This document shows positions 1 to 64,000 of a stretch of 64,000 nt of DNA, in pieces. The stretch is from positions 3,216,810 to 3,280,809 of the forward strand of contig OY829373.1 in assembly GCA_963691795.1 (NCBI GenBank). Direction: 5' to 3'. Made by a program: the position numbers and the translations under genes. The notes under the pieces are model-generated. The model saw only the letters and a list, made by a program, of their open reading frames with translations. It did no database searches and was not told the origin of the DNA. The stretch is from Roseovarius sp. Its GTDB lineage: Bacteria; Pseudomonadota; Alphaproteobacteria; Rhodobacterales; Rhodobacteraceae. Each line of letters starts with the position of its first letter. The first letter of the stretch is position 1.

Positions 1-1
1 G

Positions 2-118
2 ACCCGCGATGGCGTGGCTGGCCTGCGGGAGACGCTTGGACAAGCGCTGCGCACAGGCCTGAAGGATCTGCTGATCGACATTGCCAACCGCATTGACCCC
101 ATACCCCCGACCAATTGA
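2..118 (+). CDS. 3' end of an unidentified upstream gene (partial; ...[20 protein letters not shown])
   Basis: This is the only protein-like frame entering from the left edge. It stops at TGA 116-118, 8 nt before the pyrE ATG. It is too short for a family call. Confidence 0.3.
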
Positions 119-125
119 GGCACAC

Positions 126-803
126 ATGATACCCACCGGCGCCCCCTCCAAAGACGAAATCGCACGGCTGACCGCGCGTATGCTGCTTGAAATAAAGGCT
201 GTGCATTTCAACGCCGAGGACCCCTTCACGCTGGCCTCTGGTCTGCCCTCGCCGACCTATATCGATTGCCGCAAGCTGATCTCCTTCCCCCGTATCCGCG
301 CAACATTAATGGATTTCCTGACCGTGACGGTCATGCGTGATGCGGGCTTTGAGGCATTCGACAACATCGCGGGCGGTGAGACTGCGGGCATTCCGTTTGC
401 CGCACTGGTGGCCGAACGGATGGCTCTGCCCATGAGCTATGTGCGCAAGAAGCCCAAGGGTTATGGCCGCAACGCTCGGATCGAGGGCGCGATGCGCGAG
501 GGCGAGCGCGTGTTGCTTGTCGAGGACCTGACCACCGATGGCGGCTCAAAACTCAGCTTCGTGGACGCGATCCGCGAGACGGGGGCCAGCTGTGGCCATA
601 CGGCGGTGATCTTCTATTACGGTATCTTTCCAGAAACAGAAAAGACACTGGGTGATCATGGGGTTGCGCTGCATTACCTCTGCACCTGGTGGGACGTTCT
701 GGCCGAGGCGCACGCCTCGGGTGCCTTTGACGCGGCCACTCTGAACGGGGTGGAAGAGTTCCTCAACGATCCCCGCGCCTGGCAGGCGGCTCGCTCTTCG
801 TGA
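126..803 (+). CDS. pyrE: orotate phosphoribosyltransferase
   Basis: PRPP-binding motif [14 protein letters not shown] and overall PyrE-like sequence. ATG 126 is preferred over TTG 81 because GAGG lies upstream and the 81-125 extension overlaps the preceding gene. Confidence 0.9.
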
Positions 804-811
804 GGTCTGGA

Positions 812-925
812 TTAGGGGCGCTGCCCCCGCCACGCGTTCGCGCGTCTCCCCCAGAGTATGTCCGGAAATATGAAGTCGGGAGGCGCCATCTCTGCTTCTT
901 TCTGGTCAAAAATACCTGATGGCGG
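812..925. repeat. short intergenic repeat family B, copy 1 (GGGGCGCTGCCCCC ... CTCTGCTTCTTTC ... AAAAATACC)
   Basis: Shares the CYCTGCTTC(A)T(C)TTTC...AAATACC block and the GGGGGCAGCGCC block (inverted here) with the copies at 41523-41585 and 47097-47185. Confidence 0.55.
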
Positions 926-1039
926 AAACGTGCCAAAGGGTATAGCGCCCGGATAAAAAAATATCCGGGGGATCGCGCTCTAATCTACCAGATGTTGACG
1001 CGAATGCTTCGCTCATGACACTATATCGCTAGAGAGAAC

Positions 1040-1059
1040 CTATCCACAGCCAATCCACA
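1040..1059 (+). promoter_or_regulatory. tandem DnaA-box-like motifs CTATCCACA / CAATCCACA, 11 bp apart, upstream of dnaB
   Basis: cctATCCACAGccaATCCACAGaa read directly from the sequence. The motifs are 1 and 2 mismatches from TTATCCACA. The same tandem architecture occurs at 40685-40702. Confidence 0.35.
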
Positions 1060-1096
1060 GAAACATACAATTTGCAACCAAGGCGACGGCGAATGT

Positions 1097-2623
1097 ATGA
1101 CCAAGGCGTACAGGTGGGACGGGAATACGATGAACACAATTACAACTTTCAACGCCGCAGGCGTTGAAACCACCGACACTGAGACATTACCGCACTCCAT
1201 CGAAGCCGAGCAGCAGCTTCTGGGTGCGATCTTAACAAATAACGACATCTTTGACCGGGTTGCGAGCCTTATCAACGGGACCCATTTCTATGATCCTTTG
1301 CACGCGCGCATCTACGAGGTCGCAGCCGCCCGTATCCACAAGGGCGCGCTGGCGTCTCCGGTGACGCTTAAGACCTTCCTCGAAGATGACGAAGGCCTCA
1401 ACGAGTTGGGTGGCGCGGCCTATCTTGTGCGGCTGGCAGGTGCTGCCATCAGCGCCTTTGCCGCACGTGACTATGCGCAGATGATCTATGACATGGCCAT
1501 ACGGCGTGAACTGATCGGCCTTGGCCGCGACATCGCAGGCCAGGCCGCGCGCGCCGATGTGACGCTGGAGCCAAGCGACCAGATCGTGCAGGCTGAGCAA
1601 AAGCTTTATGCCCTTTCTGAACAGGGCAAATCCGAGACCGGATTTCAGAGCTTTCTCAAAGCCGTTACCGATGCCGTCAACGTCGCCAATGCCGCATTTA
1701 AGCGCGACGGCGGGCTAGCGGGCATCTCCACTGGGCTCAACGACATGGACCGAAAGCTAGGCGGGTTGCACAAGTCAGACCTTCTGATCCTAGCCGGACG
1801 CCCATCGATGGGCAAAACGTCGCTGGCCACGAACATCGCCTTCAACATCGCCAAGACATACAAGCGTGGCGCGCTGCCCGATGGCGGCGAGGGCGCGGTG
1901 AAAGGTGGCGTTGTCGGCTTTTTCAGCCTTGAGATGAGTGCCGAACAGTTGGCCGCGCGGGTTCTGTCAGAAGCCTCCGAAGTCCCGTCTGAACAGATCC
2001 GGCGCGGCGACATGACCGAGGGCGAATTCCGCCGCTTTGTTGAGGCGGCCAAGACGCTGGAGGCCTGCCCACTTTACATAGATGACACAGCCGCGCTGCC
2101 CATCAGCCAGTTGGCCGCCCGCGCCCGCCGTCTCAAGCGTAGCCAGGGCCTCGACGTGCTGATCGTGGACTACCTGCAACTGGTGCGCCCCGCCTCGGCC
2201 AAGGACAGCCGGGTGAACGAGGTGTCCGAGATCACACAAGGCCTCAAGGCCATAGCAAAGGAACTCGACATCCCGGTTATCGCACTCTCCCAGCTGTCAC
2301 GGCAGGTGGAAAACCGCGACGACAAGCGCCCACAGCTTTCAGATCTGCGCGAATCAGGCTCGATCGAGCAGGATGCAGATGTGGTGATGTTCGTCTTCCG
2401 CGAGGAATATTACGCCGAGCGGGAAAAACCCTCGGACGACAAGCTGGAGGAGATGGCCGCCTGGCAGGAACGTATGGAGCGGCTTCATGGCAAGGCCGAA
2501 GTAATTATCGGCAAGCAGCGCCACGGCCCCATCGGCTCGGTCGAACTCAGCTTCGAGGGCCGCTTCACTCGCTTCGGGAACCTTGCGAAACCCTGGCAAC
2601 ACGATGGCGACCGGGAGTTCTAG
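1097..2623 (+). CDS. dnaB: replicative DNA helicase DnaB
   Basis: N-terminal [12 protein letters not shown] motif, Walker [12 protein letters not shown], and SQLSR...[18 protein letters not shown]. An alternative start is ATG 1130. Confidence 0.95.
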
Positions 2624-2940
2624 GAGACGGAGCATGCCAGCCAAGGTTTTTCGGGACTGAGGACCAGCAGCGCATGCAGGGGATCACACACACGCTATCC
2701 CCGTTGTTGGAAGATACTACCTCGTAAGGCCTGGAAACTCCGACGTACCTTCTCGATACCCTGGAAAAAACGGCAGCGGCTTGCGGGGTGTTGCCCCCCA
2801 TCACGCCGGTCCTTTTCGGGCAGATGCGCAAGGCCGCGTATTTCTGCCTTTAGGCACCTGACGGCGGTGTTGCAGCCTGTGCAGGCGCTTGCCTGCGCAA
2901 TCACCCCGACAGCCACTTTGGCAAGGCCGCATGGTAGGGC

Positions 2941-3174
2941 ATGCTAGCGACGCGGGATCAGGACCGTGATCAGAGCCTGTTGCTTTATCTTGGTGCGCTG
3001 GCCGCGCTACACATGAACAAGGCATTCGGTGTCGAGGAATTTTATGCCGGCGTGCGGTCCGACAATGCTGTGTCCCGACACGTTTGCCAGAAACTGGGTG
3101 TCCGTGACAGCGGGTTTGCCTGCCTCGCAGTTTTCAATCCCTCTTCATTCGGCTTAGGCGGATACACAAAGTAA
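2941..3174 (+). pseudogene. GNAT-family N-acetyltransferase C-terminal remnant
   Basis: The 77-aa ORF ends in a GNAT-like tail (VEEFYAGVRSDNAVSRHVCQKLGVRDSG). No N-terminal half is in frame. Upstream region 2634-2940 has protein-like stretches in other frames that are broken by stops. Confidence 0.4.
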
Positions 3175-3311
3175 CTTCGGGTGACACAGTCCCAGCAGCG
3201 ACAAGCGAAGTCCCCAACGGGCTCACTGCCGTCAGTCACATTTCTCCGTAAGGCGGGGTTTCACCCCGCTATGCCTTGCCCGGCGTCGGCGTAAAGAACC
3301 AATGGCCCCGA

Positions 3312-3863
3312 TCATGGAACTAGGTGAGCGGCCTCACGACGGGACCGCACGACAAGTGTTGGGACACCGGGACCATGCATGTCGATCTGTTCGACGAAGC
3401 GCGGACCCGTTTTCTTCTCGAAGTTCCAGATATACGACAGGAAGTCGCGATCCGGTAACGGCTCCGGGCACCCCTGAGCCATCGCAATCCTCGTGCGCCC
3501 GTAGTTCGCCGCCACGCGCCGGGCGAGACCTTTGAAAGCCGTCAGCCGCGACGGGCGCAGCCAGAGGATCAAATCGGCACGGGGGACACGCAGATCAAAG
3601 GAGGACGAATTGTTGCCATCCATGATCCATCTTTCTCCCGACACCAAGCGCGCCAGAATGGCCCTCTGATCGGCCTGCTCTCGGATCTGCCATCCGGGCA
3701 GCCAATAGACATCACGGTCTATCGACAGATACTCAAATCCGAATTTGTCGGAGAGGCGCAGCGCAAGCGTGGTCTTTCCCCCACCAGAACAGCCAATCAC
3801 CATGACACGATTGGCGCGCCCCAGCACGTGCCGTGCCTCGAAGAGTGATACGTAATTCGGCAT
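3312..3863 (-). CDS. P-loop NTPase, adenylate-kinase / topology-modulation (FlaR)-like
   Basis: Walker A VIGCSGGGKTTLA near the N-terminus; size about 180 aa, as in this family. Confidence 0.75.
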   Translation of the reverse strand: MPNYVSLFEARHVLGRANRVMVIGCSGGGKTTLALRLSDKFGFEYLSIDRDVYWLPGWQIREQADQRAILARLVSGERWIMDGNNSSSFDLRVPRADLILWLRPSRLTAFKGLARRVAANYGRTRIAMAQGCPEPLPDRDFLSYIWNFEKKTGPRFVEQIDMHGPGVPTLVVRSRREAAHLVP

Positions 3864-3877
3864 GGGAACAGTCTAAC

Positions 3878-4094
3878 ACAACAGAGCGCGTTCGATAGGC
3901 CGTGGCGTAGCGACCTGACGGCTGAGCAGCAGCGCTTTATGGTGCAAAATCCTAACTAAATCGGACCAAGGCGCAGGTGGCACCTTTTCGACAGGCGTCG
4001 CGCCAGAGGCGCGCCACTAAGCATTGGCACACCTCCGGTGTGACGGACGGCCTGTCGAACGCGCGGCGGCCTGCGGCCTTGTTCCGCGCGGGGG
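3878..4094. repeat. MITE-like intergenic repeat family A, copy 1
   Basis: Aligns by eye with 10030-10201 over its whole length and with 32195-32385 in part. Internal inverted repeats are GCGCGTTCGATAGGCCGT (3886-3903) and ACGGCCTGTCGAACGCGC (4047-4064), 17 of 18 complementary. Confidence 0.7.
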
Positions 4095-4151
4095 GCTGAT
4101 GAGGGACGTTCTCTGGTTCCAGACACACGCGGCTTTACCCCGCCACTCCAA

Positions 4152-6275
4152 TCAGGATTTGCGACCGGGTTTCCGAAAGGGTTTGGCGTCCCCGCCCTTG
4201 GCCGCGCGCACCTTCACGCGGGGCGGGGCATCGCCCGGTTTGCTGCCCGGCTTGCCCGCCTTGTGACGGGCCTTACGCGCGCCCATGGGTTTTGAGGGGT
4301 CGGCGGCGTCCTTCATACGGCGGGGTTTCGGCGCGGCCTCCTTGGGTGCGTCCTGTTTCGGCTTGGTCCGTTTGGGCTTGTCCGTCCTGGCCTTGGGCTT
4401 GCCCGGTTTATCCTTGGGCCAATCCTTGCCCTTACCCTTGTCCTTAGGCTTCGACTTACCCTCGAACGGTGGCTTTGCGCCCGCATCCTTCGGCTTGCGC
4501 GTCTCGGGCGCGCGGTCCGGCTTGGGCGCGGGCGGCTTACGGTCCCGCCGCTCACCCCGCTCCCGATCGAACCCAGACTTGCGCGGCTTGCCGCCCTCGC
4601 GCGGTGCATCGCGATCCGCCGGTGGGCCCTTGGGGGAGGCCTCGAAATCCGGAACACCCGGCAACTCAGTCAGCCGCGCGCCCTGCTCGATGTCCAGCTC
4701 CGGGCCCAGCTCCTGCTTCATGCCGGGCACGGCCGCCGCGGAAATCTCCACGAATGTCTCTTGGTACTGCACCCGGATTGCACCGATGGCGTCTTTGGAA
4801 ATCCCAGCGTTGCGGCACAGCATCGGCAAAAGCCAGCGCGGCTCCGCCCGCTGCTTGCGGCCCAGCGAGAGTGAGAACCACACACTCGGCCCAAACTCGG
4901 CATGGTCGCGCGGCTTGCGCTCGGGTCGCTCCTTACGGTCCCGGCGCTCATCCCGCTCCAGCACGGCGCCCAGGATTTCCGGGGCCGAATGGCGCTCCCG
5001 GTAAAGCCGGTGATAGGCCGCCGCGATCTGTTCAGCACTGCGGCCCTCCAGCAACTTGGCGGCAAAGCCCTGCTCTTCCTCGGTCAGCGGCGTGTCCCAG
5101 CCGGGGTCGGAGAAGATACGTTCCTCATCCCGCGCCAGCACCGCCTCGGCAGACGGGGCCGCGCCCCATTCGGCCTCAAGCTTGGCCCATTTCAGCAGGC
5201 GCTGCGCCTTGTTACGCTGCCGCCCCGGCACGATCAGCACCGACGTGCCCTTGCGCCCAGCCCGGCCCGTGCGGCCTGAACGATGCAATAGTGCCTCGCT
5301 ATTGGTCGGCAAATCTGCATGAATAACCAGCTCTAGCCCCGGCAGATCGATGCCGCGCGCCGCCACATCCGTGGCCACACAGACCCGTGCCCGCCGGTCG
5401 CGCAAGGCTTGAAGCGCGTGGTTGCGTTCGGTCTGGCTGAGTTCGCCAGATAAAGATACCACCGAAAATCCCCGGTTCGACAGTTTCGCCGTTAGCCGCG
5501 CCACCATGGAGCGGGTGTTGGCAAACACAATCGCCGTCTGCGCGTCATGGAAGCGCAACAGATTGATTATGGCTTTCTCGATGTCTGAAGGTGCGACGTT
5601 GAGCGCATGGTAGGCGATGTCGGCATGCTGCGCTTCACGGCTACCCACGGCAATGCGCTGCGTGTTATCCTTCTGATAGGTCTGCGCCAGCTTGGCGATC
5701 CCCTTGGGGACGGTGGCGGAGAACAGCAGCGTGCGGCGGCCTTCCGGCGTCTGGTCGAGGATGAATTCCAGATCCTCGGCAAACCCCATGTCGAGCATCT
5801 CATCCGCCTCATCCAGCACCACGGCGCGCAGGTCGCTCAGATCCACAACGCCCCGCGACAGGTGATCGCGCAACCGCCCAGGCGTGGCAACGACAACATG
5901 CGCCCCCTGCTCGATCGCGCGGCGTTCGGTCCGGGCGTCCATACCGCCCACGGCCGAGGCTGTGACAATCCCGGCCTGTGCAAAAAGCCAGTCGAATTCG
6001 CGCCGCACCTGCAGCGCCAGTTCCCGCGTTGGCGCAATGACAAGGGCCAACGGTCCCGCTGCCCGGCCAAACTGGCCCTGATCATCCAGAATGTCATGCG
6101 CCATGGCCAGGCCAAACCCCACAGTCTTGCCGGACCCGGTCTGAGCCGAAACCAGCAGATCACAGCCCGCCAAAGCAGTCTCGGTCACGGTCTCCTGCAC
6201 GGGCGTCAGGCGGTCATACCCTTTCTGTGTCAAAGCTTGCGATAATGTGGTTGGGATACCGGGGAAATCTTGCAT
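4152..6275 (-). CDS. DEAD-box ATP-dependent RNA helicase with DbpA-like RNA-binding domain and long K/P/R-rich tail
   Basis: Motifs AQTGSGKT, VLDEADEMLDMGF, FSAT and HRSGRTGRAG. A DbpA-like segment is VWFSLSLGRKQRAEPRWLLPMLCRNAGI. The last roughly 170 residues are low-complexity and basic. Confidence 0.9.
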   Translation of the reverse strand: MQDFPGIPTTLSQALTQKGYDRLTPVQETVTETALAGCDLLVSAQTGSGKTVGFGLAMAHDILDDQGQFGRAAGPLALVIAPTRELALQVRREFDWLFAQAGIVTASAVGGMDARTERRAIEQGAHVVVATPGRLRDHLSRGVVDLSDLRAVVLDEADEMLDMGFAEDLEFILDQTPEGRRTLLFSATVPKGIAKLAQTYQKDNTQRIAVGSREAQHADIAYHALNVAPSDIEKAIINLLRFHDAQTAIVFANTRSMVARLTAKLSNRGFSVVSLSGELSQTERNHALQALRDRRARVCVATDVAARGIDLPGLELVIHADLPTNSEALLHRSGRTGRAGRKGTSVLIVPGRQRNKAQRLLKWAKLEAEWGAAPSAEAVLARDEERIFSDPGWDTPLTEEEQGFAAKLLEGRSAEQIAAAYHRLYRERHSAPEILGAVLERDERRDRKERPERKPRDHAEFGPSVWFSLSLGRKQRAEPRWLLPMLCRNAGISKDAIGAIRVQYQETFVEISAAAVPGMKQELGPELDIEQGARLTELPGVPDFEASPKGPPADRDAPREGGKPRKSGFDRERGERRDRKPPAPKPDRAPETRKPKDAGAKPPFEGKSKPKDKGKGKDWPKDKPGKPKARTDKPKRTKPKQDAPKEAAPKPRRMKDAADPSKPMGARKARHKAGKPGSKPGDAPPRVKVRAAKGGDAKPFRKPGRKS

Positions 6276-6557
6276 GGATCACCAATTGTAGGAAGACGCC
6301 CGGCCTTAGTGGTATTTGCGAGGGATGTATAGCCCGCTCAACACGAAACCAGCCACCTTGCGATTTTATCATTTGGAAACCGGGCGCGACCAGCTCCATC
6401 GTTGGACCCTAAGACAGGGTCGTACAATTTTGGATCTTTTTGGAAAGATGAATCCAACAAGACATTTTTTCCCAGCACTTCACCCTCAGCCCCATGACAT
6501 CGGGGGTCGCCCACAAAGGCAAGAAAAGTGCGGACCATCTTGTCAGGCAGAGCCCTG

Positions 6558-7799
6558 TCAGCCCATGTCCAGCGTGAACAGCTCCTGCCGTTCCCGCACC
6601 CCGCGCAGGCGGTACTGGCCCAGGGAGACAAGCTCGGGCACGCTCTTCTTCAGGGGGGTGGCCACATGAGCCGAGATCACGATCGCCTGATCCACCGCGC
6701 TGCACATGCCCTGCATCCGCGACGTGGTGTTGACAGCAGGTCCGATCACAGTGAAATCCAGCCGGCTCTTGCCGCCGATATTGCCGTAGAGCACATCGCC
6801 CGCATGCAGCCCTAGCGTGAAGCCCGTCGTGGCCAGACCAGCGGCCGCGCGGCGGCTGTTGATCGGACCAAAGGCAGCGCGCAACTCAAGCGCAGCCTCG
6901 ATGGCGACGCGGCGCGCATCGGGGACATGCTCCATATCGAAAATCGCCAGCATGCCGTCACCCATGAACTTGAGGACATTGCCGCCATGGCGTTCCACAA
7001 TCTCGACCACCTCGCCAAAATAATCGTTGAGCATCTCGATGATGGCCGGTCCAGGCAAGGTTTCCGACATCTTGGTGAAGCCCTGTAGGTCAAAATAAAG
7101 GATCACGGCTGAAATTGTCTCGCTTGACCCACGCGTGATGTCGCCCGAAAGCACCCTGCGGCTGGCATCACGGCCCATATAGGCGGCAGTGATATCCTCG
7201 GCCATCAGGCGATTGGCGGCGCATTTCAGCGTCAGGCACAGGGGCGCCAGCGTCTGCCGGATCACATCAAGATGGATCTCCTTAAACCCGTTTGGCGCGT
7301 CCGTTGTTGCTGTAAAAACCACCCCTTCCCGACGCGCAAGATCAAGCGAAAATTTTTGATCTTCGCCCATAAATACTCGTTTCGCACCGAAATAGTCCGT
7401 GGCACCCTGTGCGCGAATATCATCGAAGATTGGAAAGTCCAGCTCCGGATCGGGCACGTCCAGCCTTTGGCGAATCTCATCACTTTCATGAGTCACCAGA
7501 TGGTAGATTGGGCTTTCGAGAAACTGCGCGTCAGATTCCGAATCGCGTTGAAAATTCTCCCGCTCGTTACCCTTATGGCGGTGCCAGCGGAAGGCTACCG
7601 TACCAATTTCGGGGTGGTGCGCGCGCATTGACAGGTTGACGCGGTGCAACGGCACACCGATCTCAACAAGCCGAACGCAGAATAACTCCAGCCAGTTTTC
7701 GACTGGCGTGTTCGAGAGGCCCTGCTGGATCAACCAGTCCGTCAGATCCGACAGCGCCGCTGTTATGTCCACGTTGTCTTGCGTCGGAGCTGCCATCAT
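6558..7799 (-). CDS. class III adenylate/guanylate cyclase with uncharacterised N-terminal domain
   Basis: C-terminal cyclase homology domain (ILYFDLQGFTKMSE ... GGNVLKFMGDGMLAIF ... GPAVNTTSRMQ). Start is set at ATGATG 7799, preceded by AGGAGGA; the ORF-track extension to 7955 is Arg/Cys-rich and implausible. Confidence 0.85.
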   Translation of the reverse strand: MMAAPTQDNVDITAALSDLTDWLIQQGLSNTPVENWLELFCVRLVEIGVPLHRVNLSMRAHHPEIGTVAFRWHRHKGNERENFQRDSESDAQFLESPIYHLVTHESDEIRQRLDVPDPELDFPIFDDIRAQGATDYFGAKRVFMGEDQKFSLDLARREGVVFTATTDAPNGFKEIHLDVIRQTLAPLCLTLKCAANRLMAEDITAAYMGRDASRRVLSGDITRGSSETISAVILYFDLQGFTKMSETLPGPAIIEMLNDYFGEVVEIVERHGGNVLKFMGDGMLAIFDMEHVPDARRVAIEAALELRAAFGPINSRRAAAGLATTGFTLGLHAGDVLYGNIGGKSRLDFTVIGPAVNTTSRMQGMCSAVDQAIVISAHVATPLKKSVPELVSLGQYRLRGVRERQELFTLDMG

Positions 7800-8039
7800 G
7801 TCCTCCTGCCGGTGTTGGACTGCGCGGGGTTGCGTAAGCGTGCACTCGATCTCCCTTCCACTTTGCCACCGCGCTCGACACGACGCAACGCCGCCGCAGT
7901 CTTCAGAAGGCTTCAGTCCCGCGCATCGCGCCCCGGGTCTGGACCGGGGCCTCACCGTTGCCCTCGCACCAAGAGGTCGCGGGCCTCAAACCCAGGTCGG
8001 GCCGCGCCATTGTCGCCAGATCAGCACAAGAACCGTTGG

Positions 8040-8342
8040 TCAGAACAGCGTGATCGCCATGTCCTTGACCGTCTCCCGCCAGTTCACCACGCCCACCCAG
8101 TTGATCCAGTCGCGCGCGTCCAGCGCCTCATTGACCGCCTGCAACAGCGCTAGAATACCCCAGGCCAGATAGACGCCATGCCGCCTTTTGCGCAGCACCA
8201 CCGCAAAGCTTAGGAAAATGAACAGGTCCACATGCACATGCAGCAGATCCTGCGACACACCCAGCTCCACCTCGACCCACGCCTTGCTCTCGAACCATAC
8301 TCTGCGCCAGTCGACGTCCATGCGCCCCACGATAACCAGCAC
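8040..8342 (-). CDS. small hypothetical membrane protein
   Basis: 100-aa ORF with high third-position GC and one or two hydrophobic segments. No recognisable family. Confidence 0.45.
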   Translation of the reverse strand: MLVIVGRMDVDWRRVWFESKAWVEVELGVSQDLLHVHVDLFIFLSFAVVLRKRRHGVYLAWGILALLQAVNEALDARDWINWVGVVNWRETVKDMAITLF

Positions 8343-8432
8343 ATTTCACAGCGTGAACACATCTCGCGCTCTGGCGCAGCGGGGGGCATTCGGGCTAGAA
8401 CCGCTTGCAGAAGGCCAGGAAAGGAACCGCAG

Positions 8433-8885
8433 ATGAACATCGAATGGCAACGCGCCGCCGCCTATGTCGTGGTCTTTGACGGGCAGGATCAGATCCTACT
8501 CACTCGGTTCGAGGTCGAAGGCCATGTCGACAGCGGCGCCTGGACGCTTCCGGGGGGCGGCATGGAATGGAATGAGCAGGCCCATGAGACGGCGTCGCGT
8601 GAGTTGACGGAAGAAACCGGACTGACGGGTCAGATCGGCCCGCTTCTGGGCACCCATTCCAAATGGTACACGGCCGAGCAATCCGCCCTCGGCCAGACTG
8701 GCCACGCCCTGCGCCTTATCTTTGCAGCGGCAGACTGCACCGGCACGCTCAAAGAGGACTTCAGCGACGACAACTCCACCGTGGCCGCGGGATGGTTCAC
8801 GCTTGAGGAAGTCACCCGCCTCTACCGCGTCCCTCTCGTGGATTTCGGGATCGGGCTTGCAGCGGGTTCAGGCTCGAACAGTTAG
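8433..8885 (+). CDS. NUDIX hydrolase
   Basis: Nudix box GGGMEWNEQAHETASRELTEETGL. ATG 8433 is preceded by AGGAAAGGAA. Confidence 0.85.
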   Translation: MNIEWQRAAAYVVVFDGQDQILLTRFEVEGHVDSGAWTLPGGGMEWNEQAHETASRELTEETGLTGQIGPLLGTHSKWYTAEQSALGQTGHALRLIFAAADCTGTLKEDFSDDNSTVAAGWFTLEEVTRLYRVPLVDFGIGLAAGSGSNS

Positions 8886-8959
8886 CCTCGGCAGGACAGA
8901 CGAGATGGCGCGCGCCCATTTTCGCTCCCATTCCAGCCGCGTTCAGCTAGGCTATCCCC

Positions 8960-10011
8960 ATGCTGACCCGCCGCACCTTTCTGGCCCAATCCGCCGCACT
9001 CACAGCCATAGGAGCGCCTGCCATGGCCGCCCTGCCCAGTGACTACTACGTTCCAGCCGAGGAAGAGCGCCACCAGATGACGCTCATGCAATGGCCCGTG
9101 GACCGCTACGCCTATGACAGCAAACGGCACATGGAAGCCGTGCAACAGACCATCGCCAATATCGCAAACTTGATTTCCCGGTTTGAGCCCGTCACCATGA
9201 TGGCCCACCCCGACCACCATTCTGAGGCCCGTAAACGGCTGTCGGGCAATGTCATTCTATGGGACATCCCCACCGATGACCTCTGGTGTCGCGACAGCGG
9301 GCCGCTTTTCGCCGTGAACGGGCGTGGCGGGCTGGCCGTCAGCCATATCCAGTTCAACGGCTGGGGCCGCTACCGCCTGCCTTCCGACAACCGCATCAGT
9401 GCCGCCGTGGCCGACCGGCTGGGCGTGCCGATCTATGACAGCGGGCTGGTGGGGGAACCCGGCGGGGCCGAGGCCAATGGCCACGGGCTGGTGATGGCCC
9501 ATGAAAGCAGCTGGATCAACCGCAACCGCAATCCGGGCATGGGCAAACCCAAATGACAGACCGCCTCGCCGCCGCCTATGGTGCGGACCGGGTGATCTGG
9601 GGGCCGGGCGTGAAAGGGCGCGACGTGACGGACGCCCATATCGACGGGTTTGCGCGCTTCACCGGGCCGGATACTGTGCTGGCCCAACTGGACACGACTG
9701 CGCCGAATGATCCCTATAACAAAACGATGGACATCCTTCTGGCCACGCTCCGCGCCGAGGGCTTGAGGGTCGACACCATTCCCTACGCCTTTGACGGGCG
9801 CATTGATGAGGCGTGCTATTACGTCAATTACTACGTCTGCAACGGCGCAGTGATCATGTCCGAGTTTGGCGACAGCGAGGCCGATGCCACAGCCCATGCC
9901 GCCATTTGCCGCCACTACCCGGGGCGCGAGGTTGTGGCCCTGAACACCGACCTCCTGATCCCACTGGGCGGCGGCATCCACTGCTCAACGCAACAGGTGC
10001 CAGCGGTTTAA
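8960..10011 (+). pseudogene. agmatine deiminase / PAD_porph-family enzyme with Tat signal, split by a frameshift at about 9540-9556
   Basis: ORF 8960-9556 carries the Tat motif TRRTFLAQSAA, DLWCRDSGP and NRNRNPGM. ORF 9553-10011 continues the same family with GADRVIW...DAHIDGF...GGGIHCSTQQ, which holds the catalytic Cys. The frames join at ggcaaacccaaATGAcag. Confidence 0.7.
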
Positions 10012-10029
10012 GGACGTCTCAATTACGGT

Positions 10030-10201
10030 ACAACAGAGCACGTTCGACAGGCAATGGCATGGCGATCTAACGGCTGAACAGCAGCACTTTATAGTGCAGA
10101 ATCCGAACGAACTCTGAGCGCAGCGCTGACGTCACCGCTTCGCCAGGCCAGGGGGCGGCCTGGCGAACGCGCGGCAGGCTTCGCCCTTGTTCCGCGCGGG
10201 G
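10030..10201. repeat. MITE-like intergenic repeat family A, copy 2
   Basis: Collinear with 3878-4094. Inverted repeats are GCACGTTCGACAGGC (10038-10052) and GCCTGGCGAACGCGC (10158-10172). It shares the terminal GAACGCGCGGC...CTTGTTCCGCGCGGGG. Confidence 0.7.
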
Positions 10202-10321
10202 TCACCGTGATCGGTGTTTCGCGACGATCCCCGCACTAACCTAACCCCCAAACCGGCAACCGCCCGCACAGAAACCACATTCCGCTTGACCAGCGCCACC
10301 AGCCTGTCAAAACCCATCGCT

Positions 10322-11359
10322 ATGGGAAGTGCAATGCTGACAATTGACCTCAACGCGCTGGTGGCCAACTGGCAGGCGTTGGATGCAATGACCAATTGCG
10401 AAACCGCCGCCGTGGTGAAAGCCGATGCCTACGGGCTGGGTGCCGATCGCGTGGGGCGCGCATTGGCCCGGGCCGGTGCGCGCACCTTCTTTGTGGCTAT
10501 TGCCGAAGAAGGCGCGGCGCTGCGCCAAGCGCTCGGTCCCGGGCCTGTGATCAACGTCTTCTCCGGTCACATGCCGGGGGATGCTGACATGATATCGGAC
10601 ATGACCCTGACGCCGATGGTCAATTCCATCGACCAGCTCATCCGCCATGTGGAATCCCTGCCCGGCGCGCCCTTTGGTGTCCAGCTTGACAGCGGCATGA
10701 ACCGTCTTGGGATGGAGCCTGCCGAATGGGCCGCCGTGCGCGATGTGGCGTTGGAACAAAAGCCGGTTCTGATCATGTCGCACCTGGCCTGCGCAGATGA
10801 ACCCGATCATGACATGAATCCGCGGCAGCTGGACGCCTTCCGGGACATGACGACGGGCCTTGACGTGCCTCTGTCACTGGCAAATACCGGTGGTATCCTG
10901 CTGGGGTCGGAGTATCATTTTGACCTCACCCGCCCCGGTATCGGTACCTATGGTGGTTTGCCATTTGTCGAAGCGCACCCCGTTGCAACACTGTCTGTCC
11001 CCGTCATCCAGTGCCGCAGTATCGCGACTGGCGAATCAGTCGGTTACGGCAACAGCTTTATCGCCACCCGTGACACCCGCATTGCCACGATTTCAGCCGG
11101 CTACGCAGATGGGATCATCCGCGCCATGGGGCCTAAAACCTCTGTTTTCTTCGAAGACACTCCCTGCCCGCTTGCAGGCCGTATCTCGATGGATCTCATC
11201 GGCGTCGACGTCACCGATCTTGGACATGATCCCAAGCAGCTGGACCTGCTTTGCGCACATCAGGAAATTGACGATCTTGGCGCAAATGCAGGCACCATTG
11301 GCTACGAAATCCTGACCTCCTTGGGTGCCCGCTACGCACGGCGCTACCTCGGCGCATGA
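10322..11359 (+). CDS. alr: alanine racemase
   Basis: PLP-lysine motif [12 protein letters not shown] near the N-terminus; length and C-terminal YEILTSLG...R are typical. An alternative start is ATG 10334. Confidence 0.9.
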
Positions 11360-12141
11360 ACTGGGTGATCCGCTTCCTCGCCTCTATCGGGGCGGCGGTG
11401 CTGGGCGCACTTGGCTTTGTCGGACGAATCGCAATCTTTGCAGGCCAGACCCTCAGCCACGTGATCCGCCCGCCGTTTTACCCGAAGGAAATCGCACAGG
11501 CGCTTGTAAATGTTGGCTATTTCAGCCTTCCGGTGGTGGGACTCACGGCTGTCTTCACCGGCGGCGCACTGGCCCTGCAGATCTATTCCGGCGGCGCGCG
11601 GTTTAATGCCGAGGCCGTGGTCCCCCAGATCGTCGCCATCGGCATGGTCCGCGAACTGGGGCCAGTGCTTGTCGGCCTCATGGTCGCCGCCCGCGTGACC
11701 TCCTCGATCGCCGCCGAGATTGCCACCATGAAAGTGACCGAGCAGATCGACGCGCTTGTCACCCTCTCCACCCATCCGATGAAATACCTCACCGTGCCGC
11801 GCGTGCTGGCGGGGCTGATCATGGTACCTGTGCTGGTGGGCGTGGGCGATATCATCGGGATCATGGGCGGCTACATCGTCTCCACCGGCTCGCTCGGGTT
11901 TAATGAGGCCGCCTACCTCAAAAACACCGTCGATTTCATCGAGGCCCGTGATGTGATTTCGTCGCTGGTCAAAGGCGCGGCCTTCGGCTTCATCGCCACG
12001 CTTCTGGGCTGCTACTACGGCATGAACACCGGCCGCGGCGCGCAAGGCGTGGGCCGGGCGACCAAATCGGCGGTGGAGGCGGCAGCGGTGCTGATCCTCG
12101 CCGCGAACTTCATCCTTACCAGCGTTTTCTTCACGATATGA
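11356..12141 (+). CDS. mlaE: MlaE-family ABC transporter permease
   Basis: Typical MlaE/Ttg2B sequence ([31 protein letters not shown]...). ATGA overlap with alr. Confidence 0.9.
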
Positions 12142-12884
12142 TAGAGTTACAGGGCGTTCATAAAGCATTCGGTTCCAACCGCGTCCTGCGCGGGGTGGAC
12201 CTGACGATCCCGAAATCCACCTCCATGGTGATCATCGGCGGGTCGGGCACGGGCAAATCCGTGGCTCTGAAATGCGTCCTCGGCCTGATCCACCCCGATA
12301 GCGGGCTGATCACGCTCGACGCCCAAGACGTGACCAAGGGCGATCGCGACGCCTTCCTGGCGCGCTTCGGCATGCTCTTCCAGGGTGGTGCTCTGTTTGA
12401 CTCCCTGCCCGTCTGGCAGAACGTGGCCTTCCGCCTGATGCGCGGCTCTCTCAAGCGGCCCAACGAGGAAGCCCGCGAAATCGCCATCGAGAAACTCCGC
12501 CGCGTCGGGCTGACCCCGGAACAGGCTGACAAGTTCCCAGCCGAGCTTTCGGGCGGCATGCAAAAGCGCGTTGGCCTCGCTCGCGCCATTGCGGCGGAGC
12601 CGGAGATCATCTTCTTCGATGAGCCGACCACGGGCCTTGACCCGATCATGTCCGGCGTCATCAACGACCTGATCCGCGAGATCGTGACCGAGATGGGCGC
12701 GACGGCCATGACCATCACCCATGACATGACGTCTGTGAGGGCGATTGCCGACAACGTGGCGATGCTCCATGACGGCGTGATCCAGTGGACGGGGCCAGTG
12801 GCCGACATGGACCACTCGGGCGATCCCTATCTCGACCAGTTCATCGCCGGCCGCGCCGAGGGGCCGATTGAAGCAGTGCGCTGA
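12138..12884 (+). CDS. mlaF: MlaF-family ABC transporter ATP-binding protein
   Basis: Walker A GGSGTGKS, signature LSGGMQKR, Walker B IIFFDEP. ATGA overlap with mlaE. Confidence 0.9.
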   Translation: MIELQGVHKAFGSNRVLRGVDLTIPKSTSMVIIGGSGTGKSVALKCVLGLIHPDSGLITLDAQDVTKGDRDAFLARFGMLFQGGALFDSLPVWQNVAFRLMRGSLKRPNEEAREIAIEKLRRVGLTPEQADKFPAELSGGMQKRVGLARAIAAEPEIIFFDEPTTGLDPIMSGVINDLIREIVTEMGATAMTITHDMTSVRAIADNVAMLHDGVIQWTGPVADMDHSGDPYLDQFIAGRAEGPIEAVR

Positions 12885-12990
12885 CGCCATTTCTCACCGA
12901 CGCCATACCGACGTGATACCGACGCCATACCGATGTGCCAATACGTCCCCACGGCTTGCACCCCGCGTTGCTCGTGTTTACCTGCCTGAG

Positions 12991-13470
12991 ATGCTCAAAT
13001 ATGCTAACCTCGCCCTGCTGATCCTCTTCCCCATCTCGTGGTTCGCCCCCCTGATGCGGGCGGGGCTTTTGCCGCTCTTTGGTCTGTCCGAGATCAGCGT
13101 CATAACCGGCCTGCAAAGCCTTTGGCAAAGCGACGTGATCCTGGCCCTCGTCGTCACCATATTTGCGCTCTTCGCTCCCTATCTGAAGACCATTGGGCTG
13201 GCGCTCATCCACTTTAACCTGCTTGACACCCGCGCCCTGCCCGGGCTGACCATCATGGGCAAACTGGCGATGGCCGATATCTTCCTGATCGCGCTTTACA
13301 TCACCCTCGCCAAGGGCATCGGCGTGGGTAGGATTGAGACCGCCTGGGGCCTCTACCTCTTCTCGGCCTGCATCCTCGCCTCGCTCGCTATCTCCATCGC
13401 CACCACGCGCGAGGCGCGCTCGAAAGGAAGTGACGAGCGGCTGGACAGCGACGCCAACACCGGGCACTAA
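12991..13470 (+). CDS. PqiA-like (paraquat-inducible protein A family) membrane protein
   Basis: Four hydrophobic segments and GKLAMADIFLIALYITLAK, which resembles the PqiA WSMxDVF region. Start is set at ATG 12991 (MLKYANL). Confidence 0.6.
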   Translation: MLKYANLALLILFPISWFAPLMRAGLLPLFGLSEISVITGLQSLWQSDVILALVVTIFALFAPYLKTIGLALIHFNLLDTRALPGLTIMGKLAMADIFLIALYITLAKGIGVGRIETAWGLYLFSACILASLAISIATTREARSKGSDERLDSDANTGH

Positions 13471-13475
13471 GACCC

Positions 13476-14840
13476 ATGGCCAAACTCACCCGCTTTCACT
13501 GTACCGCTTGCTCCGCCACCCATGCCAAATGGGCGGGCCAATGTGATGCCTGCGGCGCATGGAATACCATCGTGGAGGAAGCCCCCCTTTCCACTGGCCC
13601 CGGCAAGGCCGCGCTGGGTGCCAAACGCGGCACCGCGCTCAATCTCAGCGACCTCTCCACACAAGAGGCCCCACCACCCCGCACCGCCTCTGGCCTGACC
13701 GAGTTCAATCGCGTCCTGGGCGGCGGGCTGGTCCCCGCCTCGGCCACGCTGGTAGGTGGTGATCCGGGCATCGGCAAGTCCACGCTGCTCTTGCAAGCCG
13801 CTGCAAGTTTCGCCTCCAAAGGAATGAAAACGCTGTATATTTCTGGAGAGGAAGCCAGCGCCCAGATCCGTATGCGCGCCGCCCGGCTGGGTCTCTCGAA
13901 TGCGCCCGTCAAGCTCGCCACCGCCACCGCCATGCGCGACATTCTCACGACGTTGGAGGCCGAAGCCCCCGGCCTCGTTATCATCGATTCGATCCAGACC
14001 ATGTGGGCCGACACCGTCGACAGTGCGCCCGGTTCCGTCTCGCAAGTCCGCGCCGCCTGTCACGAATTGACCACCTTCGCCAAGCGCAAGGGAACGGCGG
14101 TGATCCTCGTGGGTCACGTCACCAAGGAAGGCCAGATCGCCGGCCCCCGCGTGGTCGAACACATGGTCGATACCGTACTCTATTTCGAAGGAGAGCGCGG
14201 CCACCAGTTCCGCATCCTGCGCTCCGTCAAGAACCGCTTCGGCCCTGCCGATGAAATCGGTGTGTTCGAGATGACGGGCCAGGGCCTTTCGGAAGTTTCC
14301 AACCCCTCCGAGCTGTTCTTAGCAGGCCGCGGCACGCCCTCACCCGGCTCCGTGGTTTTTGCAGGCATCGAAGGCACGCGGCCCTTACTGGTTGAATTAC
14401 AGGCCCTCGTCGCCCCCACGCCCCATTCCCAACCCCGCCGCGCCGTAGTGGGCTGGGACGGGGCGCGACTGGCTATGGTGCTAGCCGTGCTTGAAGCCCG
14501 CTGCGGTATTCCCTTCGCGGGGCTTGACGTTTATCTCAACGTCGCTGGCGGCATCAAAATCAGTGAACCTGCGGCCGATTTGGCCGTTGCCGCCGCTCTT
14601 TTAAGCGCGCGCGAGGATGTCAGTTTGCCCAAGGATACGGCGGTTTTTGGCGAAATCGGGCTTTCAGGTGCGCTCAGACCCGTCTCCCAGACCGAAAACA
14701 GGTTGAAAGAGGCGCAGAAACTTGGTTTTACATCCGCGATCGTGCCAAAGGGCGGCAAGCCCGGCGGTGCCACCGGCATAGGGCAACAAGTGTTCAGCGA
14801 TCTCAGCCAATGCGTGGGCGAGTTGTTCGGCGCGGGCTAG
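13476..14840 (+). CDS. radA: DNA repair protein RadA
   Basis: N-terminal zinc finger CTACSATHAKWAGQCDACGAWN, Walker A GDPGIGKST, the KNRFG motif and a Lon-like C-terminal domain. Confidence 0.95.
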   Translation: MAKLTRFHCTACSATHAKWAGQCDACGAWNTIVEEAPLSTGPGKAALGAKRGTALNLSDLSTQEAPPPRTASGLTEFNRVLGGGLVPASATLVGGDPGIGKSTLLLQAAASFASKGMKTLYISGEEASAQIRMRAARLGLSNAPVKLATATAMRDILTTLEAEAPGLVIIDSIQTMWADTVDSAPGSVSQVRAACHELTTFAKRKGTAVILVGHVTKEGQIAGPRVVEHMVDTVLYFEGERGHQFRILRSVKNRFGPADEIGVFEMTGQGLSEVSNPSELFLAGRGTPSPGSVVFAGIEGTRPLLVELQALVAPTPHSQPRRAVVGWDGARLAMVLAVLEARCGIPFAGLDVYLNVAGGIKISEPAADLAVAAALLSAREDVSLPKDTAVFGEIGLSGALRPVSQTENRLKEAQKLGFTSAIVPKGGKPGGATGIGQQVFSDLSQCVGELFGAG

Positions 14841-14864
14841 GGACGAAAGGGAGCAGACAGCGAA

Positions 14865-15422
14865 ATGGAAGGCTTCACCATCATCGACGGCGTGGTTGCG
14901 CTAGTCATCGTGCTGTCAGGGCTTCTGGCCTATTCGCGTGGTTTTGTTCGCGAAGCACTAGCGATTGCCGGCTGGGTTGTGTCTGCCATCGTTGCATTCA
15001 TTTTCGCACCGCAGGTTGCGCCGCTGATCAAGGAAATCCCGGTGGTGGGCGGTTTTGTGGCCGAAAGCTGCGAGCTGGGAATGATCGGCGCTTTCTTCGT
15101 GGTTCTGGCCGTCGCGCTGATCGTGGCCTCGCTGATCACGCCGCTCTTTTCTTCGCTAGTGCAGCGCTCAGTTCTGGGGGGGCTGGATCAGGGGTTGGGT
15201 TTTCTCTTTGGGATTGCACGCGGCATTCTACTGGTAGCAATTGCTTATTTCGTCTACGAAACCGTCGTGACCGCACAAGAGATCGAGATGATTGACGACA
15301 GCCGTTCGGCGCGCATCTTTGCCTCCATGACCGGCAGTGTCGAGGATCAAGACCCGGAAGCTGCCCTTGGCTGGCTGACACGACAGTACGACGAACTGGT
15401 CGGTAACTGCGACGCCCCCTAG
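14865..15422 (+). CDS. cvpA: CvpA-family membrane protein
   Basis: Four TM segments; conserved position immediately upstream of purF. Confidence 0.8.
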   Translation: MEGFTIIDGVVALVIVLSGLLAYSRGFVREALAIAGWVVSAIVAFIFAPQVAPLIKEIPVVGGFVAESCELGMIGAFFVVLAVALIVASLITPLFSSLVQRSVLGGLDQGLGFLFGIARGILLVAIAYFVYETVVTAQEIEMIDDSRSARIFASMTGSVEDQDPEAALGWLTRQYDELVGNCDAP

Positions 15423-15505
15423 CGGGATACATGAGACACAACCGAACGGTAACGTAAGGTTTGTTTGTCATCAAACCGTGACATATTGGCTTTCACACAC
15501 TATGT

Positions 15506-17014
15506 GTGAGGCCCATCAGCTATCCTGGGATTCGGAGCTGCACCTTGTCCAGTGAAACGCCATGCCAAATATCTTCCGACGATGACAAGTTGCGGGAGGA
15601 ATGTGGTCTGTTCGGTGTCATCGGCTTAGCCGATGCCGCTAACTTCATCGCCCTTGGGCTCCACGCCCTTCAACATCGCGGTCAGGAAGCCGGGGGGATA
15701 GTAACACATGACCCCAAGAATGGCTTTAACTCGGTACGACGATTTGGGTATGTGCGCGACAACTTCACCACGTCCGAGGCGATATCAATGTTGCCGGGCG
15801 CGATCGGTGTGGGTCACGTGCGCTACTCGACCGCGGGCTCCAAGGGGAACACGGCGATCCGTGACGTGCAACCCTTCTTTGGTGAATTCTCCATGGGGGG
15901 CGCAGCGATTGCCCATAATGGCAATCTGACCAATGCCAATCACTTGCGCCGTGACCTGATCCAGCGTGGTTCCATCTTCCAGAGTTCCTCGGACAGCGAG
16001 TGCATCATTCACCTCATGGCGCGTTCCATGGGCCAAACGATCCCCGACCGCATGAAAGAGGCGCTGCGCCAGGTCGAGGGCGCATTTTCTGTTGTCGCCA
16101 TGACCCGGCATAAATTGATCGGCGTGCGCGACCCGCTGGGCATCCGTCCGCTGGTTCTGGGCAAGTTGGGTGAGGCTTCAGTTCTGGCGTCGGAGACCTG
16201 CGCCTTGGATATTATCGGGGCTGAGTTCATCCGCGAGATCGAACCAGGTGAGATGATCGTGATCAACGAACACCAGACGGTCGAAAGCTATCGCCCGTTC
16301 GAGCCGGTGCGCCCACAGCCGTGCATATTCGAATACGTGTATTTCAGCCGACCCGACTCCGTTCTGGGAGGTAAATCCGTCTACGAGGTGCGTCGCAACA
16401 TCGGCAAGGAACTGGCCCGTGAAGCGCCGGTCGAAGCCGATATGGTCTGCCCCGTTCCAGACAGCGGTACGCCAGCAGCCATAGGTTACAGCCAGGAAAG
16501 CGGCATTCCCTTCGAGATGGGCATCATCCGCAATTCCTATGTGGGCCGGACCTTCATCGAACCGACCGAACAGATTCGCAACATCGGCGTAAAACTGAAG
16601 CTCAACGTTAACCGCGCCCTTATGAAGGGTAAGAGGGTGATCTTGGTGGATGACAGCGTTGTGCGCGGCACCACCTCGCGCAAGATCAAGGACATGATCC
16701 TTGAGGCCGGCGCAGCCGAGGTACATTTCCGCATTGCCAGCCCACCCACGACATGGCCTTGTTTCTTCGGGGTAGATATGCCCACGCGCGAGGAATTGCT
16801 GGCGGCCAACATGACCGAGGACGAAATGCGCGCCTATATCGGCGTGGATTCGCTGCGGTTCGTCTCAATCGACGGCCTCTACCGGGCGGTCGGTGTCCCT
16901 GAAGGCCGTGATCCCAAGGCCCCGGCCTATTACGATGCGGTTTTTACCGGTGACTATCCGATTGAACCCAAAGACATGCTCGAAAAAGGGTTCGAACTTA
17001 AAGCCGCCGAGTAG
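15506..17014 (+). CDS. purF: amidophosphoribosyltransferase
   Basis: N-terminal nucleophile CGLFGVIG, PRPP motif VILVDDSVVRGTT. The exact start is uncertain because the ORF has no in-frame ATG before the catalytic Cys. Confidence 0.93.
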   Translation: MRPISYPGIRSCTLSSETPCQISSDDDKLREECGLFGVIGLADAANFIALGLHALQHRGQEAGGIVTHDPKNGFNSVRRFGYVRDNFTTSEAISMLPGAIGVGHVRYSTAGSKGNTAIRDVQPFFGEFSMGGAAIAHNGNLTNANHLRRDLIQRGSIFQSSSDSECIIHLMARSMGQTIPDRMKEALRQVEGAFSVVAMTRHKLIGVRDPLGIRPLVLGKLGEASVLASETCALDIIGAEFIREIEPGEMIVINEHQTVESYRPFEPVRPQPCIFEYVYFSRPDSVLGGKSVYEVRRNIGKELAREAPVEADMVCPVPDSGTPAAIGYSQESGIPFEMGIIRNSYVGRTFIEPTEQIRNIGVKLKLNVNRALMKGKRVILVDDSVVRGTTSRKIKDMILEAGAAEVHFRIASPPTTWPCFFGVDMPTREELLAANMTEDEMRAYIGVDSLRFVSIDGLYRAVGVPEGRDPKAPAYYDAVFTGDYPIEPKDMLEKGFELKAAE

Positions 17015-17265
17015 AGCGCGCCGCAACGGTACACACATTCTTCAAAAGGTTGCATCTGAAACCTTCTCAGGGTTTTGACCCTGGACCACGCATGTTGCAT
17101 GGCGCACCCTTTTTGGTCGAAGAAAGTGAAAAATCCAAATTTCCTCACCCAGAATCTTTAAAAATTCTGCGGCGCAGCAATCTTTCGCTCATGACGGGAC
17201 GGCACCCTTTTCTCCCAGCTCGACCGGGATTATGTCAGCGCCTTCCGAGAACAAGACGCCATCAC

Positions 17266-17541
17266 ATGAGCAAACAAGACGACACAACTCCGCTTTCCTT
17301 CGTGACCTACCTGTCAGCCACGCAGCGCGACGTCCTGCCGATGGAACGCCCAGTTCTTCTGGGCACCTTCTCGGGTCCCAAAGGCGTCCGCGCCCTTGTC
17401 AGACTTCCCGATGGAGCGATCCGTCATATGGAGCGAAACGACCGCATCGGACAGGCGCTGATCCTAAAGGTTGGTGAAGGCTATCTCGACCTGGGGCTGC
17501 TGGGCGAGGTGCATCGCCTGCACATCCCCGGACAGGCCTGA
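17266..17541 (+). CDS. small hypothetical protein
   Basis: ATG 17266 (MSKQDD...). The C-terminal half looks like a compact beta domain. No family is recognised. Confidence 0.4.
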   Translation: MSKQDDTTPLSFVTYLSATQRDVLPMERPVLLGTFSGPKGVRALVRLPDGAIRHMERNDRIGQALILKVGEGYLDLGLLGEVHRLHIPGQA

Positions 17542-17550
17542 CACCGCCCA

Positions 17551-17583
17551 AAGAAAAACGCCGCCCCGAACCCGGAGCGGCGT
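17551..17583 (-). terminator. Rho-independent terminator downstream of bioY
   Basis: Stem ACGCCGC/GCGGCGT (17558-17564 and 17577-17583). On the minus strand it is followed by TTTTTCTTT. Confidence 0.65.
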
Positions 17584-17608
17584 CTCGCAAACTCGATGTT
17601 CGCGAAGA

Positions 17609-18175
17609 TTAGCCCTTGCGCGCTTTAACGATCTGCCAGCCTCCGGCTACGACCATGGCTGCGATCACGGCCTTGATGGCGTCGCCAACTAGGAAGGGCG
17701 ACATCCAGCCTGCCCAAAGTTCTGGCAGCGTCTTGCCCATAGCAGCGGCGGGCCATGCAAGACCCGGCACGTAGATGAGCAGCGACGCGGCAAAACCTAC
17801 TATGATCATGCCTAGCACGCTGCGCGACACACCCTTGTCCGCTGCCAGTCCGGCCAGCCATGCCATAGCAACAAAGCCATAGAGGAAACCCGCTGTCGGA
17901 CCATAAAGCGACGGCAGCGAGCCACCGTTGGAAAAAACCGGCAGCCCCATGGCGCCGTAAGCCAAGTAAGTCACCAACGTGGCTACGGCCAGGCGCGATC
18001 CATAGGTGAAGCCGATCACCAGAATAGCAAGCCCCTGCAGCGACATCGGAACCGGCCAGCCAACGCTCAGCTGCGCCACGATGGACAACAGGATAGAGCC
18101 CGCCAGAACCAGGCCAACTTTCTTTACAATACCGTCATGTCCAACAACGGCCTTGCTCAAAACTGCATCACTCAT
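17609..18175 (-). CDS. bioY: biotin transporter BioY
   Basis: BioY-like multi-TM sequence (PVPMSLQGLAILVIGFTYG...GPTAGFLYGF). Confidence 0.85.
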   Translation of the reverse strand: MSDAVLSKAVVGHDGIVKKVGLVLAGSILLSIVAQLSVGWPVPMSLQGLAILVIGFTYGSRLAVATLVTYLAYGAMGLPVFSNGGSLPSLYGPTAGFLYGFVAMAWLAGLAADKGVSRSVLGMIIVGFAASLLIYVPGLAWPAAAMGKTLPELWAGWMSPFLVGDAIKAVIAAMVVAGGWQIVKARKG

Positions 18176-18283
18176 GGTGATCCCCTCGTTTGTTTAACGT
18201 TCCAGCGCTTTTTCGCTGCAATTACATCAAAGTCAAGCAAATACCCTTGATTTCCGGCCTTCCCAGTGGGAAGGCATCGCGCC

Positions 18284-18937
18284 ATGACAGACAAACGCAA
18301 TGAAAAACTGGCGCTCGTGACCGGCGCATCGCGCGGCCTCGGTGCCGCGATGGCTGAAGCCCTGTCGCCAGATCATCACGTGGTCGCCGTGGCTCGTACA
18401 ACCGGCGCGTTGGAAGAGCTGGACGACCGCATCCAGGCCAAGGGCGGCAAAGCCACTCTGGCACCAATGGACATCACCAACATGGATGCCATGGCACAGC
18501 TTTGCCGGTCGATCTTTGATCGGTGGGGTAAGGTGGACCTTTGGGTGCATGCCGCCATTCACGCAGCCCCCCTCGCTCCAGCAGATCACATCGACGCTAA
18601 GGATTGGGATCGTTCCGTTGCGATCAACGTAACCGCCACCGCGCGCCTTATCCCATTCGTTACGCCCCTGCTTGGCACCGAGGGACAGGCCATGTTCTTT
18701 GAGGATCAGGCCGGCACGGGCAAGTTCTTTGGCGCCTATGGCGCCACAAAGGCCGCACAAATCACACTTGCTCGCAGCTGGCAGGCGGAAACGATCAAGA
18801 CCGGTCCCAAGGTCAGCATCCTTAGGCCAGAGCCCATGCCCACCGCCACCCGCGCCCGATTCTTCCCCGGTGAGGATCGGGATGCGCTAACCCATCCCTC
18901 CGTTGAGGCTGCTCGGCTTGTTGCAGATCTGACGTAG
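18284..18937 (+). CDS. SDR-family oxidoreductase
   Basis: Cofactor motif LVTGASRGLG at the N-terminus, with YGATKAA as a YxxxK-like motif. Confidence 0.85.
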   Translation: MTDKRNEKLALVTGASRGLGAAMAEALSPDHHVVAVARTTGALEELDDRIQAKGGKATLAPMDITNMDAMAQLCRSIFDRWGKVDLWVHAAIHAAPLAPADHIDAKDWDRSVAINVTATARLIPFVTPLLGTEGQAMFFEDQAGTGKFFGAYGATKAAQITLARSWQAETIKTGPKVSILRPEPMPTATRARFFPGEDRDALTHPSVEAARLVADLT

Positions 18938-19037
18938 GGTGGGGTTTTGCCCCGCTACACCTCGCGCGACGTAGGGTGAACGCCCATCCTACATCCTGCG
19001 TACGCACCCGCATTCCTATTAAGAATGCACCCGCTCC

Positions 19038-19067
19038 CAAAGAAAAACGGGGGGCCTAAGCCCCCCG
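19038..19067 (-). terminator. Rho-independent terminator downstream of nrdJ
   Basis: Stem CGGGGGGC/GCCCCCCG (19048-19055 and 19060-19067) with loop CTAA. The minus-strand RNA continues with TTTTTCTTT. Confidence 0.7.
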
Positions 19068-19246
19068 GTTGAGTTTCGCCACTCAAGCTCTGTTTCTATA
19101 CCGCTCGGTTTCTGCCTGCGGCCTGAGCGTCGTCAGGGGGCGAGCGCACCCGCCCCGTGTCCCTTGTGTTTCGTCGGGGGCCGGACCCTGCGAGTAGCCC
19201 TGCGCCCCCTACGCATCCCCCAGGGGACGCGATCCCTTACATTTCC

Positions 19247-22200
19247 TTAGCTACACCCGCTTGTCGCGCCGCAAGTGTTGCACTTCATGCAGGTGCCGTT
19301 GCGGACCAGCGTGTAGTTACCGCAATCGCCGCATGCTTCACCTTCGTAGCCTTGCATCTTGGCCTTATCCGCCGCCGACATTCCCATGCTCACCAAGGGC
19401 GCCGCTGGGGCTGCTGCGGCCGAGGCCGCTGCCACACCACCACCGCTGGCCGTTTCCGGCACCAGTGTCTGCAACGCGCCAATCGGATCACTTGCCGTAT
19501 TCAGCGCCGTGGCACCAACTGACTGGCCGCCATTCAGAACCACAAGTTCCTGCGGCAAACGTTTGCGGAGATAACCGGTGGAACTGATCTGCTTAAGCAC
19601 TTCAAGCGATTTGTTAGCCGCGTCCTCACTCATCTCAGAGATGTTGGAGACGCCCTCTTCCTCGCCGCGGCCCAGATCATCAAAGCTGGTGCCTTCCGGC
19701 TTCACATGGGCCAAATCAGTCCGGTCGAGATAGCTAACCGCCAGCTCGCGGAAGATGTAGTCAAGGATCGACGTCGCATTACGGATCGAGTCGTTTCCCT
19801 GCACCATGCCTGCCGGCTCGAACTTGGTGAAGGTGAAGGCATCCACGAACTCCTCAAGCGGCACACCGTATTGCAGACCCACAGAGACCGCGATTGCGAA
19901 GTTGTTCATCATCGCCCGGAAACCTGCACCTTCCTTGTGCATGTCGATGAAAATCTCACCAAGCGAGCCATCACTGTACTCGCCAGTCCGCAGATAGACC
20001 TTGTGGCCCCCCACCATGGCCTTCTGGGTATACCCCTTCCGGCGATCGGGCATCTTTTCGCGATGCGTTCTGATGATCTCCTTGACGACCACCTTCTCCA
20101 CAATCTTCTCAGCCAGCACTTGCGCCTTTTCTTGCGGGGTGCCAGTTTCAAGAACCTCTGCCGCATCCTCGTCGTCCTCGACAAGCGCCGCCGCCAGCGG
20201 TTGGCTCAGCTTAGAGCCGTCACGATAAAGCGCGTTGGCTTTCACACCCAGTGACCAGCTCTTCTCATACGCCTTCTGGCAGTCCTCGATGGTGGCGTCG
20301 TTGGGCATGTTGATCGTCTTTGAGATCGCGCCTGAGATGAAGCTTTGCGCTGCGGCCATCATAGTGATGTGGCTATCAACATTGAGGAACCGTTTGCCCT
20401 TCTTACCGCAGGGGTTGGCGCAATCGAAGACCTTGTAGTGCTCTTCCGACAAGTGCGGCGCGCCCTCGAGCGTCATTGTCCCGCAGACATGATCATTTGC
20501 CGCGTCGATATCGGCTTTGGAGTAGCCAAGATGCGACAGCATGTCGAAGGTCGGATCATTCAGTTTTGCGGCTGGGATACCAAGCACGCCGGTGCAGAAC
20601 TCCTCGCCCAATGTCCACTGGTTGAAGACAAAGCGGATGTCGAAGGCAGAGCCCACGGCGTTATCCACCTTCTCAAGTTCTGCCGGGCCGAAGCCGTGAC
20701 CGGCAAGCGACGTGTGGTTGATCCCCGGTGCGTTGCCTATGGTGCCATGGCCAACGGCGTAACTCACGATTTCTTCGATCTGGGCAGAGCCGTAGCCAAG
20801 GGTCTCAAGCGCCGCGGGAACGGAGCGGTTTATGATCTTGAAGTAGCCACCACCGGCTAGCTTCTTGAACTTTACCAAAGCAAAGTCAGGCTCAATCCCG
20901 GTCGTGTCGCAATCCATCACAAGGCCGATCGTACCTGTGGGTGCAATCACCGTGGCCTGAGCGTTGCGGTAGCCGTTCTTTTCACCCAGCTTCAGAGCCT
21001 CGTCCCAGCTGGCCATGGACAGCTCAATCAGGCGGCTGTCGGGGCAGTTCTTATGGTCCAGCGGCACTGGCGCCGTGGCCAGAAACTCATAGCCTTCTGT
21101 CGCGCCATACGCCGCGTTGCGATGGTTGCGGATGACCCGCAGCATGTGATCCTTGTTCTTAGCATAGGCCGGGAAGGCCCCCAGCTCACCAGCGATCTCG
21201 GCCGAAGTGGCATAGGCCACGCCGGTCATGATTGCCGTCAAGGCAGCACACATCGCGCGGCCCTCGTCGCTGTCATAGCCATAACCCATGTTCATCAGCA
21301 GGCCGCCAATATTGGCATAACCCAGACCAAGCGTGCGCGTGTCGTATGAGTTCTGAGCAATCTCTTTGGACGGGAACTGTGCCATCAGAACTGAAATTTC
21401 CAGCGTCAAAGTCCAGAGGCGGGTGGCGTGGACATAATCCTCGGCCGCGAATGCTCCGTCTTTGTAGAAAGTCAGCAGATTCATCGACGCCAGGTTACAG
21501 GCAGTATCGTCGAGGAACATGTACTCTGAACATGGATTTGACCCACGGATCTCACCCTCTTCCGGGCATGTATGCCAAGAATTGATCGTGTCGTGGAATT
21601 GGATACCCGGATCCGCACAGGCCCAAGCGGCATGACCCACATCTTCCCACAGGTCACGAGCCTTGATGGTCTTGGCCACTTTCCCGTCTGTCCGGTTGAT
21701 CAGCGCCCAGTCTTCATCGTTTTTGACAGCGTTCAGGAAAGCATCTGTCACACGGATCGAGTTGTTCGAGTTCTGGCCCGACACAGACGCATACGCTTCG
21801 CTGTCCCAATCCGTGTCGTAGGTTGGGAATTCAATACTGTCGTACCCCTGACGCGCATAATCCAACACACGTTTAATGTATGTTTCAGGGATTTGTACGG
21901 TCTTTGCACCACGGATAGCGGTTTTCAGCTGTGCATTTTTAGCCGGATCAACGGCATCTTCACTGCTGCCATCCCATGCGCGGATCGCGTCGAAAATATC
22001 ATTCAGCTTCGCCTCGTGCATCTTGGAACCTGCAACGATAGACGCAACCTTTTGCTCTTCTTTGACCTTCCAATTGATGAATTCCTCAATGTCGGGGTGG
22101 TCGGCGTCACAAATGACCATTTTGGCCGCGCGCCGCGTGGTACCACCAGATTTGATGGCACCCGCCGCCCGATCCCCGATTTTGAGGAACCCCATTAGAC

Positions 22201-22936
22201 CGCTGGACTTGCCGCCGCCGGACAGAGGCTCCCCATCGGCACGCAGGGAGGAGAAGTTCGTGCCGGTTCCCGAGCCGTATTTGAACAGTCGGGCTTCACG
22301 CACCCACAAATCCATGATCCCGCCATCGCCTACAAGGTCGTCAGCGACGGACTGGATGAAACAAGCATGGGGTTGCGGATGCTCATAGGCGCTGCTCGAT
22401 TTAGTCAGATCGCCTGTCTCGAAATTCACGTAATAGTGGCCCTGGCTGGGGCCATCGATGCCATAGGCCCAATGCAGGCCGGTGTTAAACCATTGCGGGC
22501 TGTTCGGGGCTGCCATCTGGCGCGCCAACATGCACCGCATTTCGTCGAAGTAGGCTCGGGCGTCGTCCTCGGCAGAGAAATATCCACCTTTCCAACCCCA
22601 ATAGGCCCACGCACCTGCCAAACGGTCGAATACCTGTTTAGTCGAAGTCTCACCCGTTTTTTCAGTCTTGTCACTGACCGGCACAGAGCGCCAAAGGAAT
22701 TCCGGCACGCCAGGTTCTTTAACCTTTTTGAGTTTCACCGGAACGCCGGCCTTACGGAAATATTTCTGCGCGATCACATCGCTAGCCACCTGGCTCCAAT
22801 TTGCAGGAACTTCGACATCGTCGAGTTTGAACACGATCGTGCCGTCCGGGTTGCGAATCTCCGAACTCGTTTTAACAAAATCCAACTCTGCGTATGCGTC
22901 TTGGCCTGCCTTGGTAAATTTTCTTTCAATTTTCAT
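19247..22936 (-). CDS. nrdJ: class II (adenosylcobalamin-dependent) ribonucleotide reductase
   Basis: 1229 aa, RNR active-site region SNPCSEY, and a C-terminal Cys cluster [28 protein letters not shown] typical of long alphaproteobacterial NrdJ. Confidence 0.93.
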
Positions 22937-23130
22937 GCGCTGAAGCCCCGTTTGTCAGCCGTGTCTCCCAGAGTTCAGCCAGTTCGGCCCAACCCACCTT
23001 TCAAAAAGATCCTGTCAGCGTCCAATTGACCGCCATTGACCATGTCCTGTGCCGTAAAACGGCTGCGTAACATCGTCTTTCGGCTTCACATCCAATAGAT
23101 CGGATACTGACCCTACCTTGCGGGTTGCCG

Positions 23131-23146
23131 ACACTATATATTGTGT
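23131..23146. promoter_or_regulatory. NrdR box ACACTATATATTGTGT upstream of nrdJ
   Basis: Matches the published NrdR-box consensus acaCwAtATaTwgtgt at every defined position, about 195 nt upstream of the nrdJ start. A weak second candidate, ACAAACTGACGTATGT, lies at 23164-23179. Confidence 0.7.
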
Positions 23147-23393
23147 CTTCGCCACCCTGCGCTACAAACTGACGTATGTTACCATAGGCGGTCAACGGCT
23201 TTTTTTACGATCTACCGACAAAAAAACATTGACGGTGGAAACGACGCTGATCCGCCCTCACCAGGGGAGTGATTCATCAAAGTGTTACAAAGCGGTCCCG
23301 CATGGCCGCTGGATCCGCAAAACTCCTTTGAAACCTGCCAGCTTATGGTTGTTCGAGAGCCGGGAGCGCGATGAACTATGCGCATATCCCTGA

Positions 23394-23423
23394 GTGATGC
23401 GTTAACCTTGGTTAACGCATCAC
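23394..23423. repeat. 30-bp perfect palindrome GTGATGCGTTAACC-TT-GGTTAACGCATCAC
   Basis: Read directly from the sequence: 14-bp arms and a 2-nt spacer, followed on the + strand by ACCCCTC and A10 (23431-23440). Confidence 0.9.
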
Positions 23424-23547
23424 ACCCCTCAAAAAAAAAATTACAGCCAGACTTTCCACAGACCAAGATGGCAGTTGTTGCAACAACAGCACGGGCCATA
23501 CTGTGAATCGCCGCTACATTATGCTGATGATGAAAAAGAAGTTGAAG

Positions 23548-23624
23548 TGGTCGGGGCGGCGAGATTCGAACTCACGACCCCCTGTACCCAAAACAGGTGC
23601 GCTACCAGACTGCGCCACGCCCCG
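23548..23624 (-). tRNA. tRNA-Pro (anticodon UGG)
   Basis: The reverse complement CGGGGCGTGGCGCAGTCTGGTAGCGCACCTGTTTTGGGTACAGGGGGTCGTGAGTTCGAATCTCGCCGCCCCGACCA folds as a cloverleaf. The anticodon loop is UUUGGGU, and the T-loop GGTTCGAATC-like sequence and encoded CCA are present. Confidence 0.93.
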
Positions 23625-23716
23625 GACCGTGCGCCTCTCTAGCCGGGTTTCATCGCGTTGAAAAGCGAAAATCGGCCCCTAACGCCGTGGGGCATCGAAT
23701 TGTTACACAAGCCGCC

Positions 23717-24232
23717 TCAGCAGGGCCAAGCGGCTTCGTCTTGGAAAATCGCGGGATGACGAAGTACATCCCCTTCTCCAATCCCAAAGCGCGCAGCTAC
23801 GCCACCATTCACCTCGAGGACATACATGATTCCGCGCCCACCGCTGATCAGGCGCTCAGACAAGGGTTCTGCATTTTCATGGACCTTCCGCACAAGGCCG
23901 GTTTGGTCCATAAAGATCAAGTCGAGTGGGATCAGCGTGTTTTTCATCCAGAAGCGCGCGGGATGAGGCCTGTCGTAGATAAAGAGCATACCCGCGCTTT
24001 GCGCCATGCTTTCGCGATGCATCAGACCTTGCGCACGCTTCTGATCGTCATCGGCTACTTCTACGGTGAACCGGGCTTCCCCCCAAGCACCACGAAGCTG
24101 AACCGCATTGTCCTTGCACTCGCTGGCTATGCCCGTGGCGGGCATAAATCCCAGTATGAATGCCAACAGCCCACCGCGCCAACGCGCCCCAGCCGTCAGT
24201 CTTTGTCCAGTGCAGCGCTTTCCCATCCGCAA
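23717..24232 (-). CDS. DUF192-family protein (secreted)
   Basis: Signal-like N-terminus, then GLMHRESM...GMLFIY...FWMKNTLIPLDLIF, as in DUF192. Confidence 0.8.
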   Translation of the reverse strand: MRMGKRCTGQRLTAGARWRGGLLAFILGFMPATGIASECKDNAVQLRGAWGEARFTVEVADDDQKRAQGLMHRESMAQSAGMLFIYDRPHPARFWMKNTLIPLDLIFMDQTGLVRKVHENAEPLSERLISGGRGIMYVLEVNGGVAARFGIGEGDVLRHPAIFQDEAAWPC

Positions 24233-24744
24233 ACCTCCGTCGCCATACGGCCACGCTTACCGTCTATGACACGAATGGCAAGGGCTTCTCCAGATTGCAG
24301 GTCCGCCATACCAGAACGGCGTAGTACCTCGACATGGATGAACACGTCTTCTTCGCTGCCAAATGTGTTGGCAAAGCCAAAGCCCTTGCCCTTGTCAAAC
24401 CATTTGACGCGGGCAGGCTCCAGCGGGACTTCGCGCATAGCTTCAATATCGAGGTCCTCTAGATCAGCCAACTCCGCCACGGATTCGCTTGCCGGCGGGT
24501 CGATGGCGAAGACTTCGATGACCTGAACCCCGCGCTGCGTGTGTTGCACCTCAATGTCGATGCCCGCCTGTTCAGCGACCGAACTCTGTCCAAAATTCCG
24601 CAAGACATTTGCGTGCAAGAGAATATCAGGGCCACCTGCGTCAGAGACGACAAACCCAAATCCTTTTGCCGGGTCGAACCACTTCACGCGGCCATAAACT
24701 CTCTGTGAATTTTCCTTCTGGTCCATCGAAAAGACAGGTCCCAT
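24196..24744 (-). CDS. cold-shock-domain protein with two CSDs
   Basis: Two copies of the KWFDxxKGFGF motif (GRVKWFDPAKGFGFV and ARVKWFDKGKGFGFA). The start is uncertain: TTG 24759, ATG 24744 or ATG 24726. Confidence 0.85.
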   Translation of the reverse strand: MGPVFSMDQKENSQRVYGRVKWFDPAKGFGFVVSDAGGPDILLHANVLRNFGQSSVAEQAGIDIEVQHTQRGVQVIEVFAIDPPASESVAELADLEDLDIEAMREVPLEPARVKWFDKGKGFGFANTFGSEEDVFIHVEVLRRSGMADLQSGEALAIRVIDGKRGRMATEVCGWESAALDKD

Positions 24745-24832
24745 CCTAGCATCTCGCAAGAAGGTATACTGATCAGTTCAGATTAGTTCAATCTCTGAAA
24801 ATCAATTTGTTTTCAGAGCGTTGTATTCTGTG

Positions 24833-25435
24833 TTATGGGTTTAAACGGCTGATTTCCCATGCGTTTTCAATCGCTTTTTTGCGCCAGACGAAACGATCAT
24901 GCAGGCGGAATGCACCATCAGCCCAAAACTCAATTTCGACGGGTTCGATCCGAAAGCCACCCCAGAACGGCGGTCGGGATGGATTCGTGCCCTCCCGCGC
25001 GGTAACCTTTGCCACCTCCGCCATAAGCTCAGACCGCGAATTGAGCGGCTCCGACTGGCGAGAGGCCCAAGCCCCCAGCCGGCTTTTGAGCGAGCGGGAA
25101 TTATAGTAGGCATCCGCCTCTGGCCCTTCTTCACGTACAACAGTGCCCCTAACACGCAACTGGCGGCGCAGGGATTTCCAGTGCAACACCATGGCCGCCT
25201 TGCCCGAGGCAGCCAGTTCCTGTCCCTTGGTGCTGTTGTAATTTGTGTAGAACCAAAACCCGTCATCGGTGATGTCCTTTAGCAGCACCATCCGCACATT
25301 GGGCAAACCGTCCACATCAACCGTGGACAGCGCCACCGCATTAGGATCATTAATCTCGCTATTTTCAGCCTCGGCCAGCCAGTCGCGTGCAATCTGAAAA
25401 GGGTTGTCGCCTGCGAAAATTCCGTCTCGTGTCAT
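24833..25435 (-). CDS. pdxH: pyridoxamine 5'-phosphate oxidase
   Basis: PdxH-like throughout (RMVLLKD...[11 protein letters not shown]...[12 protein letters not shown]) with the C-terminal RLxP. Start is set at ATG 25435 (MTRDG). Confidence 0.92.
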
Positions 25436-25631
25436 GGTCAGCCTGCCAGTGATGTCGTTTGCCTCATGCCCAGCTAGGACAGCGCCGTGCGTAAGGCAAG
25501 GGTGACAGTACGGCGCAGGAATGGTGCAAGCATCACAGAATGGAATCGCAAAGCCCACCGCCTTTGCCTTGAAGCAGGCTTGGGGATCGCCTAAAGGAAC
25601 AATTTAAGATCTGACCGGATGAGGGCAAAAG

Positions 25632-26438
25632 ATGTCAAACGGATTGATGGCGGGTAAGCGCGGGCTGATCATGGGGCTTGCAAACGACAAATCCATCGCG
25701 TGGGGCATTGCCAAGGCCTGTCATGAAGCAGGGGCAGAGCTCGCATTTTCTTACATGGGCGACGCGTTCCGCAAGCGCGTAGAGCCGCTGGCGGAACAGT
25801 TGGGTGTGACCAACTTGTTTGATTGCGATGTGGGCGACCCAGCCTCGATCGACGTCGCCTTCCAAGGCATTGAGAAGGTATGGGGCAAGATCGACTTCCT
25901 TGTTCACGCCATCGGCTTTTCCGACAAGAATGAGTTGCGCGGGCGCTATGTCGACACCAGCCGTGACAACTTCCTGAACACAATGGACGTCTCAGTCTAT
26001 TCCTTCACCGCCGTGGCACAACGAGCCGAGAAAATCATGAATGACAGCGGCTCGATGCTGACACTGACCTATTACGGGGCCGAGCAGGTCATGCCCCACT
26101 ATAATGTGATGGGTGTGGCCAAGGCCGCACTTGAGGCCTCTGTCATGTATTTGGCCGAAGACTTGGGCCGTGACGGGATCCGCGTGAACGCGATCTCAGC
26201 GGGACCAATCAAAACGCTGGCAGCGAGTGGTATCGGGGATTTCCGCTATATTCTGAAATGGAACGAGTACAATTCCCCCCTACGGCGCAACGTGACGATT
26301 GAGGATGTGGGCAAATCCGCGCTTTATCTTTTGTCCGATCTGGGCAGCGGCACAACCGGAGAGGTGCTGCATGTCGACGCGGGCTATCACGTGGTTGGCA
26401 TGAAGGCCGTCGACGCCCCGGATATCGAAAAGAACTGA
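25632..26438 (+). CDS. fabI: enoyl-ACP reductase (NADH)
   Basis: GLANDKSIAWGIA N-terminus, YNVMGVAKAALE catalytic Y/K region, and GEVLHVDAGYH. Confidence 0.93.
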   Translation: MSNGLMAGKRGLIMGLANDKSIAWGIAKACHEAGAELAFSYMGDAFRKRVEPLAEQLGVTNLFDCDVGDPASIDVAFQGIEKVWGKIDFLVHAIGFSDKNELRGRYVDTSRDNFLNTMDVSVYSFTAVAQRAEKIMNDSGSMLTLTYYGAEQVMPHYNVMGVAKAALEASVMYLAEDLGRDGIRVNAISAGPIKTLAASGIGDFRYILKWNEYNSPLRRNVTIEDVGKSALYLLSDLGSGTTGEVLHVDAGYHVVGMKAVDAPDIEKN

Positions 26439-26441
26439 ACC

Positions 26442-27048
26442 ATGGACGCCGCGCATCTGCTGGCATTCAATCTTGCCCTGCTGGCTGCGATTGCCAGTCC
26501 TGGTCCTTCGCTTCTGTACCTGACCAAGACAACCCTGACCAATGGCCGTGCAGCCGGTGTTGCAGCCGCGGCAGGTCTTGCGGTGATGGCCGCGCTCTGG
26601 ACACTGGCCGCGTTGATGGGGCTCGATGGACTCTTTTCTCTCTTTCCATGGGCCTATGCAGCGCTGAAGACGCTGGGTGCGGCCTACCTGATCTGGATCG
26701 CGTTCCAGACCTGGAGACATGCCTGTGACCCGCTGCCCGAGGGCAGTGCCGTGACCTCCCGCCAGCTGGCATTTCTGTCAGGGCTTATGATCAACGTGGG
26801 AAATCCCAAATCGGTATTCTTTGCCGCCGCCATACTGGTGGTAATCTTCCCGCCAAACCTTAGCGGGCTCGAGAAATCTATTATATTTTTTAATCATCTG
26901 GCGGTTGAAATCCTTGTTCAACCCCTGCTTGCCTTCGCTGTCCACAGGTATCGTGCGCACCCGCTACCTCGCTGCGAAACCCGTGATCGACCGGCTGACC
27001 GCCGCCGTGCTGGGCGCGCTTGGATTGCGGCTATTGCTGACACGCTGA
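26442..27048 (+). pseudogene. LysE/RhtB-family amino-acid exporter with a 1-nt frameshift near 26940
   Basis: Frame 0 gives a LysE-like protein up to ...[16 protein letters not shown]. The family C-terminus [35 protein letters not shown] is in the +1 frame and ends at TGA 27046-27048. Past the shift, frame 0 reads Arg-rich nonsense into gpt. Confidence 0.65.
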
Positions 27049-27068
27049 CGCTTGAAAGGAGAACGATC

Positions 27069-27569
27069 TTGAGCTCTGACCGACTTCCCCACGAGAAAGG
27101 CTTCCACGTCAGTTGGGACCAACTGCACCGCGATGCGCGCGCGCTTGCGTGGCGTTTGCAGGGTGAAACGCCCGAAGAGGGTTGGCGCGCCGTGGTTGCG
27201 ATCACGCGGGGCGGTATGGCCCCAGCCATGATCGTCGCGCGAGAACTGGACATTCGCACGGTCGACACGATCTCGGTGAAATCCTACGACCACCAGACGC
27301 AAGGCGCAGCCGTCATCATCAAGGCCCCCGACGCAGAGCTTGTGGGCGATGGGAAGGGGGTGCTGATCGTGGATGACCTGGTGGACACGGGCCGCACCCT
27401 CGACGTGGTACGAGAGATGATGCCCAAGGCACATGTAGCCACAATCTATTCAAAGCCTATGGGACGCGACCGGGTACAGACCTATGTGACGGAAGTGAGC
27501 CAGGACACATGGATCTTCTTCCCATGGGATCTGGCGCTGCAATATGTCGAACCCTACCGCGGGACATGA
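27069..27569 (+). CDS. gpt: xanthine-guanine phosphoribosyltransferase
   Basis: Collinear with E. coli Gpt from memory ([17 protein letters not shown]...[19 protein letters not shown]...[12 protein letters not shown]...WIFFPWD). TTG 27069 is preceded by AAGGAG. Confidence 0.88.
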
Positions 27570-27576
27570 CGCGGGC

Positions 27577-28785
27577 ATGTCCGTTCGACTGACCCGCACA
27601 GCTTACACCTTCCCGCCACCTATTGTTGCCGCGCGGCGCTGGCTTGATGGCGTCACCTTTACGAGCGACCAGCCTTTGATCAATGTCAGCCAGGCCGCGC
27701 CCGCCGATCCTCCACCAGAGATGCTGCGCAAGGTGATCGCGGACGCTGCCCTCAATGAGCCAGACGCGCATTTCTATGGCCCTGTTCTCGGCCTGCCTGA
27801 ACTACGGGCTGAAATTGCGCGGCAATGGTCCGACGCCTATGGCGGCAAAATTGTTCCGGATCAGGTCGCCATTACCTCTGGCTGCAACCAGGCCTTCTGC
27901 GCAACCATGGCAGCGTTGTGCGGCGAAGCGGATGAAGTCATTCTACCAACGCCATGGTATTTCAATCATAAAATGTGGCTCGACATGACGGGTGTGGCAG
28001 CGGTGGCGCTGCTGACAGACGACAGGCTGTTGCCTGACCCAAAGGATGCCGCACGTCTGATTACCGATCGGACCCGCGCCATCGTTCTGGTCACGCCCAA
28101 CAATCCTGGCGGCGTGGAATACCCAACCGAGCTGGTGCAGGCCTTCTATGATCTGGCCAAGGCGCACGGGATCAAGCTGATCATTGATGAAACCTACCGC
28201 GATTTTGACGCACGCGAAGGCGCGCCTCATACTGTCTTTCAGAACGAGGGCTGGGCGGATACGTTGATCCACCTCTATTCCTTCTCAAAAACCTTTCGCC
28301 TGACTGGCCATCGCGTCGGCGCAGTTGTGGTCCATGCCAAAACGTTGTTCGAGATCGAAAAGTTCCTCGATACCGTTACTATCTGCCCTAGCCAACTTGG
28401 CCAGATCGCCGCCTTATGGGGATTGCAGAACATGGCACAGTGGTGCGCAGGAGAGCGGGCTGAAATTCTCGACCGGCGAGCAGCGATTGAAAAATACTGG
28501 CCGATGCTGGCTGAAAAGGGCTGGAAACTGCAAGGTCTTGGCGCGTTCTTTGCTTATGTCGAGCATCCCTTTGCCATGTCCTCTGACGATGTCGCGCCGG
28601 CATTGGTGAAAGAGGCCGGTGTCCTGCTTTTGCCGGCAACCATGTTCTACCCAAAGGATGAACCCCGCGGCGCGTCCGAATTGCGCGTAGCATTCGCCAA
28701 TATTGACAGGGCCGCGATCAAAACCCTGTTCACCCGGCTTGCCGCGTTGCCATGGCCCCTTGCCGACGCCGGTGACAGGGCATAG
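27577..28785 (+). CDS. PLP-dependent aminotransferase (class I/II)
   Basis: TSGCNQAF, PTPWYFNH, NNPGG and the PLP-lysine region YSFSKTFRLTGHRVG. Confidence 0.85.
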   Translation: MSVRLTRTAYTFPPPIVAARRWLDGVTFTSDQPLINVSQAAPADPPPEMLRKVIADAALNEPDAHFYGPVLGLPELRAEIARQWSDAYGGKIVPDQVAITSGCNQAFCATMAALCGEADEVILPTPWYFNHKMWLDMTGVAAVALLTDDRLLPDPKDAARLITDRTRAIVLVTPNNPGGVEYPTELVQAFYDLAKAHGIKLIIDETYRDFDAREGAPHTVFQNEGWADTLIHLYSFSKTFRLTGHRVGAVVVHAKTLFEIEKFLDTVTICPSQLGQIAALWGLQNMAQWCAGERAEILDRRAAIEKYWPMLAEKGWKLQGLGAFFAYVEHPFAMSSDDVAPALVKEAGVLLLPATMFYPKDEPRGASELRVAFANIDRAAIKTLFTRLAALPWPLADAGDRA

Positions 28786-28828
28786 ACACGTCCAGAAGTT
28801 TGTCTTCTTTTCAGGTGAAAGGTCACTC

Positions 28829-30664
28829 ATGACCAAAAAATCCAATCCTGTCATGTGGGTCCTGATGGGCCTTCTGATCGTCGCGCTCGGCGGGTTCGGA
28901 GCTACCAATCTTGGTGGCTCGATTCGCTCTATCGGATCGGTTGGCGATGTGGAGATCGGCGTGCAGCAATACGCCAACGGCCTGCAGCGCGAGATGCAGG
29001 CAATCCAAGCCCAGACAGGCAGCGCAATGAGCTTTACGCAAGCCCAAGACCTGGGTGTCAGCGATCGGGTTCTGGCACAGCTTGTCGCACAGGCCGCTTT
29101 TGACGCCGAAGCCGAAGAAATGAACCTGTCCATCGGAGACGAAAATCTGCGCAACGAAATCCTCGCCATGCCACAGTTTCAGGGGCTTGACGGAAATTTT
29201 GACCGGGATGCCTATAGTTTTGGCCTCGATAACGCAGGCCTGACCGAGAGCCAGTTCGAGGCCAGCGTCCGCGCAGAAAGCGCGCGCAACCTACTGGAGG
29301 CCTCCATCATCGCGGGGATCGTCGCGCCCAAGGCCTATTCGCAGTCACTGGCCACGTATCTCGGTGAACGCCGCGACGTGTCGTGGTCCCTGCTGGACCG
29401 CTCTGACATCACCACGGGTCTGCCTGTTGCCGATGACGCAACCCTGCAACAATTTCATAGCGACAATGAGGCGTTGTTCACGACACCCGAGGCCAAGCGC
29501 ATCACCTATGCGTGGGTGACACCGGAAATGATCATCGACACCGTCGAGGTGGATGAAGATACTCTGCGTGCCGCCTATGATGACGCCTATGACCAGTTCA
29601 ACCAACCCGAACGCCGCCTACTGGAACGTCTGGTCTTTGGGTCCAAGGCCGATCTTGAAACTGCCAAAGCTCGGATCGAAAGCGAAGAGGCCACGTTCGA
29701 AGATATCGTGGCTGAACGGGGTCTGGAACTGGTCGATGTCGATATGGGCGATCTGGACCGGGAAGCTTTAGGAGATATTGCCGATCCAATCTTTAACGCT
29801 GGCGTAGGTGATGTGATCGGCCCGCTCGAAACATCGTTGGGCCCAGCCATGTTCCGCGTCAACGCGATCTTATCTGCACAGACCACCAGCTTCGACGATG
29901 CCCGTCCTATGTTGCGCGAAGAATTCGCCTCCGACCGCGCACGGCGCGTAGTTGACCAGATGATCGACACTGTCGATGATCTGCTCGTGGGTGGTGCGTC
30001 AGTCGAAGATGTGACCGAGGAAACGGAACTGGAACTGGGAAGTATTGATTGGCATGGCGGCGTCAGCGATGGTATCGCAGGGTACGAAGCATTCCGCCGC
30101 GCCGCCGCTGCGGTAACGGAAAGCGACTATCCTGAAGTGGTAGAACTGGACGATGGTGGCATCTTCGCCCTCCAGTTGGACGAGGTGATCCCCCCTGCTC
30201 TGCAACCCTTTGAAGAAGTGCGTGACGCGGTCGAGGCGGCATGGACCGCAGACACTGTAGTTCAGGCGCTTGAAGAATTGGCAGAGCCGCTCGCTAAAAG
30301 GCTCAGCAACGGCGAAAGCTTTGAAGACGTGGGCCTCTCCATCGACGGCGCTCAGGCCATGACGCGCAGGACGCTAGATGCTGAAACCCCTGCCGAGTTT
30401 GTCCAGATCGTCTTCGAGATGGAAGCAGGCGAGGCGCGGGTGATCGAGGGGGATGGGCGGATCTATGTCCTAAAACTCGACGAGATTAGCCCGCCAGACG
30501 CTGATGACGAAGATCTGCAAAGCCTGCGCTCTTTCCTTGAAAACCAGGCAGCATCGGGCATTTCGCAGGATCTCTTCAACATCGTGGCCGAAGATTTCCG
30601 CGCCCGTGCGGGGGTGGATCTGGACTATACGGCGATCAACGCCGTGCATGCCAATTTCAACTAG
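28829..30664 (+). CDS. PpiD-like periplasmic chaperone / peptidyl-prolyl isomerase
   Basis: An N-terminal TM anchor (VMWVLMGLLIVALGGFG) is followed by SurA-N-like and parvulin-like regions. About 610 aa. Confidence 0.75.
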   Translation: MTKKSNPVMWVLMGLLIVALGGFGATNLGGSIRSIGSVGDVEIGVQQYANGLQREMQAIQAQTGSAMSFTQAQDLGVSDRVLAQLVAQAAFDAEAEEMNLSIGDENLRNEILAMPQFQGLDGNFDRDAYSFGLDNAGLTESQFEASVRAESARNLLEASIIAGIVAPKAYSQSLATYLGERRDVSWSLLDRSDITTGLPVADDATLQQFHSDNEALFTTPEAKRITYAWVTPEMIIDTVEVDEDTLRAAYDDAYDQFNQPERRLLERLVFGSKADLETAKARIESEEATFEDIVAERGLELVDVDMGDLDREALGDIADPIFNAGVGDVIGPLETSLGPAMFRVNAILSAQTTSFDDARPMLREEFASDRARRVVDQMIDTVDDLLVGGASVEDVTEETELELGSIDWHGGVSDGIAGYEAFRRAAAAVTESDYPEVVELDDGGIFALQLDEVIPPALQPFEEVRDAVEAAWTADTVVQALEELAEPLAKRLSNGESFEDVGLSIDGAQAMTRRTLDAETPAEFVQIVFEMEAGEARVIEGDGRIYVLKLDEISPPDADDEDLQSLRSFLENQAASGISQDLFNIVAEDFRARAGVDLDYTAINAVHANFN

Positions 30665-30676
30665 GGAGCCACACGG

Positions 30677-32188
30677 TTGGAGCTGACCCCTTCCTTTGAA
30701 GACTTCGCCAAGGCCTATGAAGCCGGCGAGAACCAGGTGGTCTATGCCCGTCTGGCCGCTGACCTCGATACGCCTGTTTCCCTGATGCTCAAGTTGACCG
30801 GCGCGGCGCGCGATGCGTTTGTACTTGAATCTGTTACAGGCGGAGAAGTGCGCGGGCGCTATTCAATCATTGGAATGAAACCTGACCTGATCTGGCAGTG
30901 CCATGGTGAACAGGCCCGTATCAACCGTCAGGCCCGTTTTGATGGCGACGCCTATGAGGATGACGCAGCAGACCCGCTGACATCTTTGCGCGCTCTCATC
31001 GCGGAAAGCCGGATTGATCTGCCCGATGATCTGCCTGCGGCCAGTGCAGGGCTTTTTGGCTATCTGGGTTATGACATGATCCGACTGGTCGAACATCTGC
31101 CAGATGTGAACCCCGATCCCCTGGGCCTGCCCGACGCGGTGATGCTGCGGCCCTCCGTGGTGGCCGTGCTGGACGGGGTGAAGGGAGACGTGGCCGTAGT
31201 ATCACCGGCCTGGACCACCTCAGGCCTATCAGCGCGCGCGGCTTATGCACAGGCGGCGGAACGGGTGATGGACGGGGTGCGCGATCTGGAAAGGGCCTTA
31301 CCACGAACTTCGCGCAACCTTGGCGATGCGCATGAATATGCCGCGCCGGTGTCGAATTTCAGCCATGAAGGCTACAAGGCAGCGGTGGAAAAAGCCAAGG
31401 AATACATTAAGGCAGGCGACATTTTTCAAGTGGTTCCCTCGCAACGCTGGACCCAAGATTTCCGCCAGCCGCCTTTCGCACTCTACCGGTCTCTGCGGCG
31501 CACGAACCCCTCGCCCTTCATGTTCTATTTCAACTTTGGAAGCTTCCAAGTTGTGGGCGCCAGTCCGGAAATCCTGGTCCGCGTCTTTGACAATGAGGTC
31601 ACGATCCGCCCGATTGCCGGTACCCGCCCGCGCGGGGCAACGCCGGAAGAGGACCGCGCCCACGAGGCCGATCTGCTGGCCGACACCAAGGAACTTGCCG
31701 AGCATCTGATGCTGCTTGATTTGGGCCGCAACGATGTAGGCCGCGTGGCCAGGATCGGTACGGTGCGCCCGACCGAGGAGTTTATAATCGAACGGTACAG
31801 CCACGTGATGCATATCGTTTCCAACGTCGTGGGTGAATTGGCCGGGGACCAGGATGCCTTGTCGGCCCTCTTGGCAGGCCTGCCGGCTGGAACGGTATCG
31901 GGTGCCCCAAAGGTCCGCGCGATGGAAATCATAGATGAGCTGGAGCCAGAAAAGCGCGGCGTCTATGGCGGCGGCGTAGGGTATTTCAGCTCGGGCGGGG
32001 ATATGGACATCTGCATCGCCCTGCGCACAGCGGTGGTCAAGGACGAAAAGCTGTACATTCAGGCCGGGGGCGGTGTCGTCTATGACAGTGACCCGGAGGC
32101 GGAATATATGGAAACGGTCCACAAATCCAACGCCATTCGCCGCGCGGCGGCAGATGCGGCGCGTTTCGATAGCGGAAGTAACGATTGA
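30677..32188 (+). CDS. trpE: anthranilate synthase component I
   Basis: LLDLGRNDVGRV, GAPKVRAMEIIDELE, GGAVGYF-like GGGVGYFS. TTG start after GGGAG. Confidence 0.95.
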   Translation: MELTPSFEDFAKAYEAGENQVVYARLAADLDTPVSLMLKLTGAARDAFVLESVTGGEVRGRYSIIGMKPDLIWQCHGEQARINRQARFDGDAYEDDAADPLTSLRALIAESRIDLPDDLPAASAGLFGYLGYDMIRLVEHLPDVNPDPLGLPDAVMLRPSVVAVLDGVKGDVAVVSPAWTTSGLSARAAYAQAAERVMDGVRDLERALPRTSRNLGDAHEYAAPVSNFSHEGYKAAVEKAKEYIKAGDIFQVVPSQRWTQDFRQPPFALYRSLRRTNPSPFMFYFNFGSFQVVGASPEILVRVFDNEVTIRPIAGTRPRGATPEEDRAHEADLLADTKELAEHLMLLDLGRNDVGRVARIGTVRPTEEFIIERYSHVMHIVSNVVGELAGDQDALSALLAGLPAGTVSGAPKVRAMEIIDELEPEKRGVYGGGVGYFSSGGDMDICIALRTAVVKDEKLYIQAGGGVVYDSDPEAEYMETVHKSNAIRRAAADAARFDSGSND

Positions 32189-32194
32189 CCCCCA

Positions 32195-32385
32195 AGGGCG
32201 CGCGTTTGACAGGGCCTTGACCGGTGACCCGTTGATTTGGCAGCAGCACTTTATGGCTGAGGCCCAACAAAAGAATGCCGCTGAAATCTTCTGAAGATGT
32301 CACACGGACTAAGCGCTCCATGAAAATCGGCCTTGGGCATGACCCTTCGGCCTTGCCTTAGTCTGCGAGAGCGCAGGGCTCAAAC
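32195..32385. repeat. repeat family A, partial or diverged copy 3
   Basis: GCGCGTTTGACAGGGCC and GCAGCAGCACTTTATGG align with the cores of copies 1 and 2. The later GAGCGCAGGGCT matches GAGCGCAGCGCT in copy 2. No right-hand inverted repeat was found. Confidence 0.5.
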
Positions 32386-32426
32386 CTTAACTTAGTAGAT
32401 CCCCAGACAAACCCGCTTTCTGCCAT

Positions 32427-33452
32427 TCACGTCTTGCCTGTGCCCGCCCCCCCGGTCCGGATTTGCGCCACACGTGGCTCTACGATCTGTACTTCGTCTG
32501 CTTGCGCCTTGACCCCAAGGTCAAACCCAGTGCGCATAATCCGCTGTATCACACGGTCAACAAGGCCCTCATCCTGGGCATTGAACATCTTGCGTTGCAA
32601 AAACCAGTAGAGGAACCGGTCATAGTCGAACGTGACCTCCCGCACCTTTTTAAATGCCTCCGCCGCCTCCGGGGCTGTCTCTACGCTCCACGCGCATGCG
32701 GCGAAATCCGCACGGCCAAAGAGGATGGCGGGCACATGATGAAAAAGCCCTTCGAAAGACGCGCCTGAACATATTGAAACCGAACAATAAGCCCCCTCTA
32801 AAAGGTCATGGACATTGGCCTCGACAAGCCGCACGCCCGGCACGGTGCGGGCTAGCGCCTCCGCTTGAGCGGCAGCGATGGTGTCTGAAAATTTCGGATG
32901 CACCTTTATCAGAACCTCGCGTCCCTGCCGGTGCGCCATAACCTGATCAAGCATTTCTGTTTCCATCATGTAGAGGCTGCGCAGTACCGGGTCCGACATG
33001 CCTTGCAGAAAGACCACGATATGTTCTTCTGCCAGCGCGCCCTGCCGGGGGGGCTGGTCATGCTTGGACTTGCCCTTTGCGATCAGCCGCCCCCCCAAAC
33101 GCTCCACGAAGCTGCGCGCGCGGGCCTCAGGGATCTGGCTCAGATCCGGGTGCGCGCGGCCAAGAGAGCTGTCGCACAGCACGCCGCGTTGATCGAGATA
33201 CCAATAGGGCCACAGATAGGCGATCCCGGTGTTGAGCAGATTGAACCGGCGTAAGAAACCGTGATGGACCAGATGGAAATCGCTTTTCGTATAGTGGCTC
33301 AGGTCCGTTGTCGCGGGGCGTTCCACGAAGCGCACAAGTATGCCTCGTGCGCGCAATCCGGGCGCCAGCGTGGCATAGAGGCCAAACCCCTCCTGCCCAT
33401 AGCGGGCCAGCATGTCGCGGGGAACATGGATCACGATGGCTGGCGACGTCAT
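32427..33452 (-). CDS. hypothetical protein, possibly capsule-synthesis (KpsS/KpsC-like) glycosyltransferase fold
   Basis: Clear coding ORF. VVFLQGMSDPVL, IKVHPK and SICSGASFEGLFHHVPAILFG loosely resemble the Capsule_synth pattern, but the assignment is tentative. Confidence 0.45.
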   Translation of the reverse strand: MTSPAIVIHVPRDMLARYGQEGFGLYATLAPGLRARGILVRFVERPATTDLSHYTKSDFHLVHHGFLRRFNLLNTGIAYLWPYWYLDQRGVLCDSSLGRAHPDLSQIPEARARSFVERLGGRLIAKGKSKHDQPPRQGALAEEHIVVFLQGMSDPVLRSLYMMETEMLDQVMAHRQGREVLIKVHPKFSDTIAAAQAEALARTVPGVRLVEANVHDLLEGAYCSVSICSGASFEGLFHHVPAILFGRADFAACAWSVETAPEAAEAFKKVREVTFDYDRFLYWFLQRKMFNAQDEGLVDRVIQRIMRTGFDLGVKAQADEVQIVEPRVAQIRTGGAGTGKT

Positions 33453-33461
33453 CCTACCCCC

Positions 33462-34277
33462 CTACCAGCGACGCACGGTCCAGGACCATTGCACGGGGTC
33501 GTCGCGGATTACCTCGGTCATCCGATCGTTAAAGGCCCGCATCATTCCCCGCGTACTGCCCCTATGCGGGATCGGCGTATCCAGCACAGCCCGAAACCGC
33601 AGTCCTTTGCCCTGGCGCAGGACGAAACAGGGGATCAGCAGCGCGCCACTGGTCCGGGCCAATTTGGCCGGGGTTAACGAGGTGGGTGCGCGTTTGCCCA
33701 GAAAGCGGATCTTTTCACCGCCCCGATCACGGTGGTCCCCCAGCATAACAGCAACATGACCTTCGCCCAAAAAACCCATAAAGTCCTTCAATTTTCCCTG
33801 GAATCCCGTCTGGCTACGATGGCTAATCTTGAAGCCCTGCTGCCCGGTCAGGCGCAGCATGCTATCAAAACGATCATCCAGCAGCATGTTGCCCCGCGTC
33901 CGATAAAGAAAGCCTGCATCAATGCCCATCTGTTTTAGGAAATGCAGCCCAAGCGCATAGTTCCCTATATGCCCTGTGAGCAGCAGGACAGGATGGCGGT
34001 TGGCCACGGCTTCCAAGAACGCCTCCCGTCCCGGCCCGGTGATCTCGGGCGCGGGGCACTGCTTGAGAAGCAACTCAAAATTCAGCATCTCTCCCATGAA
34101 GCGACCCTGGGCGGCTTTGATTCGTCGCTCTAAAAAGAGGCGGCGCAGGGGTGACATGTCAGGAAAGGCAGTTGCCAGGTTGGCACGGATGGTATCGCGC
34201 TGACCCGAAAGCCGCGCAAAAAGGGCGCGGTACCAAAACCCTACCCACGCCCGCCGCATGTAGAACCCCAAAAACAC
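33462..34277 (-). CDS. LpxL/HtrB-family lysophospholipid (lipid A late) acyltransferase
   Basis: N-terminal TM and the catalytic-region motif LLTGHIGNY (HxxxxD/N-type), with family-typical length. Confidence 0.8.
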   Translation of the reverse strand: MFLGFYMRRAWVGFWYRALFARLSGQRDTIRANLATAFPDMSPLRRLFLERRIKAAQGRFMGEMLNFELLLKQCPAPEITGPGREAFLEAVANRHPVLLLTGHIGNYALGLHFLKQMGIDAGFLYRTRGNMLLDDRFDSMLRLTGQQGFKISHRSQTGFQGKLKDFMGFLGEGHVAVMLGDHRDRGGEKIRFLGKRAPTSLTPAKLARTSGALLIPCFVLRQGKGLRFRAVLDTPIPHRGSTRGMMRAFNDRMTEVIRDDPVQWSWTVRRW

Positions 34278-34375
34278 CGCCCAGCCCCTTGCCTTGATGA
34301 TTGGGACCAGAATGCGCTGAATTCGGGCGCAAAAGAAGGCTTTAATTTTACATGCACCACGCTTAATCCAACCAC

Positions 34376-34939
34376 ATGATGCAGGTGATCTTGTTCAACA
34401 AACCCTTCGGCGTGCTGCCGCAATTCACCGACAAGGGCACACAAGGCAGCCCGAGGCCCACGCTGTCGGATTATATCGACATCCCCAAGGTATACCCCGC
34501 AGGGCGGCTTGACCGCGACAGCGAGGGATTAATGGTGCTTACGGATAACGGCCGGTTGCAGTCACAGATCTCGAATCCCCGGTTCAAAACTGAAAAGACC
34601 TACCTTGTGCAAGTCGAAGGAGAACCGGACGAGATCGCCCTGAAGGCCCTTCAAAGCGGAGTGGACCTGAAAGACGGCATGACGCGGCCCGCAGGTGCAA
34701 AGCGGATCGATCCACCAAAGATCTGGGACCGTGACCCCCCGATCCGGGAGCGCAAGACTGTGCCTGATTGCTGGCTTGAACTGACCCTGCGCGAGGGGCG
34801 AAACCGGCAGGTCCGTCGTATGACGGCCCATGTTGGCCACCCAACGCTGCGGTTGATCCGCTGGCAGATTGGGAAATGGTCACTGGAAGGGCTCTCTCCG
34901 GGCGAATGGCGCGCCTCGGATATCAAGCACGTGTTTTGA
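34376..34939 (+). CDS. rluE: RsuA/RluE-family pseudouridine synthase
   Basis: ILFNKPFGV, catalytic motif [11 protein letters not shown], and [11 protein letters not shown]. Confidence 0.85.
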
Positions 34940-35102
34940 ACGTCACGGCACACGCGCCGCGCCGCAATCGGGGTCTTGCACTTAATGGGCGAAAGGCTTT
35001 GAACCAACTTGGTCAGGCGCAAATTCTTGGGAAAAAAGTACGAAGAAATTTATTGATAACTTAGTGTTTTACGCAGAAACATAAGCTAAAATTGATCCTT
35101 AA

Positions 35103-36491
35103 TTACTCAGCCAGCTGCGTCTTCAGCAAGGCCGACACGGGTGCAATCGCCACGCTGCGCGCGCGGTCTTGCAGGCCCCAAAGCAGCAAAGCACTCACCG
35201 TTTCAGCACGCAGGCGCCCCACGATGATCACGCCGCCCTCTTCCTGACCGGCGCGAAACGCGGCTTGGTCAAGAAAGCGGCGAATGACTGTTGCGCTCTG
35301 ATCTTTGCTATCTACGTCACGGAACACCGAAAGCGCCGGAACGCCCTCGCGCGAAATCAGCTTTTGCGCCGTGTCGAACCCTTCTGAAAACAGCACAAGA
35401 CCATGGCCGCTTTCTTTTAGGATGGGGATCAGTTGCTCACTCGCCTCCCGGCTGCCCTGCACACCAGAGCCCACGCCTTCCATCACGGCCACCGCTTCCG
35501 GTACGGCATTCACATAGGTCTGCATCGCCACCTCGGTGTCAGCCGCGCTGGCGCCTTCAGGCAGGTTGACCATCGCCAGTACTTCAAGCCCCGCCTTTCG
35601 GTACTTGCGCGCGGCCTCAGCCGCGCCAGGCCAGTCGGCATCGATGGCATAGCTGATCGCATAGGGAAACTCTGCCAGCGCATCATATCCGATCGGGCTA
35701 TCGCCGCTGTCGATAAGGACAAAGGACAAGAGCGGCTTGCCCTCAAGGTTCTCGAACGGAACGGCAAACCGGGTGAGCGGTGTCTGCAGGCCGCCATCCG
35801 CCAACGTTTGCGGATTGGTCGCGACGGTGTTCACCTCGACCCCTTCATCTTCTGTTACCGAGGGCAAACGCCCAGTGGTTACCCCTTCTGCCATGTTGCC
35901 TATTGTGCCAGAGGTTTCTGCTGTGGCGTCCTGTTCAGGCTCCTGCGGAAGAGGGGTGGGTTCGGCCATGTCAGCGTTGGCATCCGCTTCGGCTTCCTTC
36001 TCGAACGCGCCGCTTTGGTCTTCGATCTCGGGTTGAACGGGCTGGGCGGGCTCGGTCGAAATCGACAGATCCTCTTCCCCGTCTGGGGCCTGCGGGGCCA
36101 GGGCTTGCGGGCTGGGCAGAACGGGATCATCGGTATCAAGGTCAAAGCCCGAGCTGTTCGCCCCAGCATCGGGCGCACTCAGACCGCTCTCAGCAAAGCC
36201 CATACTGGGCTGAGAGGCCGGTGTAGTATCGGCATCCTCAAGCGACGCTAGGTCATCTGGTTCAGGCGCGGCAACCTGCGCGCCCGCAGATGCATCGGGC
36301 GTGTCATCCGACCCGGGAAGGCTGGCCTGCGTATCGTCGCGCGTTTGCCGGAATTCAGACCCGGCGGGAACGTCGACAGTCCCTGCCTCGGGCGGGCCGC
36401 CCGTATCGTAAGTCATCAATGATGCCCCACCCAAAACAACGGCCGAAAGAAGACCGCCAGTCAAAAATCCACCAAGAATGCCTGATTTCAC
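35103..36491 (-). CDS. divergent polysaccharide deacetylase (YibQ-like) with TM anchor and acidic disordered linker
   Basis: The C-terminal 250 aa are YibQ-like (FVLIDSGD...AISYAID...VAVMEGVGSG...GLVLFSEG). GTG 36491 after AGGGGG is preferred because the ORF-track start at 36614 would abut trpG. Confidence 0.78.
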   Translation of the reverse strand: MKSGILGGFLTGGLLSAVVLGGASLMTYDTGGPPEAGTVDVPAGSEFRQTRDDTQASLPGSDDTPDASAGAQVAAPEPDDLASLEDADTTPASQPSMGFAESGLSAPDAGANSSGFDLDTDDPVLPSPQALAPQAPDGEEDLSISTEPAQPVQPEIEDQSGAFEKEAEADANADMAEPTPLPQEPEQDATAETSGTIGNMAEGVTTGRLPSVTEDEGVEVNTVATNPQTLADGGLQTPLTRFAVPFENLEGKPLLSFVLIDSGDSPIGYDALAEFPYAISYAIDADWPGAAEAARKYRKAGLEVLAMVNLPEGASAADTEVAMQTYVNAVPEAVAVMEGVGSGVQGSREASEQLIPILKESGHGLVLFSEGFDTAQKLISREGVPALSVFRDVDSKDQSATVIRRFLDQAAFRAGQEEGGVIIVGRLRAETVSALLLWGLQDRARSVAIAPVSALLKTQLAE

Positions 36492-36615
36492 GGGATAAAC
36501 CCCCTGTTTTGCTCGCCCGGGCAGTAATGCGCCTCTTGACGCTGCCTTGCAACCCAGAGCAAGTATACCGCGACACGTGACCACGGCCAAAGGCCAATGC
36601 AAACGGACCTGCAAA

Positions 36616-37197
36616 ATGCTGCTCTTGATAGATAATTACGACAGCTTCACCTACAACCTTGTCCATTATGTGGGCGAGTTAGGGGCGGAAGTGGTCGTGC
36701 ACCGCAATGATGCCTTAAATGTACAGGAGGCAATGGCGCTGAAACCCGCAGGCATCCTTTTGTCGCCTGGGCCGTGTGATCCCGATCAGGCAGGCATCTG
36801 TCTTGCGATTACGCAGGCCGCGGCCGAAACGCGCACGCCGCTCATGGGTGTCTGTCTGGGCCATCAGACCATTGGTCAGGCCTTTGGCGGTAAGGTAGTG
36901 CGGCATTCCGAGATCGTGCATGGCAAGATGGGCCAGATCACCCATGAGGGTGGCGGCGTGTTCAAAGGCCTGCCTTCCCCCTTCGAGGCGACGCGCTATC
37001 ACTCACTGGTGGTGGAACGGGAAAGCTGCCCTGATACGCTTGAAATCACGGCAGCACTCGACGACGGTACCATTATGGGGCTGAGCCATAAAGAACTGCC
37101 AATTCACGGCGTGCAGTTCCACCCCGAATCCATCGCCTCACAGCATGGGCATGCATTGCTGAAAAACTTCATCGATACAATGAAGGTGCCGGCATGA
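36616..37197 (+). CDS. trpG: anthranilate synthase component II (glutamine amidotransferase)
   Basis: [15 protein letters not shown], catalytic GVCLGHQ, and FHPES. Confidence 0.92.
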
Positions 37198-38213
37198 GCG
37201 ATATCAAACCTCTGATCGGTGCCGCTGCTGACCGGCCCCTGACCCGTGATGAGGCCGAAGCCGCCTTTGCCATCTTGTTCGAGGGAGAGGCAACACCAGC
37301 GCAGATCGGCGGGTTGCTTATGGCCTTGCGCACCCGTGGTGAAACGGTTGACGAATATGCCGCTGCCGCAGCAGTGATGCGTTCAAAATGCAATAAGGTC
37401 AAAGGCTTGCCGGGCGCAATGGATATTGTTGGAACCGGTGGCGACGGCAAGGGTACGCTGAATATCTCGACTGCGACAGCCTTCGTAGTGGCAGGCGCAG
37501 GCGTGCCCGTGGCCAAGCATGGCAATCGCAACCTAAGCTCCAAATCGGGCGCGGCGGATGCACTTGGCCAGATGGGCGTAAATGTCATGGTCGGTCCCGA
37601 TGTGGTGCAGAGGGCACTCGATGAGGTGGGCATCGCCTTCATGATGGCGCCCATGCACCACCCTGCCATGGCCCATGTCGGCCCGGTGCGTGCCGAACTG
37701 GGCACCCGCACCATCTTTAACATCCTCGGACCGCTTACCAACCCCGCCGGAGTAAAACGGCAATTGACCGGCGCCTTCACCCGCGACCTGATCCGCCCCA
37801 TGGCCGAGACACTGGGCCAGCTTGGATCGGAACGCGCCTGGCTGGTGCATGGCTCGGATGGGACAGATGAATTGGCTATCTCCGGCATCAGCTGGGTCGC
37901 CGTACTTGAAGAAAGTGGCGAGGTGGTCGAAAGGGAACTCCACCCTGAAGAAGCGGGCCTGCCTGTGCATCGTTTCGAAGATATCCTAGGCGGCACACCT
38001 GAAGAAAACGCCGTAGCCTTCCACGCTTTGCTTGATAACGCGCCCGGGGCCTATCGCGATGCTGTTTTGCTAAACGCGTCGGCTGCCCTGGTCGTGGCTG
38101 GCAAGGCGGATGATCTGAAATCAGGGGCCGAGATGGCCCGCGAAAGCCTCGATAGTGGGGCCGCGAAGGGCAAGATCAAAGCACTGGCCCGCGTTACATC
38201 GGAGGCCGCATGA
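37194..38213 (+). CDS. trpD: anthranilate phosphoribosyltransferase
   Basis: [29 protein letters not shown] overlap with trpG. Confidence 0.95.
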
Positions 38214-39031
38214 GCACACCCACGATCCTTGAGAAAATCAAAGCCTACAAGTTGGAAGAAGTGGCCGCTGCCAAGGTCGCCATTCCGCTGGCTGAGATTG
38301 AAACCCATGCCAAAGAAGCGCCGATAGTGCGGCCCTTTGCCAACGCTCTGGAACAGGCCAGCAAGCAAGGCTTTGGCCTCATTGCCGAAATTAAGAAGGC
38401 CAGCCCTTCAAAGGGCTTGATCCGCGAAGACTTCGATCCCCCTGCGCTAGCCAAGGCCTATGAAGAGGGGGGCGCTGCCTGTCTTTCAGTACTAACCGAT
38501 ACGCCCAGTTTTCAGGGCGCACCAGAGTTTCTAAGGACTGCAAGAGCGGCCTGTAACCTTCCGGCTTTACGCAAGGATTTCATGTATGACACCTACCAAG
38601 TGGCTGAGGCGCGAGCGTGGGGGGCTGACTGTATCCTGATCATCATGGCCTCCGTCTCGGACGCGCAGGCGGCAGAACTTGAGGCGGCCGCATTCGACTG
38701 GGGCATGGACGTTCTGATCGAAGTGCATGATCAGTCCGAACTGGAACGCACAGCGCATCTCAAATCCCGTATGATCGGTATCAACAACCGCAATCTCAAC
38801 ACGTTCGACACCACGCTCGACACCTCGCGCCACCTGTCGCGTCTGGTGCCCGAGGATCGCTTTATCATCTGCGAAAGCGGGCTGTTTTATCCCGAGGATC
38901 TGACAGACATGTCCCGCTACGGTGCGCGCTGTTTCCTGATCGGAGAGTCCCTTATGCGGCAAGAAGATGTGACCGCCGCTACCCGCTCTATCCTGTCAGG
39001 GGCCACCGCCCCGGGGCAAGGCACGCTATGA
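38210..39031 (+). CDS. trpC: indole-3-glycerol phosphate synthase
   Basis: [27 protein letters not shown] overlap with trpD. Confidence 0.95.
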
Positions 39032-39504
39032 GCGGCCTGACCCATTTCGACGCGCAAGGTCATGCGCACATGGTGGATGTCTCCGAAAAGGATGTCACTG
39101 ACCGGATCGCGACGGCTGAAGGCCACATCAGCATGGCCCGTGAAACATTTAATATGATTACGGAAGGTCGCGCTAAGAAAGGCGATGTCCTATCGGTTGC
39201 GCGCCTTGCTGGGATCATGGGCGCCAAGAAAACGCCCGAGCTGATCCCGCTATGCCACCCGCTTCCCATTGCCAAGGTTGCGGTGGACCTGGCTGCCGAT
39301 CCTGACTTGCCGGGCATTCGCATCACGGCCACGGTAAAGACCACTGGCCAAACCGGAGTGGAGATGGAAGCGCTGACCGCCGTAAGCACCGCCGCGCTGA
39401 CCGTCTATGATATGGTAAAGGCCGTCGACAAGGCGATGCAGATTGACGGGATCCGCGTCACGCTCAAAGATGGCGGAAAATCAGGCCGGTATGAGGCAAC
39501 ATGA
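39028..39504 (+). CDS. moaC: cyclic pyranopterin monophosphate synthase
   Basis: [18 protein letters not shown]...KKGDVL...LIPLCHPL is typical MoaC. ATGA overlap with trpC. Confidence 0.93.
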
Positions 39505-40673
39505 TCTCGGTTGACGAGGCGCTTGCCCATCTCTTCGCGCTTGTTTCCCCTCTCGAAGAAGAGGTCGTCGCGTTGGACGCGGCCGCCTCTCGCGTGATGA
39601 TCCGCAGCGCCAAAGCCAAGCGCGACCAACCCCCCTTTCCAGCATCGGCCATGGATGGCTATGCAATTAGCGATCACGAGGTCCACCCCGGTGCACAGTT
39701 CTCCGTGATCGGAGAGGCTGCCGCCGGACATGCCTTTGAAGGCCATATCGGTCCCGGTCAGGCCACCCGCATTTTCACCGGCGCGCCCGTTCCGGAGGGT
39801 GCAGACCGCGTTGTAATTCAGGAAGACGTGGACCGTGAGGGCGACCGGATCACTCTGAAAGATAGTCTCGATCCCAAGTCATATGTGCGCCGGCAGGGCT
39901 CCGATTTCGCCATCGGCGATATGCTCGCCGCGCCGCGCCGCCTTGGTCCGTCCGACATTGCCCTGCTGGCCTCCATGAATATCCCGCAGGTCACGGTTAG
40001 CCGTCGCCCCATCGTCGCGCTGATCTCAACCGGGGATGAACTGGTACTCCCGGGCGACACCCCCGGCCCCGATCAAATCATCGCCTCCAACACTTTCGGG
40101 CTGAAGGCCATGCTGGATGCAGCCGGGGCCCATGCCCGCATTCTGCCCATTGCGCGCGATACGCGCCCCTCTCTCGAGCAGGCATTCAAACTGGCGCGGG
40201 GTGCGGACCTTGTGGTGACGATCGGCGGGGCGTCAGTAGGTGATCATGACCTCGTGGGCGCAGTCGCCGCGTCCTTGGGGATGGAGCAATCCTTCTACAA
40301 GATCCGCATGCGCCCAGGGAAACCGCTGATGGCAGGGAAAATGGGCGACGTGCCCATGGTGGGCCTTCCCGGAAACCCGGTCTCAGCCATGGTCTGCGGA
40401 CAGGTGTTCCTGATCCCAATGATCCGCGCGATGTTGGGGTTTCCCGCCGAACCCACACCACGATTGTCAGCCCCACTCGCCGTGGACATGCCCGAGGGTG
40501 GCCCACGGGAACATTACATGCGCGCCAACATCGACGACAAAGGCCTAACCCCGGCAGAGCGTCAGGACAGCTCGCTTTTGAACGTACTGGCCAAGTCCAA
40601 CGCCTTGATGGTGCGGCCAGTGGCTGACAGGCCGCGCGAGCGGGGTGAGGTGATGGAGTACCTGCCTCTTTGA
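39501..40673 (+). CDS. moeA: molybdopterin molybdotransferase
   Basis: MoeA-like (SAMDGYA...[13 protein letters not shown]...TGDEL...GGASVGDHD...GLPGNPVSA). ATGA overlap with moaC. Confidence 0.92.
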
Positions 40674-40684
40674 TCTGGCAGAAC

Positions 40685-40702
40685 ATCCACAGTTTATCCA
40701 CA
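40685..40702 (+). promoter_or_regulatory. tandem ATCCACA motifs (ACATCCACA / TTATCCACA) 11 bp apart, upstream of lexA
   Basis: gaacATCCACAGtttATCCACACct read directly. The second motif is a perfect TTATCCACA DnaA box. The spacing is the same as at 1040-1059. Confidence 0.35.
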
Positions 40703-40722
40703 CCTATATTGACACAAAACAA

Positions 40723-40737
40723 GAACATGCGTAGAAC
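40723..40737 (+). promoter_or_regulatory. alphaproteobacterial SOS box GAACATGCGTAGAAC (GAAC-N7-GAAC)
   Basis: Exact direct-repeat match 35 nt upstream of the lexA ATG. It lies between a TTGACA (40709-40714) and overlaps a putative -10 TAGAAC (40732-40737). Confidence 0.7.
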
Positions 40738-40771
40738 AAACGTAAACGTATGGTCTTCGGAGGACGTGTAA

Positions 40772-41473
40772 ATGCTCACGAGAAAGCAACTCGATCTGCT
40801 GGAATTCATCCACAAACGCGTGCAGCGCGACGGTGTGCCGCCCAGCTTTGACGAAATGAAGGACGCGCTGGACCTGCGGTCTAAATCGGGCATTCACAGG
40901 CTGATCACGGCTCTCGAAGAACGTGGCTTCATCAGGCGCCTGGCACATCGGGCGCGCGCGCTCGAGATTGTGAAGCTGCCCGAAAGCCTCGGTGGGGATG
41001 CTACGGCCGGCTTCGTGCCGCGCGTGATTGAAGGTTCAAAGCCTGAGCCTATTCCCGCGCCTTCTGCAGCGCAACCCGTGGAAGCTACGGTGTTCGACAT
41101 TCCCATGATGGGTCGCATCGCGGCTGGTGTACCGATTGAAGCCATTGCAGATGGTAGCCGCAATGTGGCCGTACCGGGAGACATGATCAGCGGACGGGCA
41201 GGACATTATGCTCTTGAGGTAAAAGGCGATTCCATGATCGGGGCCGGCATCAATGACGGCGATGTGGTGGTAATCCGCGAGACGGACGTGGCCGACAATG
41301 GCGATATCGTTGTGGCTCTTGTGGAAGACCAGGAAGCCACCCTGAAGAAATTCTACCGCAACGGCACTGCGATTGCGCTCGAAGCCGCCAATCCGGCCTA
41401 CGAAACCCGTGTCCTGCCCGAAGACAAAGTGCGCGTGCAGGGCCGCCTTGTGGGCCTAATACGGACCTACTAA
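40772..41473 (+). CDS. lexA: LexA repressor
   Basis: N-terminal winged-helix [12 protein letters not shown], cleavage region RIAAGVP, catalytic KGDSM and ATLKKF. Confidence 0.95.
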
Positions 41474-41522
41474 CGCGCAAGCACGGGCTTTCATCTCAGC
41501 CTATCAGGTATTGTGGACCAGA

Positions 41523-41585
41523 ATGAAGCAGGGTTTTAACCCCCTGCTTCATCTTTCGGGGAAGTACTACGGGGGAACGCGCGGC
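41523..41585. repeat. repeat family B copy 2, including an 11-bp-stem hairpin (possible lexA/comEC terminator)
   Basis: ATGAAGCAGGG-ttttaacc-CCCTGCTTCAT (41523-41552) followed by CTTTC. It shares CCCTGCTTCATCTTTC...TAC..GGGGGA with 47097-47185. Confidence 0.5.
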
Positions 41586-41620
41586 AGGAGGCAGCGACCG
41601 CTGAACAAATTGTAGCTGCC

Positions 41621-43633
41621 TCAACGGGTATTCCAAAGCCGTGCGCCCGTGACCTGTCGGGCTGTAACAGGGATCAGGACGCCGTCTTTCTCAATAAGCG
41701 CTATAGCACCTGTCTGTCGCAGGCGGGCGGGCGTTAGGACTTGGCACCCTGTCAGCTCTGGCAAAGTGTCGGGCTCAGAATTGAGCACAACCCACTTCGC
41801 CGCGCCACACCCTGAGAATCCATCCGCAGCCTTCTGGCCGCGCAAAGCTATGACAGGCCAGCCGCTGCTGCCCTCCGGCCAACGTGCGAATGCCGCGTCC
41901 TGCGTGGCGCTGTCACCGTCATTTTCCAACCAGTTAAGCGCAATGAACCCCGCCCCCCTTGCCCTGTTAAGCGCCCTGCCCTGATCTGTCATCACTCCAA
42001 TAAGTCCGCCAGTATCAGCAATCAGGACAGCCGGCCGCTCAGCCAAGGCCCACAAGCCGAAGCCCGCAGCCACTGGAAGAAGGCCCACCACACGAAACCG
42101 TCCCTGCCAAAGGATCACAAAGAGCGCTCCGAGAGCAATCAGCGGCAGGATTGCAGGGCCGGGGCTTACCACCATGCCCCGCGCGCCCTCAAACCCGGAA
42201 ACCGTCTGCGCGACCCAAAGGATCCAGTCGAGCCCCAGCCCCATGGCCCAAAGCGGCACCCCTTCCAAGCCAAATGGCAAGAGGCAAGCCGCAAGTACCG
42301 CTGCAGGGATGACCAGTACCCCCATCAACGGTACGCTCAGCAGGTTGGCGACTAGGCCATAAGGGGCAAATTGGTTGAAATGTGCCGCCGCGATCGGTGC
42401 AGTCGCCAGCCCCGCCACGAGAGAAGATAGGAAGATAGCAACGAAGGGCTGCAACCATCTGGGGCCAAGTCGTTTATCGCGATCCCGGATATGGCTGAAC
42501 ACAGCTACAAGCGCCGTTGTGGCGGCAAAGGACATCTGGAAGCCGGGCCCCAGCAAGGCCTCAGGCTGCAAGACCAAAACGATCATCGCCGCAATTGCCA
42601 CAGCCCGCAAGGAAATCGCGCGCCGGTCAACCAGAAGCCCGCAGAACATGACAGCCACCATGACAAAAGCCCGCTCAGTCGCCACGTTGCCCCCAGAAAG
42701 AGCCAGATAGCCCGCCCCAGCCAGCATCGCCCCCAGGGCCGAGAGCTTCTTCGCGGGGGCCCGCAAACCAAGCCGCGGCACCGCCGCAAAGCCGAGGCGA
42801 AAAACCGAGAAGACGAACCCCGTGACAAGCGCCATGTGCAGGCCCGAGATCGCCAGGAGATGCGCGAGATTCGACACCCGCAGCGACGTGAGCGTGTCCT
42901 GCCCAATCCCCGACCGGTCACCAGCCATGATCGCTGCCGCGAACCCGCCAATCTCCCCGGGCAGCCGGTCCTGCACATGGCTGGAAAGCCACATTCGTGC
43001 CTTGAAAAGCCATTGTCCGCCCCGCGGTGGCGCAAGCACCAGAACCGGCGTGCGTGTGTATCCTACGGCCCCCAGACCCTGAAACCAGGCATGGCGCTGG
43101 AAATCAAAGCCAGCGGGCTCTACCGGGCCCGAAGGCGGGGAAAGATGTGCCGTCATGATAACAGTCAGGCCCGGTGTCGGCGCCGTAAACCCCTGCGATC
43201 CATGGAGTGCAACGCGCACCCGGTCGGGCGTCCTATCTGGCGCTACATTGGCCAGTCGGACCCGGTCCAGCGTCAGGCGCAGCGCGTCAGAGCCAGACCG
43301 GTCCATCCCGACAATCCGCCCTTCGACCGGGCCGTAGTAGCGCCAGCCCAAAACCGGACCCTCAACCATATGGGCGCGCAGCCCCGCCATGCACGTCCCC
43401 GCCGCCACAAGTAGCAATGCCCAAAGCAATGGGTCAGACAGCCGCCGCCGCAATGACAGACACCCAGCAGTAAGCACCACGACACCCAGGCAGGCGGCAA
43501 AAGCCCACCACTCTGGCTCAAACTTCAACTCAAAATAAAGCACCACCCCTGCGCCAAATGCCACCGGCGCCCATGGAAATAGGAAACCACGCTGATCAAG
43601 CCAGGCAGAGATCAAGACATCGGAACGGCGCAA
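41621..43633 (-). CDS. comEC: ComEC/Rec2-family competence membrane protein
   Basis: 670-aa polytopic membrane protein with a central ComEC-like region ([16 protein letters not shown]). Confidence 0.88.
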
Positions 43634-43724
43634 GGCTTGTTTCCCCCCGTGCAGGCCGATAGACAGTCGAAACGCGCCCTTTCAGGGTATCTCCCAAGCC
43701 GTTACCGAAAGGTTAATCCGACCG

Positions 43725-45131
43725 ATGTCACAGCCCGTCGTCACCCGTTTTGCTCCGTCCCCCACCGGTTTTCTGCATATCGGCGGCGCACGCACGGCGC
43801 TTTTCAACTGGCTTTTTGCCCGTGGCCATGGCGGCAAGTTCCTGTTGCGAATCGAGGACACAGATCTCGCACGCTCCACCCCTGAGGCGACGCAGGCGAT
43901 CATTGACGGGCTGGCCTGGCTAGGCCTTGACCATGATGGCGAGGCCATCTCCCAGTTCGAGCGCGCCGATCGCCATGCCGAGGTAGCCCATCACCTTCTT
44001 GCATCAGGATCGGCCTACAAGTGCTTCTCAACACAGGAAGAAATACAATCGTTTCGCGATGAAGCACGGGCCAAGGGAAGCTCTACCCTGTTTCGCAGCC
44101 CCTGGCGTGACGCCGATCCTGCCACATACCCCGATGCGCCCTTTGTGATCCGAATCAAAGCCCCGCAGGACGGGCAGACGCTCATCCGCGACGCCGTGCA
44201 GGGCAATGTCACCATCCGCAACGAGCAGCTAGACGACATGGTCCTGCTGCGCAGCGATGGCACACCGGTCTACATGCTGGCTGTAGCGGTGGATGACCAT
44301 GACATGGGCGTGACCCATGTGATCCGGGGGGATGACCACCTCAACAATGCGGCAAGGCAAATGATGATCTATGATGCCATGGGCTGGCCGGTGCCCATCT
44401 ACGCCCATATTCCATTGATCCACGGGCCTGATGGTAAAAAACTGTCCAAACGACACGGTGCGCTCGGCGTCGAGGAATATCGCGACATGGGCTACCCGGC
44501 CGCAGCCATGCGCAACTACCTCGCCCGGCTGGGTTGGAGCCATGGCGATGACGAATTCTTTACCGATGCGCAGGCGCAGGAATGGTTTGATCTTGGCGGG
44601 ATTGGCAAATCCCCGGCGCGGTTCGATTTCAAGCGCCTCGACCATCTCAGCGGTCAGCACATCGCTGCTATGGATGATGCTGCACTGCTGCATGAATGGC
44701 GCACCTTTCGCGCTGCGATCGGCGAAACCGACTTTACCTCGGGTCAGTCAGAGCTTTTACTGACGGGCATGTACTGCCTGAAGGAGCGCGCGAAGACCTT
44801 CTTTGAACTTGCTGACAAAGCAGAGTTTATCTTGACAGACAGGCCAATCTCACCCAACGAGAAGGCCGCGAAAAATCTAGACAATGTATCCCGTGGTATA
44901 CTGAGTGAATTGACGCCGCACCTGCAAACTGCTACGTGGACTCGCGAAGGTCTTGAGGCGTCTATACAGGCGTTCGTAGACGCCAGAGAAACCAAGTTTG
45001 GAAAGCTGGCAGGTCCAATGCGTTCTGCCCTTTCCGGGCGAAGCGCCACACCGAGCGTGTTTGACATGTTGTTGGTGCTGGGGCGCGGTGAATCACTCGC
45101 GCGGTTGCAGGATGCGGCTGGCGCTCAATAG
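43725..45131 (+). CDS. gltX: glutamate--tRNA ligase
   Basis: HIGH motif [16 protein letters not shown] and KMSKS motif KKLSKRHG. Confidence 0.95.
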
Positions 45132-45204
45132 GTAGCCCACGGGGCTGTAAAAATAAGAGCAGCTGGGCACGTACCCGGCTTTGCAAAGAGAAGGGAGGAC
45201 CCCC

Positions 45205-46500
45205 ATGGCGGAGAGCACTAAATCAGCAAAACTGACAATTGACGGGACGGATTACGACCTGCCAATGTTTTCCCCGACGGCGGGCCCGGATGTAATCGAT
45301 ATCCGCAAACTGTATGGTCAGGCAGGTGTCTTTACCTACGACCCCGGCTTTACCTCGACAGCAAGCTGCGATAGCACGATCACCTTTATCGACGGTGGCC
45401 AGGGTGAGTTGCTGCACCGCGGGTATCCGATTGACCAACTTGCTGAAAAATCTCACTTCCTCGAAGTCTGCTACTTGCTGCTTTATGGCGAACTGCCTTC
45501 AGCCTCACAGCTGGAAGATTTCGAAGGCCGCGTGACCATGCACACGATGCTGCATGAACAAATGCATTTTCTCTTCCGCGGCTACCGGCGGGATGCGCAC
45601 CCAATGGCTATCATGGTGGGCGTCGTTGGCGCACTCAGCGCGTTTTACCACGACTCCACCGACATAAATGACCCATGGCAGCGCGAAGTTGCCTCTATCC
45701 GACTGATCGCCAAAATGCCTACCATTGCGGCCATGGCCTACAAGTATTCGATCGGCCAGCCCTTTGTTTACCCGCGCAACGAACTTGATTACGCCTCAAA
45801 CTTCCTGCGCATGTGCTTTGCGGTTCCTGCCAGCGATTACCAGGTGAATCCGATCCTGAGCCGCGCCATGGATCGCATCTTCACCCTGCATGCCGATCAT
45901 GAACAAAACGCCTCAACATCAACGGTGCGTTTGGCCTCTTCCTCGGGCGCCAATCCGTTTGCCTGCATTGCCGCCGGCATTGCGTGCCTCTGGGGTCCGG
46001 CGCATGGTGGGGCAAATCAGGCTTGCCTGGAAATGCTGCGCGAGATTGGCACGGTCGATCGGATCCCCGAATTCATCGCCCGTGCCAAGGATAAGGACGA
46101 CGATTTCCGCCTGATGGGCTTTGGACACCGCGTCTACAAGAATTTCGACCCGCGCGCGAAGGTGATGAAGCAATCCGCCGACGAGGTGCTTGAGCTTCTG
46201 GGGGTTGAGGACAATCCCATCCTGCAGGTCGCGAAAGAATTGGAAAAGCAGGCGCTTGAAGATGCCTATTTCGCTGACAAGAAGCTCTTTCCCAATGTGG
46301 ATTTCTATTCCGGCATCATCCTAGAGGCTATGGGCTTCCCCACCTCTATGTTCACACCCATCTTCGCCGTTTCCCGCACAGTGGGCTGGATTTCTCAGTG
46401 GAAAGAGATGATCGCCGACCCACAGCTCAAGATTGGCCGCCCGCGCCAACTATACCAGGGCGAGACGATGCGCGATTACGTGGATATGGAAAAACGCTAA
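45205..46500 (+). CDS. gltA: citrate synthase
   Basis: [28 protein letters not shown] 45205 is preceded by GGGAGGA. Confidence 0.95.
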
Positions 46501-46519
46501 CGCAAATCACAACCTTGCG

Positions 46520-46555
46520 AAGGCCCCGGCAGGTTTCCCCGCCAGGGCCTTTTTC
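46520..46555 (+). terminator. Rho-independent terminator downstream of gltA
   Basis: GC-rich hairpin AAGGCCCCGGC...GCCAGGGCCTT followed by TTTTT. Confidence 0.7.
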
Positions 46556-46643
46556 AGTTGCATCAAATTGCACGCGTTTAGTGGCCGCCATATACCCCTG
46601 ATTTATCCCGGATTAACGCGAATAAGGGCAGACTAAACCACGT

Positions 46644-47081
46644 TTGACGCTTCAGGACAGTTTCATGCCCGATGCACCCACCCTGCGCCGCCCAAGACCG
46701 CCCCGCCTGACACGGCACACCGCGCCTTCGCAAGGGCTGGGCCCGCCAGGCTTCCTGATCCATGCTGCGCATGTCATCCCAATGAACCCTGACCCGGTGA
46801 TAAATCCACCTGATCCACTGGAACAGGCCGTCGCGTCAGGAAAAATCTGGGAAGAAGGCCACACCCCTGTTGAGATCGACCGCTTCGATGCACGCGAAGA
46901 TGTCCTTTCGCTTGTTCTTGGCAGATCACAGCAGCCCCCTGTGTTCACCTTACGCAAGACGTGCCATGACAGTTGCGTTCATGTGCTTGCAAATGGTCAG
47001 ACGCTGGCTCGCATCCACGACATCCCCTCGGGTATCTCCCTATCCGATATCCGGATCCTGAACCTGAAATCCGCGCCATAG
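46644..47081 (+). CDS. hypothetical protein
   Basis: An ORF with moderate coding appearance, possibly starting at an internal Met (MNPDPV). No family is recognised. Confidence 0.35.
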   Translation: MTLQDSFMPDAPTLRRPRPPRLTRHTAPSQGLGPPGFLIHAAHVIPMNPDPVINPPDPLEQAVASGKIWEEGHTPVEIDRFDAREDVLSLVLGRSQQPPVFTLRKTCHDSCVHVLANGQTLARIHDIPSGISLSDIRILNLKSAP

Positions 47082-47096
47082 GTATTTGCGACCAGA

Positions 47097-47185
47097 AAGA
47101 AGCGAGGGTCATCACCCTGCTTCATCTTTCCTTAAATACCCCGGGGGAGGCGCCTTAAAGGCGACGGGGGCAGCGCCTCTATCCA
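47097..47185. repeat. repeat family B copy 3
   Basis: GAAGCGAGGGTCATCACCCTGCTTCATCTTTCCTTAAATACCCCGGGGGAGG...GGGGGCAGCGCC shares blocks with 812-925 and 41523-41585. Confidence 0.55.
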
Positions 47186-47199
47186 ATCATACTGTCGCG

Positions 47200-47979
47200 T
47201 CAGCGTCCTTCGAATTCGGCCTTGCGCTTATCCAAAAACGCCACGACACCTTCCTTGAAATCCCGCGTCCGACCGCATTTGCCCTGCAGCCGCGCCTCTA
47301 AATCCAGCTGGCCATCGAGGCCATGCTCCCACGTCCCGCGGATTGCGCGCTTGATGTTAGCATAGGCCGCCGTTGGCCCGCTGGCCAAGTGCGCGGCCCG
47401 GGCACGCCAATGGGTGTCGAACGCCTCGTCCGCCACAGCCTCCCAGATCATGCCCCAGGCATCGGCCTGTTTTGCGCTGATCGGCTCGGCAAAAAGGGAT
47501 GCACCCATGGCTTTGGCGGCACCCATCTGGCGCGGCATCCAAAACGTCCCTCCCGCATCCGGGATCAGGCCAATACGGGCGAAGGCCTGCAAGAAATAGG
47601 CGCTCTCAGACGCGATCACCACATCCGCCGCCAACGCAAGATTCGCCCCTGCCCCAGCCGCCGCGCCGTTCACGGCCGCGATTGTTGGCACCGGGCTGTC
47701 CGATATGGCCTTGAGCATTGGCACATATTCATCCCGCAGGACCCGCTCCAGATCAATCTTGGTCGCCAGACCGCCATCGCTAAGGTCCTGACCTGCGCAA
47801 AATGCCTTGCCCGCGCCCGTCAACACCATAACCCGTGCATGCCGGGGTGCAAAACGGGCTGCATCAATCACCTCGGCCCGCATCTCAGCACTCAGCGCGT
47901 TCATACGGTCTGGCCGGTTCAGGCGCAGCACTGCGATGTCGTTTTCGACCTCCAATTCGATACTCTGGTAGTCTTTCAT
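47200..47979 (-). CDS. enoyl-CoA hydratase/isomerase family protein
   Basis: Crotonase-fold sequence (VMVLTGAGKAFCAGQDL...AAVNGAAAGAGANLALAAD). Confidence 0.88.
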   Translation of the reverse strand: MKDYQSIELEVENDIAVLRLNRPDRMNALSAEMRAEVIDAARFAPRHARVMVLTGAGKAFCAGQDLSDGGLATKIDLERVLRDEYVPMLKAISDSPVPTIAAVNGAAAGAGANLALAADVVIASESAYFLQAFARIGLIPDAGGTFWMPRQMGAAKAMGASLFAEPISAKQADAWGMIWEAVADEAFDTHWRARAAHLASGPTAAYANIKRAIRGTWEHGLDGQLDLEARLQGKCGRTRDFKEGVVAFLDKRKAEFEGR

Positions 47980-48057
47980 GTCGCGCCTCGCTTGCTGATC
48001 GCCATTGTCCTGCTTGTCCTACACCCGTTCGCCCGACGTTGGAACGAGTATGGCATG

Positions 48058-48510
48058 TCAGTCCTTCATAATTTCCTCAAGCCGCGCCCGTTCCTGATCC
48101 GAGAGCTCTGCCGCGCCCGCATCAATGTCAGAGGCGCGCCGCCGCACGAACGCAAGACCCAGCCCTAACCCAAGCACCAGCATCGCGGGCCCAGCCAGCC
48201 AAAGCACCAGGTTGCTGCCCGAGGTCCGGGGTTTGAGCAGTACATATTCCCCAAACCGCGCCACGACATAGTCGATCACTGCCGCGTCACTGTCACCGGC
48301 CACCAACCTTTCGCGCACCAGCAGGCGAAGATCACGGGCAAGCGGCGCGTTCGATTCATCGATGCTCTCATTGCGGCACACGAGACAGCGCAACCCGGCC
48401 GAAAGATTTCGCGCACGCTCCTCAAGCATGGGATCATCTAGCACTTCATCGGGCTGTACCGCAAAGACCGGTGCGGCCAGAAAACACAAGATAAGGACCA
48501 GCTGCTTCAT
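48058..48510 (-). CDS. ccmH: cytochrome c-type biogenesis protein CcmH
   Basis: Signal peptide plus LRCLVCRNESIDESNA (CxxC) and a C-terminal TM. Confidence 0.9.
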   Translation of the reverse strand: MKQLVLILCFLAAPVFAVQPDEVLDDPMLEERARNLSAGLRCLVCRNESIDESNAPLARDLRLLVRERLVAGDSDAAVIDYVVARFGEYVLLKPRTSGSNLVLWLAGPAMLVLGLGLGLAFVRRRASDIDAGAAELSDQERARLEEIMKD

Positions 48511-50483
48511 TCAGCGGCCACCTTTGGACCTGAACCCGCGGTCTTTCTGCGCGCCCCCGCTGCCACGCGGTAGCGTCGGTCGCTCAGGGACAAAAGCCCA
48601 CCCAGCGCCATAAGGATCGAGCCGCCCCAGATCCAGTTGGCAAGCGGCTTATAGTAACTGCGCACCGCCCATCCACCATCCGATTGCGGATCGCCAAGAG
48701 ATACGTATATGTCGCGCAAAAACCCGATATTCAAAGCAGCCTCGGTGGTTGGCATTTTTGCCACCGGGTAAAAGCGCTTTTCGGGATGCATCGTACCCAG
48801 TTCTCGGTCCCCCTTGAAGAGCGTCAGGTTACCCACAGTAGCAACAAAATTGGGGCCCTGGCGTTCTTCCACGGAATTGAGCATCAGCGAATAACCCGCC
48901 AGCTCAAAACTGTCCCCGGGATGGGCCACGCGAATATCCTCATCCTCCCAAGCCATCATCGCAGCGATACCCGCTATGGTCACACCAAGGCCGGCATGGG
49001 CCACCGACTTGCCCCAATCTGCCCGCGGCAGGCGCATCAGCCGCTGCATACGGTTCCCGGAACGACCAGTCCGGCCCATCAGGTCCATGACGGATCCCGC
49101 CACCAGCCAGGCACCCAGAAAAAGGCCAATCGGCCCAAGCGCGCTGCGCCCTGTCTGCAGCGCATAGGCCAACGCGCCTACGGCAAGCGCCAGCACGAAA
49201 GCCGGCACCAGCTTGCGGACCGTTTGCCCAAGTTGCGCCCGCTTCCAGGGCAGCATGGCCCCCACAGGCAGAACCAGCCCAAGTGCCAACATGAACGGCG
49301 CGAAGGCCAGGTTGAAAAACGGCGGTCCGACCGAAAGTTTGCGATCAAAGGCCAATTCGCTTACCAGCGGCCAGATCGTGCCAACGAAAATCACGAAGGC
49401 CGAGACGGCCAGCAGCAGGTTGTTCAACACCAGCATGGATTCGCGGCTCATCAGCCCGAAAACGCCCTTGGACTGCAAAATGCCCGCCCGGACCGAGAAC
49501 AGCGTGAGCCCGATCATCATGAAGAAGGCTAGGATCAAAAGCAGGAAAACACCGCGTTCCGGATCGGTCGCAAAGGCGTGCACAGATGTCAGCACGCCCG
49601 AGCGCGTGATGAATGCGCCCACCATCGAAAATCCGAAGGCAACGATGGCAAGAAGGATCGTCCAACTTTTGAGCGCCTCACGCTTCTCCACTACGATGGC
49701 ACAATGCAGCAAGGCGGCGGCAATCAGCCATGGCATGAAGGAGGCATTTTCAACCGGGTCCCAAAACCAGAACCCGCCCCAGCCCAGTTCATAATAGGCC
49801 CACCAGCTGCCCAGCCCGATACCCACGGTCAGGAACATCCACGCCGCCAGCGTGTAAGGGCGCACCCATCTGCCCCAAGCAGCATCAACACGCCCCTCCA
49901 AAAGGGCGGCAATGGCAAAGGAGTACGTCATCGAAAGGCCGACATAGCCCAGGTAGAGGAAGGGCGGGTGGAACGCGAGACCGGGGTCCTGCAGAAGCGG
50001 GTTCAGATCTTGGCCGTCAAATGGGATGATCCCCATCCGCAGAAACGGGTTGGATGAAAAAAGAATAAAGGCGAAAAACGCTGCCGCCACCAGCGACTGA
50101 ATGGCTAGAACCCGCGCTCTTAGGCTGGGCGGCAACCCGCCCCCCCGCAGTGCAGCCACTGCGCCAAAGAGTGTCACGATCAGAACCCACAATAGCATGG
50201 AGCCCTCGTGATTGCCCCAAACACCTGTCACCTTGTAGAGCATCGGCTTGAGCGAGTGGGAATTAACCACGACCAGTTGCAGTGAGAAATCCGAGACCAC
50301 GAAAGCATAAGTCAGCGCGCCAAAGGCAATCGCCGTCATGGCAAACTGCAAAACTGCCCCCGGCTCGGCCACAGCCATCCAGCCATGCCATCTTTGATGT
50401 GCCCCAATAAGGGGCACGGTGGCTGTGAAAATCGACAGCACAAACGCCAGTATTAGCGCGAAATGACCGAACTCTGCGACCAT
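48507..50483 (-). CDS. ccmF: cytochrome c heme lyase subunit CcmF
   Basis: WWD motif WGGFWFWDPVEN, about 15 TM segments, 4-nt overlap with ccmH. Start is set at the Met of MVAEFGHFAL. Confidence 0.93.
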   Translation of the reverse strand: MVAEFGHFALILAFVLSIFTATVPLIGAHQRWHGWMAVAEPGAVLQFAMTAIAFGALTYAFVVSDFSLQLVVVNSHSLKPMLYKVTGVWGNHEGSMLLWVLIVTLFGAVAALRGGGLPPSLRARVLAIQSLVAAAFFAFILFSSNPFLRMGIIPFDGQDLNPLLQDPGLAFHPPFLYLGYVGLSMTYSFAIAALLEGRVDAAWGRWVRPYTLAAWMFLTVGIGLGSWWAYYELGWGGFWFWDPVENASFMPWLIAAALLHCAIVVEKREALKSWTILLAIVAFGFSMVGAFITRSGVLTSVHAFATDPERGVFLLLILAFFMMIGLTLFSVRAGILQSKGVFGLMSRESMLVLNNLLLAVSAFVIFVGTIWPLVSELAFDRKLSVGPPFFNLAFAPFMLALGLVLPVGAMLPWKRAQLGQTVRKLVPAFVLALAVGALAYALQTGRSALGPIGLFLGAWLVAGSVMDLMGRTGRSGNRMQRLMRLPRADWGKSVAHAGLGVTIAGIAAMMAWEDEDIRVAHPGDSFELAGYSLMLNSVEERQGPNFVATVGNLTLFKGDRELGTMHPEKRFYPVAKMPTTEAALNIGFLRDIYVSLGDPQSDGGWAVRSYYKPLANWIWGGSILMALGGLLSLSDRRYRVAAGARRKTAGSGPKVAAE

Positions 50484-50637
50484 TCCATTTATATAAACAC
50501 CTGGCGCCACAACAACCACAGACATTCCGTCGCGGCATTCGCTTAAAACTAGGACTTGGCTTCATCTTTTCCCAGACATTCTGGGGGACAGGCCTGAAAG
50601 GCGATGAGGGCTGCGCTTCCTATATCCGGCGTTCTCT

Positions 50638-51807
50638 CTAGTCCCGGTGCTCCCCCGCCCCGCCCGGACCGCCAAGCAGATGTGCATGGCTCTCCAGCGC
50701 AAAGCGATCTGTCATACCCGCGATATAGTCACTCACCAGTCGCGCAAGCGCCACATCATCCTTTGCGGCGCGCACGTCGTCCTGCCAGCGACGGGGCAAG
50801 TTTTCAGGGGCAGACATGTAAAAGGGAAACAGTTCCTGGACCACGAAAGTCACCCGCTCTCGCATCTCGATCACGGTGGGCGCGCGGTACATGTGCTGGA
50901 AGAGGAAATCGCGGATCTGCTGCAAGTCGGCCCACATACCGGGCGAGAAACGGATCACCGCACGGCCCAGCTCGCGCACCTCCTGGGCCGAGGACGGCGC
51001 CGCCGCAACCAAGCCGGCCTTGGAGGTCTCGATCACATCGGCCACCATCACGCCGAAGACCCGGCGCAGCGCCTCATGACGGCGGCGATAGCGGTCAAGG
51101 TTGGGATATGTAGCGTCCACCTCGGCATAACATTCCACGATGATTGGCAGAGCGACGATATCCTCTTCCCCGAACAGCCCAGCGCGCAGCCCGTCATGGA
51201 GATCGTGGTTATTATAGGCAATGTCGTCGGCCAGTGCGGCCACCTGCGCCTCGGCGCTGGCATGGGTGTGCAGTTCAAGATCATGACGGTCGTTGTAGTC
51301 TGCCAACGCCCAAGGCAGCGGGCCAATGACAGGGCCATTGTGCTTAGCAATGCCTTCCAACGTATCCCAGGTCAGGTTGAGGCCGTCAAACTCTGCATAG
51401 TGACGCTCCAGCGCGGTTACGATCCTTAAGGCCTGCGCGTTATGATCGAACCCGCCATAGGGCGCCATCAAGGAGTCGAGCGCATCTTCGCCAGTATGAC
51501 CGAAGGGCGTATGGCCAAGGTCATGGGCTAACGCCACGGCCTCGGTCAGTTCTTGGTTAAGGCCCAGCCCACCAGAAATGGTCCGCGCAACCTGCGCTAC
51601 TTCTATGGAATGGGTCAGGCGGGTGCGGAAGTAATCACCCTCATGTTCTACGAAAACCTGTGTCTTGTGCTTAAGCCGCCGGAAGGCGCTAGAGTGAATG
51701 ATCCTATCGCGGTCCCGCTGAAAGCAGGAGCGAAAAGCGCTCTCGGTCTCCGGCACCAATCGGGCGCGCGCCGATGCGGGGTGCAACGCATAAGCCTTTT
51801 GCATCAC
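50638..51807 (-). CDS. dgt: dGTP triphosphohydrolase-like HD-domain protein
   Basis: RDRDRIIHSSAFRRL, TRLTHSIEV, HDLGHTPFGH. Confidence 0.9.
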   Translation of the reverse strand: MMQKAYALHPASARARLVPETESAFRSCFQRDRDRIIHSSAFRRLKHKTQVFVEHEGDYFRTRLTHSIEVAQVARTISGGLGLNQELTEAVALAHDLGHTPFGHTGEDALDSLMAPYGGFDHNAQALRIVTALERHYAEFDGLNLTWDTLEGIAKHNGPVIGPLPWALADYNDRHDLELHTHASAEAQVAALADDIAYNNHDLHDGLRAGLFGEEDIVALPIIVECYAEVDATYPNLDRYRRRHEALRRVFGVMVADVIETSKAGLVAAAPSSAQEVRELGRAVIRFSPGMWADLQQIRDFLFQHMYRAPTVIEMRERVTFVVQELFPFYMSAPENLPRRWQDDVRAAKDDVALARLVSDYIAGMTDRFALESHAHLLGGPGGAGEHRD

Positions 51808-51882
51808 TGGGGTCCTTGTCGCTTCTTGCCTCTAATCATATATTGCTACCAGCCGCCCATGGAAATACGAGGTTTTACAACC

Positions 51883-52218
51883 ATGGATTTACCGCCCGTA
51901 GTGACCGAACGTGCCTTTGCCCGACTGGCCGAGATCGGCGCCGACCGTGAAGGTCAGGCGCTGCGCGTGGCCGTAGAGGGGGGCGGATGTTCAGGGTTTC
52001 AGTATGAAATCAAGCTCGACACCCCAGCGGATGATGATCTTGTGTTGGAAGGCAAGGGGGAAGGTCTGGGCCAGAAGGTTGTGGTTGACGCGATCTCGCT
52101 TCCCTTTCTCAGCGGCGCAACAATCGACTTCACCGAAGAACTGATCGGCGCAAGGTTCACCATCAACAACCCCAATGCGACCAGTTCCTGTGGCTGCGGC
52201 ACATCTTTCTCGATGTAA
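51883..52218 (+). CDS. erpA: iron-sulfur cluster insertion protein ErpA/IscA family
   Basis: GGGCSGFQY and C-terminal SCGCGTSF. ATG 51883 follows GAGG. Confidence 0.9.
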   Translation: MDLPPVVTERAFARLAEIGADREGQALRVAVEGGGCSGFQYEIKLDTPADDDLVLEGKGEGLGQKVVVDAISLPFLSGATIDFTEELIGARFTINNPNATSSCGCGTSFSM

Positions 52219-52311
52219 AAAATTAGATTTTTTTGGCCTGATCAGCGTGTTGCGTTTTTGGAAAATGCGGGGCGCAATCTTTTTTGATTTTTCCGGGGCG
52301 TTGCACAGGTC

Positions 52312-53223
52312 CTATTCGGCAGGAATAGCGGCGGTATTGCGGTTGCGTGCCTCGTCCAGCACCAGCCATGATCCAGCCAAAATGACAATCGCCGCACCGA
52401 CATAGACGCCCGGCTCCGGCACCTCGCCAAAGACAGTAAAACCGATCAGGAGCATCCAAAGAAACTGCAAGTTCATTAAAGGCGTTACGACATAGGCCGG
52501 CAACAGGCGTAACGCGGCCACCAGTACCCAGCGGGCCCCGAACAGCACGACCGCATAGACGATCACCAACCCTAGGTCTGCCACGGACATTGGCGTGAAA
52601 ACAAACGGCAGTGCCGATGCCATAATTATCATCAATGCCAGGTTTGGATAGAACAACTGCGACAGGATATTCGCGTCCCTGACACCGATGTAGCGTGACG
52701 CCAGCATAGACACCGTACCAAGCATAACCGCTGCCATGGCCAGACCATGCCCCAGTGAGACTGAACTTAAACCGGTAGGCAAAAGGCACAGCACACCCAC
52801 CGTCCCGAACGCCAATGCCAACCAGACCTGCGGGCGTACATGTTCGCCCAGAATCGGACCAGAGAGCAGCGCCGACACAAGCGGGATCATCGCGATGAAC
52901 ACGAATACCTCGGCAAAGGGAAGCAGACGGAACGCGTAGAAAAAAGCCGCCGTGGCTGCAACAGTGGCCAGCACCCGCACCGTCATAGCCCCTGGACAGG
53001 CTGTGCGCATCCCCTGCCATCGCCCCTCACGGCGATTGGCAATAAGGCTTAGCAGCGCCACGACTCCCCCTGATATCGCATAAAGTTGGGGTGCCGCGTG
53101 GCTTGCGGAAAACAGCTTGGTGATCGCATCGGCTGAGGAAATCAACAGCGTGTAAAGCGCCGTCAGCCCAACGCCGGTCAAGCCAAGGGTGCGCAGGGCG
53201 TGGCGGTCAAACTTGCCGATCAT
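52312..53223 (-). CDS. DMT-superfamily (EamA-like) transporter, third gene of the FTSSM-repeat cassette
   Basis: About 10 hydrophobic segments in two EamA-like halves. Its ATG overlaps the stop of the 376-aa gene (ATATGATC) and is preceded by GGGAG. Confidence 0.85.
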   Translation of the reverse strand: MIGKFDRHALRTLGLTGVGLTALYTLLISSADAITKLFSASHAAPQLYAISGGVVALLSLIANRREGRWQGMRTACPGAMTVRVLATVAATAAFFYAFRLLPFAEVFVFIAMIPLVSALLSGPILGEHVRPQVWLALAFGTVGVLCLLPTGLSSVSLGHGLAMAAVMLGTVSMLASRYIGVRDANILSQLFYPNLALMIIMASALPFVFTPMSVADLGLVIVYAVVLFGARWVLVAALRLLPAYVVTPLMNLQFLWMLLIGFTVFGEVPEPGVYVGAAIVILAGSWLVLDEARNRNTAAIPAE

Positions 53224-54350
53224 ATCATATCTCCCGGCTGCACAGCGCGTGAGAAGCCACGGAAGAACGCCTCAAAATCCACCGCACCCTCGGCCGCCTC
53301 CAGCACACTGCGGGCGTCATCCGACATAGCATCGCCTACGTCATCACGCAGCTCTGCCCAGTTATCACTGCGCCGATCACCCAGCCTGTAGATGCTGTCC
53401 GACAACTCCCGTAGCGGTCCCGCCGGCGCTTGTGGGGCTGAAAAGATTACTGAACCTTCCGGCATGTCCTGCCCGAACCCCCCTGCTCCAGATACTTCCA
53501 TGGACCAGTTGAGCATCAGCCAAGGGTGATAGTCATCCTGCCGCGCCGGGCCGCTGCCCACGGAGATCACGAACCGGCGGACCTGGTCACGCAGCCAGTT
53601 TTCCCAGATGGGCGGCGGTTCGTGACCTGCGAAACGCAAGGCGATGCAGATTTCGGAGAGCAGGTCGATATTGAGTTCCAGGAAAGCCAGCGTGCCAGCA
53701 TAGAAGAGGCTGTTCAGCGTGTCTTGCTCTACCCCCGGGTCAGTGCGACCGTATTCGGAAAGATAAAAGAGGATATGGGTCAGTTCATAGGCGGCCTTCT
53801 TGTTGGGCAGCGCAAAGGTGTCGGAGCGGCTGGTAAAGGTACGCAACCGATCCTCCAAGCCCGTATCCCCGGGCAGCGGATCAACCCCGCGCCGCAGGCA
53901 TAGTCGGCGCGCCTCGGCCCGCTGCAAATCTGACAATTCTGCCCCTATAAGCCCCGTGTGGGCCACCCAGTGGGTGAGCCGCTCACCCTTGACGCCCGGC
54001 ATGCCAAGATCCTCAAGGTCCAGCGAGAGCGCGAGGAAAAACCGGTAGTATTGTGGGAAAAATCCGATCCGTGCTTCCAGATCGTCGTAAAAAACGTCGT
54101 ATACGCTTAGGCCATAGTCATCCGGCATGGCCCCTGTAGCCTCAAACACGTTTAATATTTCGGCATTTTCCTTGAGCCAAAACACATCATCGCGGCCGCG
54201 CCGTGTCTCGGCAAAGCGCTGCATGATAGCGCTTTGCCGGGACGCTTTGGTGCGTTGGCGGAACGGAGTGTTGAGGTGGACGAGAACGCCTTGCGCGCTC
54301 GCCTCGCCTGTCGCGCTATTTTCGTTCCGCCAAAGCATCCCGTGGCTCAC
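53220..54350 (-). CDS. 376-aa protein of unknown family, candidate maturase for the FTSSM-repeat peptide
   Basis: Long ORF with high third-position GC. The GTG start overlaps the stop of the repeat peptide (ATGTGAGC). There is no TM or signal peptide, no Walker A, only two Cys (so no CxxxCxxC), and possible metal-ligand motifs HWVAH, ELTH and DDYH. Confidence 0.8.
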   Translation of the reverse strand: MSHGMLWRNENSATGEASAQGVLVHLNTPFRQRTKASRQSAIMQRFAETRRGRDDVFWLKENAEILNVFEATGAMPDDYGLSVYDVFYDDLEARIGFFPQYYRFFLALSLDLEDLGMPGVKGERLTHWVAHTGLIGAELSDLQRAEARRLCLRRGVDPLPGDTGLEDRLRTFTSRSDTFALPNKKAAYELTHILFYLSEYGRTDPGVEQDTLNSLFYAGTLAFLELNIDLLSEICIALRFAGHEPPPIWENWLRDQVRRFVISVGSGPARQDDYHPWLMLNWSMEVSGAGGFGQDMPEGSVIFSAPQAPAGPLRELSDSIYRLGDRRSDNWAELRDDVGDAMSDDARSVLEAAEGAVDFEAFFRGFSRAVQPGDMI

Positions 54351-54769
54351 ATGCTTGATGTGAACATGTGGCAGCCATCGCCTTCTACCGCAGTAGCAGT
54401 CGTGGCCGGACCCATGGACGAGGTAAACGCCTCGACCGCGTCACCGTCGCGGGTCGACGAGGCCGTGACAGGGCCCATGGACGACGTAAAAAGTTCCACC
54501 GCATCACCCGCAGATGCATCGGACGTAGCCACCGGTGACATGGACGAGGTGAAAAGGCCTGTGACCTCACCCGTCGTGATGTCGCCCGCCGTTACAGGGC
54601 CCATGGACGACGTGAAAAGCTCGGTCGCTTCACCCGTAAGGCCATCACAAAACAGGGTGGGTGCCATGGACGAGGTGAACGCGCCAACCTCGGCGCCATC
54701 GTGCAGGCTGGCCTCGACTTGCGGTGTAGAGTTTTGAATAACTTCCAGTGTTTTGAGTTGTGCAGACAT
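54347..54769 (-). CDS. 140-aa repeat peptide: six 21-aa units each ending in FTSSM (candidate multi-core precursor)
   Basis: ATG 54769 lies 7 nt after GGAG. FTSSM occurs at residues 31-35, 52-56, 73-77, 94-98, 115-119 and 136-140 (the C-terminus). The motif is encoded by differing synonymous codons. There is no signal peptide. Confidence 0.8.
   Translation of the reverse strand: MSAQLKTLEVIQNSTPQVEASLHDGAEVGAFTSSMAPTLFCDGLTGEATELFTSSMGPVTAGDITTGEVTGLFTSSMSPVATSDASAGDAVELFTSSMGPVTASSTRDGDAVEAFTSSMGPATTATAVEGDGCHMFTSSM
54350..54727 (-). repeat. six tandem 63-bp coding repeats
   Basis: The + strand core CATGGACGA(G/C)GT(G/A)AA recurs at 54413, 54476, 54539, 54602 and 54665, with a diverged sixth copy CATGCTTGATGTGAA at 54350. 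The period is exactly 63 nt. Confidence 0.9.
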
Positions 54770-54858
54770 CAGTCTTCTCCGTTAGCAGCCCCCAGTTGGG
54801 CGCTATCGACGGTTACAGCTTTAAGGCGATCTGACAACTAACTTTTCTCGTTTAAGAA

Positions 54859-54957
54859 TTTTCCACAGGGTCAGAGTCGAACCTGTGTCATTTCAATTTT
54901 TTGAATTCAAATTGAGAAATCTCTGCTGCACAGTGCGAAAAAAATTTTATCCACAGG
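54859..54957. promoter_or_regulatory. AT-rich control region motifs: TTTTCCACAGG, inverted CCTGTG, TTTGAATTCAAA palindrome, TTATCCACAGG
   Basis: Read directly: 54859-54869 ttttccacagg, 54882-54887 cctgtg, 54900-54911 tttgaattcaaa, 54947-54957 ttatccacagg. Confidence 0.4.
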
Positions 54958-55175
54958 TCTGGAAATAAAGAGATTTCCCGCAAAAAGAGCAAAATTAGGA
55001 ACGAATCAATCAATGCGAAAGTCAAAATCGCGTCTCTTATCACTCCTCCCTTCGTGGGGCGACAGCGTCTCCCGCGGCTGGCCCTTGCCCTCCTGTCCGG
55101 TCCGGGCGATAGATGAGAGGCGCGCATCCGCCAAACCAAGCGCCTGACCACGCTCAAGACCAAAGGGGATCCATA

Positions 55176-55958
55176 GTGAAGATTGCCAGCTTCAATATCA
55201 ACGGCATCAAGGCCCGTGCCCAGGCTCTCAGTGACTGGCTGGACGAGGCGGATATGGACGTGGTTGTGCTTCAGGAGCTGAAATCTGTTGATGAAAACAT
55301 CCCGCGCGAGATTTTCGAGGATCGGGGCTACCATGTCGAAACCCATGGGCAAAAAAGCTTCAACGGGGTGGCGATACTGTCGCGCGTGCCAATGGAGGAT
55401 GTGACCCGAGGCCTGCCCGGGGACGAAAGCGATGAACAGGCCCGCTGGATCGAGGCGACGGTCATGGGTGACAGGACAGCGGTGCGGATCTGTGGGCTTT
55501 ACCTACCCAATGGCAACCCGGTGCCAGGGCCCAAATATGACTACAAGCTGGCCTGGATGGAGCGGCTGCAAGCCCGCGCAGTTGAGCTGCTGGAGGGAGA
55601 AGAGCCGTTCCTCATGGCGGGCGATTACAACATCATTCCGCAGGATGAGGACGCCAAGCGGCCCGAGGCCTGGCAGGAAGATGCGCTGGCCCGCCCTGAA
55701 AGCCGCGCCGCGTTTCGCCGGATTGTGAACCTTGGCCTAACGGAGGCGTTCCGCGCCCGTGTGCAGGGACCGGGGAACTACACGTTCTGGGATTACCAGG
55801 CCGGCGCGTGGAACCGTGATGACGGGATCCGGATCGATCACTTCCTGCTCAGCCCACAGGCGGCGGATATGCTAAAGCACTGCCAGATCGACAACGAGAT
55901 CCGGGGCCGCGAAAGGCCATCCGACCACGTACCGATCTGGATTGAACTCGATGCATAG
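55176..55958 (+). CDS. xthA: exodeoxyribonuclease III
   Basis: VKIASFNINGIKAR N-terminus (GTG 55176 after AAAGGGGA), LQELK, RIDHFLLS and PSDHVPIW. Confidence 0.92.
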   Translation: MKIASFNINGIKARAQALSDWLDEADMDVVVLQELKSVDENIPREIFEDRGYHVETHGQKSFNGVAILSRVPMEDVTRGLPGDESDEQARWIEATVMGDRTAVRICGLYLPNGNPVPGPKYDYKLAWMERLQARAVELLEGEEPFLMAGDYNIIPQDEDAKRPEAWQEDALARPESRAAFRRIVNLGLTEAFRARVQGPGNYTFWDYQAGAWNRDDGIRIDHFLLSPQAADMLKHCQIDNEIRGRERPSDHVPIWIELDA

Positions 55959-56021
55959 TATTAGTGAGTCCCGCCCCGGTTGAAGCTTGGGACGGGTCCT
56001 CCAGTGGGAAGGGCTGCGCCC

Positions 56022-57047
56022 CTACCCCTCTAACGCCGCAATCAGACGCTGCTGGAAATACGCGACACCTTGCTCGTGGCGCGGGGATAGTGGACCGGGC
56101 CGGTACCCGCCACTTTCATAGTTTTTCTGCGTCTCCAGACAGACCTCGAAATCCTCACGGATGACAGCGAGATTGTCGGCTATCGTCTTTTCTCGCGCAG
56201 GCGCGGCTGCAACAGAAATGTCTGCGAAATAAAAGTTGTAGATCAGCTCTGTCCGGCGATGATCAATCGGATTGATGCGGGAGGTATTCATCCCGCCATT
56301 GAACAGCGATAGCGTCCAGTTGGGCCACATCCACAGCCATTTGCCTCGATAGAACAGCCCGTTCTTAGGAGGTGCCGACATGCGCACAAGGCCGTCCTGT
56401 GCCACGGTCTCGAATTGATCAAATTCGATGGCTGCGTGAAACTCGGGGTGGATGCCCGGGATGTGGTAGCCTTCCACGAAATTGTCCGTGTAGATTTTCC
56501 AGTTGGCATCAAAAACCAGCCGCTCCTCGCGCACCCATTGAAAGCTTTCGATCGGTTCATCCTCAAGCTCGGCTATCGTGTCGGCCAACTGGTCCTGTAG
56601 GCTGCACTGCGGATCAATCGCTACGAACAAAAGCCCCCGCCAGACCTCGAACGCGACCGTGTCGAGCGCCCAGTCCGCCTTCTGGAAATCCACGTCATCG
56701 CCCCACCACGGCACGTTAAGCAGCGATCCATCCTCCCCCCACACCCATTGGTGATAGGGGCACCGGATCGTGCTGCACCGTCCCGCCCCTTCGGGCAAAA
56801 GTCGCGCGCCCCGGTGTCGGCAGACATTGCGAAAGGCCCGCAGCCCATCCTTGGCACGCACGACAAAGACCTTCTGGCCGGCAATCTCGGTTGCCATGTA
56901 ATCACCGCGTTCGGCCAGGCGGGAGGCCGGGCCGATCAGCTGCCAGCTTTGCGCGAAGACGTGATGGCGGTCAGAGGCGTGAACATCGGCACTGGTATAG
57001 TGATGCGGGGCAAGATTCTGCATGGCGGGCCTTTTGTATGACAGCAT
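56022..57047 (-). CDS. Rieske (2Fe-2S) non-heme-iron oxygenase alpha subunit
   Basis: Rieske motif CRHRGARLL...CPYHQWVW. A C-terminal catalytic domain is present and no beta subunit is adjacent. An alternative start is at 57023. Confidence 0.85.
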   Translation of the reverse strand: MLSYKRPAMQNLAPHHYTSADVHASDRHHVFAQSWQLIGPASRLAERGDYMATEIAGQKVFVVRAKDGLRAFRNVCRHRGARLLPEGAGRCSTIRCPYHQWVWGEDGSLLNVPWWGDDVDFQKADWALDTVAFEVWRGLLFVAIDPQCSLQDQLADTIAELEDEPIESFQWVREERLVFDANWKIYTDNFVEGYHIPGIHPEFHAAIEFDQFETVAQDGLVRMSAPPKNGLFYRGKWLWMWPNWTLSLFNGGMNTSRINPIDHRRTELIYNFYFADISVAAAPAREKTIADNLAVIREDFEVCLETQKNYESGGYRPGPLSPRHEQGVAYFQQRLIAALEG

Positions 57048-57485
57048 ATGCGGACCGTATCATGTTACTACCGAGTGCTCTGCCATGGCAATCGGTGTGA
57101 AACCTCGCCAAAGGGCCCTTAAGCGCCAGAACGACACGCCACCTCTGTGGACTGACGCAGCACTGACAGGTTAGGTCAGGCTGCGCCAGATGGCTATCAA
57201 ACTGGTCAAAGACGGTCGGAAAGAGAAAATTCAACTTTCTATCAGGATGTTACCCTGATCCGGCCAGCCTGTACTGGCACAGTTCTACGGCAAAGCACTG
57301 GTCCGTTCGGGTGCAATCGCCAAATGCCCAAACCCGCCCCACACACAGGTCCGCGCATGGGGGACCGCAGCCAAATGTTTTACGCACGCCCCCAGCTGCC
57401 ATAAGCTGACTACAAAGCGTCCAGCCCCCGCCCCTGCCCATCGGTCAGACCCGCGCGGCGCGTATCAAGAGGGAGGAACTCAATA

Positions 57486-58391
57486 TTGTCCATCGATGCC
57501 ATTCGCACCCCTGACGACTGTTTTCTCAACCTGCCAAACTTCGACTGGCAGCCCCGGTACACGGATGACCTGCCCGGATATGAAGGGCTGCGCATGGCAA
57601 GGATCGACGAGGGCCCACAGGAGGCAGAGCAGGTGTTCCTCTGCCTACATGGGCAGCCTTCGTGGGGATTTCTTTACCGGCACATGATCCCGGTCTTCCT
57701 AGGGACGGGGGCGCGCGTGGTTGTGCCTGATCTTTTCGGTTTCGGCCGGTCAGACAAGCCGACGCGGGATAGTGACTATAGCTTCACCTTCCATCGTCAC
57801 AGCCTGATGGCGCTGATCAAACATCTTGACCTGCGCTGCATCACCCTTGTTGTTCAGGATTGGGGCGGGTTGCTGGGCCTGACCATACCGCCTGACATGC
57901 CCAAGCGGTTCGAGCGGCTTTTGGTCATGAACACGGTTCTGGGCCTGGGCGGCGGTAGCAGTGACGGTTTCGAGGCTTGGAAGACGTTCCACCGGACCCA
58001 TCCTGATTATGACATGGCGACCCTATTCCAGACCTACGTACCCGGCATGCCGGACAAGGTGGCCCACGCCTATTCTGCCCCCTTCCCCGATACCCGATAC
58101 CGCGCGGGCGCGCGCACCTTTCCTTCGCTTGTGATGACAGAGCCCCATATGGAAGGCGTCGAGGTTTCGCGCAGGGCGGCCGCTTGGTGGAAAGAGGAAT
58201 GGACTGGCGACAGCTTCATGGCAGTTGGAGAGGCAGACAAGCTGATCCCGCCGCGCCTGATGGTACGGATGCAAGACATCCTGGGCATCACCCGCCCACC
58301 CCTGATGATCCCTGATGCAGGGCACTTTGTTCAGGAAAGCCATGGTGCAGAGGTCGCGCGCGCGGCGCTCACTGCTTGGCGAACTGGTTGA
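57486..58391 (+). CDS. haloalkane dehalogenase-like alpha/beta hydrolase
   Basis: HGQPSW oxyanion region and nucleophile motif VVQDWGG, as in DhlA-type dehalogenases. TTG start after GGGAGGA. Confidence 0.82.
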   Translation: MSIDAIRTPDDCFLNLPNFDWQPRYTDDLPGYEGLRMARIDEGPQEAEQVFLCLHGQPSWGFLYRHMIPVFLGTGARVVVPDLFGFGRSDKPTRDSDYSFTFHRHSLMALIKHLDLRCITLVVQDWGGLLGLTIPPDMPKRFERLLVMNTVLGLGGGSSDGFEAWKTFHRTHPDYDMATLFQTYVPGMPDKVAHAYSAPFPDTRYRAGARTFPSLVMTEPHMEGVEVSRRAAAWWKEEWTGDSFMAVGEADKLIPPRLMVRMQDILGITRPPLMIPDAGHFVQESHGAEVARAALTAWRTG

Positions 58392-58425
58392 GCAGGCTCC
58401 TGCGGCGATAAGGCTACATGGCCCG

Positions 58426-59574
58426 TTAAGCCGTCACGTCATGCTCATAAAGCCAGTCGAACTGGTGCATCATGCGCCCGGGCATGAAACGGCCGCCAAG
58501 GCGGATCGCCTGATGTGCGGCCCATCGCAAGAGCGGGAAGGCCAGATGGTATTTCCAGGCATTCGCATTGGCCGCATCTACAACCTTAATCACCCGGTCC
58601 CGCCGCCGCGTCTGGTAGGCGGCCAACCGGGTCTCAATGCGCCCGGGCAGCGACAGCGCCTCTGCCAGGACCCAGGCATCCTCCAGAGCCATGTTTGCAC
58701 CCTGTGCGAGGAAAGGCAGCATGGGATGGGCCGCATCGCCCATCAGCGCCGCACCCTCACCGTACCAGCTTTGCGGTACGGGATGGCGGAACAGACCCCA
58801 CAGATGCACCCGGTCCAGCCCTTGCAGCATCTCCTGCACATCCGGTCCGAAATCGGCAAAAGCGGCGCGCAGATTGGCAGGGTCATCCTGCTGGCTCCAG
58901 CTTTCATCCTGCCACGCGGCCCGTTCCTGTACCGCGACAAGGTTCAGCATCTCCCCGCCCCGCAAAGGGTAACTCACCAGATGTCGGTGCGGGCCCATGT
59001 GAACCCGCGCCTCGGGGCCGCGATTGCGCGTGTTGGGCACGATGGCGCGCCACGCCACCTGCCCGGTGAAAAAGGGTTGCATCGTGCCGCAGACTGCTTG
59101 TCGTACGACCGAGTGCAACCCGTCCGCGCCAATCACCAAATCAGGCGTGATCTCCCGCCCGTCAGCCAGCTGCAGCACGGGGCGCGTGCCAGGTTCCAGC
59201 CCTGTCATCCGGACGGAAAGCTTCAGGTCAACCCCCGCCTTGCCTGCCCCGTCAACCAGCAGGTCGATCAGGTCAGCACGATGCACAAAGAAGTAATCGC
59301 GCGATTGCAGAAGGCTGAGATCAAGCAGAGTACGCGAGGTGCCACGATAATCCAACAGGCGCACGCCGTCGGCCTGAAGCCCCACACGCCGCAGCCCTGT
59401 GCCAAGGCCCAGTGCGTCCAGCACTTTGGCCCCATTAGGCGAGATTTGTAGCCCTGCGCCAACCTCTTCGATCGCCTCAGCCTGTTCCAGCACCGTGACC
59501 CGCGCCCCGCGCTGGGCGAGTGCTTGCGCCACTGCAAGCCCACCGATCCCGGCGCCTACCACGTAAATGTTCAT
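58426..59574 (-). CDS. FAD-dependent aromatic-ring monooxygenase (salicylate hydroxylase-like)
   Basis: GxGxxG VVGAGIGGLA at the N-terminus, DLVIGADG, and GDAAHPMLPFLAQG. Confidence 0.85.
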   Translation of the reverse strand: MNIYVVGAGIGGLAVAQALAQRGARVTVLEQAEAIEEVGAGLQISPNGAKVLDALGLGTGLRRVGLQADGVRLLDYRGTSRTLLDLSLLQSRDYFFVHRADLIDLLVDGAGKAGVDLKLSVRMTGLEPGTRPVLQLADGREITPDLVIGADGLHSVVRQAVCGTMQPFFTGQVAWRAIVPNTRNRGPEARVHMGPHRHLVSYPLRGGEMLNLVAVQERAAWQDESWSQQDDPANLRAAFADFGPDVQEMLQGLDRVHLWGLFRHPVPQSWYGEGAALMGDAAHPMLPFLAQGANMALEDAWVLAEALSLPGRIETRLAAYQTRRRDRVIKVVDAANANAWKYHLAFPLLRWAAHQAIRLGGRFMPGRMMHQFDWLYEHDVTA

Positions 59575-59715
59575 GCCCTTGACTGTCATGCACCTTCCTC
59601 ACCCATCACCTGCGCGCCCTCATCCTTTCAATGAAATGGGTCAAATATCACTCTTCACCAAAAAAACGCCGAAGCGTTGGCCCCGGCGTTTCTAAGATCT
59701 TTCATGCGGTGCGCA

Positions 59716-60138
59716 TTAGTCGTCGCGATGGACCTTTTCACGGCGCTCGTGACGTTCCTGAGCCTCGAGACTCATCGTCGCAATTGGACGTGCGTCCAGC
59801 CGCTTGAGACTGATCGCGTCACCGGTGACTTGGCAGTAGCCGTATTCACCTTCGTCCATACGGCGCAGAGCGGAATCGATCTTGGCGACAAGTTTGCGTT
59901 GGCGATCCCGTGTACGCAGCTCCAGCGCCCGGTCGGTTTCTTCGCTGGCACGGTCTGCCACGTCCGGAATCGCTCGAGTGCTGTCCTGCAAGCCTTCGAT
60001 AGTGTCGCGGCTGCCTTCTAGTAGTTCTTCTTTCCAAACGAGCAGCTTACGCCGGAAGTACTCCAACTGTCGTTCGTTCATAAAAGGTTCATCTTCTGCA
60101 GGTCGATAGTCGTCAGGCAAAAAAACCTCTGCTTTCAT
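59716..60138 (-). CDS. dksA: RNA polymerase-binding transcription factor DksA (zinc-finger-less variant)
   Basis: Coiled-coil tip DVADRASEETD. The C-terminal YGYCQVTGDAISLKRLDARPIATMSLEAQE keeps only 1 of the 4 canonical Cys. Start is set at ATG 60138. Confidence 0.9.
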   Translation of the reverse strand: MKAEVFLPDDYRPAEDEPFMNERQLEYFRRKLLVWKEELLEGSRDTIEGLQDSTRAIPDVADRASEETDRALELRTRDRQRKLVAKIDSALRRMDEGEYGYCQVTGDAISLKRLDARPIATMSLEAQERHERREKVHRDD

Positions 60139-60328
60139 GTCGGTGTCCCTTTCTATGGCGGTGTTCCATGCGCGCATCCAGCAAACACCACCCTCCCCGT
60201 ATGAGGCCGAAATACACTGCTCACCGGAGAATGTCACTAGGCAATAACGTGCCATTGATGTGATTTCACCAAGCGACTAGGGTGCCGCCGACGCGGCCTT
60301 TCACCGTTTGCAAAAGGGTTGAACAGCA

Positions 60329-61168
60329 ATGAAATTTTCCGGAACTGATTCTTACGTGGCGACCGAAGACCTAACGGTGGCGGTGAATGCGGCCGTCACT
60401 TTGGAGCGCCCGCTGCTCGTGAAGGGAGAACCCGGAACCGGCAAGACAGAACTCGCCCGACAGGTCTCTCAGGCGCTTGGGCTGCCAATGCTGGAATGGA
60501 ACATTAAATCCACCACCCGCGCCCAGCAGGGCCTATACGAGTATGACGCGGTCAGCCGCCTGCGCGACAGCCAGTTGGGCGAGGAACGCGTTCATGACGT
60601 GGCCAATTACATAAAAAAAGGCAAGCTTTGGCAGGCATTTGAGGCTAAGGACAAGGTGGTCCTGCTAATCGATGAAATCGACAAGGCCGATATCGAGTTT
60701 CCCAATGACCTTTTGCAGGAACTCGACAAGATGGAGTTCTATGTCTACGAAACCGGCGAAACGATCCGCGCCCGAACCCGACCCATCGTGATCATCACCT
60801 CCAACAATGAAAAGGAACTGCCCGACGCCTTCCTGCGCCGCTGTTTCTTCCACTATATCCGCTTCCCCGACCCCGAGACGATGAAGAAGATCGTCGAGGT
60901 GCACCACCCCGGCATCAAGGAACAGCTTCTGACCACTGCGCTGACCCAGTTCTACGAGATACGGGAACAATCAGGCCTGAAGAAAAAGCCCTCAACCTCC
61001 GAGGTGCTGGACTGGCTCAAACTGATCCTCGCCGAGGACTTGACAGCCGAGGATCTGCGGCGTGGTGGCTCGGACGCGTTGCCCAAGCTGCACGGGGCGC
61101 TTTTGAAGAACGAACAAGACGTGCATCTGTTCGAGCGCATGGCCTTCATGGCACGGCGGCAAAATTGA
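60329..61168 (+). CDS. MoxR-like AAA+ ATPase
   Basis: Walker A GEPGTGKT, Walker B VLLIDEIDKA, about 280 aa. Confidence 0.88.
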   Translation: MKFSGTDSYVATEDLTVAVNAAVTLERPLLVKGEPGTGKTELARQVSQALGLPMLEWNIKSTTRAQQGLYEYDAVSRLRDSQLGEERVHDVANYIKKGKLWQAFEAKDKVVLLIDEIDKADIEFPNDLLQELDKMEFYVYETGETIRARTRPIVIITSNNEKELPDAFLRRCFFHYIRFPDPETMKKIVEVHHPGIKEQLLTTALTQFYEIREQSGLKKKPSTSEVLDWLKLILAEDLTAEDLRRGGSDALPKLHGALLKNEQDVHLFERMAFMARRQN

Positions 61169-61491
61169 TCTGTAGCTTCGGTGGTTGAAGGCCCGGGGCG
61201 TATAAGCACCTCAAACAAGCACGCCCCGAACCACACTCAAAATCTTGTGTTTCATGTCAGTGCCAAAGGCATTACCTCTGGTAAATTGAGACACACATTA
61301 TTCTGGGCACAGGGCAAAAAAGGGCGGCACGTCATGAAAGTTCGGGTTTTCCCAAATCAATCTGACCATGCCGGTGTGCGCCCCGAATATGCCCCGGTTC
61401 CTCCTTATCGCGGTCAGAAGAGCGCGCTAGATCAAGGCCTGAAAGACAACGCGTGGTACAATGCGCGCCAAGTGCAGAACGGGACCGCATC

Positions 61492-62904
61492 GTGATTGAG
61501 TTTTCCAGTTTGAACCTGCGTTGGGTTGCAACGCTCCCCCTATGCATAGTGGCCTCTTTTGTGCTGGCGGGGTGCATGGGTTCTTCCTCGGACGTAACGT
61601 CACGGGCAGCGACGCCAGAGCAGACGAGTCTGCCCGCCATGAAAACCTTCGGTCCACCTACGCCCACCGCACCAGCGCGCTCTAACCAGGACATGCAGCG
61701 TGACTTTCTGGAACTGGCATTCCAACTGGAATCCGGCCGCCAGCTTGAGACGTTCTCGCGCTTTGAAGGCCCAATCTCGATCCGCGTTACCGGTAACCCG
61801 CCGCCCACGCTGATGCCCGACCTCAAACGCTTGATCAGCCGCCTGCGCAACGAGGCTGGGATCAACATTGCACAGACCCAGACCAACAGCCTCGAACAAT
61901 CCGTCATCACGATCGAGGCCGTCTCCCGTGCCGATATCCGCCGCTTTTTGCCCAAGGCTGCCTGTTTTGTAGTGCCCAATGTCTCCAGCCTGAAAGAATA
62001 CCGCAGTGCGCGGCATTCGGCGCAAACCAACTGGTCTGCGCTGGAACGCCGCACCAAGATCGCGGTCTTCATTCCGGGAGACAGCCCACCGCAAGAGGTA
62101 CGCGATTGCCTGCATGAAGAACTGGCTCAGGCGCTTGGCCCACTCAACGACCTCTACCGCCTGCCCGACAGCGTCTTCAACGACGACAACGTGCACACCG
62201 TGCTGACCGGGTTCGATATGCTGGTGCTCAGGGCCTATTACGCGCCAGAGCTGCGCTCGGGCATGTCCCGGGCCGAGGTGGCGCGCCGTCTGCCTGCCAT
62301 CCTCGCCCGTCTTAATCCACGGGGGCAAAATGTGAGCCCACAAACCCTGCCCCGCACGCCACGGGCATGGATCCGCTCCATCCAGACAGCCCTTGGCCCC
62401 GACACGGGCCCCAGCCAGCGCCGCCGCGCCGCGTCAGAGGCGTTGCGGATCGCGCAGACCCAGGGCTGGACCGATCACCGCCTCGGCTTCAGCCATTTCG
62501 CGCTGGCCCGGCTGACCCAGTCAACCGACTCCGAAACCGCCTTCCGCAATTTCGTCGCCGCGCAGCTGGCCTATCGCCGCGCCCCGGGAACCGAGCTGCA
62601 TCAGGCCTATTCCGCCTCGCAGTTGGCCGCTTATGCCATCAGCCAGGGTCAGGGACGGGACGCGCTAACACTGCTTGATCCACAGGTGCCCATCGCTAAA
62701 CGCTACGAAAACGCCGCCCTTCTGGCGACGCTGCAAATGCTGCGCGCCGAGGCGCTGGCCCTTGAGGGACGCGTCGCAGAGGCGCAGGCAGTGCGGCTGG
62801 ACAGTCTGGGCTGGGCGCGATACGGGTTCGGCACGGATTGGGCGGTCCGCGCGAAACTGCGGGAAATTGCATCGCTCAGCCCGGTAAAACCGACCGGCGG
62901 GTGA
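61492..62904 (+). CDS. lipoprotein with DUF2927-like N-terminal half and helical-repeat C-terminal half
   Basis: GTG 61492. Lipobox LAGC after a hydrophobic signal (TLPLCIVASFVLAGCMGS). The HEELAQALGPLND region resembles DUF2927 from memory. Confidence 0.65.
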   Translation: MIEFSSLNLRWVATLPLCIVASFVLAGCMGSSSDVTSRAATPEQTSLPAMKTFGPPTPTAPARSNQDMQRDFLELAFQLESGRQLETFSRFEGPISIRVTGNPPPTLMPDLKRLISRLRNEAGINIAQTQTNSLEQSVITIEAVSRADIRRFLPKAACFVVPNVSSLKEYRSARHSAQTNWSALERRTKIAVFIPGDSPPQEVRDCLHEELAQALGPLNDLYRLPDSVFNDDNVHTVLTGFDMLVLRAYYAPELRSGMSRAEVARRLPAILARLNPRGQNVSPQTLPRTPRAWIRSIQTALGPDTGPSQRRRAASEALRIAQTQGWTDHRLGFSHFALARLTQSTDSETAFRNFVAAQLAYRRAPGTELHQAYSASQLAAYAISQGQGRDALTLLDPQVPIAKRYENAALLATLQMLRAEALALEGRVAEAQAVRLDSLGWARYGFGTDWAVRAKLREIASLSPVKPTGG

Positions 62905-62932
62905 GTTGCCGGGTGAACAGACGGGTGAGGCA

Positions 62933-63100
62933 ATGTTTGTAATTATCGGGGCTCTGCTGGGCGCGGTCAGCGGCGGTGTGATCGCCGCCAAACGCAAGGG
63001 ATCGCGGGCCGATATCCTGCAATATGCGCTGGTCTACTGCATGCTTTTCGCCGTTGTAGGCCTGTTCGCGACATTGATTATCCACCGCGTCTCTATTTGA
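62933..63100 (+). CDS. small two-TM membrane protein
   Basis: ATG 62933 after GGTGAGG. The 55-aa product has two hydrophobic helices flanking KRKGSR. Confidence 0.45.
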   Translation: MFVIIGALLGAVSGGVIAAKRKGSRADILQYALVYCMLFAVVGLFATLIIHRVSI

Positions 63101-63108
63101 GGCAACGC

Positions 63109-64000
63109 ATGTTCCAGCCTTTTTTTCAGAATTTACGACAGGCGGGCATCCCGGTCTCCCTGCGCGAATACCTGACCTTTCTGGAAGGCATGGGGCGCAA
63201 CCTTGTCACCTATGATGTCGAAGGCTTCTACTACCTCGCCCGTGCGGCGATGGTGAAGGATGAACGCCTGATTGACCGCTTCGACCGCGCTTTCGCCGCC
63301 AGTTTCGAGGGGCTTGAGGCGATCACCTCCGAACAGGTGCTCGAGGCCGTCGACCTGCCGCAGGAATGGCTGGAAAAGATGGCCGAAAAGCACCTCACGG
63401 CCGAAGAAAAAGCCGAGATCGAGGCGCTTGGCGGATTCGACAAGCTGATGGAGACGCTTAAAGAGCGGCTCAAGGAACAGGAAGGGCGTCACCAGGGCGG
63501 AAACAAGTGGATCGGTACGGCGGGCACCTCGCCCTTCGGAGCTTATGGCTACAACCCGGAAGGCGTGCGCATCGGCCAGTCCGAAAGCCGCCACCAACGG
63601 GCCGTCAAGGTCTGGGACAAGCGCGAGTTTCGCAACTTCGACGACAGCGTGGAACTGGGCACGCGCAACATCAAGGTAGCGCTGAAACGCCTGCGCAACT
63701 GGGCGCGTGAGGGGGCAGAGGAGGAGCTGGACCTCAACGGCACAATCCGCGCCACGGCAGAAAATGGCTATCTAGATGTCAAGATGCGCCCTGAGCGGCA
63801 CAATGCGGTCAAGGTGCTGCTCTTTCTCGATGTAGGCGGGTCCATGGACCCCCATATCAAGGTGGTAGAAGAACTGTTTTCCGCTGCCCGGACCGAGTTC
63901 AAACATCTCGATTACTACTATTTTCACAACTGCCTCTACGAGGGTGTCTGGCGCGACAACCGCCGCCGCTGGTCCGAACAGACCCCCACCGATGAGGTGC
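63109..64000 (+). CDS. VWA-domain (CoxE-like) protein, 3'-truncated by window end
   Basis: ATG 63109 opens a frame that stays open to the window end and is therefore not in the ORF track. It carries a MIDAS-like LLFLDVGGSMD and is the typical partner of MoxR ATPases. Confidence 0.8.
   Translation, partial: MFQPFFQNLRQAGIPVSLREYLTFLEGMGRNLVTYDVEGFYYLARAAMVKDERLIDRFDRAFAASFEGLEAITSEQVLEAVDLPQEWLEKMAEKHLTAEEKAEIEALGGFDKLMETLKERLKEQEGRHQGGNKWIGTAGTSPFGAYGYNPEGVRIGQSESRHQRAVKVWDKREFRNFDDSVELGTRNIKVALKRLRNWAREGAEEELDLNGTIRATAENGYLDVKMRPERHNAVKVLLFLDVGGSMDPHIKVVEELFSAARTEFKHLDYYYFHNCLYEGVWRDNRRRWSEQTPTDEV

Follow-up and report, generated by a model that had tools for sequence, protein, structure and literature searches.

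The DUF6902 protein encoded on the minus strand of the window, a 64,000-nucleotide stretch of a Roseovarius sp. genome (contig OY829373.1, positions 3,216,810 to 3,280,809), is very probably an enzyme of an undescribed ribosomal-peptide pathway. Its position between a gene for a peptide with FTSS(M/L) repeats and a gene for a small-molecule exporter, kept in hundreds of species, is the ground for this assignment, and the protein is likely to act on the upstream peptide. For the whole model, in which it would be the sole dedicated tailoring enzyme of a three-gene RiPP-like cassette, trimming and export included, we put the probability at about 0.45. The features of the locus are as follows.

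52312-53223, minus strand: EamA/DMT-family membrane transporter, 303 aa, putative exporter (PF00892, two EamA repeats)
53220-54350, minus strand: DUF6902 protein gene, putative peptide-tailoring enzyme (ORF and PF21843 match)
54347-54769, minus strand: putative multi-core precursor peptide gene, 140 aa (ORF; orthologous repeat peptides in 78 of 80 loci)
54777-54780, minus strand: Shine-Dalgarno sequence GGAG, 7 nt upstream of the precursor ATG (54769), from sequence
54770-55112, no strand assigned: AT-rich divergent intergenic region between the cassette and xthA, probable promoter/operator (sequence and orthologue comparison)

The precursor gene and its cassette

In the 140-aa ORF (GCATGTGAGCC), six FTSSM motifs come after a leader (MSAQLK...SLHDG); they occupy residues 31-35, 52-56, 73-77, 94-98, 115-119, and 136-140. 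They recur every 21 aa without deviation, and the last one closes the ORF. The codons of the motif vary synonymously among the repeats (TTC/TTT, ACC/ACG/ACA, TCG/TCA, TCC/AGC), which reveals selection at the protein level. Orthologous precursors showed the same plan, a leader and then the unit G-(D/E)-x-(V/T)-x-(M/A/L)-F-(T/S)-S-(S/G/C)-x repeated 3 to more than 15 times, and their start codon was an ATG preceded by GGAG or GGGAG in all 79. The glycine at -6 was present in 520 of 532 repeat units and the phenylalanine at position 1 in 514 of 532; the 21-aa period was found in 305 of 453 repeat spacings, and 75 of 79 precursor ORFs closed on the motif. Just past it the sequence was well conserved too, with A, G, or S at +1 and proline at +2 in 401 units. 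Strains of R. nubinhibens differed in copy number (4 repeats versus at least 9). The precursor matched no model in Pfam or NCBIfam, and its family was nearly absent from the protein collection (4 matches in 5.8 billion sequences); therefore, annotation-based genome mining missed the system. A Nif11-type leader was considered for the alternative precursors and rejected, as NCBIfam gave no support for it.

The enzyme ORF runs from a GTG at 54350 to a stop at 53220 and encodes 376 aa. The public annotation starts the gene at an ATG at 54338 (372 aa), 8 nt past the precursor stop, and which of the two codons is the start is uncertain. The GTG shares the sequence GTGA with the TGA of the precursor, and the stop of the enzyme gene shares ATGA (53220-53223) with the ATG of the transporter gene, so both overlaps given in the first-pass annotation are present. 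The inference drawn there, that the enzyme is made stoichiometrically with both neighbors, fared differently on the two sides. The overlap of enzyme and transporter genes was conserved in 67 of 79 orthologues (ATGA in 43, GTGA in 24), and from the ATGA overlap the transporter is judged to be translationally coupled to the enzyme. The overlap with the precursor was not conserved, and the term is therefore overstated for that side: the enzyme started within -4 to +15 nt of the precursor stop in only about 11 of 79 loci, and most loci had a spacer of 38-67 nt. An attenuator hairpin between the two genes was sought in the orthologues and rejected, because folding was no better than in shuffled sequences (median z 0.28). 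The transporter fits the EamA/DMT type, which has two EamA repeats and about 10 TM segments: two stretches matched PF00892, and the sequence contains multiple hydrophobic segments. It also showed weak similarity to the amino-acid/carboxylate exporters TIGR00950 and YddG.

Gene context was counted in the 80 loci closest to the query, of 527 genome matches. A short, co-oriented repeat peptide gene lay directly upstream of the enzyme gene in 78 of 80 orthologous loci, the adjacency expected of a RiPP cassette, and an EamA gene lay directly downstream in 76 of 77. In 75-76 of 80 loci, xthA and erpA-dgt flanked the cassette, and no plasmid-borne copies were found. This fixed position argues that roseobacter-group Rhodobacteraceae, in which the cassette occurs in hundreds of marine species, inherit it vertically as a core locus. 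No gene for a protease, an ATP-dependent enzyme, or a radical-SAM enzyme was present in the cassette or its flanks. Divergent DUF6902 members had no EamA partner but kept both the conserved residues and a peptide partner, in this case other short peptides ending in ..VYDDDKYFAV(V/M)K, ..CDSDHYCFVVK, or ..ALTSQG. In Donghicola, precursor and EamA genes were both absent at the same site, and the enzyme had lost H192, H275, K60, E64, R103, E233, and other conserved residues. Read from its sequence, this locus is a natural knockout, in which the enzyme decayed where the peptide was lost.

We also analyzed the intergenic region upstream of the cassette. Two DnaA boxes lie in it, a perfect one at 54947-54955 and one with a single mismatch at 54859-54867. 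Among 77 orthologous upstream regions, 63 contained TGTGGATAA, near positions -180 and -95, and a GCAAGCGT-like block occurred in 49 of 77, versus 1.5 in shuffles. The window has its own version of a block with the consensus TTGGCA..GTGCAAGCGTT, which in orthologous loci is conserved some 25-70 nt ahead of the precursor ATG. An oriC at the DnaA boxes was rejected, as the GC skew keeps its sign throughout the window, and a search of the operon and its surroundings with Rfam found no riboswitch or sRNA.

Family, conserved residues, and fold of the enzyme

The protein had been described as lacking any recognizable family. It matched Pfam DUF6902 (PF21843) over its full length and far above the gathering score (478 bits, E = 2e-143, cutoff 27; residues 23-369 against positions 4-351 of the 351-position profile), which places it in this family. 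A weaker, partial match to DUF6895 (PF21836) was also obtained (66 bits against a gathering score of 23.8, E = 4e-18; residues 86-247 against positions 68-232 of 289), and 69 of 71 DUF6902 family members likewise exceeded the gathering score of DUF6895, with a best E of 1.4e-22. Since the DUF6895 match is neither full-length nor the best, the window protein is, on these profile scores, a homologue of DUF6895 and not a member of it. A profile built from the most divergent DUF6902 members retrieved DUF6902 proteins only and no DUF6895 proteins. Homologues of the enzyme form more than 1,400 clusters. NCBIfam and PADLOC gave no match for either the enzyme or the precursor.

The simple sequence features listed in the first-pass annotation were borne out: the enzyme has only two cysteines (151 and 235) and contains no Walker A motif, CxxxCxxC, HExxH, or TM segment. 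With no CxxxCxxC and no corresponding Pfam match, it does not qualify as a radical SAM maturase, and the missing Walker A motif, together with the absence of Pfam or NCBIfam matches, sets it apart from the ATP-dependent RiPP enzymes (YcaO, ATP-grasp, LanKC/LanM, PaaA-like). Searches of Pfam (with 71 family members), NCBIfam, and the PDB matched no housekeeping family. Neither this kind of match nor a tendency of homologues to occur away from repeat peptides, the two computational results that the first-pass annotation had said would count against its proposal, was seen; the nearest relatives stand next to the repeat peptide and EamA genes, and the divergent ones adjoin other short peptides. 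Its central suggestion, that the chemistry of a locus made up of precursor, enzyme, and exporter falls to the soluble protein, is supported by this conserved context and by the lack of a housekeeping match.

The residues conserved family-wide were K60, E64, R103, D141, R144, E146, R168, Y188, T191, H192, G201, D229, E233, W249, H275, and W282. About 16 polar residues were nearly invariant down to 20-25% identity, H192 and H275 being the only family-wide histidines, and S140 was conserved alongside D141/D229 and H192/H275. This polar set with only two histidines looks catalytic. The enzyme carries an ExxH at 189 and a DxxH at 272. The carboxylates of these motifs, E189 and D272, varied in the subfamily without repeat peptides, as did E61, and the histidines of THWVAH (127 and 131), once proposed as metal ligands, were not conserved.

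The AlphaFold model (pLDDT 94) was all-alpha, in agreement with the expectation of a mostly helical protein. With this model, Foldseek found nothing at E <= 1e-3 in the PDB or BFVD; the best TM-scores, about 0.25, were to generic alpha-solenoids (ARM/TPR/HEAT). The PDB gave no match by sequence, either with the single protein or with a 71-sequence profile. The predicted fold thus has no detectable solved relative in the PDB.

Comparison with known systems and candidate reactions

A DUF6895 member is a lasso-peptide epimerase according to the title of Shi et al. (ACS Catal 2026, 16:1757; cited in PMC13352647 as ref371 and in PMC13453073). The window protein is homologous to DUF6895 over the central ~160 residues only, and it belongs by its full length to a different Pfam family. 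Genes of both families adjoin ribosomal-peptide genes, so both plausibly act on peptides. The surroundings of the two differ, however. No macrolactam synthetase (C) and no leader peptidase/RRE (B) accompanies the enzyme, the flanks consisting only of xthA, erpA, dgt, and EamA in the window and in 75-76 of 80 loci. In addition, the cassette pairs a DMT exporter with a putative substrate that is linear and built of multiple repeats, and in Rhodobacteraceae it occupies a syntenic position in the core genome. The metallophosphoesterase-like enzyme MslH, which epimerizes the lasso peptide MS-271 (PMC10406935), may be analogous in function: a cofactor-light epimerase with acid/base chemistry, it works near the C-terminus of a ribosomal precursor, and in the window the motif stands at the C-terminal end of the ORF. 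MslH nevertheless depends on a metal, targets the final residue of a peptide with a single core, and is unrelated in fold and sequence, as no PDB entry matched the window protein by sequence or structure.

Multi-core precursors are found among cyanobactins, fungal dikaritins/ustiloxins, plant orbitides and lyciumins, and multi-repeat graspetides, and in the yeast alpha-factor polyprotein. The window precursor resembles them in having a leader followed by near-identical units, each a variable spacer plus a conserved motif, in a copy number that varies; as in alpha-factor, the last unit ends the ORF. Unlike those systems, the cassette has no YcaO, PatA/G proteases, DUF3328/UstYa, BURP, or ATP-grasp protein and no protease of any kind, and in a literature search FTSS(L/M) matched no described core.

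For the chemistry, epimerization or another redox-neutral reaction is our tentative choice. A metal-dependent oxidase or oxygenase, mononuclear (2-His-1-carboxylate) or di-metal, that hydroxylates, cross-links, or desaturates Phe/Thr/Ser of FTSS is an unlikely alternative, which widens the idea of the first-pass annotation. H192 and H275, with D229, E233, E146, and D141, would suit a mononuclear metal center equally well, the window protein and its close relatives carry the ExxH and DxxH motifs, and one database submitter labeled a homologue 'Iron-containing redox enzyme'. That label came with no visible evidence, however, and NCBIfam did not match. Because only two histidines are family-wide and neither (E/D)xxH motif keeps its carboxylate throughout, the helical-bundle di-iron enzyme imagined in the first-pass annotation lost its basis; with E61 variable as well, the six-ligand di-iron set of ferritin-like or HDO-type enzymes (E...ExxH...E...(D/E)xxH) is not family-wide. 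None of the 71 members matched a haem-oxygenase-like, ferritin-like, or other oxygenase Pfam family, Foldseek found no similar fold in the PDB, and the only characterized relative is, by title, an epimerase. That RiPP oxygenases of new fold and without recognizable cofactor motifs exist is shown by CoiH/LanH (LvnF), a sulfoxide-forming enzyme of anti-phage lanthipeptides (bioRxiv 10.64898/2026.08.26.747419). Since the window precursor is almost without cysteine and no lanthipeptide machinery is present, the CoiH reaction is impossible here.

A less probable reading is a processing peptidase with a Ser/His/Asp-type or Glu/His site, which would cut the polyprotein at (L/M/S/A)|(A/G/S)-P and free peptides of 21 residues or shorter. 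A multi-core precursor needs cutting and no protease gene is nearby; the boundary after the motif and the exact end of most precursor ORFs at the motif would suit such an enzyme, as would the conserved S140, H192/H275, and D141/D229. However, no similarity to peptidase families was found in Pfam, NCBIfam, or the PDB, and the divergent members pair with single-copy peptides, for which no inter-repeat cleavage is needed. A DMT transporter would also be an odd exporter of 21-mers, and the reported function of DUF6895 points elsewhere. The protein might not be a catalyst at all: as a cytoplasmic adaptor or chaperone it could bind the peptide or its fragments and hand them to EamA, or it could regulate EamA. 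We consider this improbable. The tight, conserved coupling to the EamA gene and the weak structural matches of an all-alpha fold to solenoids, which are typical of binding scaffolds, agree with it, but the nearly invariant polar residues exceed what a scaffold usually needs, the divergent members without EamA keep these residues and their peptide partner, and the homologous DUF6895 protein is titled an enzyme. Lastly, it is very improbable that the protein acts on a small metabolite moved by EamA, beside an unrelated or structural peptide gene, a reading that fits the usual cargo of such transporters and the scarcity of precursor matches in the protein collection but clashes with the linkage in 78 of 80 loci, with the conserved ATG, ribosome-binding site, leader, and motif, with the synonymous codon variation, with the divergent enzymes that lost EamA and kept a peptide neighbor, and with the decay of the enzyme where the peptide was lost.

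Proposed pathway and meaning

Our best guess is that the DUF6902 protein is a cofactor-light acid/base enzyme, possibly an epimerase, that yields a protease-resistant peptide fragment for export. The precursor would be translated from its own strong ribosome-binding site, and the enzyme would recognize each repeat unit and modify it by acid/base chemistry involving H192, H275, and the surrounding Asp, Glu, Arg, and Lys residues. Epimerization of an L- to a D-residue would have the only precedent in the superfamily, the lasso-peptide enzyme named in the title of the DUF6895 study. The cassette encodes no protease, so housekeeping peptidases would trim the variable spacers. One small modified, protease-resistant fragment would be left per repeat, 6 here and 3 to more than 15 in other species, and the co-translated DMT/EamA transporter would export it. 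Amino acids and small metabolites are the normal cargo of EamA-type transporters, and export of a peptide fragment by a DMT transporter is, to our knowledge, unprecedented; joining a ribosomal multi-copy peptide to a small-solute exporter of this kind would, if true, be an unusual export route.

Literature searches for the FTSS motif, the two DUFs, and roseobacter RiPPs found nothing relevant. In its widest form the proposal is speculative and rather doubtful: a new RiPP class in more than 500 roseobacter-group species, with DUF6902 as the class-defining enzyme lacking a solved fold relative, in which a polyprotein would give many small modified peptides (for example with a D-residue) for DMT export as a conserved signal or public good, and whose conserved DnaA boxes may link its expression to replication status.

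DUF6902 has no characterized member, and the sole studied cousin family received a function only in 2026, as judged from the title of that report. With neither a characterized member nor a solved relative, solving the reaction would therefore provide a new tool for RiPP enzymology and annotate the more than 1,400 clusters now called 'hypothetical'. Few marine heterotrophs match the roseobacter-group Rhodobacteraceae in abundance and ecological importance, and a three-gene cassette that holds the same chromosomal position across hundreds of these species points to a conserved physiological or signaling product that has so far gone undescribed.

Conservation of the cassette and its precursor

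One genome per species was scanned, 527 genomes contained a relative, and the best 80 of these loci were fetched. In 78/80 loci the ORF that ends where the enzyme gene begins, or slightly short of it, encoded a repeat peptide, and an EamA-family gene came next after the enzyme in 76 of the 77 loci with enough sequence. These counts support the central idea of the first-pass annotation, that the protein between a peptide and an exporter does the chemistry of the locus; the homologues, on whose company with a repeat peptide that idea had been made to depend, almost always have one. We consider it probable (about 80%) that the window protein is the enzyme dedicated to tailoring the repeat peptide.

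The whole cassette was flanked by divergent xthA and by convergent erpA then dgt in 75-76/80 loci, and no copy was found on PLSDB plasmids; it is therefore a core locus inherited vertically rather than a mobile gene cluster. A full cassette also occurred in L063, from a MAG labelled Granulosicoccus sp., whose xthA, erpA, and dgt were 73-80% identical to those of the window; this contig is probably mis-binned Rhodobacteraceae rather than a gammaproteobacterial occurrence.

The repeat unit was analyzed in 79 precursors (532 units), and its consensus was (A/G/S)-P-x(8)-G-(D/E)-(A/G)-(V/T)-(E/G/Q/H)-(M/A/L)-F-(T/S)-(S/T)-(S/G/C)-(L/M/S/A/I), with G(-6) in 520/532 units, F in 514/532, and a 21-aa period in 305/453 unit spacings. 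Copy number per precursor ranged from 3 to more than 15. The reading frame stopped directly after the final motif in 75/79, and the core varied by genus (FTSSM, FTSSL, FTSSI, FTTSL, FSSGS, FSSCS, FTSGL, FTSGS, FTSGA). Every precursor examined had an ATG with GGAG or GGGAG ahead of it and the leader M-x-A-(Q/L)-(R/L)-K...(S/N)LHDG. The six FTSSM motifs of the window precursor differed by synonymous codons, including a TCC-to-AGC serine switch, which indicates that it is the peptide, rather than a DNA repeat, that is under selection. The precursor gene is called in some NCBI genomes; only 4 homologues were found among 5.8 billion proteins, where the window's own precursor is absent.

In FTSSM-type precursors the last repeat had Cys at -3 (GDGC(E/H)(M/I)FTSSM), where other repeats have Val or Thr. 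This repeat lies at 54350-54412 (minus strand) in the window and was also seen in homologous loci L001-L014, L022, L031, L032, L038, L040, and L073; the sole other Cys of the window precursor is residue 41, in the spacer of the second unit. Two Roseovarius nubinhibens strains (loci L090 and L057) had 4 versus at least 9 units, so the array grows and shrinks quickly within a species. An antisense 167-aa ORF (54234-54737, plus strand), whose GPMDEV-type repeats mirror those of the precursor, is a by-product of the array and could mislead gene callers.

Gene junctions and upstream region

The enzyme gene proposed at 53220-54350 is a real ORF (376 aa, GTG start), to which the minus strand can now be added. 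Both overlaps reported earlier were present: the GTG and the stop codon of the upstream 140-aa precursor ORF (54347-54769, minus) have the tetranucleotide GTGA in common, and the enzyme stop overlaps the start codon of the downstream 303-aa EamA ORF (52312-53223, minus) as ATGA. The exact start is uncertain because the identical protein in public annotation (P0001, 372 aa) begins at ATG 54338, four codons downstream of the GTG; both candidate starts are at most 8 nt from the precursor stop. The enzyme stop and EamA start overlapped in 67/79 loci (ATGA in 43, GTGA in 24). In contrast, a spacer of 38-67 nt usually separated precursor from enzyme, and overlap there was confined to the window and its nearest relatives. 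Across L001-L080, the fetched loci, a G(G/A)(A/G)ACGG box (typically GCGGAACGG) lay in this spacer 8-18 nt past the precursor stop in 41/78 loci, versus about 2 in shuffles, and folding of the spacers gave no significant hairpin (median z 0.28). Most of the spacer has been lost in the window lineage.

Predicted regulatory features of the window
54947-54955, plus strand: perfect DnaA box (TTATCCACA), AT-rich xthA/precursor intergenic region
54859-54867, plus strand: one-mismatch DnaA box, same region
~54800-54840, minus strand: conserved block (C)TTGGCA(A/G)AAC-N~12-GTGCAAGCGTT, 25-70 nt upstream of the precursor ATG in the window and orthologous loci
40690-40775, plus strand: region with an alphaproteobacterial SOS box (GAAC-N7-GAAC) upstream of lexA (start 40772)
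40694-40702, plus strand: further perfect DnaA box, upstream of lexA

A DnaA box (TGTGGATAA in operon orientation) was found in 63/77 orthologous upstream regions (L001-L080); relative to the precursor ATG, boxes clustered around -180 and -95, with two boxes in 20 loci. GC skew showed no sign switch anywhere in the window, so the predicted boxes look like DnaA-dependent regulation, not oriC. The conserved block could be a promoter or 5'-UTR element. Its GCAAGCGT-like core occurred in 49/77 loci (1.5 in shuffles), and an ECF-sigma-like AAC-N16-17-CGTT arrangement upstream of the precursor in 15/77 (0.9 in shuffles).

Family, fold and conserved residues

The protein had been thought to have no recognisable family, a view that no longer holds. 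Pfam DUF6902 (PF21843) covered its full length (478 bits, E 2e-143), and DUF6895 (PF21836) matched residues 86-247 (66 bits, E 4e-18); on these profile matches it belongs to DUF6902, whereas to DUF6895 it is homologous without being a member. All 71 sampled members matched DUF6902 and 69 also DUF6895, with no credible match to any other family, and the enzyme had zero matches in NCBIfam, PADLOC, or PDB sequences. A collection of 5.8 billion proteins contained more than 1,400 homologue clusters; almost all came from Rhodobacteraceae, Roseovarius among them, and bore the name 'hypothetical' or 'DUF6902 family protein'. An exhaustive HMMER search with 50% clustering gave only 164 clusters, which makes this a small family of narrow taxonomic range. 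No mention of DUF6902 was found in the literature searched.

The AlphaFold2 model (71-sequence alignment; pLDDT 94, pTM 0.90) had about 19 helices, plus two short strands, in agreement with the expected mostly helical protein. A script bore out the earlier reading that the sequence has only two Cys (151, 235), an ExxH (189), no Walker A, CxxxCxxC or HExxH, and no hydrophobic stretch of TM-helix length, and added a DxxH at 272. Foldseek gave nothing at E <= 1e-3 against PDB and BFVD, and no solved structural relative was detected; the best TM-scores (about 0.25) were to generic alpha-solenoids or toroids. Family-wide residues were K60, E64, R103, D141, R144, E146, R168, Y188, T191, H192, G201, D229, E233, W249, H275, and W282.

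Proteins at 20-30% identity were still DUF6902 but had different neighbours. In three divergent loci a single repeat-free peptide of 57-62 aa, ending in ..VVYDDDKYFAVVK, ..IVYDDDKYFAVMK or ..VICDSDHYCFVVK, was directly upstream, and EamA was absent from all three; another encoded a 72-aa peptide that contains NMFTSQG and ends in ALTSQG, and BioY came next. In Donghicola sp. XS_ASV15 (L084, 5001-6005) a DUF6902 gene occupies the same xthA/erpA site without precursor or EamA, and its protein lacks K60, E64, R103, E146, Y188, T191, H192, E233, W249, H275, and W282. This decayed cassette behaves like a natural knockout, the conserved residues being retained only alongside the peptide partner.

Candidate chemistry of the RiPP-like cassette

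The superfamily offers a single functional precedent, peptide epimerisation, from a reported DUF6895 lasso-peptide epimerase (Shi et al., ACS Catal 2026, as cited in PMC13352647). The window enzyme has no lasso context. The cassette contains no ATP-dependent, radical-SAM, redox partner or protease gene, and its exporter resembles amino-acid/small-solute DMT exporters (weak matches to TIGR00950 and YddG). Together these suggest a model in which the enzyme would protect every conserved unit from general peptidases, perhaps through a D-residue in or beside F-T-S; cytoplasmic peptidases would then strip the variable spacers, and the small product, six copies per window precursor, would exit via EamA, which is co-translated. 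We tentatively favour epimerisation or another redox-neutral reaction.

Metal-dependent oxidation is unlikely. The two invariant His with conserved carboxylates and arginines would fit a mononuclear 2-His-1-carboxylate metal site, or equally a two-base acid/base catalyst. The helical-bundle di-iron site first suggested was not supported: E189 (YELTH), D272 (DDYH), and E61 vary in the single-peptide subfamily, which rules out a ferritin or haem-oxygenase-like six-ligand site as a family feature, and the THWVAH histidines are not conserved. In CoiH/LanH, a recently described cofactor-less RiPP oxygenase with a new fold, D59/N97/R100 are essential (bioRxiv 10.64898/2026.08.26.747419); their spacing recalls E61/Q100/R103, a likeness of spacing only and a lead.

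That the protein is itself the processing peptidase is quite improbable. A non-catalytic adaptor seems very unlikely, and we give hardly any credence to the repeat peptide not being the substrate.

The cassette follows the general logic of RiPP pathways (leader and multi-core precursor, one enzyme, one exporter), but it has none of the class-defining enzymes of known RiPP classes, and no match to the repeat motif was found in the literature searched. We rate the system best as a RiPP-like cassette whose enzyme family is uncharacterised. Although widespread, with relatives in 527 species genomes, it is captured poorly by annotation, and it is of high interest to both RiPP enzymology and roseobacter biology.

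Follow-up and report, generated by a model that had tools for sequence, protein, structure and literature searches.

Organization of the locus

The window, the whole stretch of 64,000 nucleotides of Roseovarius sp. DNA that was analysed, contains three adjacent minus-strand genes, here called A, B and C. The genes and their junctions lie as follows.

54347..54769, minus strand: gene A, a 140-aa multi-core precursor (open-reading frame and translation)
53220..54350, minus strand: gene B, a DUF6902 protein and putative precursor-modifying enzyme, 376 aa when read from the GTG at 54350
52312..53223, minus strand: gene C, a DMT/EamA-family inner-membrane transporter of 303 aa, putative exporter
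54347..54350, minus strand: A/B overlap GTGA, the stop of A over a possible GTG start of B, as read from the sequence
53220..53223, minus strand: B/C overlap ATGA, the stop of B over the ATG start of C, with translational coupling suggested by the sequence

The initial annotation had described three minus-strand open-reading frames joined by 4-nt overlaps at both junctions. The reading frames are confirmed, and both overlaps are present in the sequence. That between B and C is robust, whereas the A/B overlap hinges on the start of B and is conditional, because two candidate start codons exist. The alternative, an ATG at 54338, gives a B protein of 372 aa and leaves a gap of 8 nt between A and B; it is the start used in the public gene call of an identical protein (P0001, 372 aa). 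Relatives were sampled as the 80 best-matching Rhodobacterales DUF6902 loci, in most of which a spacer of 40–67 nt separates A from B. A 4-nt overlap of B with C is possible in 70 of the 78 related loci that carry a DMT gene (ATGA in 44, GTGA in 23 and TTGA in 3) and a 1-nt overlap in 4 further loci, which brings the overlapping junctions to 74/78.

Downstream, gene C is convergent with an erpA-like gene (Fe-S_biosyn), which is encoded on the plus strand and ends at 52218, leaving a gap of 93 nt. On the other side, a divergent intergenic region of 343–397 nt, depending on the choice of the xthA start, separates gene A from an xthA-like gene. The GC content of this region is 0.49 overall and 0.38 in its core (54800–55040), compared with 0.59 for the operon, which equals that of the whole window. 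The convergent erpA and the AT-rich divergent boundary of some 400 bp, both proposed earlier, are thus in place.

The proposal that the genes form a single unit also holds up: a consensus scan of both junctions found no promoter or terminator, the trio is kept in relatives and the B/C overlap is widespread. Terminator-like matches within the coding sequence occur at chance level (5 observed, 4.1 expected). No attenuator or terminator was detected in the A–B spacer of relatives, where folding z-scores are near 0 and a T-run is lacking. The only conserved word noticed in that spacer is a GAACGG-like one. An Rfam search of the operon and its leader region returned nothing credible, and PADLOC and PHROGs searches with A and B gave no matches; the three-gene locus is neither phage nor defence. 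The operon lacks genes for a protease or for immunity.

The probable repeat precursor

The product of gene A consists of a leader of about 24 aa (MSAQLK...SLHD) followed by six modules with a period of 21 aa. Each module reads G-[DE]-x-x-x-x-F-T-S-S-M, where a recognition stretch, G-[DE]-x-[VT]-[EGQ]-[MLA], precedes the core. The key feature of the protein, on which the initial annotation is silent, is the presence of six in-frame copies of FTSSM at this period, located as follows.

54698..54769, minus strand: leader, residues 1–24, delimited by leader comparison over 78 loci
54665..54679, minus strand: core copy 1, FTSSM, residues 31–35
54602..54616, minus strand: core copy 2, FTSSM, residues 52–56
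54539..54553, minus strand: core copy 3, FTSSM, residues 73–77
54476..54490, minus strand: core copy 4, FTSSM, residues 94–98
54413..54427, minus strand: core copy 5, FTSSM, residues 115–119
54350..54364, minus strand: core copy 6, FTSSM, residues 136–140, the C-terminus, directly before the TGA stop (54347–54349)

An equivalent repeat open-reading frame lies directly upstream of the DUF6902 gene in 78/80 related loci and encodes between 2 and 15 cores, with the core motif forming the end of the protein in 72/78 relatives. The leaders have in common M-[ST]-A-x-[RL]-K at the N-terminus and, just ahead of the first module, S-L-H-D-G. Each genome has one core type (FTSSL, FTSSM, FTTSL, FSSGS and others). 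In a logo of 397 repeats, G at position –6 is present in 100%, D or E at –5 in 96% and S at +2 in 97%; the F scores 100% as well, a value that reflects the search pattern, in which F was demanded. Only F, [TS] and S of the core are strictly kept, and the linkers between modules are variable. Core positions 2–5 are uniform across the copies within each genome, and positions 4 and 5 differ between genomes; FTSSM and FTSSL replace each other even in genomes with DUF6902 proteins of 86% identity.

No DNA-level repeat was reported in A by TRF on the window, and the codons of 514 core-motif instances show synonymous variation, with both TCN and AGY serine codons at the fourth position. The conservation therefore acts at the level of the peptide. 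Pfam and NCBIfam searches with A gave no match, and neither a transmembrane segment nor a signal peptide was found in it. The earlier assignment of the first gene as a precursor is supported by this lack of targeting signals together with a multi-copy core under purifying selection. An antisense open-reading frame (54234–54737, plus strand, 167 aa), which is likewise repetitive, was rejected: third positions of the minus frame are where the codons vary, and the minus-strand frame is the one that stops exactly at the motif, is preceded by a Shine-Dalgarno sequence and recurs upstream of B in relatives. A collection of 15 billion proteins contains B and C but no exact copy of the 140-aa sequence of A, indicating that the frame is uncalled or called with other ends; an A-equivalent open-reading frame has been called in other genomes.

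Two criteria for a RiPP-like system are met by these data. A precursor gene stands beside a candidate for a dedicated modifying enzyme, in the window and in 78/80 loci, and the precursor has separate recognition and core parts, namely the conserved leader and the conserved G-[DE]-x4 flank that precedes every invariant core. Multi-core RiPP precursors have been described for microviridin (PMC5934393), for fungal Kex2-processed repeat peptides and dikaritins (PMC7329392) and for plant burpitides (PMC12186524). As in these systems and the cyanobactins, several short cores with a conserved flank are carried on one polypeptide, the linkers are variable and the copy number depends on the species. 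Unlike them, the A operon has no processing protease, its enzyme B is not of the ATP-grasp, protease, UstYa or BURP type, the core is identical in all copies per genome and the locus is a vertically inherited part of the core genome.

Triceptide precursors typically carry repeated aromatic-x-x motifs, and A resembles the Fxs (FxSxx-COOH) triceptides, TIGR04268 “FxSxx-COOH cyclophane-containing RiPP peptide”, in having short aromatic-led motifs repeated within one precursor and an F-x-S-x-x core at its end. It could accordingly be supposed that F-x-S cyclophanes are formed by a radical SAM/SPASM enzyme encoded elsewhere, and that the DUF6902 protein performs only accessory tailoring. Every core fits the F-x-S-x-x pattern from which TIGR04268 takes its name, and the defining C-terminal F-x-S-x-x-COOH is found in the window, as FTSSM, and in the 72/78 relatives that end on a core. 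However, TIGR04268 does not match the window protein at E ≤ 1, and the best relative reaches only 6.8 bits (E 8.6) with a cut-off of 28. No FxsB radical SAM/SPASM maturase neighbours the A operon, although one elsewhere in the genome is not excluded; no radical SAM gene was found within ±4 kb in six loci with gene tables, nor among the window frames scanned, at about 36.5–63 kb, and the neighbours in the 80 related loci are xthA, erpA and dGTPase homologues. M or V replaces F in some core copies, and the adjacent enzyme of another family, the alphaproteobacterial host and the DMT exporter are further differences. A triceptide identity is thus very unlikely.

Upstream region

The region upstream of gene A contains four elements that are conserved or match known signals.

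54774..54780, minus strand: Shine-Dalgarno-like GGAGAAG, separated by 4 nt from the ATG of A, or by about 7 nt for its GGAG core
54859..54867, minus strand: proximal DnaA-box-like 9-mer, TGTGGAAAA on the operon strand, with one mismatch to TGTGGATAA
54947..54955, minus strand: distal DnaA-box 9-mer, matching TGTGGATAA exactly on the operon strand and spaced 88 nt from the proximal one
55002..55009, minus strand: conserved word TTGATTCG with a GANTC site (GATTC), from the alignment

A GGGAGA block is kept in the alignment of upstream regions, and GATTCG occurs in 56/76 of them. With TTATCCACA as the DnaA-box consensus 9-mer, an exact box on the operon strand is present in 61 of 76 related intergenic regions, compared with 0.13 expected in shuffles. 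About 95 nt separate the proximal box from the ATG of A, and the spacing of the two boxes in relatives is mostly 88–90 nt. A DnaA-responsive promoter would be expected to have the consensus 9-mer conserved in position, and this is the case, the boxes being predicted from sequence alone. Identification of this AT-rich region with its DnaA boxes as oriC was rejected, because the GC skew is negative throughout the window, with no switch at 55 kb.

Distribution and synteny in relatives

The DUF6902 enzyme is encoded in at least 577 species-level genomes. Among the 80 best-matching loci, the operon occupies a fixed chromosomal site between xthA and erpA in 76–78, the flanks xthA, erpA and dGTPase are shared in 75–76, and the housekeeping surroundings (erpA, dGTPase, xthA, ccmF and dksA) are found in at least 75. 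Judged from sequence alone, the locus is vertically inherited and not imported, since its GC content is that of the host and the housekeeping flanks are the same genes in 75–76 of the 80 loci. This agrees with the initial annotation, which had noted a host-like GC and no obvious recent import; the synteny check that it had suggested also came out in favour of the trio, with the precursor and the DMT gene each kept in 78/80 related loci.

Since the flanks match the trio in conservation, gene order by itself is only weak support for coupling. It could be argued on these grounds that the three genes are unrelated neighbours held together by vertical inheritance, with A spurious or non-functional and the DMT protein a general metabolite exporter, and the lack of the exact A sequence in the protein collection would fit such a case. 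This explanation is strongly disfavoured and hardly credible, as third positions vary around invariant amino acids over the 514 motif instances, the Shine-Dalgarno block and the other upstream blocks are conserved, A-type frames are called in other genomes and the B/C stop-start overlap is maintained. Moreover, in a Donghicola genome the slot between xthA and erpA is kept, with the precursor and the DMT gene lost together; the DUF6902 protein of this genome is strongly diverged, with about 20–24% identity to other members.

Phaeobacter inhibens retains the precursor (3x FSSGS) and the DUF6902 gene but has no DMT gene. Export through the transporter type of C is therefore not obligatory, and the precursor and the enzyme emerge as the core pair. 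Distant, Robiginitomaculum-like DUF6902 genes adjoin an 88-aa signal-peptide protein and a regulator-like protein of ~540 aa; neither FxSxx repeats nor a DMT gene was found beside them. A metagenome scan for such distant contexts yielded only two loci.

The DUF6902 protein

B matches Pfam DUF6902 (PF21843) with an E-value of 2.1e-143 and 478 bits. It also matches DUF6895 (PF21836) with an E-value of 4e-18 and 66.2 bits, above the gathering score of 23.8, although this match is partial, covering residues 86–247 of B and 165 of 289 profile positions. The difference between the two scores places B in a sister family of DUF6895. NCBIfam was searched with B without a match. The evidence available on DUF6895 is the title of Shi et al. 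2026, ACS Catal. (ref 371 in PMC13352647), which presents it as a family of lasso-peptide epimerases. Going by this title, both proteins adjoin a ribosomal peptide gene, and both are therefore candidate RiPP-modifying enzymes. In contrast to the epimerase so named, B belongs to DUF6902 and its substrate would be a multi-core linear repeat and not a lasso peptide; no lasso cyclase, leader peptidase or RRE was found in the window neighbourhood or in related loci.

The AlphaFold model of B is confident (pLDDT 87, pTM 0.85) and all-alpha. When this model was compared by Foldseek with the PDB and BFVD, no match had an E-value below 0.1 and TM scores were ≤ 0.28; a profile search against PDB sequences gave a chance match only. 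Residues K60, E64, R103, S140, D141, Y188, T191, H192, D229, E233, Y274, H275 and W282 are near-invariant across the family. The acid/base residues among the invariant positions are K60, D141, Y188, H192, D229, E233, Y274 and H275, and His, Asp, Glu, Lys and Tyr residues are invariant even in very distant members.

Heme-oxygenase-like, HExxH and LanC-like identities of B are unsupported, with no Foldseek or PDB profile match. A member of the alpha-KG-dependent HExxH peptide hydroxylase family was analysed structurally in 2024 (PMC12636437). Assignment of B to these hydroxylases (TIGR04267/IPR026337) was rejected, as it has YELTH in place of HExxH at 188–192, no NCBIfam match and no Foldseek match below E 0.1 in the PDB that would indicate a zincin-like fold, and so was a heme-oxygenase-like di-iron or “iron-containing redox enzyme” identity, for which there is no Haem_oxygenas_2-type Pfam match and no Foldseek support. 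The label “iron-containing redox enzyme” appears once, on the homolog from Roseovarius pelagicus. No description of DUF6902, PF21843, the core pentapeptides or multi-core RiPPs of Roseobacter was found in the literature.

No recognisable catalytic fold, cofactor site or catalytic motif was detected in B, and with no relative in the PDB it may be a protein that binds and does not catalyse. The product of A would then be a disordered protein with repeated short linear motifs, to which B simply binds in a scaffold, adaptor or regulatory role, perhaps in connection with DnaA or the cell cycle, with the DMT protein co-expressed and chemically unrelated. Such an arrangement would suit the DnaA boxes upstream of the operon, the dispensability of the DMT gene in P. 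inhibens and the weak, non-significant Foldseek neighbours of B, which are all helical-repeat peptide binders (ARM, HEAT and TPR). It is nevertheless improbable: one family matched by B is reported, in the title of the DUF6895 work, to be enzymatic, and B keeps its invariant His, Asp, Glu, Lys and Tyr residues over very distant members. The exactly C-terminal core and the 2–15 copies fit product dosage better than a binding scaffold, and the enzyme/transporter overlap in 74/78 loci and the joint loss of precursor and DMT gene in Donghicola also count against it.

The transporter

Gene C matches Pfam EamA (4.8e-11) in two stretches, and its hydropathy profile indicates about 9–10 transmembrane segments, which satisfies the definition of the DMT superfamily/EamA proteins as having two EamA repeats and about 10 transmembrane helices. 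In this it is like the exporters YddG, RhtA and EamA; unlike them, it scores far under the equivalog cut-offs (25 bits for TIGR00950 with a cut-off of 230, and 18.7 for YddG with a cut-off of 300) and has no sequence relative in the PDB. As no NCBIfam model reached its cut-off, no equivalog-level substrate can be assigned. The gene lies downstream of DUF6902 in the 78/80 loci that retain it.

Metabolites are the typical cargo of DMT proteins, and PQQ is an example of a housekeeping-type product derived from a peptide. The locus might likewise specify a peptide-derived cofactor or metabolite kept in the cell or periplasm, in the manner of PQQ or mycofactocin. A would serve as a sacrificial scaffold from which B builds a small molecule using F-[TS]-S, and the DMT protein would move this molecule, or a substrate, for the cell's own use. 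Vertical inheritance among housekeeping genes (at least 75/80 loci) is more in keeping with a physiological cofactor than with an accessory antibiotic, the core strictly keeps only F, [TS] and S, and C weakly matches amino-acid exporter models. However, a cofactor made of F-T-S only would not need core positions 4 and 5 to be uniform within genomes and different between them. There is no oxidoreductase, radical SAM or other cofactor-building enzyme in the operon, and no redox fold is detectable in B. A retained cofactor is therefore considered unlikely.

Proposed pathway

The reading preferred here, held with moderate confidence, is that the three genes form a RiPP-like operon for a small, exported, peptide-derived product. 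Its modification, release and export are inferred, and no product, modification or export has been observed. The architecture of the genes, the selection on the core, the conservation of the trio, the overlap of enzyme and transporter and the joint loss of precursor and exporter are the observations on which it is built.

In this RiPP-like pathway, A would be a cytoplasmic multi-core precursor with a short leader and six modules of a recognition stretch and FTSSM. The DUF6902 protein is inferred to bind each module and modify the core. That the core undergoes acid/base chemistry, for instance L-to-D epimerisation, can be offered as a low-confidence lead only, suggested by the DUF6895 match and the invariant acid/base residues of B; it is thin, consisting of one paper title and a Pfam match over 165/289 profile positions. 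As no protease is encoded in the operon, release of the cores may fall to general peptidases or to the DUF6902 protein. The product would then be exported by the DMT transporter, which appears to be translationally coupled to the enzyme. Transcription is presumed to start from the conserved promoter region with its two DnaA-box 9-mers, and control by DnaA remains an inference from these.

Microcin C, pantocin A and PQQ each derive from a short ribosomal peptide with a single core and involve very few enzymes and a small-molecule-type membrane transporter. The logic of the pathway is shared with them, but the enzymes are unrelated, and A has six cores instead of one. Several points speak against the RiPP-like reading, namely the lack of a protease or immunity gene in the operon, the vertically inherited and housekeeping-embedded site, which is unusual for RiPP clusters, the Robiginitomaculum-like DUF6902 genes without repeats or a DMT gene, and P. 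inhibens without the latter. With no paper and no NCBIfam model on the system, it looks like a new, undescribed RiPP-like pathway.

Significance

The operon is shared by marine roseobacters, a group of heterotrophs that ranks among the most abundant and best-studied in the sea. Most RiPP clusters are on accessory islands, and this locus is not, so its product may be a physiological signal or factor and not an antibiotic. A bolder proposal, which remains tentative and rather doubtful, is that the operon represents the first case of a RiPP class of its own in the vertically inherited Roseobacter core genome, in which DUF6902, with a fold lacking any solved relative, converts a multi-copy, genome-typed pentapeptide into a DMT-exported, lineage-specific signal or shared physiological factor, produced in connection with replication or the cell cycle through DnaA and its two conserved boxes. 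The system is directly testable, having only three genes and a product of predictable mass.

If the RiPP-like reading is true, Pfam DUF6902 would gain a function, and a maturase without a solved structural relative would join RiPP enzymology. The possible link to DnaA would be an unusual regulatory input for a RiPP-like pathway. The family would also share a peptide-derived product whose core varies between lineages in the manner of signalling pherotypes.

Organization of the operon

Three consecutive minus-strand genes had been described in the initial annotation as one compact unit encoding a precursor, an unknown enzyme and a DMT exporter, and the ORF calls match this layout exactly:

52312-53223, minus strand: gene C (303 aa), DMT/EamA protein, putative exporter
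53220-54350, minus strand: gene B (376 aa), DUF6902 protein, putative modifying enzyme
54347-54769, minus strand: gene A (140 aa), putative multi-core precursor

The coding strand reads GTGA at 54347-54350 and ATGA at 53220-53223. The 4-nt overlap claimed for the B/C junction stands, while that claimed for A/B exists only if B starts at the GTG. In the public gene call for the identical protein (P0001, 372 aa) the start is placed at the ATG at 54338 and 8 nt separate A from B; the two genes are tightly packed under either choice.

The boundaries are also as proposed. An Fe-S_biosyn (erpA-like) gene ending at 52218 converges with C, and on the other side A diverges from an Exo_endo_phos (xthA-like) gene across an AT-rich region of 343-397 nt, the core of which has a GC content of 0.38 versus 0.59 for the operon. 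Independent promoters or terminators between the genes, which would have refuted a single unit, were not found at either junction by a consensus scan, and the few terminator-like matches within coding sequence are at chance level.

The putative precursor and its cores

The translation of A consists of a short leader and six 21-aa modules, each ending in the pentapeptide core FTSSM, the sixth of which is the C-terminus of the protein. Unmodified FTSSM has a calculated [M+H]+ of about 572.24. The six copies differ in synonymous codons (TTC/TTT, ACC/ACG/ACA, TCG/TCA and TCC/AGC), and no tandem repeat is detected at the DNA level by Tandem Repeats Finder. A contains no hydrophobic segment or signal peptide and matches no Pfam or NCBIfam model. 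Its exact 140-aa sequence is absent from a collection of 15 billion proteins that holds B and C of the same contig, which indicates that the public annotation of this genome either lacks A or gives it different ends.

The same architecture is observed in relatives. Among the 80 best-matching loci, precursors carry from 2 to 15 cores, spaced mostly by 19-21 aa and at times by just 8 aa, and a core forms the end of the protein in 72 of the 78 loci with a precursor. The logo of 397 repeats reads [ASG]-P-x7-8-G(100%)-[DE](96%)-x-[VT]-[EGQ]-[MLA]-F(100%)-[TS]-S(97%)-[SGC]-[LMSAI], where the invariant F was imposed by the search pattern. Selection on the cores is evident in 514 motif instances, in which the amino acids are constant and the codons variable, with both TCN and AGY serine codons in use at the fourth core position. 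Core positions 2-5 are identical among all copies of one genome, and eleven core types are found among related genomes:

Core types in related genomes
FTSSL: 35 genomes
FTSSM: 25 genomes
FTTSL: 6 genomes
FSSGS: 4 genomes
FTSSI: 2 genomes
FTSGL: 2 genomes
FSSGA, FSSCS, FSSGL, FTSGS, FTSGA: 1 genome each

FTSSM and FTSSL replace each other between genomes that share 86% identity in their DUF6902 proteins. This pattern of one genome, one core points to the pentapeptide as the functional unit.

In some genomes (L075, L078, L050 and L068) the array in the precursor is long (10-15 or more cores) and its linkers are nearly identical, which points to recent tandem expansion. The linkers of the six modules of A have diverged. 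Mini-repeats of 8 aa such as FTSGLVQMFTSGL, without the G-[DE] flank, occur in several precursors.

Conservation and coupling of the three genes

In a survey limited to one genome per species, at least 577 genomes proved to encode a relative of B, and the best 80 loci were fetched for comparison. Nearly all of these belong to Rhodobacterales (Roseovarius, Shimia, Phaeobacter, Jhaorihella, Primorskyibacter, Pelagivirga). The three-gene synteny, loss of which in relatives would have told against the operon, holds: a repeat ORF lies directly upstream of B in 78 of the 80 loci and a DMT gene downstream of it in 78. The flanking genes are kept as well (xthA in 76, erpA in 75, dGTPase in 75), and the conserved trio and flanks together indicate that the locus has long been part of the chromosome and is inherited vertically. 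An overlap of the B stop with the C start is possible in most of the loci (4 nt in 70 of 78, 1 nt in 4 more). The A-B spacer of relatives is usually 40-67 nt long and contains no terminator or significant fold. A conserved GAACGG(G/A)-like word is found in these spacers in L009-L080 (e.g. L039, L042, L050), and in many cases a short GC hairpin that lacks a T-run comes after it.

In Donghicola sp. (L086, GCA_041224595.1) a DUF6902 gene at 3672-5005 occupies the usual position, flanked by xthA and erpA; this protein is strongly diverged (~20-24% identity to other members), the precursor and DMT gene are both absent, and the locus looks like a decaying copy. Such joint decay of all three genes argues that they work together. 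The full trio is present in Pseudooceanicola algae.

The model roseobacter Phaeobacter inhibens (L088, CP010756.1, 3693-5795) encodes a 78-aa precursor with three FSSGS cores and a DUF6902 protein, and has no DMT gene, an opposite-strand gene for a DUF421 membrane protein being present instead. The precursor and the enzyme thus form the obligate pair. The P. inhibens DUF6902 protein has 420 aa, with insertions.

Very distant DUF6902 genes, on Robiginitomaculum-like contigs (L082, L084, L085, L087), have a different conserved neighbourhood: a regulator-like protein of ~540 aa that has a TM segment and whose N-terminus is winged-helix-like, then a signal-peptide protein of ~88 aa with conserved YRGDF and LYSGxGS motifs. 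No FxSxx repeats or DMT gene lie beside them, and this different context indicates that the DUF6902 family is not bound to one type of substrate.

The upstream region

The intergenic region and leader hold the following elements:

54809-54819: GTGCAAGCGT-like conserved block, in the leader
54859-54867: proximal DnaA-box-like 9-mer TTTTCCACA (operon strand TGTGGAAAA), ~95 nt before the ATG of A
54900-54911: palindrome TTTGAATTCAAA, between the two DnaA boxes
54947-54955: distal DnaA-box 9-mer TTATCCACA (operon strand TGTGGATAA), ~185 nt before the ATG of A
55002-55009: conserved block TTGATTCG, which holds a GANTC (CcrM-type) site

The two 9-mers are 88 nt apart. Of 76 related intergenic regions, 61 have an exact TGTGGATAA on the operon strand, versus 0.13 expected in shuffles, and 41 have two boxes, mostly 88-90 nt apart. 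In an alignment of upstream regions the boxes stand out as conserved islands whose distance from the Shine-Dalgarno sequence of A is constant. The GATTCG core of TTGATTCG recurs in 56 of 76 loci. No Rfam family matches the region upstream of A. The Donghicola locus has no DnaA box though it keeps xthA, which ties the boxes to the operon and not to xthA. Control of the operon by DnaA may be inferred, from the consensus sequence only. A replication origin at this site is ruled out, since the GC skew does not switch here.

A second exact TTATCCACA is found at 40694-40702, between moeA and a lexA-like gene (40772-41473) and upstream of the latter. A further box with one mismatch follows 112 nt downstream, at 40806-40814, just within the lexA-like ORF.

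Other genes of the region

The stretch between xthA and the FAD-monooxygenase/dksA genes holds two genes (56022-58391), one for a Rieske ring-hydroxylating oxygenase and one for an alpha/beta-hydrolase. Because xthA directly adjoins the FAD-monooxygenase gene in L086, L088 and L089, this pair looks like a local insertion. Two ORFs without a Pfam match, 46644-47081 (145 aa) and 47323-48168 (281 aa), are placed between the citrate synthase gene and ccmF, and a 1229-aa ORF is located further upstream, at 19247-22936.

The putative enzyme and the transporter

B belongs to Pfam DUF6902 (E 2.1e-143) and also matches DUF6895 over residues 86-247 with 66 bits (cut-off 23.8). DUF6902, or PF21843, is not mentioned in the literature searched; DUF6895 appears there solely in the title of Shi et al., and its report as a lasso-peptide epimerase is known from that title alone. 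The family of B is small: among 1.84 billion representatives it accounts for 203 clusters at 50% identity. The AlphaFold model of B, built from 22 homologues, is confident (pLDDT 87, pTM 0.85) and nearly all helical, with the N-terminal 28 residues disordered. Foldseek against PDB and BFVD returned nothing below E 0.1 for this model, and a profile search of PDB sequences gave no real match, so B shows no detectable resemblance to heme-oxygenase-like, HExxH or other folds of known RiPP enzymes.

Thirteen residues (K60, E64, R103, S140, D141, Y188, T191, H192, D229, E233, Y274, H275 and W282) are kept in members only ~20-30% identical, and this polar set is compatible with acid/base or metal chemistry. 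Epimerization or another acid/base reaction, doubtful as it is, becomes the first candidate to test because of the DUF6895 link.

C contains two EamA repeats with about ten TM segments and gives weak matches to amino-acid exporter models.

Proposed pathway and relation to known systems

A would be translated in the cytoplasm, B would recognize each G-[DE]-x4 flank and modify the adjoining core, and the modified cores would be released and then exported by C. The gene architecture, the selection on the cores and the coupling of the three genes are shown, whereas every chemical step of this pathway is inferred. Among the rival readings, A, B and C could be unrelated neighbours, the product could be a peptide-derived cofactor retained in the cell, or B could merely bind A without modifying it.

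The core fits the F-x-S-x-x-COOH pattern that gives NCBIfam TIGR04268 its name, and an Fxs-type cyclophane pathway with its radical SAM enzyme encoded elsewhere is a further rival. However, the TIGR04268 model does not match (E 8.6 at best) and no radical SAM maturase is found near the operon; the system is not placed among the Fxs members. The multi-core logic is shared with precursors of the microviridin, cyanobactin, fungal repeat-peptide and burpitide types, whose enzymes are all absent from this operon. The operon is not a defence or phage element.

A RiPP-like reading of the operon in general is judged probable, with considerable room for doubt. The system is undescribed in the searchable literature and in NCBIfam release 20. 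What the initial annotation observed is confirmed and its interpretation of the operon supported; the finding is better than it was first made out to be, given that A encodes a multi-core repeat precursor and that conservation of the trio extends over a major group of marine bacteria. The A-B-C system is best filed as a kind of RiPP with an uncharacterized maturase family.

Follow-up and report, generated by a model that had tools for sequence, protein, structure and literature searches.

A strong candidate for a new class of ribosomally synthesised, enzymatically modified peptides: a multi-core repeat peptide and its DUF6902 neighbour in Roseovarius and related marine bacteria

In a window of 64,000 nucleotides from Roseovarius sp. 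(contig OY829373.1, positions 3,216,810 to 3,280,809; assembly GCA_963691795.1), a small gene encoding six copies of an invariant FTSSM pentapeptide lies directly ahead of a gene for a DUF6902 protein, and the pair makes a strong candidate for a so far undescribed class of ribosomal peptides with enzymatic modification. We put at about 0.55 the probability that the repeat ORF is a real, translated multi-core precursor gene and the DUF6902 protein its dedicated maturase, the two forming a RiPP-like pair. The bolder proposition, that this two-gene module represents a new RiPP class in which a maturase of unseen fold installs a mass-neutral or unusual change (e.g., D-residues) and yields lineage-specific signals or bioactives of ~5-8 residues in much of the marine Roseobacter group, is held more tentatively, at somewhat short of even odds. 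The cassette is present in at least 318 species-level genomes, and the pair recurs across hundreds of marine members of the Rhodobacteraceae. Among marine heterotrophs the Roseobacter group is dominant and ecologically important, and how its members interact chemically with algae and with other microbes is under intensive study.

The precursor gene (54347..54769, minus strand) encodes 140 amino acids, and its translation gives exactly the layout proposed in an earlier look at the letters alone (hereafter the sequence-only reading), namely a 14-residue head, MSAQLKTLEVIQNS, followed by six units of exactly 21 residues, each with proline as residue 2 (6/6) and each closed by FTSSM. The six cores occupy residues 31-35 (54665..54679), 52-56 (54602..54616), 73-77 (54539..54553), 94-98 (54476..54490), 115-119 (54413..54427) and 136-140 (54350..54364), all on the minus strand, and the stop codon (54347-54349) stands immediately behind unit six, making the final core the C-terminus of the protein, again as proposed; the residues GDGCHM precede this sixth core, and their Cys is kept across the Roseovarius-type clade. 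Ahead of the first core, residues 1-30 (54680..54769, minus strand) form a leader-like N-terminal region with a conserved head, M-[ST]-A-[QL]-x-K, and with S-L-H-D-G directly before core 1. The head is not hydrophobic and no signal peptide was found on the window precursor, as had been noted, and the GGAG Shine-Dalgarno sequence that had been singled out as a good ribosome-binding site is present at 54777..54780 (minus strand), 7 nt upstream of the ATG at 54769.

A chance origin of the FTSSM repeats is excluded, with 0 of 200,000 composition-preserving peptide shuffles producing any pentamer six times (four was the most, seen once) and with the precursor ORF standing alone among all six-frame ORFs of the window in having a pentamer repeated at least three times. 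A DNA-level tandem repeat artefact is similarly ruled out: Tandem Repeats Finder reported no DNA repeat at the precursor ORF and the six units are only 41-62% identical in DNA, so the periodicity is maintained at the protein level. The sequence-only reading also took the synonymous codons used for FTSSM across the six copies (TTC/TTT, ACC/ACG/ACA, TCG/TCA and TCC/AGC) as direct evidence of selection on the motif. The codon list is correct and the selection stands on cross-species grounds, but the within-window argument alone is weaker than claimed, because an antisense ORF (54234-54737, plus strand) has third codon positions in common with the precursor ORF and most of the 'synonymous' differences are thus silent or conservative on the opposite strand too. 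This shared third position also lends something to the suggestion that we are dealing with an artefact (non-coding or antisense), or else with a structural or low-complexity protein that stays unmodified, and that the repeat ORF adjoins DUF6902 merely through inherited synteny, as does the fact that gene finders almost never call the precursor (16 matches among 5.8 billion clusters). Set against it is a comparison across 73 related loci with readable upstream DNA, taken from genome contigs (with further metagenome loci besides), which settles the frame: the sense frame is open over the repeats in 73/73 loci, whereas no antisense frame does better than 18-21 of 73. The same comparison shows selection on the amino-acid motif in the precursor frame, since at the serine of core position +3 the amino-acid entropy is 0.21 bit against 1.76 bit for the third-position nucleotide, with all six Ser codons occurring, the glycine at -6 is encoded by all four of its codons across loci, and Ser codons switch between TCN and AGY.

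Leader and cores, as expected of a RiPP precursor, are found throughout these 73 loci. Conservation extends to the ATG, the N-terminal head and the Shine-Dalgarno sequence (GGGAG, GGAG or GGAGG, found at the equivalent place in almost all of the 73 orthologues), with M1, K6, D24 and G25 nearly invariant in the precursor alignment, and each orthologous precursor carries 4-16 cores spaced by 21 (313 cases), 20 (121) or 8 (45) amino acids, so the expectation that homologues would keep the motif and its period, here 20-21 residues, is upheld. The cores fall into 11 lineage- or clade-specific types that follow the pattern F-[TS]-S-[SG]-x; of the 566 cores, 95.4% are identical to the commonest one in the genome concerned, and 68 of the 73 precursors have a core as their exact C-terminus. 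Around each core lies a conserved block, G-[DE]-x-[VT]-[EQ]-[ML]-F-[TS]-S-[SG]-x, behind a drifting spacer rich in S, T, A and D, and an 8-residue portion of it, [VT]-[EQ]-[ML]-F-[TS]-S-x-x, is found also as a stand-alone mini-unit.

Every related locus with readable upstream DNA has such a repeat ORF immediately ahead of the DUF6902 gene and in the same orientation, and the co-occurrence of the two genes, on which the sequence-only reading had staked its case, extends to one non-syntenic locus (L092), where the peptide-DUF6902-EamA trio sits in a different genomic context beside gyrB. Most loci share one syntenic slot, which favours the inherited-synteny explanation insofar as the co-occurrence is then partly explained by phylogenetic relatedness, but the two genes stay paired outside this synteny and in lineages far removed: divergent DUF6902 genes of other lineages always have an ORF of 61-91 amino acids directly upstream, and several of these small ORFs contain a single [LM]-[FY]-[TS]-G motif. 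Some of the single-core relatives bear a Sec-type signal peptide, which sits awkwardly with a cytoplasmic maturase. Furthermore, peptide and DUF6902 decay together in one syntenic locus (L085), which keeps the slot but has lost the peptide gene and EamA, and whose DUF6902 protein is without Y188, T191, H192, E233, H275 and W282. With the open frame, the selection and the non-syntenic locus in hand, the structural-protein or artefact explanation is largely refuted and we regard it as very improbable.

The gene for the putative maturase (53220..54350, minus strand) encodes 376 amino acids from a GTG start at 54350 that overlaps the precursor stop, and the public gene call begins instead at the ATG at 54338, giving 372 amino acids; a database protein (P0005) is 100% identical to it. 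Pfam PF21843 (DUF6902) matches residues 23-369 with E = 2e-143 (478 bits against a cut-off of 27), and PF21836 (DUF6895) matches only residues 86-247 with E = 4e-18 (66 bits against a cut-off of 23.8). Since DUF6902 scores far higher and the DUF6895 match is partial, the protein belongs to DUF6902, a sister family of DUF6895 rather than part of it. DUF6895 is the only detectable relative of DUF6902, the region that matches it holds most of the family-wide invariant residues, and the family is named a lasso-peptide epimerase in the title of Shi et al. (ACS Catal 2026, 16:1757; PMC13352647 ref 371). The family-wide invariants of DUF6902 are K60, E64, R103, E146, Y188, T191, H192, D229, E233, H275 and W282, and thirteen invariant or near-invariant charged or polar residues persist down to about 20% identity, a density of the kind expected for an enzyme.

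A different view would make DUF6902 a non-enzyme: the peptide would be an intrinsically disordered repeat protein that stays unmodified, and DUF6902 a helical-repeat partner binding every one of its units as a chaperone, a receptor or an antitoxin-like neutraliser. This view draws on the AF2 model, which is all-alpha (pLDDT 86), on the best Foldseek matches in the PDB, which are non-significant and comprise ARM/HEAT/TPR-type helical-repeat peptide binders and PrgX, on Pfam finding no cofactor-binding or catalytic domain, and on the neighbours of divergent family members, which lie in variable regions beside a retron-type reverse transcriptase, resolvase, Fic and a Schlafen-like helicase. Yet the TM-scores are all < 0.3, which leaves no genuine structural resemblance to TPR or ARM proteins, and no significant match came from a PDB profile search or from Foldseek against the PDB or BFVD; Pfam likewise found no HTH, TPR or DNA-binding domain, and neither the DUF6902 protein nor the peptide has a PADLOC match, which also removes anti-phage defence from the candidates. 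The thirteen conserved residues, of which several are lost jointly with the peptide gene, and the related DUF6895, catalytic to judge by the published title, speak against mere binding as well, and we think this view rather unlikely. As to what kind of enzyme DUF6902 might be, one UniRef name labels a family protein an 'iron-containing redox enzyme' (one submitter's label), but a heme-oxygenase-like di-iron oxidase is rejected, with no Pfam or NCBIfam match even at E <= 10 and no Foldseek match to such structures.

Downstream, an EamA/DMT transporter gene (52312..53223, minus strand; Pfam EamA) overlaps the DUF6902 stop by 4 nt and likely encodes an accessory exporter. The sequence-only reading had counted it as part of the cassette, and this holds insofar as EamA follows in most loci and in the non-syntenic locus, but it is absent from the FTT-type clade and a few other loci and is hence accessory, being missing from a whole sub-clade, which weighs against the proposed export in that group. 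The conserved neighbours are DUF6902, EamA, ErpA, dGTPase and Xth; Pfam scans and synteny gave no protease gene in the cassette or this conserved neighbourhood. In most loci the cassette is vertically inherited and keeps one chromosomal slot, flanked by housekeeping genes; specialised-metabolite clusters do not usually behave in this way, which, like the lack of a protease gene, counts against the RiPP-like reading. This core-genome-like behaviour resembles cofactor genes more than antibiotics, and thus accords with a further alternative, in which a small molecule or cofactor of non-peptidic nature is made from the repeat peptide as a sacrificial scaffold, with part of the F-[TS]-S motif excised or rebuilt, DUF6902 carrying out the key step and the many cores raising the yield (compare PQQ from PqqA, mycofactocin and pearlin-type 3-thiaglutamate). 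The transporter matches amino-acid exporters weakly and transporters of its kind usually carry small metabolites, and the strict requirement is confined to three or four positions (F, T/S, S), which would suit a scaffold. On the other side, the cassette has a single enzyme, whereas the scaffold pathways known to date take several (radical SAM, peptidases, ligases); lineages also conserve core positions +4 and +5 together with the block from -3 to -1, and +5 is the exact end of the protein, which suggests that the whole short peptide matters; and most bacteria lack the DUF6902 family, of which 1.84 billion proteins include only 203 representatives, so the product would not be a general cofactor. 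We judge a scaffold role unlikely.

The interpretation of the repeat ORF as a multi-core precursor, which lay at the centre of the sequence-only reading, is supported by the conserved motif and period, the co-occurrence, the amino-acid-level selection and the relationship to DUF6895, that is, by comparative genomics, not chemistry. Of the refuting conditions named in that reading, all those open to a computational check came out in its favour. Literature searches turned up nothing relevant on FTSSM-type cores, DUF6902 or Roseobacter RiPPs, in line with the earlier remark that FTSSM was not recognised as the core of any described class. The architecture had been compared to PatE- and dikaritin-type precursors, and the analogy is sound: as in cyanobactin PatE, fungal dikaritins (e.g., ustiloxin UstA), multi-core graspetides and triceptides, short cores and spacers share one small ORF with a leader-like head, copy number varies between strains, and the precursor adjoins a putative modifying enzyme. 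Unlike in those systems, the cassette has no dedicated protease and is a vertically transmitted, fixed-slot module rather than a mobile gene cluster, and it is not a member of the PatE or dikaritin classes because their defining enzymes are absent. Among the neighbours there is no PatA/PatG subtilisin-like protease, peptidase S8 or YcaO, which dismisses a cyanobactin; the bacterial host, the lack of UstYa/DUF3328, the head that is not hydrophobic and the absence of Kex2 KR sites between cores (K and R together make up just 2.7% of precursor residues) dismiss a dikaritin; and Pfam scans of the neighbours and synteny gave no ATP-grasp ligase and no radical SAM/SPASM enzyme, dismissing a graspetide or triceptide.

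Other peptide systems share fewer features with the cassette. The DUF6895 epimerase, going by that title, acts on a ribosomal peptide as DUF6902 may do, but unlike in lasso-peptide clusters there is no B protease or C cyclase near the window DUF6902 and the putative substrate is a linear repeat peptide. PqqA/PQQ, MftA/mycofactocin and the pearlins similarly use a ribosomal peptide with few conserved residues as substrate (here a putative one) and share with the cassette chromosomal, vertical inheritance and a small-molecule-type transporter, but those pathways are single-core and employ several enzymes, radical SAM or PEARLs, whereas the cassette has multiple cores and one DUF6902 protein. RRNPP systems (Rap-Phr, PrgX, AimR-AimP) also place a short peptide with a motif that diversifies between lineages beside an all-helical protein, and they are a feature of Firmicutes and their phages; this assignment is rejected, given no TPR or HTH domain, the low Foldseek TM-scores and no signal peptide on the Rhodobacteraceae precursors.

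Returning to the reading of a precursor with its maturase, we propose that a cytoplasmic DUF6902 protein would recognise the leader and/or the conserved block and modify the F-[TS]-S core, with L-to-D epimerisation of a core residue as the leading guess by analogy, since the DUF6895 peptide epimerase is the sole superfamily precedent, and with other Ser/Thr-directed chemistry as the alternative. Short products ending at core position +5, perhaps the 8-residue [VT]-[EQ]-[ML]-F-[TS]-S-x-x, would then be released through cutting by non-dedicated peptidases, from which D-residues might shield the core, and be exported by EamA where it is present. A role as a lineage-specific signal or other small bioactive peptide is conceivable because the core is uniform within a genome yet different between clades. 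DUF6902 is a pure domain of unknown function without a structural relative, and protein databases contain next to nothing of its putative substrate gene; if the new-class reading is true, the system stayed hidden because gene callers skip the precursor. It would introduce a new RiPP precursor-plus-enzyme logic of one enzyme, many cores and no dedicated protease, provide a function for Pfam DUF6902 and a second substrate class for the DUF6895 superfamily, and mean that a multi-core precursor can belong to the core genome and be inherited vertically.

As for regulation, promoter and terminator scans at the cassette did no better than shuffled controls, and an Rfam search for a structured RNA or riboswitch near it gave only a chance miRNA match (E = 0.77). 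Alignment and pattern search did reveal two conserved TGTGGATAA-type (DnaA-box-like) elements in the upstream intergenic region (54859..54955, minus strand); an oriC at this site is rejected, as GC skew keeps its sign throughout the window, and the region may hold the regulation of the cassette.

The precursor ORF of the window (54347-54769, minus strand) encodes 140 aa, the head MSAQLKTLEVIQNS followed by six 21-aa units that each close with FTSSM, and the stop codon stands directly after the sixth core; translation reproduced what the sequence-only reading had described, from the unit sequences and the Pro at position 2 of every unit to the FTSSM codon usage across the six units and the GGAG that precedes the ATG by 7 nt. 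As DNA, the units share no more than 41-62% identity with one another, and Tandem Repeats Finder reported nothing for this region at the DNA level, so the repeat is old and has been kept at the protein level. Six copies of a pentamer appeared in 0 of 200,000 composition-preserving shuffles of the peptide, and no other ORF in the window's six frames repeats a pentamer three or more times. The synonymous codons had also been offered as direct evidence of selection in this frame; they were read correctly, but within the window the argument is weaker than stated, since an antisense ORF (54234-54737, plus strand, 167 aa, with GPMDEV/GPMDDV repeats) overlaps the precursor and has the same third codon positions, with the TCC-to-AGC Ser switch of unit 6 as the one change that clearly tells the strands apart. 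This antisense ORF may be one reason why gene finders skip the precursor gene.

When one genome per GTDB species was scanned, 318 relatives of DUF6902, the candidate maturase encoded beside the precursor, came up, and among the best 80 loci of the 318, every one with enough upstream DNA carries a same-strand repeat ORF, ending between a few and ~90 nt from the DUF6902 gene (with a single gap of 351 nt). The 73 precursors catalogued are 99-328 aa long with 4-16 cores (median 7), and they retain FTSSM-like cores and the 20-21 aa period, the core-to-core distances being 21 aa (313 cases), 20 aa (121) or 8 aa (45). Majority cores fall into 11 clade-specific types (FTSSM, FTSSL, FTTSL, FSSGS, FSSGA, FSSGL, FSSCS, FTSGL, FTSGS, FTSAA and FCSAS), to which a metagenome scan added FTSGA, FTTSM, FSTGL, FTTSC, FTTGS and VSSTC, and 95.4% of 566 cores are identical to the one that predominates in their genome; such uniformity within a genome and divergence between clades resembles, by analogy, the diversification of signals or pherotypes. 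On a truncated contig (L096, 3-155), at least six copies of the 8-aa repeat LMPASN(T/S)(D/E), with Pro in place of the usual aromatic residue and Ser kept, lie upstream of a DUF6902-EamA pair and may represent a very divergent core type.

The consensus of 569 units reads A-P-x5-[DE]-A-x-x-G(91%)-[DE]-[AG]-[VT]-[EQ]-[ML]-F(95%)-[TS]-S(96%)-[GS]-[LSM], the head is kept across loci as M-[ST]-A-[QL]-x-K...S-L-H-D-G, and a GGGAG- or GGAG-type Shine-Dalgarno precedes nearly every ATG. No locus interrupts the sense frame, whereas even the best antisense frames stay open in only 18-21 of the 73, stops breaking antisense frames in most orthologous loci. Counting the core Phe as +1, the near-invariant Ser(+3) uses all six Ser codons, its entropy being 0.21 bit for the amino acid but 1.76 bit for the third codon position; at Gly(-6), each of the four Gly codons occurs. 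Conserved motif, open frame, Shine-Dalgarno and codon entropies together establish the repeat ORF as a gene, with predicted translation and purifying selection on the motif in the sense frame.

Linkage to DUF6902 needs more care, because most loci occupy a common slot (DksA, FAD-monooxygenase, Xth(-), peptide, DUF6902, EamA, ErpA(-), dGTPase), so that the cassette passes down vertically and shared ancestry accounts for part of the co-occurrence there. Three observations from comparative sequence reach past synteny. The peptide-DUF6902-EamA trio recurs in a different genomic context in L092/L093 (GC 0.67, beside gyrB), with FSSAS x6 plus YSSAS as cores. Divergent DUF6902 genes (20-34% identity, lower-GC organisms; L082-L084, L086-L091, L099, L107, L110) each have a single-copy same-strand ORF of 61-91 aa directly upstream: one group combines a Sec-like signal-peptide N-terminus with one copy of ...[ED]-[LM]-Y-[TSA]-G... 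towards the C-terminus, which recalls the Rhodobacteraceae block E-M-F-[TS]-S-G, and a second has a helical-looking leader like ELLKLFSEAGV and a C-terminal K-Y-x-F-x-x-K, its (D/S)xKYxFxxK sometimes duplicated in tandem (L090). Finally, L085 (GCA_041224595.1, JBGFGN010000157.1, 3672-5005) keeps the DksA-FADmono-Xth ... ErpA-dGTPase slot with neither repeat ORF nor EamA, and its DUF6902, only 25% identical, has lost the otherwise family-invariant Y188, T191, H192, E233, H275 and W282; the locus appears to be a decaying remnant. That the association is mere synteny, or the repeat ORF not a gene, is largely excluded. The neighbours of some divergent loci are a retron-type reverse transcriptase and resolvase; those of others are Fic with a Schlafen-like helicase.

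The window protein (53220-54350, minus strand), whose gene overlaps the precursor stop, belongs to Pfam DUF6902 by its full-length match (E = 2e-143) and is a sister of DUF6895 by a weaker partial one (E = 4e-18, residues 86-247); no other Pfam or NCBIfam family matched even at E <= 10. The family is small (203 representatives at E <= 1e-3 among 1.84 billion proteins), and K60, E64, R103, E146, Y188, T191, H192, D229, E233, H275 and W282 are kept down to ~20% identity, with E138, S140 and D141 near-invariant, a pattern typical of an active site; the region in common with DUF6895 holds most of the invariant residues. A confident AF2 model from 18 homologues (pLDDT 86, pTM 0.85) is all-alpha with ~21 helices. 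A non-catalytic helical binding partner is argued against by the invariant polar residues and by fold matches that are non-significant: Foldseek gave nothing significant in PDB (best E = 0.3, TM below 0.3) or BFVD, and a profile search of PDB sequences gave no match.

Beyond gene, motif, selection and linkage, which are observed, DUF6902 would act on the F-[TS]-S core as a modifying enzyme, binding the conserved block and/or the leader; homology to DUF6895, reported as a lasso-peptide epimerase in a title cited in PMC13352647, makes epimerisation the first candidate for that step, though one less likely than not to be right. Products would end at +5 and might be as short as 5-8 residues, because 68 of 73 precursors end exactly at a core and the 8-aa periods reflect mini-units (VQMFTSGL, VELFSSCS, VALFSSAS) that span -3 to +5 and follow a full core without spacer in Shimia-type loci (L040, L042, L051, L052, L058, L069, L071, L074, L075, L079) and in L031 and L092, which hints at a minimal recognised or released peptide. 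Since no protease is encoded, general peptidases would trim the spacers, and D-residues would shield the cores, which would thus survive. Export would fall to the EamA/DMT transporter (52312-53223, minus strand; 4-nt overlap with the DUF6902 gene) where present. In the metagenome scan the FTT-type sub-clade as a whole lacks EamA, with ErpA directly after DUF6902 and peptide and enzyme kept (FTTSM, FTTSC, FSTGL; L095, L097, L098, L100, L105, L108, L111-L113, L115; also L045, L048), so the minimal module needs only the peptide and DUF6902, with EamA as an accessory. That the peptide is a scaffold from which a small molecule or cofactor is built is a plausible alternative, favoured by the cassette's vertical inheritance and the DMT-type transporter.

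As a modified multi-core precursor, an interpretation supported as far as computation reaches, the peptide shares its architecture with PatE, UstA and multi-core graspetides/triceptides, but it is not a member of these classes because their defining enzymes are absent beside it. Literature searches on the core motifs, DUF6902 and Roseobacter RiPPs turned up nothing, and no described class with the FTSSM core came to light, in line with the sequence-only reading. Across 5.8 billion clusters, a profile of 12 diverse precursors matched no more than 16 proteins, only one of them an NCBI 'hypothetical protein', against >1,400 DUF6902 clusters, and the window's own peptide is absent from a 15-billion-protein collection; the precursor is therefore essentially unannotated, and the pair qualifies as a strong candidate for a RiPP-like system not described before.

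The window's flanking housekeeping genes are Xth, ErpA, a dGTPase, CcmF and DksA. A Rieske oxygenase (56022-57047, minus strand) and an alpha/beta hydrolase (57486-58391, plus strand) separate xth from the FAD monooxygenase, and because these two directly adjoin in the related loci examined (e.g. L001-L006), 56022-58391 has the look of a 2.4-kb insertion that only this genome carries. The xth-precursor intergenic region holds two DnaA-box-like copies of CTGTGGATAA(C) (54859-54867 and 54947-54955, minus strand), one perfect against the consensus TTATCCACA and the other with a single mismatch, and both hold their position across 8 related Roseovarius-type loci, accompanied by a T-run and GATTGATTC; it is not obviously an oriC, as GC skew does not change sign, and may be a DnaA-regulated divergent promoter. 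A contig under a Granulosicoccus sp. MAG title (L028) shows the complete Rhodobacteraceae gene order, DksA-FADmono-Xth-peptide-DUF6902-EamA-ErpA-dGTPase, and its housekeeping proteins are 73-85% identical to the window's; it is probably mis-binned and no evidence of the cassette in Gammaproteobacteria. C133 of the window precursor (GDGCHMFTSSM) places a Cys at -3 in the final unit only, a feature (GDGC[HE][MI]F...) kept in the Roseovarius-type clade (L001-L011, L014, L019, L020, L023, L035), and several clades outside it instead have a Cys just ahead of the first core.
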